A stretch of 22,284 bases of DNA, counting the filler, from Bradymonadales bacterium (lineage in GTDB: Bacteria > Bdellovibrionota > UBA2394), in NCBI GenBank assembly GCA_007693605.1. It is 2 parts of 2 records of this genome, joined end to end, with 100 filler letters (N's around TTAATTAATTAA, not from the genome) between each part and the next. Parts side by side here need not be neighbours in the genome. Positions count along the whole stretch, not along the records: positions 1 to 11,735 come from REDG01000039.1; 1 more part is not named here. One strand, 5' to 3'. Within the stretch, counting starts at the first letter, position 1. Every line of letters begins with the position of its first letter. The translations under genes and the position numbers were made by a program. The notes below the pieces were generated by a model. The model was not told the DNA's origin. It searched no databases and saw only the letters and a program-made list of their open reading frames with translations. This document shows, piece by piece, positions 1 to 22,284 of this stretch.

Positions 1-169
1 CTCCTCAAAAACCCAAATCTAACGCACTACATCCCAACTAATCCGGAAAAGATCCCATGCTTTCTGCCCGCTCCCTCTTTCCGTAAGGCTCTATGTGAGT
101 TCAGCGTTAAAAAGGTGAAAACTGTCATTCCTATGGTCAAACTGCACGAGAACTAAGACTGAGATTTTG

Positions 170-463
170 CTAGCGATCGGGCCGAAGGTTCCTAGGCTTT
201 CGCTTAATGTAAAGATCAATATTTTCAGCAATGATGAGCTTTGCCATCGTTTGATAGCCCAGATCTCTCTCCGCTGCCGCTTGGCGAAGCTTGGCAACGA
301 GATCCGGACTGATTCTCAGGCTTATTGGCTGAGTTCGAGATCGAATTCGAACTGCTGAGTCTGCATCGACAATTGCCTTGCCTGTGTCTTGAGTCTCAAA
401 AGCGTTCATAAGCTTTTGGTCGCTTAAGGATTTCTTCTTTTTGCCCGACTTTTTCTTTTTCAT
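170..463 (-). CDS. Type II antitoxin, CopG/BrnA-like ribbon-helix-helix protein
   Basis: 97 aa. The C-terminal TQPISLRISPDLVAKLRQAAAERDLGYQTM matches the ISLR...L...A...G.YQT pattern of CopG-type antitoxins. Its start overlaps the toxin stop (ATGA, 460-463). Confidence 0.8.
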   Translation of the reverse strand: MKKKKSGKKKKSLSDQKLMNAFETQDTGKAIVDADSAVRIRSRTQPISLRISPDLVAKLRQAAAERDLGYQTMAKLIIAENIDLYIKRKPRNLRPDR

Positions 464-798
464 AGGAACTTCACCTCACGATAGACAGTCTTTTCCATAG
501 TGTGAGCGGGTCTACACGAGATTGGCCTCAACCTGCCATTTCGTATGGTAAATGTCATCGCCAGACAGTCTCCATTTCGGTCAGTTCCGATCAACTCCCA
601 CCTGGACTCCTTTAAATCTGGACGAGCAATTCGCCCCGCGAAAACAAAATCCTCTGCGAGTTCCTCCACTTGGCTCCTTATCAACCCATGCTTCTTCAGC
701 TTTCGTAGGTTGCCTTTGTCCCAATCAAAGCTGGGCGCCTCGGACCACTTGTACAGCCAACCGGCCATGTCTGGGTCTGGCTCAAGAACCAGCTTCAT
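460..798 (-). CDS. BrnT-family (DUF497) ribonuclease toxin
   Basis: Contains FDWDKGN..K..KHG, ESRWELIG and FTIR.GRLRPISCR.A...E...Y, which are typical BrnT motifs. The start is moved from 819 to ATG 798 because 819 lies inside the promoter. Confidence 0.85.
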   Translation of the reverse strand: MKLVLEPDPDMAGWLYKWSEAPSFDWDKGNLRKLKKHGLIRSQVEELAEDFVFAGRIARPDLKESRWELIGTDRNGDCLAMTFTIRNGRLRPISCRPAHTMEKTVYREVKFL

Positions 799-806
799 AT
801 ATTCCA

Positions 807-834
807 ATTGTATATACATTCATGACAAAGTCAA
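807..834 (-). promoter_or_regulatory. Sigma-70 promoter of the TA operon with an overlapping palindromic operator
   Basis: The minus strand reads TTGACT (834-829), a 16-nt spacer, then TACAAT (812-807). The perfect palindrome TGTATATACA (809-818) overlaps the -10 element. Confidence 0.75.
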
Positions 835-1043
835 GTTCCACACTTCTAAGGGCCTCTCATTGCCCTCTATGGCAGTGCCGGCCCGTCCCCCTGGCGGCGT
901 TGTGATCCCCCGAGGCTATCGAGTCAGGACGGCCTCGCGCGAATGGCGGTCGAGAGGCCGCAGAGACCAAGCTGGAGGCCCTTCTGGACGGACTGTTCGA
1001 CTCAAAAGTTGTCAAAGTCGGTCTCCTGCTCTAAGCAGGGGGC

Positions 1044-1886
1044 ATGGAAGAAGAAGTTCTAACAGGGGTTAACCAGTTTATTGGGCAGTTTTTCGGTTTT
1101 GCTCCTCGGATCTTGATGGCGATTCTCGTTCTTTTTATTGGTTTGTGGATTATTCGCATTCTAGACCGATTTCTCTGTATGAGCCTTGAGCGACGAGGGA
1201 TCGACGACAATCTCCGCCCCTTTCTAAAGAGCCTTGTTGGGGTCGTTCTAAAGATTTCTCTCTTTGTTTCGGTGATTGGGATGTTGGGCGTACAGACCAC
1301 TTCGTTCGTTGCGCTGTTAGGGGCGGCGGGCTTGGCCGTCGGCCTGTCCCTTCAAGGCAGCCTGGCGAATTTTGCCGGAGGAGTTTTGATTCTTCTGTTT
1401 CGACCCTTTCGAGTGGGCGATTTTATTGAGACTCAAGGTTACTCAGGCAGTGTCAGAGAAATTCAAATCTTCAATACGGTGCTGAGCACTCCAGACAACC
1501 GGCGCGTGATTTTGCCGAACGGAGCGGTAGCGGGTAATAGCTTGGTGAACTTCTCTGCCGAGACCACTCGTCGTCTCGATTTGAATTTCGGTGTCAGCTA
1601 CTCTGACGATCTTTCGAAGGTGCGCCGAGTTATCCAAGAGGTTCTTGCAAAAGATGGGCGAGTTAAGTCAGAGCCAGAACCCCTGATTGTGGTATCGAGT
1701 CTTGGCGACAGCTCGGTTAATTTTCTGGTGCGAGTTTGGGTGAACTCCTCTGATTTTTGGGCGGTCAATTTCAGTGTCATTGAGAATATGAAGATTGCTT
1801 TCGACGAAGCCGGAATTTCCATTCCCTTTCCCCAAAGAGAGCTTCACCTTCGAGATCAAAAGCAGCTTCAGAAAGGGGCCGCCTAA
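1044..1886 (+). CDS. mscS: Small-conductance mechanosensitive channel
   Basis: 280 aa. Contains TTSFVALLGAAGLAVGLSLQGSLANFAGGVLILLFRPFRVGDFIE, TPDNRRVILPNG, LGDSSVNF and GISIPFPQRELH. Confidence 0.97.
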   Translation: MEEEVLTGVNQFIGQFFGFAPRILMAILVLFIGLWIIRILDRFLCMSLERRGIDDNLRPFLKSLVGVVLKISLFVSVIGMLGVQTTSFVALLGAAGLAVGLSLQGSLANFAGGVLILLFRPFRVGDFIETQGYSGSVREIQIFNTVLSTPDNRRVILPNGAVAGNSLVNFSAETTRRLDLNFGVSYSDDLSKVRRVIQEVLAKDGRVKSEPEPLIVVSSLGDSSVNFLVRVWVNSSDFWAVNFSVIENMKIAFDEAGISIPFPQRELHLRDQKQLQKGAA

Positions 1887-1916
1887 GCCTGTGAATGGAC
1901 CTCATAAAGGCTTAGG
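1882..1916 (+). other. Stem-loop at the mscS stop without a U-tract (mRNA stabiliser or pause site)
   Basis: CCTAAGCCT (1882-1890) and AGGCTTAGG (1908-1916) form a perfect inverted repeat. Confidence 0.4.
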
Positions 1917-1926
1917 GCGTACATAA

Positions 1927-2193
1927 ATGATTGTTTTTGGATCACACGGAAATCTTCAAAGGCTCCCCCTTTGGAAAAAAGCCCTCTTCGTCTTATTGGC
2001 CCTTCCGTTTTTCATCGCGCTTTTGCCGCTTGGGCTTTATATGATTTATCGCATTCGCAAACGAATGAAGAAGATTGAAAAGGAATGGGATGAACTCCAA
2101 AGAAGGCAAGCGCGACAGCGCATCGAAGTGGAAGTGATCGACATTGAGTCGAAGCCCCGAGAACTTGGTTCCAAACACAATCAAAGCCGTTGA
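1927..2193 (+). CDS. Small single-pass membrane protein of unknown function
   Basis: 88 aa. One long hydrophobic segment (ALFVLLALPFFIALLPLGLYMIY) is followed by a basic coiled segment and an EVIDIE tail. It fills the gap between two co-oriented genes. Confidence 0.7.
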   Translation: MIVFGSHGNLQRLPLWKKALFVLLALPFFIALLPLGLYMIYRIRKRMKKIEKEWDELQRRQARQRIEVEVIDIESKPRELGSKHNQSR

Positions 2194-2226
2194 CCTTCTC
2201 TGGTCTCGCAAGAATACTGTTTTTAA

Positions 2227-3480
2227 GTGGATCATGTTTCGATTTTTCTAATCAGTCTTTCCGGTCTGTTCCTTTCGGGCATTGCCGCTGAGATTCTTTT
2301 TAAGAGAACCCGTATTCCTGATGCGCTATGGCTTGTAGGGCTGGGGATTTTGATCGGACCCATCTTTAACTTGGTTTCTTCTGATTTTTTGGAGAAGCTT
2401 CTGCCCTTTTTTGCAGCCTTTGCATTGATTGTGATTTTATTTGAAGGGGGGCGACAGCTGAGTCTGAGAAGTCTGAAGTCAACCGTGGGGCGTGCGACCC
2501 TTCTGGGTGTTCTCAGCTTTGGGGTGTCTGGCTTTGCGGCCGCTTTGTTTTCTTGGCTCGGTGTGCTGATTGGGGTTTTACAGGATTGGACCTGGCTCAA
2601 AGCCGGAATGTTTGGAGCCATTGTCGGGGGCTCTAGTTCTATCATCATCATTCCCACCATGCAGATCGGGCAGGTCAAAGAAGATGTGGCGAATCTGGTC
2701 ACAGTAGAGTCCGCGGTGACGGACGCCTTTTGTGTGGTCTTGGCCTTTGTGTTCTTGCAGATGGTCTTATTCTCGGGGCAGGCGGATCTCAACTCTTCAT
2801 CGGATGGGGCCGTGCGGCTTTTAGAAAGTGTTGGCTTTGGTGTCGTGTTAGGCGGCTTGGCGGGTTTTTTCTGGGTTTTTATTTTGCCATGGATTCCTTC
2901 TTCTTACAGTTATTTGATTACACTTTCGGCTCTCTTTGGATTCTATGTTCTGGTGCAAGAACTTGGAGGCAGCGCGGCTTTGGCGATTCTGATTTTTGCC
3001 GTTATTGTTGGGAATGCCGGCATTATTGGTCGCTTGAGTAAGTTGCAGGGCAGACGACTGATTGGGGATGAGGTCGGAATCGTGCATTTGCAGTTGTCCT
3101 TTGTGGTGAAGGTTTTTTTCTTTGTGATCGTGGGGGCTTTGTTGAGGCCGCCCTTTCTGCCGATGCTTTTCGGAATCTTATTGGCGGGAGTTTTGGTGGG
3201 AGTTCGACCCTTGGCAGTTCGCTGGGGTTTGATGAAGTCAGACTTCAGCCAGGATGATCGAAAAATGATCAATATTTGCGCTCCCCGAGGCTTGGCTGCC
3301 GGGGTCTTGGCTACTCTTCCGCTGACGCAAGGCGTAAGCGGCGTGGACGATCTTTCCACCATCGTTTTTGCCGTCATCGTGACGACGATTGTGGTCTTTG
3401 CGGTGTTTTTTCGGAAGCTTCAGGTTTCCATACCACCCAGCCCAGAAACCTCAGTGGGGATCGAGAATAACGGCGCCTGA
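2227..3480 (+). CDS. Cation:proton antiporter, CPA1/NhaP type
   Basis: 417 aa with many TM segments. Contains RIPD..WL..LGILIGP, ILFEGG, ESAVTD and PRGLAAGVLA. GTG start. Confidence 0.9.
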   Translation: MDHVSIFLISLSGLFLSGIAAEILFKRTRIPDALWLVGLGILIGPIFNLVSSDFLEKLLPFFAAFALIVILFEGGRQLSLRSLKSTVGRATLLGVLSFGVSGFAAALFSWLGVLIGVLQDWTWLKAGMFGAIVGGSSSIIIIPTMQIGQVKEDVANLVTVESAVTDAFCVVLAFVFLQMVLFSGQADLNSSSDGAVRLLESVGFGVVLGGLAGFFWVFILPWIPSSYSYLITLSALFGFYVLVQELGGSAALAILIFAVIVGNAGIIGRLSKLQGRRLIGDEVGIVHLQLSFVVKVFFFVIVGALLRPPFLPMLFGILLAGVLVGVRPLAVRWGLMKSDFSQDDRKMINICAPRGLAAGVLATLPLTQGVSGVDDLSTIVFAVIVTTIVVFAVFFRKLQVSIPPSPETSVGIENNGA

Positions 3481-3846
3481 TTTATGGAGTCGCTTGACGA
3501 GATTGAGAAGGGCAAGAATCTGAGGGTCTGACTTATCCACGAATTCAACCCCGTAGTAGACTTTTTCGAGGCCTCCTTGAGATTGGCAAAGGCTGTAGAG
3601 AAGGTCGGCTTCAATGCTCAAGTAAGCCGGATCCATTTCGGGGGAGTAAAAGTGACAATGAATTCGAGCCGGTGGGCTGAGTTCTTTGGCTTCGACGCTA
3701 CTCCAAAAGCCCGCCCCGCCCCGACCAAAGGTGACGAGTTGAAAGCTCGGCCTCAGAGGCCCAATGCTTCCTTTAAAAAGCTCGGGATCTTGAATCCGAT
3801 ACCGAACGAACTTTCTCTTAAAGCGAAAAGCAAATGGATGCATCAC
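3451..3846 (-). CDS. Stand-alone PilZ-like domain protein
   Basis: Has RKFVR (RxxxR), then TFGRGGAGF at the position of [DN]xSxxG, and a C-terminal YYGVEF. An SD-like GGAG lies upstream. Its 3' end overlaps the antiporter by 30 nt. Confidence 0.65.
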   Translation of the reverse strand: MMHPFAFRFKRKFVRYRIQDPELFKGSIGPLRPSFQLVTFGRGGAGFWSSVEAKELSPPARIHCHFYSPEMDPAYLSIEADLLYSLCQSQGGLEKVYYGVEFVDKSDPQILALLNLVKRLHKSGAVILDPH

Positions 3847-3949
3847 TCCCCTACTCCAAATAGTCTAACAGAAATAGAAGAGAATCTTTTTAAATTATGA
3901 TGATATTCAATGGTTCTCTCGGAGCCTTCGGGGGTGGAGCTTCAGATTT

Positions 3950-4843
3950 CTATTTGCTTCCCTTGGAACAGGCCCTCAGGACTGCCCGAAGAGCAGCGTC
4001 CTGTTGAGCTTTACTTGTCGACGGCCTAAAAGCAATCCCAATGGGTTCCCTAATATCAGGAGGCAATGCACTGAGGATTGCTTCAGTCCCTCCAAGAAAG
4101 ACGGCCTCGAAAAGATTGTCGAAGGCTTCATCAAGTGCCATTAGCTGCGATTCTAGGTGCATAATGGCAAATCGAGCTTCGATGAATCGAGAAAGAGAAA
4201 TGGGTTTCCCTTTGATTTGAGCCATAAGAAGCTTGTGCTGTTCTAAAATCTTGTCACGAGCTTTCTTGTACTGATCGAGGCTCTCTCCTAAAGCCACGAG
4301 ATATGTTTCGTTGAAATCGTTCGTTGAGTTTTCTGAAGCGCTCACCTGAATTCTTGTGACGAGCCTATGCTGCTGGGTCTCGGCAAAGACCCAGCCGCCC
4401 GAGATTCTTCCATCCACAAATACGGTCTCTGAAACTGGGAGCTGATCTATGTATCTAGCGGCTGCCTTCTGAAAAAGCTTAATCGTCACGCCAGCCGTAG
4501 CAGCCGCAGTACCGACTCCAAGCATGAAGGCTAACTCGGGTAAAGCGCTTGCTGCTGATGCATTCGGCATCGTATTCACAACCGTATAGGCCCCCAAGGA
4601 TGGCAGCCCGATCAGCCAGCCCACCAGCACCGTGTTGAACAGCTCGTTTTGAGAGAGTGCATCCGTAATCCGGCCTTCGATCTCCGCGCGATCTGACACT
4701 GAGCTCTGACTAGGCATGGCTTCAGCATCCGAACTATGCGTCTCTGCAACAAGTTCTGAACTTAAGGGCTGGAGGATCAAACTCAGCAACAGGACAGGAG
4801 AACCGACTAGCGCTAAGCAATTTCGTTTAAAGAAACGATGCAT
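3950..4843 (-). CDS. Hypothetical exported protein with two internal hydrophobic segments and a C-terminal AVLRAC motif
   Basis: GGAGGA (4860-4855) precedes ATG 4843, giving 297 aa. The N-terminus is signal-peptide-like (MHRFFKRNCLALVGSPVLLLSLIL). No family recognised. Confidence 0.8.
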   Translation of the reverse strand: MHRFFKRNCLALVGSPVLLLSLILQPLSSELVAETHSSDAEAMPSQSSVSDRAEIEGRITDALSQNELFNTVLVGWLIGLPSLGAYTVVNTMPNASAASALPELAFMLGVGTAAATAGVTIKLFQKAAARYIDQLPVSETVFVDGRISGGWVFAETQQHRLVTRIQVSASENSTNDFNETYLVALGESLDQYKKARDKILEQHKLLMAQIKGKPISLSRFIEARFAIMHLESQLMALDEAFDNLFEAVFLGGTEAILSALPPDIREPIGIAFRPSTSKAQQDAALRAVLRACSKGSK

Positions 4844-4848
4844 TCTGT

Positions 4849-5541
4849 TTAACTTCCTCCAATACATGCATTAACCATAGCGGCGACGGCTGAGTTTTTC
4901 TTTTGAGTGGGTTGGGAAGCATGAACGGCCCCTTCGGCTTGAGTTCGCATACCAGACTGCATGAACTTAAACTCCAACAGTGCCCTGAACTCCATGTGTG
5001 CCTTAAACTCCATCAATGCCTTAAGCTCTGAGTTGAGCTGCTCATACTGTTTGGTGGCTTTGGGGGAGGTCGTCGAGCGTAAAGCGTGATGACCTTCAAT
5101 CTTGGCAAGATCCATTTCATAGGAGACTCGAATGCGCTTTTCAAGTTGCATTGCCCGCTCATCAAAGGTGGGTTTGTCCACTTCACCGGCACTAAACTCG
5201 TTGAATAAGTTTTTGATCTCAGATCTAAACTCTCTGCTTTTTCGCCAGGCCTTTGTCGGATTGTTTCTAACAAATATTCCCGGCGCCACGACTGGACCAT
5301 CTCGGAGCCTAAGGTAAAGATCTGGAGCTTCAAAGAATAACCAGTACGAAAGGTGTATTGACGCATAGCCTATAGCTAGGCCTGTTGTTAGGACAATGAT
5401 ATCCGCGACGAATGCTTCCGCTTCTCCGCCCTGTGCGAAGGCCTCTTCGCTTGTAAAGGCAAAGCTCAGCGCCAAACAAAACGATAAGGCCCATGGCATC
5501 CATTTTTTTCGATGAAACTTCGCGATAGACTGAAACAACAC
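4849..5541 (-). CDS. Hypothetical exported protein with one hydrophobic segment and a C-terminal AMVNAC motif
   Basis: GAGGAG (5554-5549) lies 7 nt before GTG 5541, giving 230 aa (the ORF track starts at 5556). The signal peptide ends in AFA|Q. Confidence 0.8.
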   Translation of the reverse strand: MLFQSIAKFHRKKWMPWALSFCLALSFAFTSEEAFAQGGEAEAFVADIIVLTTGLAIGYASIHLSYWLFFEAPDLYLRLRDGPVVAPGIFVRNNPTKAWRKSREFRSEIKNLFNEFSAGEVDKPTFDERAMQLEKRIRVSYEMDLAKIEGHHALRSTTSPKATKQYEQLNSELKALMEFKAHMEFRALLEFKFMQSGMRTQAEGAVHASQPTQKKNSAVAAMVNACIGGS

Positions 5542-5579
5542 AAGAGATCTCCTCAAACTTAAAGCTTCCTTTGAAGGCC

Positions 5580-5596
5580 TGCAAAGAATACGCCAA
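5580..5596 (-). promoter_or_regulatory. Sigma-54 -24/-12 promoter
   Basis: The minus strand reads TTGGCGTATTCTTTGCA, with exact GG-N10-GC spacing, about 40 nt upstream of the start codon. Confidence 0.75.
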
Positions 5597-5609
5597 GAAA
5601 GAGGATTCT

Positions 5610-5622
5610 TAAGTTATTGATT
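5610..5622 (-). promoter_or_regulatory. IHF binding site
   Basis: The minus strand reads AATCAATAACTTA, an exact match to WATCAANNNNTTR, just upstream of the sigma-54 site. Confidence 0.65.
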
Positions 5623-5848
5623 ATATTAGAAGTTCAGTCCCATGCCCCTCAGAAATGCGACATCCATTGCCTCAATTTAGGTTCATTGATGGGAGCCCCC
5701 CTCCCCTCCGACCGGCCCCGCTCTGATCGAGCAGATCTCAGTCTCGCAACGGCAGTAGACATCATATTTTGGGGTTAGGGTGTTATGCGGAAGGTCCTTC
5801 GCTCTGACTCAGGCGAGGTTCGGGGGTGTGTGCAGTCTGTCGAGAGTC

Positions 5849-8800
5849 TCAGTCCTGATTGTGATTGTAGGGGCTGGAGTCGCCTTGCTGCTCCTGAGTC
5901 CAATAGCCTCTCTGATCTACTTGACCCTCAATTGTGCGGTGTGAAGCCGAACTTGCATCTGGGGCTCGGACAGCGGTGGAAGCGCCCAAAATGACAGCGC
6001 CTAAAGTTAGCTTTGGTGCTGCCTTGGCGGCGTCAAAAGGATGAAATCGAGAGCGATAGGCACCAGCTTGGCCCTCGATGAAGCGAACATCTCCGACATC
6101 CATCAAGTACGAGAGCACCGTAAGGGCGGCCCCCATGAATTCTTGAAAGTTTGTCGTCGCCACGGCCATATCCATATATTCCGACAGACCAGAGGAGGCC
6201 TCGAAGATATTGATGGTTTGACTAAACATTTGGCCGCCATGATCAGCTCGCATTAAAGCGACTCTTTGATCTCTGGTTAAAAATCTTGCTTGTGATTCCG
6301 TTGGGTAGGCTCGACCCGTCGCCGAACGGTAGCTCGCTCTTGCAATCGCCTGCCCACTAAGACTCATTGCGGCGGTATAAAACATACTATTTCCAGCCCC
6401 AACCAAGGTGTCAAAGGCGACATTCAGCCAGCGAATGATTCGATTCTCCTTGCTGGCAGCGTAAAGCTCGTAGCCTAATGTGGCAGCTCCGCTCATCGCG
6501 AAATTGAAGACGATCATATTGGCGGCAGCGATTCCATAGCCCAGATTCAGCGCCGCCGTTTGCGATCCGGCAAATCTAACTCCTATGGGCCTAAAGAGGT
6601 TCCGTTCCAAAAGGGCGGTCCCTCTGGCCTGCGCTTGACTGGCAGAGCCCATTTTCAACATCGCTGCTGACATGATGGCGAGTTTTGAAACGGCAAAGAA
6701 GGTTGAACTCAAAACCGCGGTGACCTCATCGTCTGTGATCCCCCCGTTGGTTAATAGCCTCCAGTTTTCTTGAACGATTCGATCAAGACCCTGCATTTTC
6801 ATCTCATAGAGTTCGAATTCGTTCAGGACGCCGTAGTGGTGAAGCTGATAAGCGGTTTCGATATCAACTAAGAGCTCCAAGGGTACTTCCATCACTAAAC
6901 CAAAGCCCGGCAAGATAGAGCTCTTAATCATGAACGAGATAAAGGAAAGGGGTTCTGCGAAGCGACCCGGTGGGGTCCAACCAAAAACTGAGTTCTTCAC
7001 AAGGGGTTTAAGGTCGTCATGAAGCGAGCCCCCCCAATGCTCATTCGCCGTTGTCCTAATCCAGTTGTAGTAGTCGAGCCCCCAGTCTCTTCTTTGGCCG
7101 GTGATCATCTCGGCCCACTGCCCAGCGGCGAGCGGAAACAGTGCGGCCGTATGATGAAGGCCTTCGCCCATCTTGGCTAAGCCATAACCTACTTTAACGG
7201 CCTTCTCTCCCGCATAGGTCCACAAACCTTCATCGGTAACGATTCTAAAACTCTCGATCACTACTTCGTGAGGAAGCATCACATATCGCCTCCAACCTTG
7301 GCGATTGTTTCTGCGGGTGAGCGTCCTCTCCAAAAATTCTTGCAAGTAATTGGTCTCTGTCTTCGTTTCAGCCATCGCCCGCCTAATTTCGGCCTCTCGA
7401 GTCGAGAGAAAAGCTTCGGCCACCTCTTTCATTAGGCCTTGTCGGTATTCATAAAGTTCATTTCGTAGGCGTGCTTGAACTTCTTCGGGGTACTGACTCA
7501 AAATCCGATGCAGCTGGAGCTCAAGCGGCCTTCTTCTGAGATTCTCAAATTCATCTTGTTTTTGAAGTTGTTCGTAGGCGATTGTGAGATCTCGATTGGC
7601 TTCCTGCAATTCATTCATTTGAAGGCTCAGAACCCTTTGAGATTGTTCAGCCTGAAGCAACCCATTTAAAACTCCATGGGCGACTGATAGAAAGTGGTTA
7701 TCTATGAAGCCTTCAGATTGAATTTCAATCTCGAGCCCTTCTCTTTTGAGTAGCTCATGCCAGGCTTCAATCTCGTCGAGCACGGCCTGCCAAGTCATTT
7801 CACCTCCTTGAATTTTAGAAGTAATCGCTTGTTGGATTGCCAAGGTCATCAGTTGGACTTCCACTTCCTGATGGGCTTTCTCAGCTTCAGCTCTTTCATT
7901 TTCATTTCGAAAGAAGCTCCAGACCTCATTTCTAAGTTGAGATTTTAAGTCCTCTAATTCTTGGGTGATGTTTCGAAATAGATTTTGTCGATGTGCAGCA
8001 TCCTCTTCTTGAAAAATGTCCGATTGATCTTCGAAGATCGATCTGAAGTTTAAAGCGGAATTCTCCATGAATGGTCGAAGTCTTGCTACTTCCTGTGCTC
8101 TTTCTTGCTCAGCAGCAATAATGAAATCGTTAATCTGTATCAGACGGTTTTGAGAGAGCTGAGTTTGTCGTCTGATCGAGAAAAGCCATTCTGCTTCAGG
8201 GAGTGTCATGATGTCACTCAAGCTGAAGCCACCCAGCTCTTGAAACTCCTTTTGTGAGTAGGCCAATCGAAAGTCCTGCATTGAGCCCTCAAAGTCCGAC
8301 ATGAATTGCAACGCAAGCTCTCGACGGCTTTCTCGTCTTCTTGCCTCGTATCGAGCCTGCTCTCTTTCTTTCGTTGCTTTGTAGTAGAGTTCTAGTTCCT
8401 GAAGCTCGATTTGAAGCTTCTCCAGGATTCCAAGCCTTTCAACCTCTTCAAGATTCCAAGCTCCCGGCTCCCCTAGCCTACCGTTCGCCAAGAGATGCAT
8501 GACTCGTTGAATCGATAAATACTGCCGCAGATGTTGAATCACCTCTTCGCTCGCGCTAAAGCTCGAAGGCATCGTGGCTTCATTTTCTGTATCGGAATTC
8601 TGAGCGGTGAAGATGTCAAAATTCTCGATGCCAAAAGCCTCAAAGATTCTTCGAATTTCAACTTCTGCGCTTTCGAGTTGTTCATTAAGCTCATTCTGAG
8701 CACCTATTCGATCGTCCACAAAGTCTTGCCAGTCCTCAAAAAGACCTGGAAAAGAATCGAGATCTTCCGATTCTAAGGGCGTAGCGACAGCCAAAGCCTC

Positions 8801-9610
8801 AAGTTGTTGCATATAGGTGGCTGAAATAGTTTTGGCTAAGATTTCTTGAAGAATCAGCTTCAACTCAAACTCCTCAACGATGTCTCGAAGGGGGAACTCA
8901 TGAATGAGAGATGTATCCCCCGCGACTATTCTCTCCTCTTTACCGCTCATATATTGTAGGAATGCTTGTTCAAACAGACGAATTCTCTGTTGATGCCACA
9001 GATCTTTGAGAAACTCTGGGTCGATTGCTTGGTTGATTCGTTTTGATTCTACTGCCCTTTCGATGTCTTTGATCCACTCTTCCATTGTTAGGTCAAAGTC
9101 TGATTTTGTGAGCTGGCCGTCTTGGCCATCTATGAGTTGAGAAGCTCTCAGCCGTAATCGGTTGAACCTCATCGCCTGAAGAATTTGCAACTGTCGCCAA
9201 TCAGACAGATCGTTTAGAAAGGCCCACTCCAGTTCGTTACCCAGCCAAGCCCCTGTCTGAATTCGTTCTGTCAATCGCTCAAGAACAAGGCTTGGTAGGC
9301 GTCTTTCAAAGTCTTCGATTTGACGAACAAGCCTCTGTTGTTCAGTTTCACTGAGGTGCTCTGGTCGCTCGGATAAAATCTGGCGTAGGGCTTCAAGTTG
9401 AACCTGGAATCGTTCAAAATGAGGATGGTTTTCAATCGCAGGCAGCCTTGGCTCATGCTCACTCGGTAGAGAAGCCTGACTTGAGAAATTAAGTACAGAA
9501 TCTAAAGGAAAGTCTGGCTCGCAAACAGTCGCCTCTCCCCTAAAGGGGAGAACTAGGCTGATTCCAAAATAGAACAGCCATTGGCTCGTCATTTGCTTTC
9601 CACACCACAT
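5849..9610 (-). CDS. Large hypothetical exported protein (Glu/Gln-rich helical region plus Gly/Ala-rich hydrophobic C-terminal third)
   Basis: Uninterrupted 1253-aa ORF with a signal-like N-terminus (WLFYFGISLVLPFRGEA|TVC) and GAGGGA upstream. No catalytic motif recognised. Confidence 0.85.
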   Translation of the reverse strand: MWCGKQMTSQWLFYFGISLVLPFRGEATVCEPDFPLDSVLNFSSQASLPSEHEPRLPAIENHPHFERFQVQLEALRQILSERPEHLSETEQQRLVRQIEDFERRLPSLVLERLTERIQTGAWLGNELEWAFLNDLSDWRQLQILQAMRFNRLRLRASQLIDGQDGQLTKSDFDLTMEEWIKDIERAVESKRINQAIDPEFLKDLWHQQRIRLFEQAFLQYMSGKEERIVAGDTSLIHEFPLRDIVEEFELKLILQEILAKTISATYMQQLEALAVATPLESEDLDSFPGLFEDWQDFVDDRIGAQNELNEQLESAEVEIRRIFEAFGIENFDIFTAQNSDTENEATMPSSFSASEEVIQHLRQYLSIQRVMHLLANGRLGEPGAWNLEEVERLGILEKLQIELQELELYYKATKEREQARYEARRRESRRELALQFMSDFEGSMQDFRLAYSQKEFQELGGFSLSDIMTLPEAEWLFSIRRQTQLSQNRLIQINDFIIAAEQERAQEVARLRPFMENSALNFRSIFEDQSDIFQEEDAAHRQNLFRNITQELEDLKSQLRNEVWSFFRNENERAEAEKAHQEVEVQLMTLAIQQAITSKIQGGEMTWQAVLDEIEAWHELLKREGLEIEIQSEGFIDNHFLSVAHGVLNGLLQAEQSQRVLSLQMNELQEANRDLTIAYEQLQKQDEFENLRRRPLELQLHRILSQYPEEVQARLRNELYEYRQGLMKEVAEAFLSTREAEIRRAMAETKTETNYLQEFLERTLTRRNNRQGWRRYVMLPHEVVIESFRIVTDEGLWTYAGEKAVKVGYGLAKMGEGLHHTAALFPLAAGQWAEMITGQRRDWGLDYYNWIRTTANEHWGGSLHDDLKPLVKNSVFGWTPPGRFAEPLSFISFMIKSSILPGFGLVMEVPLELLVDIETAYQLHHYGVLNEFELYEMKMQGLDRIVQENWRLLTNGGITDDEVTAVLSSTFFAVSKLAIMSAAMLKMGSASQAQARGTALLERNLFRPIGVRFAGSQTAALNLGYGIAAANMIVFNFAMSGAATLGYELYAASKENRIIRWLNVAFDTLVGAGNSMFYTAAMSLSGQAIARASYRSATGRAYPTESQARFLTRDQRVALMRADHGGQMFSQTINIFEASSGLSEYMDMAVATTNFQEFMGAALTVLSYLMDVGDVRFIEGQAGAYRSRFHPFDAAKAAPKLTLGAVILGASTAVRAPDASSASHRTIEGQVDQRGYWTQEQQGDSSPYNHNQD

Positions 9611-9640
9611 TTTTTATCCCTCTGCCCGAGGGCAAAGCCT

Positions 9641-10387
9641 CTAGCCGGTTATACTTCGGTGACAATTCCTTTCAAAAAAGTCATCAATCTGGGCATCAGT
9701 GAATCCCGCTTGCTCCAAAAGGCCTGTCAGATAGATTCTCGCGATCATTGTTGATACAGCTTCAATCAAGGCCGACTGTCCTCCAGTCACCTCTACCTCG
9801 GCGTTGGCTGATACCTTGGGGTTGTCTGAATCTATAGCCACCGTGTCCACTAGCTTCAAAACGCCCGTACCCTCAACTTGAACTACAACAAGTCGCTCCG
9901 CGAGTGGAGTGCTATTCGCCCAAGCCAAAAAGGCTTCTTTTAATGAGTCCATATTGATGCCTTCAGCTTCCAGCTGAGACCTTAGGGCATCGCCAGCCTC
10001 CATAAAGTCATGGTCGTGTGCAGGGTGACCGATTGAAGCCATCAGACCAGAGAGGAATATATTGGTATCGATTTGTGCTTTGCTACGACTGGCCCTCTGG
10101 CGTTGAGTACATTGCTCCTCCTGTCTATCTGCAAGGATTTCAAGGAGAGCGTTATTCATCACCTCAACGGAAACAGCTGAGCCTGAGAAGCCCGCAGCCG
10201 GATTGTTTTCTATCACGGCCTCCCGGGCAGCATCATCTCGTTCTTTCCTCACTTCGTTATTTTTCCTCGATCCTTTAGCCTCTTGGTGCTGAGTCATACC
10301 AGCGCTAGAGCCACCCCCTCGCTGAGCCTCCAGACTCTCAAGAGCGCCGAAGCTAAAAACGATCAATCCTAAAATTAAATAACGCAT
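9641..10387 (-). CDS. Hypothetical exported acidic protein
   Basis: GAGGAGGA (10402-10395) precedes ATG 10387, giving 248 aa. The signal peptide reads MRYLILGLIVFSFGALESLEA|Q. Two Cys are present, one of them 7 residues from the C-terminus. Confidence 0.85.
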   Translation of the reverse strand: MRYLILGLIVFSFGALESLEAQRGGGSSAGMTQHQEAKGSRKNNEVRKERDDAAREAVIENNPAAGFSGSAVSVEVMNNALLEILADRQEEQCTQRQRASRSKAQIDTNIFLSGLMASIGHPAHDHDFMEAGDALRSQLEAEGINMDSLKEAFLAWANSTPLAERLVVVQVEGTGVLKLVDTVAIDSDNPKVSANAEVEVTGGQSALIEAVSTMIARIYLTGLLEQAGFTDAQIDDFFERNCHRSITG

Positions 10388-10426
10388 TCTTTGTTCCTCC
10401 TCAAAACTTGTCCGCTTCAACAAAAC

Positions 10427-10443
10427 TGCAAGTCCTGTTCCAA
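10427..10443 (-). promoter_or_regulatory. Sigma-54 -24/-12 promoter
   Basis: The minus strand reads TTGGAACAGGACTTGCA (GG-N10-GC), about 40 nt upstream of ATG 10387. Confidence 0.75.
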
Positions 10444-10908
10444 GCTTAAGGACTGGCTAGGGCTTGAAATCATTGAAGTTTTTACTGCACACGAAGGCCC
10501 CGGCTGGGACATTCGCAAAGCCTGCGCGGAATCTTTGTCGCGCTTCTGCGTAGCGAGGGCTCTGCCTGATGTCTGAATTCTTATCTCTTCAGAGGGAGGA
10601 CAGGCTAACGGTGCATCGGGCTTAAGTCGTCAGGGAGAAAGTCATCAAAGGGAAGATGGAGCTCGGCAAAATCGCTGCCTGGCTCGAGAAGCGGTGTAAG
10701 CCGATTTAGACATAAAGAAAAGCCAAAATCTTTGACGGTGTCGAAGCGACTCAGCTTCTACGCTTTGCTTTCAATTTCGTCGCCGAGAACAGGCCGGAGA
10801 GAAGGGGAAGGTCTTGGTGTGAAGATGGAAGTGGCTCGATGGGGCTGAGCAGATCGATGTTGTAGGTGATTGGCGTGCCGAGCTTCGGTACACACGGGTT
10901 GTGCCCAG

Positions 10909-11553
10909 CTAACTCTTTGATCTACAGGCCTTCATCAGAGCCTTTGTACTTCGGATTTTCTCGGCGCTTTTGATTGCCTTGAGTATCGGCTTTGCGGCAC
11001 GCATTTGCCTTTCACTGGATTCTCTCCACTTGTAATGTACGCCCAAGCCCGCAATTGGCTGATACTCCCTCACCGCGCCTAAGTGGGTCATTTCAATGCT
11101 ATTACCTTCAAGCACCTTGTTTAGCTCCCTTTTCGCCTTCTTCGTGTCAGCACCCATCTCGACCAGAAGCTGTGCAACTTCAGCCGTCCCTGAATAGAAC
11201 AGAGCCGAATGCCCGGTGAAGGGGTTTTCCTTATTGATCTTTGCCCCATGCTTTACGAGGAGCTTCACGATTTTGGCATGGCCGTTCATGGCTGCTAGAG
11301 TTAGCATGGTATGGCCCGATTTGGGATCGACGAACTTGACATTAACGCGCCCGTCTTTCAGGAGGTCTTTCACTTTCTCGACATCATTATTCCAAATGGC
11401 GTTTTGCAGTTTTCGTTCCTGCGAATTCATCAGCCAGTCACCAAATGCTTGGGATATCTCATCAACAGTTCGCAGGCCGCCACCGGCAGCGAGCTGAGCC
11501 GGAAGACTTAAAACTGAAAAGAGAATGAATGTAGATATCATTAGAATTCGCAT
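10909..11553 (-). CDS. Exported ankyrin-repeat protein with a C-terminal ALMKAC motif
   Basis: Ankyrin repeats GHTMLTLAAMNGHAKIVKLLVKHGAKIN and GHSALFYS..AEVAQLLVEMGAD follow a signal peptide. GGAGG lies 5 nt before ATG 11553, giving 214 aa. Confidence 0.9.
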   Translation of the reverse strand: MRILMISTFILFSVLSLPAQLAAGGGLRTVDEISQAFGDWLMNSQERKLQNAIWNNDVEKVKDLLKDGRVNVKFVDPKSGHTMLTLAAMNGHAKIVKLLVKHGAKINKENPFTGHSALFYSGTAEVAQLLVEMGADTKKAKRELNKVLEGNSIEMTHLGAVREYQPIAGLGVHYKWRESSERQMRAAKPILKAIKSAEKIRSTKALMKACRSKS

Positions 11554-11594
11554 AGGAGCCTCCATTTTGATCGAGATTGCATGAATGCAATTTT

Positions 11595-11611
11595 AGCAAG
11601 AAACATGCCAG
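11595..11611 (-). promoter_or_regulatory. Sigma-54 -24/-12 promoter
   Basis: The minus strand reads CTGGCATGTTTCTTGCT, close to the consensus YTGGCACGNNNNTTGCW, about 42 nt upstream of ATG 11553. Confidence 0.85.
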
Positions 11612-11735
11612 GCCTCTGTCATTGGAGGCTAGTTCAAGCGGGGGAGGTCCCAGAGTCTGTTGAAATGTGGGTCATCTATGGCCTATTTCCCGATTCTGTT
11701 GGTCACTTAAATAAGTGTGAGCAATATCGGGAGTT

Positions 11736-11835
11736 NNNNNNNNNNNNNNNNNNNNNNNNNNNNNNNNNNNNNNNNNNNNTTAATTAATTAANNNNNNNNN
11801 NNNNNNNNNNNNNNNNNNNNNNNNNNNNNNNNNNN
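11736..11835. other. Artificial contig-joining spacer
   Basis: 44 N, then TTAATTAATTAA (stop codons in all six frames), then 44 N, totalling exactly 100 nt. Confidence 0.95.
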
Positions 11836-12056
11836 CGCCTTGATTCGAAGCAAAAGCTTGATTCACAACATGAAAAAATTTACCGGTTGGACCACCAGGA
11901 GCGAGCATCGCAGTGTGGTTATGATGCCACTCGAGAAGCGCAGCGACGCAGCCGCCACTGCAACGCGGGCAAGGAGCGTTGCAGCTATCCGCAAAAATCG
12001 TCGACCGGAGGTCGACCTGAAATTGGGGGCAGATGGGCCCTTAGCGCCACTCCCCC

Positions 12057-12098
12057 AAAATAAAAAAGGGCGGCTCCTACAGAGAAAACCGCCCTTTT
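12057..12098 (-). terminator. Rho-independent terminator of the RRM gene (possibly bidirectional)
   Basis: AAAAGGGCGG (12064-12073) pairs with CCGCCCTTTT (12089-12098). On the minus strand the stem is followed by TTTTTTATTTT. It lies 25 nt after the stop codon. Confidence 0.85.
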
Positions 12099-12123
12099 GA
12101 AATTTTTTAAGAATTTCGTCGGT

Positions 12124-12513
12124 CTAGTATCGTCCGCCTCGGTCGCGTCCACCGCCACCAAAACCACGATCGCGTCCGCCGCCGCCACCGCCACCGAAGC
12201 CGCCTCGGTCGCGTCCACCGCCACCTCCGCCGCCGCCAAAGCCGCCGCCGCCTCGACGAGGTGTTTCAGCTCTTGCTTCTGACACTCGTAAAGCTCGACC
12301 ATCAAGATCTTTTCCATTCAAATTGGAAATAGCCTCAGCCGCTTCTTCTGCCGTTGACATCACAACAAAGCCAAAGCCTCGGCTTCTGCCTGTCATTCGG
12401 TCCATTTTTACTTCTGCCGACTCAACGGTTCCGAACTCAGAGAAAGCTTGGTTAAGCATATCGTCTGTAACTCCGTACGCAATATTGCCGACATAGATTT
12501 TATTTGCACTCAT
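12124..12513 (-). CDS. RRM-domain RNA-binding protein with Gly/Arg-rich tail
   Basis: Contains RNP2 KIYVGNI and RNP1 RGFGFV, plus LNGKDLDGRALRVSEA and a GGRDRGGFGGG tail. AGGAGGA precedes ATG 12513, giving 129 aa (the ORF-track start at 12618 is too early). Confidence 0.95.
   Translation of the reverse strand: MSANKIYVGNIAYGVTDDMLNQAFSEFGTVESAEVKMDRMTGRSRGFGFVVMSTAEEAAEAISNLNGKDLDGRALRVSEARAETPRRGGGGFGGGGGGGGRDRGGFGGGGGGGRDRGFGGGGRDRGGRY
12134..12225. repeat. Exact 26-bp direct repeat within the Gly-rich tail
   Basis: CCGCCTCGGTCGCGTCCACCGCCACC occurs at 12134-12159 and 12200-12225 and encodes GGGRDRGG. Confidence 0.9.
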
Positions 12514-12797
12514 GGATACTGTCCTCCTGAAAGCGATTCGAGAACACCGGAAACAGAGGACAGACCACCTGACACTCGAAACTCTGAAGTTCCCATCGCA
12601 ACTATCTGATCCTCTCATACTACCACATTTCGCTTATGAGAAGCTGAAACTGTGGATCTTATCAAGACCACCCCGGCCCCCCTGACCGAGCACGGCAGGC
12701 GTTCAGAATGGCCTTATGCGCCTAAGGCCAAAGAAGAAAAAGCTCCTAAGAAATTAGAGCTTTAGAGATGCTCGCCAAGCTCCTGGTCGGGGCCTGG

Positions 12798-15700
12798 CTA
12801 ATAGAGCAAGGGAGCAAGCCACCGCCTGGCCTCCTCCAAAGACCAGCCCTTTCGAGCAGAGTAGTCAGACAACTGCTCTTCGGTGATCTTTCCAATCGTT
12901 GAATAGCGAGAGTTCGGGTGAGAAAAATAATAGCCACAAACACTCGATGCGGGGCTAATTGCCATGGACTCCGTCAGCGAAACCCCAAGCCTTTGGGGCG
13001 CCTCCAACAACCGGAAAAGCTTCAGTTTCTCCGTATGGTCGGGGCAGGCCGGGTAGCCGGGGGCGGGCCGAATTCCCTGGTACTTTTCAGCGATAAGATC
13101 CTGAGGGCTCAGTTTTTCAGACTCCCCATAGCCCCAAAACTGCCGAACTTTCTTATGAACTCTTTCGGCAAGCGCCTCGGCGACCCGATCGCCCAAAGCC
13201 TTCACAATGATAGAACTGTAGTCGTCTCCTTGGTCGGCATAGGCCTGGGCCAATTTTTCAACCTCTTGACCGGCAGTCACCACGAAGGCCCCGACAAAGT
13301 CCTGCCTTCCCGAACTTTTGGAGGCCACAAAATCCGCCAAACAGTACTGGGGCAGATCTTCAGACTGCCGAGGGCTTTGCTGCCTCAAAAAACAAAGCCT
13401 CTCGATCATATGGCCCGCCTCGTCAAGCAGCTCAAGGTCATCCCCTAAGCTTTGAGCCTTCCAAAAGCCGTAAACCGCTTTGGGTCTAAAGAGCTTTTTC
13501 TCTCGGATTCCTTCAAAGAGAAGACGGGCATCTTGGTAAAGCTTCTCGGCCTCTTTGCCCCACTTTGGATGCTTGAGGATCTTCGGGTAAACTCCCTTCA
13601 TCTCCCATGCCCAGAAAAAAGGCGACCAGTCAAAATATTCATAAATCTCCGCTAAAGAGATATCCAACTCCTCTTGAAGGCCAAGAAACTGGGGCTTTGG
13701 TGGAGTCTCTTTCGTCCAATCAATTCTTAACGCCCGTCTTCTCGCCTCATCCAAACTGAGTAGGCTTTGAGTCTTCTCCGATTGGGAGTGAAAATTTCGA
13801 TTCCTTTGGTGAAGCTCTGCCAGCTCTCGCTCAAAAGCTTCTCTCTTTTCAGAATCCAACAAGCGAGAGCAAACCCCTGCCGCCAAAGAGGCATCTCGAA
13901 CATGGAGAGTTGGGCCTGAGTAGTGGGGAGCGAGTTTTACGCTCGTATGTAAACTTGAAGTTGTCGCGCCTCCTATTAAGACCGGAAGCTCCAAACCCTG
14001 CCGCTCAAACTCCTGGAGGTTAAAAATCATTTCATCCAATGAGGGAGTGATCAGTCCACTGAGCCCCACTAAATCGGCTTCCTGCTCCTTTATCGCCGAT
14101 ATGATTTTTTGCACCGGCACCATCACGCCCAAATCAATCACTTCATAGGAATTACAAGCCAAAACCACAGAGACGATATTTTTTCCAATATCGTGAACAT
14201 CCCCCTTGACCGTGGCAATCACAAAGCGAGGCTTTCGAGTCTTTTCAAGGGGATTTTCTTCCGTCCTTTCTTCCTCCATAAAGGGTTCGAGGTAGGCCAC
14301 GGCCTGCTTCATCACCCGAGCCGATTTCACAACTTGCGGAAGGAACATCTTGCCTTCGCCAAACAGGCGGCCCACTTCTTTCATCCCCTCCATAAGAGGG
14401 CCTTCAATTACAAACAAAGGCCTGCCCAACTTTTGACGAGCTTCTTCGGTGTCTTCTTCAACGAAACGATTCAGCCCGTGAACCAGGGAATGTTTGATTC
14501 GTTCTTCAAGTGAAAGACTCCTCCAATCCTCTTCTTTGACACTCGTCTTTAATTTCCCTGAACCAGCCTCAGACTCCAGCTTGAGCTTTTCAGCAAAGGC
14601 CGTCAGTCGCTCGGTCGCGTCTGGCCTGAGATTCCAAAGAACCGCCTCTACCCGCTCCAAGAGTTCAGGCTCAATCTCCTCATAGAGGCCGAGCATACCC
14701 GCGTTGACAATCGCCATATCGAGACCGGCCTTTTGAGCTCGATAGAGAAAGGCCGAGTGCATCGCCTCGCGAACGAGATGATTACCCCGATAAGAAAAGC
14801 TGATATTTGATACCCCCCCACTGGTAAGAGCGCCCGGACAAAGCCTTTTAACTTCTCTGACCGCCTCCACAAAGTTTATTGCATAATCGTTATGCTCATC
14901 CATTCCGGTCGCAACCGTCAGAATGTTGGGATCAAAAATAATGTCCTCAGGCTCGAAAGCCAGCTCTTCAACCAAGATTTTGTAAGCCCTCTGACAGACT
15001 GAGACTTTGTGATCGACTTCGACCGCCTGACCCGTCTCATCAAAGGCCATCACCACCACGGCCGCTCCATAGTCTTTGATCTTTTCCGCCTGCGCTCGAA
15101 AAACTTCTTCCCCTTCTTTAAGAGAAATCGAGTTGACTATCGCCTTGCCCTGAACGCACTTTAAGCCCGCCTCAATCACCTCCCATTTGCTCGAATCAAT
15201 CATGATCGGAACTCGAACAATATCGGGCTCACTGGCAATCAAATTGAGAAAGTGGGTCATCGACTTCGGCGCGTCCAACATTCCTTCGTCAAAGTTGATG
15301 TCGAGAATATTCGCTCCGTTCTCCACCTGTTGCCGAGCCACAGACAAGGCCTTCTCAAAATTCCCCTCTTTGATCATCTTCGAAAAAGCGGGGGAGCCCG
15401 TCACATTGGTGCGCTCGCCCACAACTAAAAAATTCTTTGGCTGACCTTCTAGAAGATTGAGGGGCTCAAGCCCACTCCACCGACTGCCTCTTGCAAGCTT
15501 CGGAGCTTTTCTCGGAGCCATCTTCTCAAGATCTTGTCGAATCTGAGCAATATGCTCCGGCGTCGTTCCGCAACAACCTCCAACGATATTGACCAAGCCC
15601 TGTCGAGCAAACTCGCCTAGAGCTGAAGAAGTGTCTTTTGGCTTTTCATCATAGCCTGTTTGGCTCAAAGGGTTTGGCAGGCCCGCGTTCGGGTAACAGC

Positions 15701-16520
15701 TGATGCCACAATCGACAAGACGGCTCAACTCCGAGATCAACGGCTGCATCTCTTTGGCGCCGAGCGCACAATTCAAACCCACTGCGAGAGGTCTTGAGTG
15801 TCGTATCGAATTCCAAAAGGCCTCGATGGTCTGACCAGACAGAGTTCGCCCCGAAGCGTCTGATACGGTGGCCGATAAAATCAAAGGGATCTTTTCGCCT
15901 CGCTCTCGCTCGATCTGCTTGATGGCAAAAACGGCCGCCTTTAAATTCAAGGTATCAAAAACCGTTTCAGGCAAGAGCAGATCAACACCCCCCTTCAACA
16001 AAGCCCTCGCCTGTTGTGCATAAATCTCCACAAGCTCATCAAAACTGGTCGCTCGATAGGCGGGTCGATTGACATCCGGAGACAAAGAGGCCGTTCGACT
16101 GGTGGGGCCCATCGCACCCGCAACAAAGCAGCGGCGGCCCGACTCCTTTTCAAAGCTCTGACAGGCTTGCTTTGCGATCCGAGCGGATTGAATATTCAAC
16201 TCCTCCACCAAGGCCTCACAGCCGTAGTCGGCCTGGCCTAGCCCAGTTGAAGAAAACGAATTGGTTTCGATGATGTCTGCTCCGGCCCGCAAATAGGCGA
16301 GATGAACTTCCCTTACAATGTCAGGCTGAGTCAGACTCAAAAGATCGTTGTTGCCCTTGAGATCCTTTTGATGGCCAGAGAATCGATCCCCCCGAAAATC
16401 AGACTCCGACAAAGAATAGGTCTGCAACATGCTCCCCATGGCGCCGTCCAGAAAGAGGATTCGCTCTCTCATCAGCTCTAGTAGCTCAGTTTCAATGGCT
16501 GTTGTTTTCAATCGACTCAA
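12798..16520 (-). CDS. metH: Cobalamin-dependent methionine synthase
   Basis: 1240 aa with all domains present: DGAMG, NCALG and GGCCG (Hcy/Zn), GERTNVTGS (pterin), DVHDIG and SGLIT (B12), [12 protein letters not shown] (reactivation). TTG start. Confidence 0.98.
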
Positions 16521-16553
16521 AACTTTAGTTCTCCGGCAAGATTCGCCCTAACA

Positions 16554-17498
16554 TTACGACAAAGACTTAATCACATCTTTGACGAGACTGGCATCATTCA
16601 TCACATAGAAATGAAGGTTACGACAGCCCCTCTCAAGCAGCTCAACACACTGCTTCTTTGCCCAACGAACTCCAATTTCAGACGCATGTTCTGGTGAACT
16701 CGAAATCTCGTCTACCAGAGCCGTCGGCAGGTCGATGTAAAAATTTTTCGGCAGAGTCGTCAGCTGTTTTTCTGACCGAAGAACCTTGAGCCCAGGAATA
16801 ATCGGAACCTTGATGCCATGCTCGCGGCAGGCCTTCTCAAAATCAAAATACTTTTGGTTGTCGAAAAACATTTGAGTCACGATATACTCGGCCCCTCGAT
16901 CTACCTTTTCTTTCAGGTAGTGAAGATCGAGCTTCAAATTGGGGGCTTCAAAATGCTTTTCAGGATAGCCGGCCACCCCCACACAAAAGTCAATGGGATG
17001 AGCTCCCGTGATATCACTCACATAACGACCCTTCTTGATGTCCACCACCTGAGACACGAGGTCGGCAGCATAAACATTGACGGACCGGCCATTGCTAATG
17101 ACTTTCTTGTAGTTTGGGCCGTCGCCTCGAATAGCCAGAATGTTCTCCACACCCAAGTAATTCAATTCAATGAGGGCGTCTTCTGTCTCTTCTTTGGTAA
17201 AGCCCAAACAGAGGATATGAGCCACCGTATCGATTTTGAATCGATTCTGAATGATTCCACAAATCCCGATCGTCCCTGGCCTCTTTTTGTAGATTCGTCG
17301 CTCGACGCTCCCGTCAGGGTTCTCCTGGTAATAGGCCCCTGCCGCATGCGAAGTCACATCAATCCAGGGAGGATTGAAGGGAGCAAGGGCCTCAACGGCT
17401 TCAATCACATCTTGAACCGTCCGACCCCGAGGAGGCGGAACAATCTCGTAACTAAAGAGGGGGCCCTTCGCCCGCTCAATATGCTCGACAACCTTCAC
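16554..17498 (-). CDS. metF: 5,10-methylenetetrahydrofolate reductase
   Basis: Contains FSYEIVPP, IDVT, ILAIRGD, GVAGYPEKH, IVTQMFFD, PIIPG and LHFYVMN. It lies directly upstream of metH. The likely start is GTG 17498 (MKVVEHI) after AGGA. Confidence 0.95.
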   Translation of the reverse strand: MKVVEHIERAKGPLFSYEIVPPPRGRTVQDVIEAVEALAPFNPPWIDVTSHAAGAYYQENPDGSVERRIYKKRPGTIGICGIIQNRFKIDTVAHILCLGFTKEETEDALIELNYLGVENILAIRGDGPNYKKVISNGRSVNVYAADLVSQVVDIKKGRYVSDITGAHPIDFCVGVAGYPEKHFEAPNLKLDLHYLKEKVDRGAEYIVTQMFFDNQKYFDFEKACREHGIKVPIIPGLKVLRSEKQLTTLPKNFYIDLPTALVDEISSSPEHASEIGVRWAKKQCVELLERGCRNLHFYVMNDASLVKDVIKSLS

Positions 17499-17643
17499 TT
17501 TTTCATTCCTAGAATTAGACGACCCAAATGGCAATCTCAGATCAATCCTTTCATGGCACTTTCAGCCCAAAAGCGCTTAAAAAGATCTGCCCAGGGGGGG
17601 CTAAAGTTGATACAAATTGGAGGGGAGATTAGCAAAACGCACA

Positions 17644-19452
17644 ATGAGTTTTTTGTTTGAGGCCACTGAGAAGCTAAAGAAAGTCCTCTACTTTCTGGGA
17701 CGACGAACGAGTCTCTGGCTTGGGGTGAGCGTGGTGGCTGGAGTCGTCATGGGCTTTGCAGAGCTTGGCTTGAGCATTCTGCTTCAGGCCCTGCTGGTGT
17801 CTCTGGATATCATCCAGCAGGATATGAGCGTTTTAGGCGCAGACTTGGTCTTTCGACTCTCTTCTCCGATTCTGCTCTTGGTCGGGCTCTTTAGTATTAT
17901 CGCCATTAAGGGCATTGCCCATTTCTTGGTGAATCAAAGCTCTAGCGTAGCCCATGAGCTTATCAACGCCAGGCTTCGCTGTGTTGCCATTTACGATCTC
18001 CTTCACAGTAAAAACTTTGTGTCTGCAGCAGAGGTAAACGCAAAGATTGGAGATAGCTTTCCCAAAGCGGCCCAGTTTGCTCAACAGGCCTCACTTGCAA
18101 TTCCATCATTCATCCAATGCGTGACTCTACTTTGCTTTATGTTTTTGGCCGCCTGGAAGGAGGCCCTTGTTTCTCTTGCAATGATCAGTGTGATTGCCAT
18201 GATTGTATGGACCGTGAACCACCATGTCAGGAGAATCGCCTCGAAAGTGCCTGGCGAACAAGCGGCCCTTGTTCAAGGCATTGAAAGAATCGCTAGAAAC
18301 TGGCTCTTGGTTAAGGTTCTTCGCACCATTCGATTTGAGACAGATCGATTAACTCAAAACATCTTGAACTATTCCCTCCACTTTACTCGCTCTCGATTCT
18401 TGGCCAATGCCGCCTCAAGCCTTCCCATTGTTCTTGGAGGCCTTATGCTGGTGGTCATTGTGGCCCTGAACCTACGCGTTTTCTCGACCCCTGGGCCCGT
18501 TCTACTGGCCTTCCTTTATCTCTTGGTGAGATTTACTCAGCAATTGGCCGCTCTCGCGAGATCGGTAGGAGCCGCCAGCAGCTACTTCCCTCATTTTAAA
18601 ATTTCTGGGCAGTACTTTTTTCGTTTCAGCCCAGAACAACTGGATGAAGCCCTCCACCCAAGCAAGGCGTTAAATCTGGAGGGGAAACAAGAGTCACGGG
18701 GGGCGACATCACTGAGGGCGGCAAAAGCCCAGAGAGCTAAGCCATTGAATCGTCCCAAGGCCCCACAAATTGAGATCAACAGTTTAAGTTTTCGGTACTC
18801 GCCCGATCTTCCCTGGGTCATCGATGATCTGAATCTTCAGATCGCGGCGGGAGAGCAAGTCGGCGTAACGGGTCGAAGTGGCAGTGGAAAGTCGACTCTC
18901 TTGGGTCTGATCTTAGGAGTTCTTGAGCCCTCAATGGGAAAGATCTTAATCGATGGCATCAGCCCCAACGACTACTTTGAGACCGAAGGCGTAAAAGTTG
19001 GCTATGTTGGAGCGGAGCCTTTCCTGATCGAAGGCAGCATCAAAGAAAATCTTGAATACGGAAATGACCGAGACCTCCCCGAAAGCGAGTACTGGCAAGC
19101 CCTGGAATTCGCTGAAATGAAGGATTGCATCGAAGAAATGCCTGGAGCTTTGGACTACCGCTTGAAAGAAAATGGAGAAGGCCTCTCAGCCGGACAGAAG
19201 CAACGGCTTGCACTTGCTAGAGCCTTTTTAGCAAAACCTCAGATTCTGATTCTGGATGAAGCCTCAGCCAACCTCGACGAACGCACAGAGTCCCAAATCA
19301 CAGAAAAAATTCAAAGTTGCAAGGGAGCCTGGACGGTGATCGTTGTCTCTCACCGCCCCGGCATTCTCACCCACTGCGAGAAGGTTTATGATTTCGAAAG
19401 GATGGAGTTAAAAGAGACTTGGGGCTCTGAGGTGTTGAAGGAGTTAAAGTGA
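17644..19452 (+). CDS. ABC exporter, fused TMD-NBD (MsbA/PglK-like, probably glycan-related)
   Basis: N-terminal TM segments, Walker A GRSGSGKST, signature LSAGQKQ, Walker B ILILDE and switch SHR. The start could be ATG 17644 or TTG 17617. Confidence 0.9.
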   Translation: MSFLFEATEKLKKVLYFLGRRTSLWLGVSVVAGVVMGFAELGLSILLQALLVSLDIIQQDMSVLGADLVFRLSSPILLLVGLFSIIAIKGIAHFLVNQSSSVAHELINARLRCVAIYDLLHSKNFVSAAEVNAKIGDSFPKAAQFAQQASLAIPSFIQCVTLLCFMFLAAWKEALVSLAMISVIAMIVWTVNHHVRRIASKVPGEQAALVQGIERIARNWLLVKVLRTIRFETDRLTQNILNYSLHFTRSRFLANAASSLPIVLGGLMLVVIVALNLRVFSTPGPVLLAFLYLLVRFTQQLAALARSVGAASSYFPHFKISGQYFFRFSPEQLDEALHPSKALNLEGKQESRGATSLRAAKAQRAKPLNRPKAPQIEINSLSFRYSPDLPWVIDDLNLQIAAGEQVGVTGRSGSGKSTLLGLILGVLEPSMGKILIDGISPNDYFETEGVKVGYVGAEPFLIEGSIKENLEYGNDRDLPESEYWQALEFAEMKDCIEEMPGALDYRLKENGEGLSAGQKQRLALARAFLAKPQILILDEASANLDERTESQITEKIQSCKGAWTVIVVSHRPGILTHCEKVYDFERMELKETWGSEVLKELK

Positions 19453-20939
19453 GTCTCTATGCGGGCTCACCGAAGGGCCGGAAGAAGATATTAGTTTACA
19501 GCCCCATCAACTACTATGACACCTACTATTGCGTCCCTCTTGAAATCGCAACTCGCCACACGCGAGAAGGCAATGAAGTTCATTACCTATTTTGCTCCGG
19601 AGCGCTGAAGAACAGTGGAATGAAGCAGTGCCAGGAGCTCTTTGCTTGTCACTATTGTAAGGAAAGAGCTAAAACTGCTGTTGGCTACTTGGGCCTTCCG
19701 CAAGATCGAGTCCACTTCACGCCCCCTGTGAGCCTAAACATATCACTCGATCTTTCCGGGGCCCTGAGCAGCATGCAAAGCCTGAAGGACTTTCAATATA
19801 GAGGGTCCCCACTTGGCCTTGCTGTGGCATCCACATTGGTCAGTCGGTTTCGAGAAAGTCAGCTGGACTTGAGCAATTCAAAGATGCGGTCACTTGTTGT
19901 CGAAAGCTTGCAAACCTCAATTCAGCTGTTCGAATTTTCAGCGCAGTTTCTGGGGGATCAAAAATTTGATCACTTGTATATTTTCAACGGCCGAAGGGCA
20001 ATAAACCGCCCGGTCTTGGAAGCTGCTCGAAAATTGGGCCTTAAGTTTACAACCCTAGAAGCCGTGTCAGATGCCTCAAGAATATTTCAAAGTCCGGGCC
20101 GCCTGCCCCATGAAACTCCTCCCCTTAGACGAGAATTCGAGTCCTTTTGCCAGGCGCTAGAGAAGCCAGATCAGGCAATCCCCGCAGGTCGGCAGGTCCT
20201 TGAGGCTGCAAAGGAAAAGCATATGAAGGGAAACACTCAGCCTTTGCCCCCGGAAATCTCTGAGACCAACCGGGAAATAATTGCCATTTTTGTTTCATCC
20301 GATGACGAGTTGGTAGCGATTTGCCATGAAAACCATTTGCGTCTGTTTTCAAGTCAAAGTGAAGGGGTCTCTTATATTCTTGAGCAGTTTAAACATGATG
20401 CGGAAAAACTTTTCATTTTGAGAATTCACCCAAATTTGGGAGGCATAAAAAACACCCAAACACGGGAGTTTTCAAAACTCAAACAACGCAATCTGTATGT
20501 CATTCCTGCGCGATCCACTGTCAACTCGTACTCTGTCATCGAGGCCGCGTCTAAAGTGATTACATTCGGGAGCACGGTTGGCATGGAAGCGCTAACCTTC
20601 GGGAAAATGTCCGTCTTGCTCGGCCACACTGATTATCAAGACCTACCTGGGATAGTCACCCCCAACTCTAGAGAGGAGCTTGTTACAATCATCAGCCAGC
20701 CCCCGAAAACAATTGAGCACAGAGAGCAAGAAAAGGTCTATCTTTACGCTCATTGGAAAGCCACTCGAGGTATGAAGCCAAGTCATGTTTCAATACAATG
20801 GCATCGAGCTGGCTTGATAACTGGCGATGGCAAATGGCTAAAGACCAGCCTTTGGCTCGAGTTACTCTGGCTCAGCCTCCGATGTTTGAGGAAACTGAAA
20901 CAGGTTCTTCGAATAAAAATTTTTAAACTGCCGCCTTAA
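19449..20939 (+). CDS. Capsule polysaccharide biosynthesis protein, KpsS/KpsC-like (GT-B type)
   Basis: 496 aa. Contains YIFNGR, LRIHPN, VNSYSVI..ASKVITFGSTVGMEAL..GK...LG..DY. The start overlaps the ABC stop (GTGA). Confidence 0.7.
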   Translation: MSLYAGSPKGRKKILVYSPINYYDTYYCVPLEIATRHTREGNEVHYLFCSGALKNSGMKQCQELFACHYCKERAKTAVGYLGLPQDRVHFTPPVSLNISLDLSGALSSMQSLKDFQYRGSPLGLAVASTLVSRFRESQLDLSNSKMRSLVVESLQTSIQLFEFSAQFLGDQKFDHLYIFNGRRAINRPVLEAARKLGLKFTTLEAVSDASRIFQSPGRLPHETPPLRREFESFCQALEKPDQAIPAGRQVLEAAKEKHMKGNTQPLPPEISETNREIIAIFVSSDDELVAICHENHLRLFSSQSEGVSYILEQFKHDAEKLFILRIHPNLGGIKNTQTREFSKLKQRNLYVIPARSTVNSYSVIEAASKVITFGSTVGMEALTFGKMSVLLGHTDYQDLPGIVTPNSREELVTIISQPPKTIEHREQEKVYLYAHWKATRGMKPSHVSIQWHRAGLITGDGKWLKTSLWLELLWLSLRCLRKLKQVLRIKIFKLPP

Positions 20940-21102
20940 TGATCGTGGGTCACTGCTACTGACACGCACTCCAAAACTTGAAAGTTCATGTACTCGGCCA
21001 AAAGTGCAAAGAAGGGAGAAAGCTTTGGCAACATTTCGTTCACGACCTTCATCTATGATCTACAAAACAACGAGCGAGCGACAAGATGGGGTCGAGCCAC
21101 TC

Positions 21103-21960
21103 TCATATAGGATGGCTCGCAAGATACTGTTTGTGATGACTGATCACCCGTCCAATCCAAGTGCTCAACGGTGTTATCATCAGCACTAGCAAAATAACAT
21201 TCTCCCAGAAGAAAATTTGCATCGTGAACAAAGTTAGAACATGAAAGTTCAACATGACCCCTAGCCAGATCCAAGCGAACCTCACTGAAACCAAACAGAA
21301 CGGCGAAAGCACTTCAAACAATGTGGTAAAGAAGTAGCCGAACTTCGCGATTAGGGGCAGGCCCGGTAGACCAACGAGCAGGCCGCCAAACGCAACCTCA
21401 GGCCATGGGCCGTACATCAAACTCTTTTGGATAAAGTGGACAAGAATTGAATCCCCTGTAAATATTTCATAACCACCCCAGACGAAACGCCTAAGCCCAA
21501 TGAAACTGTAGGCGAGCAATAGCAACCCGAAAGAAAACTTCAAAAATGAGACAGAATGTTTAGAGCGATTAACTTCGGTGCCCGAAGGGAAAAAAATACC
21601 GTATAGCATCGCACAATAGAGTGGCCCCATTTGAGCGTGATTAATGAACCCGCCATAAGACTTCATGTAAGCATCAAACAATAGTAGGCCTAAGGCGCTC
21701 AATAAGGCGAACCCTCGAAAAGGTACAAAGTTAAAAGCAAGAGCAATGCAACTCACTAATAGAAGCCACCGAAACATGGCCACGAAAAACTTATCTCTCA
21801 ATAAATCGGTTGGCAGCATCTCCAAAAGTAGCGGGGGAGTAAATAGTACATCCGGCATTTCAACAAAGAGCTCCACAGGGTTGGATGCCAAGATCATGGT
21901 CCAAATCGTGAACAAGCCGAACTGCAACCCCAGTGTCCGGTGATACTCATCGCCCGACAT
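21103..21960 (-). CDS. Multi-pass membrane protein, HTTM-like
   Basis: 285 aa, hydrophobic. Contains GGFINHAQ, AYSFIGL.R, TTLFEVLSPF and FHVLTLFTMQIFF, recalling the H...FE...FH...M.I.F pattern of HTTM proteins. Confidence 0.6.
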   Translation of the reverse strand: MSGDEYHRTLGLQFGLFTIWTMILASNPVELFVEMPDVLFTPPLLLEMLPTDLLRDKFFVAMFRWLLLVSCIALAFNFVPFRGFALLSALGLLLFDAYMKSYGGFINHAQMGPLYCAMLYGIFFPSGTEVNRSKHSVSFLKFSFGLLLLAYSFIGLRRFVWGGYEIFTGDSILVHFIQKSLMYGPWPEVAFGGLLVGLPGLPLIAKFGYFFTTLFEVLSPFCLVSVRFAWIWLGVMLNFHVLTLFTMQIFFWENVILLVLMITPLSTWIGRVISHHKQYLASHPI

Positions 21961-22189
21961 TCACTGGTTCCTCCAAATACGAAATGTATTCGACTGTACG
22001 ACAAATGAAATCAGGGTGCATGCCATAGGTAAGTACATCAAAATCACAGAGATCAATGCCTATTCCTGTAATCTTCTTAGAATATTTCTGATTCCAAAGA
22101 GAAACGAGCGCTCCCAGCACTTCTCGTGATTCTGAGCGCTCTAACCTTAACAAACCATCTCGAAAAGCGCGAGAGCTGGTTGATGGCAC
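21947..22189 (-). CDS. 3' part of a hypothetical protein overlapping the HTTM-like gene (true start uncertain)
   Basis: The frame is open from 22234 to 21947. It overlaps the downstream gene by 14 nt and contains that gene's SD (GGAGGA). Confidence 0.45.
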   Translation of the reverse strand: MPSTSSRAFRDGLLRLERSESREVLGALVSLWNQKYSKKITGIGIDLCDFDVLTYGMHPDFICRTVEYISYLEEPVNVGR

Positions 22190-22284
22190 AACTCTATGAA
22201 ACGAAAAGTCAAAACTCTCTTCATCGGTGTGACCCTAAACCAAAAAACTGGGGAGAAGAAAACTTTAGATGCGGAGCGGCGTTT

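Follow-up and report, generated by a model that had tools for sequence, protein, structure and literature searches.

The window analysed here (the whole stretch of DNA, 22,284 nucleotides with filler, from the Bradymonadales bacterium assembly GCA_007693605.1) consists of two contigs joined via a 100-nt linker of N's at 11736-11835, so that nothing past 11735 is genomic context for the genes described below. The minus strand of the first contig carries a block of five consecutive genes, for which a sequence-only reading had proposed signal-peptide-like N-termini. All five were indeed called as signal-bearing by our in-house hydrophobicity rule; this rule, not SignalP, was used throughout, and the signal peptides are predictions only. 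From its upstream end, the block encodes a 214-aa ankyrin-repeat protein (10909..11553; Pfam Ank_2, E 5.7e-14) with a single mature cysteine, Cys210; a 248-aa acidic protein (9641..10387) with two mature cysteines, at 93 and 242; a 1253-aa helical giant protein (5849..9610) of a polymorphic-toxin-like family, whose sole mature cysteine, Cys30, lies right behind the predicted signal peptide in a C-x-P context; a 230-aa orphan (4849..5541) with one more hydrophobic helix (39-57) and a single mature Cys226; and a 297-aa orphan (3950..4843) with two more hydrophobic helices (68-86, 97-115), a long helical hairpin and a single mature Cys292.

The four non-ankyrin proteins had no Pfam or NCBIfam match near cut-off. 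For the 297-aa protein, no homologue with an E better than 0.02 was found across 150 other genomes of the phylum, Atlas matches were all <0.8, and the structure model was poor (pLDDT 48; tail helical, at low confidence) and had no PDB match. A search with the 230-aa protein returned only itself, the 248-aa protein had no significant match in 13 family genomes, and a paralogous relationship between the 297-aa and 230-aa proteins was ruled out (E 20). The ribosome-binding site of the 297-aa gene is formed by the final codons of the 230-aa gene.

The GG-N10-GC promoters that had been proposed ~40 nt upstream were confirmed as three TGG-N10-GC[AT] sites of the sigma-54 (-24/-12) type, all on the minus strand and lying 42, 40 and 39 nt before the respective starts. 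The first (11595..11610, score 9.6) precedes the ankyrin gene, the second (10427..10442) heads the unit of the 248-aa and giant genes, and the third (5580..5595) heads the last two genes (230-aa and 297-aa). Sites scoring at least 8 were present upstream of 35/1887 genes, inside 0/1748 genes and not at all in five shuffles. With GG-N10-GC sites shortly upstream and rpoN present in the genome, the block would be classed as part of a sigma-54 regulon.

Cysteine contexts of the block proteins

Four of the proteins had been described as having a cysteine within the last 7 residues, and they do (292/297, 226/230, 242/248 and 210/214); likewise, Cys30 is the sole mature cysteine of the 1253-residue giant. 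The 248-aa protein, however, does not bear a single-cysteine tag, since it also has Cys93. The idea of one shared terminal tag was not borne out: the five proteins present three different cysteine contexts, and none of them matches the strict forward tag of the family described below. Among the genome's 1536 runs of five genes, the block, picked after the fact, is the sole one with 4 such proteins.

Three block proteins end in a helix of the form A-phi-phi-[KRN]-A-C, which we call the mirror tag: the 297-aa protein (3953-3994), the 230-aa protein (4852-4890) and the ankyrin protein (10912..10950), all on the minus strand. In the latter the helix ends A-L-M-K-A-C, with 4 residues after it. The mirror cysteine is the only mature cysteine in all three, and these three are the only carriers among the secreted proteins of their own genome. 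The mirror tag also stands at the end of one predicted secreted protein each in the relatives G004, G009 and G013; the G004 protein has a sigma-54 site, and those of G004 and G013 had no relatives among 4040 proteins compared. The mirror pattern was matched in 30 rows, of which 7 end a long ORF and the rest (short frames, repeats of one site, Trp codons) were dropped. Six of these 7 ORFs are signal-bearing, a figure to be weighed against the fact that the form was defined from the window itself and that, chance hits set aside, its carriers are of only four independent kinds.

The giant protein family and its small neighbour

The giant family shares a conserved Gly/Ala-rich, partly hydrophobic, all-helical module, mapped by alignment to 5981..7309 (minus strand), which is a candidate membrane-inserting part. 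It has 66 representatives, and its model is all helix (pLDDT 59.7). The module had no Pfam match and no PDB sequence match, a word-index search returned only the module itself, and a metagenome scan returned nothing. Across the family this one hydrophobic module is kept and the C-terminal parts are exchanged, being DnaJ, HExxH motifs (by eye), PLD, aminotransferase or none; the window giant is without a C-terminal extension. Thus, the conserved core with exchangeable C-terminal domains that marks polymorphic toxins is found at the level of the giant family. An N-terminal cysteine was scored by script in 7/21 signal-bearing giant-module proteins of a wider library, about two thirds being without one.

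At 5 of the 6 judgeable loci (its own and those of four relatives) the giant lies beside a small two-cysteine protein of 202-248 aa, in the place that a cognate immunity gene would take beside a polymorphic toxin. Homology among these five neighbours was not detectable by HMM, and they are hence called look-alikes only. The cysteine pair of the 248-aa protein is probably an internal disulfide, and the protein is likely a partner or escort of the giant, not tagged cargo.

Terminal cysteine tags in the genome and family

The expected association between sigma-54 operons and a cysteine in the last 7 residues failed an exact test with this contig left out (10/124 vs 103/1687, p=0.34), and cysteine in these positions was not enriched over all proteins of the genome. 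Secreted proteins were weakly enriched for it with the same contig, C73, left out (38/399 vs 75/1412, p=0.003). A single terminal cysteine, by comparison, was associated with a sigma-54 site, this contig again left out (OR 8.9, p=1e-9); a site precedes 13 of the 56 forward-tagged genes, most being without one.

In five family genomes, 76/590 predicted secreted proteins had a single mature cysteine near either end, mostly as C-x3-L-x2-L. Terminal C-x3-phi-x2-phi tags exceeded the residue-shuffle mean among the secreted proteins of three family genomes (27/343 vs 7.1, 9/89 vs 1.9 and 19/83 vs 1.9) and were found on 15/43 and 6/32 secreted proteins of two more, these genomes being kin rather than independent samples. 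When a secreted protein had one mature cysteine, it was at an end in 60/104 cases, compared to 18.4 expected. Cysteine counts were odd in 59 and even in 16 of the tagged proteins, against 147 and 173 of the untagged (p=2e-7). Several other families had no more tags than chance would give; G015, also of another family, had about four by eye in 100 kb (strict form 2/28 vs 0.7). Tagged proteins of two relatives were matched in this genome in only 4/28 cases, compared to 350/541 for non-secreted proteins.

The periplasm offers no substrate to domains of the kinase, AAA, ATP-grasp, DnaJ and sigma-like kinds, which need a cytoplasm. A first set of 47 tagged or terminal-cysteine proteins matched AAA, PrkA, SpoVR/DUF444, ATP-grasp, NUDIX, DnaJ and, weakly, sigma-70; a second set of 42 matched two kinases, AAA, CP-ATP-grasp, DnaJ and an EEP enzyme, both sets having been chosen partly by eye with loose tags included. 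Some members had envelope-type matches (Wzi, DUF5715). The matches of 39 untagged controls were mostly to envelope-type families, with none to kinase, AAA, DnaJ or sigma domains; these controls came from the 61 untagged proteins of G008, of which 39 remained once pilins, lipoproteins, tag variants and probable miscalled signals had been taken out by eye. Taken together, the proposal that the block belongs to a wider repertoire holds insofar as there is, in a Bdellovibrionota-like bacterium, a large set of predicted Sec-exported orphans, sigma-54-enriched, with terminal cysteines and many cytoplasm-requiring domains, but not insofar as it linked sigma-54 to any cysteine in the last 7 residues.

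Candidate export machinery

Export machinery is absent from the window, as had been noted; a candidate sits on contig C61, which carries a T2SS, a VKOR-DsbA gene facing it and a single-cysteine GspK. The T2SS comprises a gspD over cut-off and a T2SS ATPase, and by gene order a full gsp operon. VKOR-DsbA was the only disulfide catalyst found in the genome, in which no DsbB was found. Its gene lies head to head with gspC, 80 nt apart, facing gspC-gspD, an arrangement seen in 12/14 family genomes and in 0/19 VKOR-bearing genomes of other families. Divergent gene pairs are kept within the family in 26/36 cases, and the link of VKOR to gspC may be mere inheritance of gene order.

GspK has one mature cysteine, Cys123, in a tag-like helix, that is invariant in 17/17 sequences (own included) of 33-100% identity, and the segment around it fits the strict tag in 11/17. 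This segment is absent from a GspK of another family, and G015 lacks both the segment and the VKOR link despite its tags. The GspI of this genome has a single cysteine too, with which that of GspK could simply pair. GspD was present in 41/41 sampled genomes, and an upstream scan found no sigma-54 site before gspC. The genome also holds a type IVa pilus system, a contractile-tail cluster and two Tad loci, where sigma-54 sites precede pilin or secretin genes. A literature search, with subscription journals and supplements outside its scope, returned no description of the tag, of a VKOR-T2SS link in Bdellovibrionota or of a single-cysteine GspK.

Comparison with known systems

The block proteins do not fit several known classes of exported protein. 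Bacterial lipoproteins have a lipobox, with the cysteine immediately behind an uncharged hydrophobic stretch, for which none qualifies: four have their cysteine at the C-terminus, and Cys30 of the giant is preceded by charged residues. MYXO-CTERM/myxosortase and Synergist-CTERM signals are cysteine-containing C-terminal sorting signals; the block proteins have only 2-6 residues past the cysteine, no C-terminal hydrophobic segment and no NCBIfam match. The tag resembles these and lipoprotein signals as a short terminal cysteine motif on unrelated exported proteins, but differs in that no transmembrane helix or basic tail follows the cysteine, no lipobox is present, both ends are used and NCBIfam gives no match. 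The 70-100-residue beta-rich C-terminal domain of T9SS cargo has no counterpart, the tail being predicted helical and without a Pfam match. Type III translocators (SctB/SctE) were rejected because signal peptides are predicted and an injectisome export gate was not found; the one FHIPEP gene lies on a contig with what we take to be flagellar genes.

Diphtheria-type A and B parts, and CdtB and PltA of typhoid toxin, are linked by disulfides. By analogy, a single terminal cysteine would tie an enzyme to its carrier until reduction, and a helical hydrophobic module could enter membranes; however, there is no sequence match, dozens of different cargoes here share the motif, and a bacterium is the most probable target. 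As in polymorphic toxin systems, the giant family joins a constant module to swapped C-terminal parts, but the module has no Pfam or PDB sequence match, and export is predicted for the small protein beside the giant as well. T2SS substrates, recognised by way of GspC, GspD and GspIJK, would be alike in having a Sec signal peptide, here a predicted one, followed by periplasmic folding with disulfides, and in being unrelated folded cargo, in a genome with a complete gsp operon. In contrast to them, we find a short linear cysteine-helix at either end, a lineage-specific single-cysteine GspK helix and many cargo domains that require a cytoplasm. The Kil (Tad) system of Myxococcus and the Tad pili of Bdellovibrionota share a predatory context and, here, the presence of Tad loci. 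Effector delivery by Kil/Tad is hypothesised and still unresolved, and the excerpts of the two sources (PMC12428579; PMC13200544) mention no signal on the cargo, whereas the genomic clues here favour the T2SS.

A proposed model of disulfide-docked export and its alternatives

We tentatively propose, as a possible reading held at somewhat less than even confidence, that the block encodes prey-directed effectors recruited to a lineage-specific T2SS by disulfide docking, via an unpaired cysteine and an amphipathic helix. Sigma-54, whose sites are seen in the sequence, would drive the block and some 60 other genes, and Sec is predicted to carry the block proteins to the periplasm. There the VKOR-DsbA oxidase would join the lone cysteine to a partner, the simplest candidate being the single cysteine of the tip pseudopilin GspK; the mirror-type helix could offer the same surface as the forward tag in the opposite reading direction. 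The T2SS would then expel the cargo at prey contact. The giant's hydrophobic module, like the hydrophobic helices in the 230-aa and 297-aa proteins, may enter the membrane of the prey, whose cytoplasm would receive enzymatic cargo released by reduction. A bolder version, which we consider doubtful, is a T2SS with a true linear signal, namely a one-cysteine amphipathic helix at either cargo end and in either orientation, docked onto GspK by a dedicated VKOR-DsbA, that would deliver kinases, ATPases, J-domains and sigma-like factors into the prey cytoplasm through a pore of proteins like those of the window.

The helix could instead be a real effector address that is read by a Tad/Kil-type pilus, a type IVa pilus or a periplasmic carrier, the T2SS clues being incidental. 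We regard this as rather unlikely, yet it draws on the type IVa pilus system and the two Tad loci with their sigma-54 sites, on the tags of G015 in a genome without the GspK segment and on the scan result for gspC; moreover, Tad serves contact killing in Myxococcus and is essential in Bdellovibrio, according to the excerpt of PMC12428579. Against it, the oxidase gene faces the T2SS, and no Tad locus, in those 12/14 family genomes, and it is GspK that bears the tag-like single cysteine.

The lone cysteine may instead be an anchor, acylated after signal cleavage, or a homodimerising residue of proteins retained in the envelope or on the surface of the predator itself. An odd cysteine count suits lipidation or homodimers as much as docking, envelope-type matches do occur among the listed proteins, and cysteine-based terminal anchors are known from lipoproteins and MYXO-CTERM; but the same motif at either end, with neither lipobox nor membrane helix, and the domains that have no periplasmic substrate make such an anchor or dimer unlikely. 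It is more unlikely still that the block forms an island of secreted proteins which share sigma-54 control but are otherwise unrelated and stand outside the family-wide tag system. Their cysteines would then have separate causes: for the 248-aa protein an internal disulfide, for the giant a trait of its family, and for the other three a small local motif. The three cysteine contexts, the failed last-7 test, the restriction of the mirror form in this genome to three secreted proteins and the unrelated neighbours of the giants are consistent with an island, whereas two observations argue against one: the mirror motif also directly ends unrelated signal-bearing proteins of three relatives, 6/7 of its long-ORF matches being signal-bearing, and it holds the sole mature cysteine of every window carrier.

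How the T2SS chooses its cargo is a long-open question, no linear signal common to its substrates having been seen (PMC7949064), and effector delivery by Bdellovibrionota at prey contact is described as unresolved (PMC12428579). An eight-residue tag, one changeable cysteine, a candidate receptor in GspK and a named oxidase make both questions directly testable. The terminal cysteine tags that recur on dozens of unrelated family proteins likely mark prey-directed weapons, and the tag would offer an easy criterion by which to list the effector sets of uncultured predators, most members of which are orphans.

Sigma-54 sites and cysteines in the five-gene block

Genes and signal peptides were called, and promoters scored, with our own scripts throughout. 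When the block at 3950..11611 was re-read, the five minus-strand ORFs, three sigma-54 sites and cysteines claimed by the sequence-only reading were all borne out. Strong sigma-54 sites (score of at least 8) are real features of this 2.19-Mb, 90% complete genome (G000), as they occurred in 35 of 1887 upstream regions, compared to 0 of 1748 gene interiors and none in shuffles. Genes with a sigma-54 site were frequently predicted to be secreted (42/62; OR 8.1), and the block was the only one of 1536 five-gene windows with four cysteines in the last seven residues. The proposed link between belonging to a sigma-54 operon and having a Cys among the last seven residues disappeared once C73, the contig bearing the block (1-11735), was removed (p=0.34). 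Likewise, all five proteins do bear cysteines, but the idea that they share one terminal tag failed, since their Cys contexts are of three kinds. In three of the proteins the C-terminus is formed by a helix A-phi-phi-[KRN]-A-C with four or five further residues (the mirror tag), and the Cys of this helix is their sole mature one; the giant carries a single mature Cys, right after its signal, and the 248-aa protein has two. Only the ankyrin protein matched a known family.

The block is followed immediately, in the same orientation, by a weak PilZ-domain gene (3451-3843), and C73 starts with a BrnT/BrnA-type toxin-antitoxin pair (170-819). At 11736-11835, 100 nt of N around a TTAATTAATTAA core form a non-genomic assembly linker between C73 and the second contig, C79. 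The latter opens with a repeat (11836-12055) that has ~70 BLAST matches genome-wide, many at contig ends; a 110-aa ORF overlapping it (11985-12317) may be spurious. C79 also encodes what we take to be a MetF-like protein, whose best named relatives (64-66% identity) are Bdellovibrio, Bdellovibrionales and Bacteriovoracaceae records. We therefore treat the source as a Bdellovibrionota-type bacterium, probably predatory; its family comprises 14 genomes of 2.1-3.0 Mb.

A terminal cysteine motif in predicted secreted proteins of the family

Across predicted secreted non-lipoproteins, lone cysteines were concentrated at both ends of the sequence, in the context C-x3-[LVIF]-x2-[LIV] (the forward tag). 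Strict terminal tags were present in 27 of 343 such proteins in G000, compared to 7.1 in shuffles. Since the motif was defined on this genome, four relatives served as the out-of-sample test: G004 (480 kb sampled) had 9/89 and G008 (380 kb) 19/83, each against 1.9 in shuffles, while G007 had 15/43 and G003 6/32. Samples from other families were at or near chance (2/100, 1/45, 1/35, 0/17 and 1/23, with 2/28 in G015). Where a secreted protein had a single mature Cys, it was terminal in 60 of 104 cases versus 18.4 expected. A tag Cys without an intrachain partner predicts odd Cys counts, as seen in tagged proteins (59 odd, 16 even) relative to untagged ones (147 odd, 173 even). With C73 excluded, a single terminal Cys was associated with a sigma-54 site (21/58 versus 27/451; OR 8.9). 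Such a site was nevertheless lacking from the majority of strict-tag genes, being present in 13 of 56.

A degenerate DNA pattern for the mirror tag returned 30 rows from the 14 family genomes, and in seven of them the pattern closes a long ORF. These ORFs are the three genes of the window, one for a 569-aa protein in G004 that has a sigma-54 site, two orthologues from G009 and G013, and one for a signal-less protein that presumably resembles glutamine amidotransferase. Relative to its Cys, the mirror tag has hydrophobic residues at -4 and in many cases -7, mirroring +4 and +7 in the forward tag, such that both tags may expose the same helical face.

The giant protein and its neighbor

The Gly/Ala-rich module of the giant, modeled as all helix (pLDDT 59.7), was found in 10 of 401 genomes, including 7 of 13 family relatives, with a paralogue on contig C61 and 66 representatives in a wider set. 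In each of the seven full-length giants taken from genomes, a Cys closely follows the signal (C-x-P in five), whereas our script found one in only 7 of 21 signal-bearing members of the wider set, many members of which had no signal call. Members differ in their C-terminal extension (DnaJ, HExxH by eye, PLD, aminotransferase or none), a feature shared with polymorphic toxins. HExxH motifs at the ends of the G010 and C61 giants resemble that of a stand-alone signal-bearing protein with a V-C-P-P start (L243, 11496-12368), divergent from the G006 giant gene. In G006, G007, G008 and G012 the giant is followed by a signal-bearing 202-228-aa protein with two mature cysteines, the second of which lies three residues from the C-terminus. 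This neighbor was absent at the G010 giant, and contig ends interrupt the remaining loci. No homology was detectable among these small neighbors or to the 248-aa protein.

Secretion machinery and the possible basis of the tag

G000 encodes a full T2SS, a type IVa pilus, two Tad loci and a contractile-tail cluster (C16 54279-70310, two sheath genes). Three genes that we take to be tail-tube-like are scattered at C18 19559, C45 8924 and C72 36217, each with a sigma-54 site and a variable gene after it. No DsbB was found in G000. Its sole VKOR carries a fused DsbA-like domain, and the gene faces gspC in divergent orientation, with 80 nt between the two. Of the 14 family genomes, 12 keep this arrangement (coordinates show it in 11, and tblastn in G013), the exceptions being G006, where it is split, and G001, without a VKOR hit; VKOR faced gspC in 0 of 19 VKOR-bearing genomes from other families. 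By itself the linkage is weak, because 26 of 36 divergent gene pairs persist within the family. A stronger clue is the single mature Cys of GspK (Cys123), which sits in a tag-type helix and is one of 22 invariant columns among 17 sequences (our own and 16 others at 33-63% identity); the helix fits the strict tag in 11 of 17. The tip pseudopilins GspK and GspI (C61 39379-40461, L352, and 38190-38696) have one Cys each. In G015 (C1, L256-L257 region), which belongs to another family, GspK lacks the Cys helix, and GspC has four cysteines including a CxxC, which may give that T2SS a further thiol site.

The tag would work like a two-step export signal. Our tentative preference, held at somewhat under even odds, is that terminally tagged effectors would dock by disulfide on a lineage-specific T2SS, to which the window proteins would contribute membrane-inserting components, an escort and an ankyrin effector. 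What the sequences show directly is the motifs and their enrichment, the Cys parity, the cargo domains, the gene order and the conservation of GspK; from these we infer export, the disulfide, its receptor, delivery and the parts played by the window proteins. Against this, the GspI Cys may be the partner of that in GspK, and G015 has some tags although the GspK segment aligns to a gap there. That another machine such as Tad reads the tags is unlikely, albeit worth weighing. Among the Bdellovibrionota genomes used in PMC13200544, up to 81% are reported to have Tad/Kil systems, and PMC12428579 describes what pili do when Bdellovibrio preys as unclear. It is rather more doubtful that the terminal Cys serves anchoring or dimerization; tag and block proteins failed the lipoprotein test. 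Least probable is a mere island of secreted proteins with unrelated cysteines. Block proteins also failed the tests for the MYXO-CTERM sorting signal, T9SS cargo and type III translocators. T2SS substrates have no common linear sequence according to PMC7949064, and we found no published description of the tag in the literature searched, a scope outside which subscription journals and supplements lay.

Tagged cargo and its likely site of action

Tagged cargo consists mostly of orphans. Pfam matches were to AAA, PrkA, SpoVR/DUF444, ATP-grasp, NUDIX, DnaJ and weak sigma-70 regions in G000, and to two kinases, AAA, CP-ATP-grasp, DnaJ and an EEP enzyme in G008; these often require ATP, chaperones or DNA. 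Among untagged G008 proteins, 39 of 61 were picked by eye as controls; their matches were to BamB, outer-membrane, peptidase, Ig-like and binding-protein families, with no cargo-type domain among them. A PrkA-type AAA/AAA/SpoVR-DUF444 operon (C42 121534-132503, L120), all three products of which have a predicted signal peptide and terminal Cys tag, is apparently a normally cytoplasmic system exported as a whole. Two proteins with a signal and a Cys tag weakly match sigma-70 regions (C59 2834-3895, L123; C71 11999-14347, L131) and are candidate exported sigma-like effectors. The periplasm contains neither ATP nor DNA, and we therefore infer that ATP- and DNA-dependent tagged proteins would be delivered to, and act in, the cytoplasm of another cell; the sigma-like cargo points to that cell being bacterial.

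Follow-up and report, generated by a model that had tools for sequence, protein, structure and literature searches.

Why should three unrelated proteins, all carrying predicted signal peptides and encoded close together, end in the same short stretch of residues around a single Cys? The question is raised by a set of minus-strand genes in the window (the whole stretch of DNA analyzed, 22,284 nucleotides with filler), which comes from the genome of a Bradymonadales bacterium (here G000; 1,962 called genes). Signal-peptide calls rest on a hydrophobicity rule of our own and on inspection by eye rather than on SignalP. The genes and their tails are as follows.

3950..4843, minus strand: orphan gene encoding 297 aa (likely start 4843), with a predicted signal peptide and a reversed Cys-helix tail
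3950..4003, minus strand: reversed tag 1 (..ALRAVLRAC-SKGSK-stop), Cys codon 3968-3970
4849..5541, minus strand: orphan gene encoding about 230 aa, with a predicted signal peptide and a reversed tail
4849..4899, minus strand: reversed tag 2 (..AVAAMVNAC-IGGS-stop), Cys codon 4864-4866
4855-4860, minus strand: GGAGGA within the Gly-Gly codons of tail 2, probably the ribosome-binding site for the gene of the 297-aa protein
5849..9610, minus strand: 1,253-aa protein with a predicted signal peptide and its sole mature Cys (9521-9523) just behind it
9641..10387, minus strand: 248-aa orphan with a predicted signal peptide and a forward-type tail, C-H-R-S-I-T-G-stop (Cys 9662-9664)
10909..11553, minus strand: ankyrin-repeat protein of 214 aa (likely start 11553) with a predicted signal peptide
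10909..10959, minus strand: reversed tag 3 (..STKALMKAC-RSKS-stop), Cys codon 10924-10926

Re-reading the sequence bore out the tails, the Cys codons (all three TGT) and the stops given in a preliminary description of this DNA, as well as its statement that these predicted mature proteins have no Cys besides the one in the tail. The one DNA sequencing run matches the window, although it may be the source of this DNA. The three proteins are also as unrelated as had been supposed, since with their tails removed they showed no mutual BLAST similarity at E <= 1 and had no paralogue in G000. Similarity searches returned only the protein itself or ankyrin repeats, so that all three are orphans, and no Pfam or NCBIfam family was found for the 297-aa protein. 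The start of the gene for the protein of about 230 aa is uncertain (5556, 5541 or 5499), and its product has an additional hydrophobic stretch besides the predicted signal peptide. The ankyrin-repeat protein has a long predicted C-terminal helix with the reversed tag at its end, and in structure models the tail is a separate helix. The tail is absent from all 10 other ankyrin proteins seen, one of which bears a forward tag at its N-terminus. The tails were judged not to derive from common DNA or from paralogy, their DNA being alike at only 17 to 19 of 36 bases. As for the other two genes, the C-E-P-D-F at the sole mature Cys of the 1,253-aa protein is a weak candidate for an N-terminal tag; the C-terminal half of this protein is hydrophobic and Gly/Ala-rich and has weak homologues in 2 of 13 genomes of the family. 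The 248-aa protein, for which homologues were found in none of the five genomes searched, carries another Cys at 10109-10111, which makes an internal disulfide possible.

The strict pattern A[VMLI][LVMI].AC.{2,8}$ matched 3 of the 7,574 open reading frames of G000 (>=60 aa), all in the window, where chance would give 0.04 matches (judged by how often the hexamer occurs internally) or about 0.07 (300 tail shuffles) among the called genes. Near-terminal Cys contexts were also scored in threes, a test independent of the pattern. Of the 67,525 triples, 7 scored as high as the window tails, which are one of these, and paralogous pilins take part in 3 of them. The suggestion that the motif marks exported proteins agreed with the distribution of the strict pattern in G000, which was present in 3 of 453 signal-peptide proteins versus 0 of 1,047 cytoplasmic ones (Fisher p = 0.027); its Ala before the Cys proved not to be a requirement in relatives. 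Part of tail 2 is likely to have another cause, because its GGS overlaps the Shine-Dalgarno-like GGAGGA before the ATG at 4843. This overlap favors an explanation by chance or convergence, namely, that C-terminal helices rich in Ala and Leu now and then happen to finish with a Cys and that the pattern was fitted post hoc to three neighbors, as do the findings that 17 of 20 in-frame pattern matches from relatives lie in short noncoding frames, with 1 in a cytoplasmic enzyme, and that whole-genome counts of the pattern are near those of reversed-pattern controls. Loose DNA patterns were too noisy over whole genomes, and the recurring A-F-L-[RK]-A-C matches are presumably the end of a conserved cytoplasmic enzyme. 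Against this explanation stand an out-of-sample case, a 569-aa signal-peptide protein of another genome (G004) that is itself an orphan (its one match among 151 was itself), and the protein family and tail profile described below.

Taken as a stand-alone C-terminal motif, the ending did not survive wider comparison, which supported the idea of a portable Cys tag on exported proteins and showed that the window tails are a minority, reversed form of it. In its common form, the tag consists of one Cys and an amphipathic helix, C-x-x-[AL]-Φ-x-x-Φ, and lies mostly at the mature N-terminus. After removal of lipobox-like proteins, the Cys of the 67 single-Cys signal-peptide proteins of G000 fell within the first 28 mature residues in 36 (6.0 expected) and within the last 22 residues in 9 (4.7 expected); taken by itself, G000 shows a marginal C-terminal excess (p = 0.05), to which the window tails contribute 3 of the 9 cases. 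Cytoplasmic controls from G000 gave 24/119 at the N-terminus (16.5 expected) and 10/119 at the C-terminus (13.0 expected). A 1.2-Mb portion of four genomes of the same family had 20/59 N-terminal (5.7 expected) and 16/59 C-terminal cases (4.5 expected), and a 0.8-Mb portion of seven genomes of other families had 10/20 (2.0 expected) and 1/20 (1.6 expected), respectively; family f10 was sampled with a single genome, where 0 of 3 single Cys were terminal. Enrichment in signal-peptide proteins, on which the preliminary description had staked its proposal, was found both in G000 and in its relatives. Strong hydrophobes occupied positions +4 and +7 at frequencies of 0.55 and 0.52 in the N-terminal cases and 0.57 and 0.47 in the C-terminal cases, versus 0.26 to 0.28 for internal Cys (G000). 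Cytoplasmic proteins may share the ending, as does a glutamine amidotransferase-like protein.

To assess direction, we used a matrix of 48 rule-picked N-terminal tags, read backwards or forwards over 5,203 Cys. Read backwards, it ranked the window tails among the best 0.3%, 5.6%, and 0.1%; read forwards, it gave them negative scores (-3.2, -6.4, and -6.6), and the C-x3-L that follows the Cys in forward Cys-helix tails is absent from them. The backwards fit was better than that of a Cys shifted by 8 residues in 5 of 6 reversed tails, with one tie. An unrelated family of 21 members bears the same tail, and it allowed the conservation of the Cys, another point on which the initial idea could have fallen, to be examined: the Cys is kept within the last 23 residues in 21/21 members and is the sole mature Cys in 18/21. 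Ten of these tails are reversed and 11 are forward. In a tree built from the family sequences without their tails, the well-supported branches require two or more changes between forward and reversed, and a single clade of forward tails was rejected (p-AU 1e-8). Forward and reversed tails are interchangeable among homologues. Furthermore, a profile of eight reversed tails of the family ranked the window tails 1, 2, and 3 of 123 candidates, and 1, 2 (tied), and 4 when the row related to the seed was removed; second place in the profile ranking is shared by a cytoplasmic protein of 219 aa. The fold of the family was not matched: Foldseek gave nothing at E <= 0.001, the best Z in a further comparison was 4.5, and the Atlas had no usable match, which is not evidence for a new fold. 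The family, the profile, and the switching tree largely refute chance, which we regard as very improbable, and we are confident that selection has shaped the window tails as a form of the wider Cys-helix tag.

The tag is coupled to export. In an ATP-grasp family, a Cys lies between the signal peptide and the core in 19/19 rows with a signal peptide (nine families), and the extension is present in 0/7 rows without one. Observed at both termini in excess and coupled to signal peptides, the tag is portable over unrelated proteins. A Pfam family was found for 11 of 61 hand-picked tagged proteins, and the assigned cargoes include NUDIX, GNAT, ATP-grasp, AAA, PrkA, SpoVR+DUF444, and DnaJ. Such families require ATP, acetyl coenzyme A, or cytoplasmic partners. 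That the recognizable cargoes are mostly of cytoplasmic type suggests that they are effectors. The tag is not required for all export, since in PMC12622784 NanoLuc reached the supernatant of Bdellovibrio bacteriovorus with no more than a bare 20-residue Sec signal.

Among known signals, the closest are tripartite ones of the MYXO-CTERM type, which like the window tag are short, portable, and terminal, have an invariant Cys near the C-terminus, and mark, within one lineage that has type II secretion, dozens of exported proteins unrelated to each other. They differ in having a transmembrane helix and then an Arg-rich cluster after the motif. The window tails have neither, and for the transmembrane helix this agrees with the preliminary description: the top 17-residue hydropathy in the last 40 aa was 0.01, 0.43, and 0.04, and the Cys is followed by four or five residues with basic ones directly after it and no helix between (1 to 7 residues, mostly basic or small, in tags at large). 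Unlike MYXO-CTERM, the Cys-helix tag is found at both termini and reads both ways, and no linked sorting protease was found: one Rce1-like gene lies on a different contig, and a TIGR03901 search of G000, run without a working positive control, gave no match, nor was there one on 10 proteins. The CaaX prenylation box likewise has a Cys near the C-terminus, fourth from the end and followed by two aliphatic residues and X; the residues after the Cys here are SKGSK, IGGS, and RSKS, and the earlier exclusion of a CaaX box holds. Bacterial lipobox lipoproteins, made by the Lgt/LspA/Lnt pathway, have a signal peptide and then a Cys, which the N-terminal form of the tag resembles in its Cys soon after the signal peptide. 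The lipobox Cys is at +1, whereas that of the tag lies at a variable distance past a signal-peptidase-I-like site and can also be C-terminal; the window's three Cys are C-terminal, and none of them belongs to a [LVI][ASTVI][GAS]C motif closing a signal peptide. No description of a Cys-helix tag was found in the literature searched, which lay outside subscription papers and bioRxiv supplements. A sorting signal that operates at both termini and in both directions would set the tag apart from these tripartite, lipobox, and CaaX signals.

The Cys might be lipidated, as a diacylglyceryl thioether made by a second Lgt or by S-acylation through another enzyme, with the helix lying on the membrane, so that cargo would reach the outer leaflet, vesicles, or the prey membrane like a lipoprotein without a lipobox. 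A membrane surface would be indifferent to the direction or terminus of the helix, the Cys is often trailed by basic residues, and two Lgt genes exceeded the Pfam cutoff in 5/5 genomes tested. Cys lipidation with type II export is also the model for MYXO-CTERM in 10.1101/2023.06.07.544157 and PMC11980579. However, the C-terminal tags have neither a lipobox nor a membrane helix to hold them at the inner membrane (17-residue hydropathy, 0.0 to 0.43), both Lgts of G000 match standard Lgt models only, and in three relatives one Lgt adjoins an lspA-like gene (read by eye from the sequence), as for an ordinary lipoprotein pathway gene. A search of five genomes for a DHHC acyltransferase, made without a positive control, found none. 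On balance, we consider lipidation the foremost alternative to the reading that we prefer, but an unlikely one.

We lean instead, tentatively, toward a disulfide-linked carrier, a mechanism that could well be correct but to which we give slightly less than even credence. After Sec export, the amphipathic helix would dock on a periplasmic carrier or export part, fitting a single partner surface either way round because the pattern is nearly palindromic about a central hydrophobic residue. The Cys, its thiol oxidized by the DsbA/VKOR system, would form a disulfide with the carrier; type II or Tad machinery would then take the cargo out, and cargoes that are effectors for another cell's cytoplasm would be freed by reduction there. 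G000 encodes DsbA and a VKOR-DsbA fusion, four secretins, and a type II (Gsp) operon, and the fusion gene is head to head with gspC in 8/8 genomes of the same family and at 0/22 loci of other families, a link that can be explained by disulfides within type II parts (GspG). A conserved single Cys is present in GspI (12/12 same-family rows and 0/18 other-family rows at that position) and in GspK (12/12 and 0/10). These two only co-occur and are absent where tags persist, which makes a bond between the two the likelier arrangement, and their distribution disfavors them as tag acceptors; a predicted complex of GspI with tail 3 scored 0.02, which weighs neither way. A search for a carrier with a lineage-wide free Cys found none.

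A tether of this kind, undone when the target cell reduces its disulfide, has a precedent in typhoid toxin, in which, according to PMC6469816, CdtB is joined to PltA by an interchain disulfide. The analogy is one of working only, an enzyme held on a carrier by one disulfide, and we claim no relation of sequence or family; CdtB-PltA is one fixed pair in an A2B5 toxin, in contrast to a tag on dozens of cargoes. A free near-terminal Cys can also be a trafficking signal in an oxidizing compartment. ERp44 has a role in thiol-mediated retention. Such retention is described for Cys575 of the IgM tailpiece in PMC11161108, although this is eukaryotic endoplasmic reticulum quality control with no helix reversal and no homology.

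A helix that works in either direction would equally suit a Cys-locked zipper, by which a cargo dimerizes with itself or with another tagged protein (like tags in parallel, forward with reversed in antiparallel) for stability or coexport, with no dedicated receptor. Hydrophobes 3, 4, and 7 residues from the Cys form a coiled-coil-like face, and tagged genes are clustered, five consecutive ones in the window with forward and reversed forms mixed. Dimerization would not explain why unrelated enzymes of very different sizes need such an element only when exported, nor why the helix is so short, and we think it improbable.

How Bdellovibrio-like predators select and deliver proteins to prey is, according to PMC12622784 and PMC12428579, largely unexplored. 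The predatory habit of the present family is presumed from its phylum, likely Bdellovibrionota, which is itself inferred from GspE matches of about 50% identity. With the reserve due to a proposal that we find possible without yet finding it probable, we suggest that in Bdellovibrionota a universal Cys-helix handle, at either end and in either direction, may load prey-directed effectors onto an undescribed carrier after Sec export, to be delivered into the cytoplasm of the prey. With dozens of orphan exported proteins tagged in each genome, candidate effectors could be listed and the idea put to a direct test in a tractable host; if the proposal is true, the tag would reveal from sequence alone which proteins are the effectors of any given member of the phylum.

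The finding lies entirely on the first of the two contigs joined in the window (C73 and C79), and the window's right half need not adjoin it in the genome (2.19 Mb, 90% complete). The source organism is likely a member of the Bdellovibrionota, judged on sequence matches; 13 of its 20 best GspE matches carry Bdellovibrionota names (identity ~50%). On the minus strand, positions 3950-11553 hold five consecutive genes, the products of which each have a predicted signal peptide and, ankyrin repeats excepted, matched no family. The features of the window are as follows.

170-819, a BrnT toxin and CopG/BrnA-like antitoxin pair
3451-3846, a weak PilZ-domain match, immediately downstream of the tagged gene run
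3950-4843, minus strand, first tailed protein
4849-5541, minus strand, second tailed protein, the GGS codons of whose tail also serve as a likely ribosome-binding site
5849-9610, a 1,253-aa protein, possibly a pore or translocator, whose N-terminal half is charged and helical and whose C-terminal half contains hydrophobic helices rich in Gly/Ala; 2 of 13 family genomes have weak homologues of residues 974-1177
10571-10640 and 11680-11735, small intergenic repeats, as these short stretches are also present on further contigs of the sequencing run
10909-11553, minus strand, third tailed protein (ankyrin repeats)
11736-11835, N spacer with the linker TTAATTAATTAA between the contigs

On re-examination, the three C-terminal tails and their Cys codons were as the preliminary description gave them, and the three proteins, which it had called unrelated, showed no relation to one another; our searches found no homologues beyond ankyrin repeats. 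The strict tail pattern occurred in 3 of 7,574 ORFs, all in the window, against 0.04-0.07 expected, and we give coincidence very little weight. The comparison that the description had proposed came out in its favor, with the pattern in 3/453 signal-peptide and 0/1,047 cytoplasmic proteins (p = 0.027), class sizes that are approximate because a codon model and hydrophobicity rule made for this analysis served to call both genes and signal peptides.

The tails belong to something wider. Among the 67 signal-peptide, non-lipobox proteins of the genome with exactly one mature Cys, that Cys lay within the last 22 residues in 9 (4.7 expected) and within the first 28 mature residues in 36 (6.0 expected), N-terminal counts that may include missed lipoboxes or Cys within the signal peptide, although the sequences show that most are neither; the cytoplasmic control (n = 119) gave 10 C-terminal (13.0 expected) and 24 N-terminal (16.5 expected). 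Samples from four same-family genomes (n = 59) gave 20 N-terminal (5.7 expected) and 16 C-terminal (4.5 expected), and those from seven other-family genomes (n = 20) gave 10 (2.0 expected) and 1 (1.6 expected), with flat cytoplasmic controls in both. In the window's genome, hydrophobic residues were most frequent four and seven positions after the Cys (+4 and +7) at either terminus, yielding the consensus C-x-x-[AL]-Φ-x-x-Φ. An ATP-grasp family (matched in 47/151 genomes; 26 rows from the best 25 loci) has a Cys between signal peptide and core in 19/19 rows with a signal peptide, assigned by eye, from nine families; 7/7 rows without one lack the extension, although the first strand of the core contains a Cys in 2 of them. 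The tag is portable, coupled to signal peptides and found at both termini and in both directions.

A matrix built from 48 rule-picked N-terminal candidates, the three tailed proteins excluded, scored all three window tails negatively when read forwards but placed them in the top 0.3%, 5.6% and 0.1% of 5,203 Cys when read backwards. Any amphipathic helix scores somewhat on the backwards matrix, and outside cases therefore matter. A 569-aa signal-peptide protein of a related genome (G004) ends in KALIKAC-KK, with its sole mature Cys there, and among 20 in-frame pattern matches fetched from relatives, 17 were short noncoding frames and 1 was an enzyme of the cytoplasm, the other 2 being orthologous proteins with signal peptides whose tails read EALLKAC-KGNKI. 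Backwards reading beat a same-direction shift as the fit in 5/6 tails. Around its +4 residue the pattern is almost a palindrome, and shifting the Cys to the helix's other end therefore reverses it.

The EALLKAC-KGNKI protein has homologues in 9/201 genomes and 20 library matches, 2 of which, HEAT-repeat proteins, were removed; the family then comprised 21 rows, most of them 24-33% identical to the query. This uncharacterized, all-helical, exported family (L296:1342-2385; P0006-P0025) has an invariant R-x-H, W and G. A Cys lies within the last 23 residues in 21/21 rows (the sole mature Cys in 18), 10 tails being classed as reversed and 11 as forward (P0014 and P0021 loosely). Well-supported branches of a tree made without termini require at least two forward/reversed changes, and the grouping of all forward tails in one clade was rejected (p-AU 1e-8; 19 rows, termini removed), the groups having been defined by tail sequence after a first tree had been inspected; in one genus, one genome has the forward form and another the reversed. 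Scored with a profile made from 8 reversed tails of the family, the window tails ranked 1, 2 and 3 among the 123 proteins of the window's genome (G000) whose Cys lies 1-7 residues before the end (1, 2 in a tie with a cytoplasmic protein, and 4 without the seed-related row), and the G004 tail ranked 1 of 122 in relatives. We concluded that the window tails are the reversed form of the wider tag and that the tag is real, selected and reversible. The new Cys tag proposed earlier is supported in part and is apparently undescribed, no description being found in the literature searched, with subscription journals and preprint supplements outside its scope; its C-terminal tails are only one form of a tag of both termini.

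The tag is neither a lipobox nor a CaaX box. Two paralogous Lgt genes (L391, L399, L390-L398) occur in 5/5 genomes of the phylum, which favors lipidation of the Cys, the main but rather unlikely alternative. The tripartite Cys-CTERM signal was rejected, since that signal has a membrane helix and the tag has none (10.1101/2023.06.07.544157; PMC11980579). A zipper in which the Cys locks a dimer we consider distinctly improbable. In the predicted structures, the ankyrin tail is a long helix preceded by a low-confidence linker, and in the 21-row family the tail forms the last helix, at low confidence, next to a core modeled confidently (pTM 0.84). Fold searches with this family found no structural match.

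The reading to which we tentatively lean is that the helix would dock onto a periplasmic carrier or export part, that the Cys would form a disulfide tether to it and that reduction in prey would release the cargo; helix binding, disulfide, export route and predation are all four what we infer. The remaining probability goes to chemistry not listed here. By analogy, the tag may work like the typhoid toxin disulfide tether (PMC6469816) or thiol-mediated IgM retention (PMC11161108). In Bdellovibrio bacteriovorus, a bare Sec signal sufficed to bring NanoLuc into the supernatant, which counts against the tag being required for all export (PMC12622784). The genome has four secretins, eight T2SSE-family ATPase matches, DsbA and a VKOR-DsbA fusion, the last head-to-head with gspC at 8/8 same-family and 0/22 other-family loci. 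In 8/8 same-family genomes the type II secretion operon is transcribed head-to-head with the fusion and an accompanying DUF192-like gene (L084:2600-5228). GspI and GspK (L084:12218-14459; contig C61) each have one conserved Cys in 12/12 same-family genomes, that of GspK in a forward-tag-like C-x-x-F-F context in 11/12. These Cys are absent from the other families sampled, although tags occur there, which argues that the two probably pair with each other, likely as a family-specific intersubunit disulfide at the pseudopilus tip.

Three large signal-peptide genes stand side by side at L068 (G000:C42:121434-132630), and each bears a Cys-helix tag. Their products are a PrkA-type AAA protein, a SpoVR+DUF444 fusion and an orphan, which together we take to be an apparently exported copy of the normally cytoplasmic PrkA-YeaH-SpoVR module. 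A Pfam family was found in 11 of 61 tagged proteins picked by hand (NUDIX, DUF5715, SpoVR+DUF444, PrkA AAA, AAA, SLOG, GNAT, DnaJ, ATP-grasp, HEAT and sigma-70 region 3). Most of these families are of cytoplasmic type, which suggests that the tagged proteins may be effectors active in another cell.
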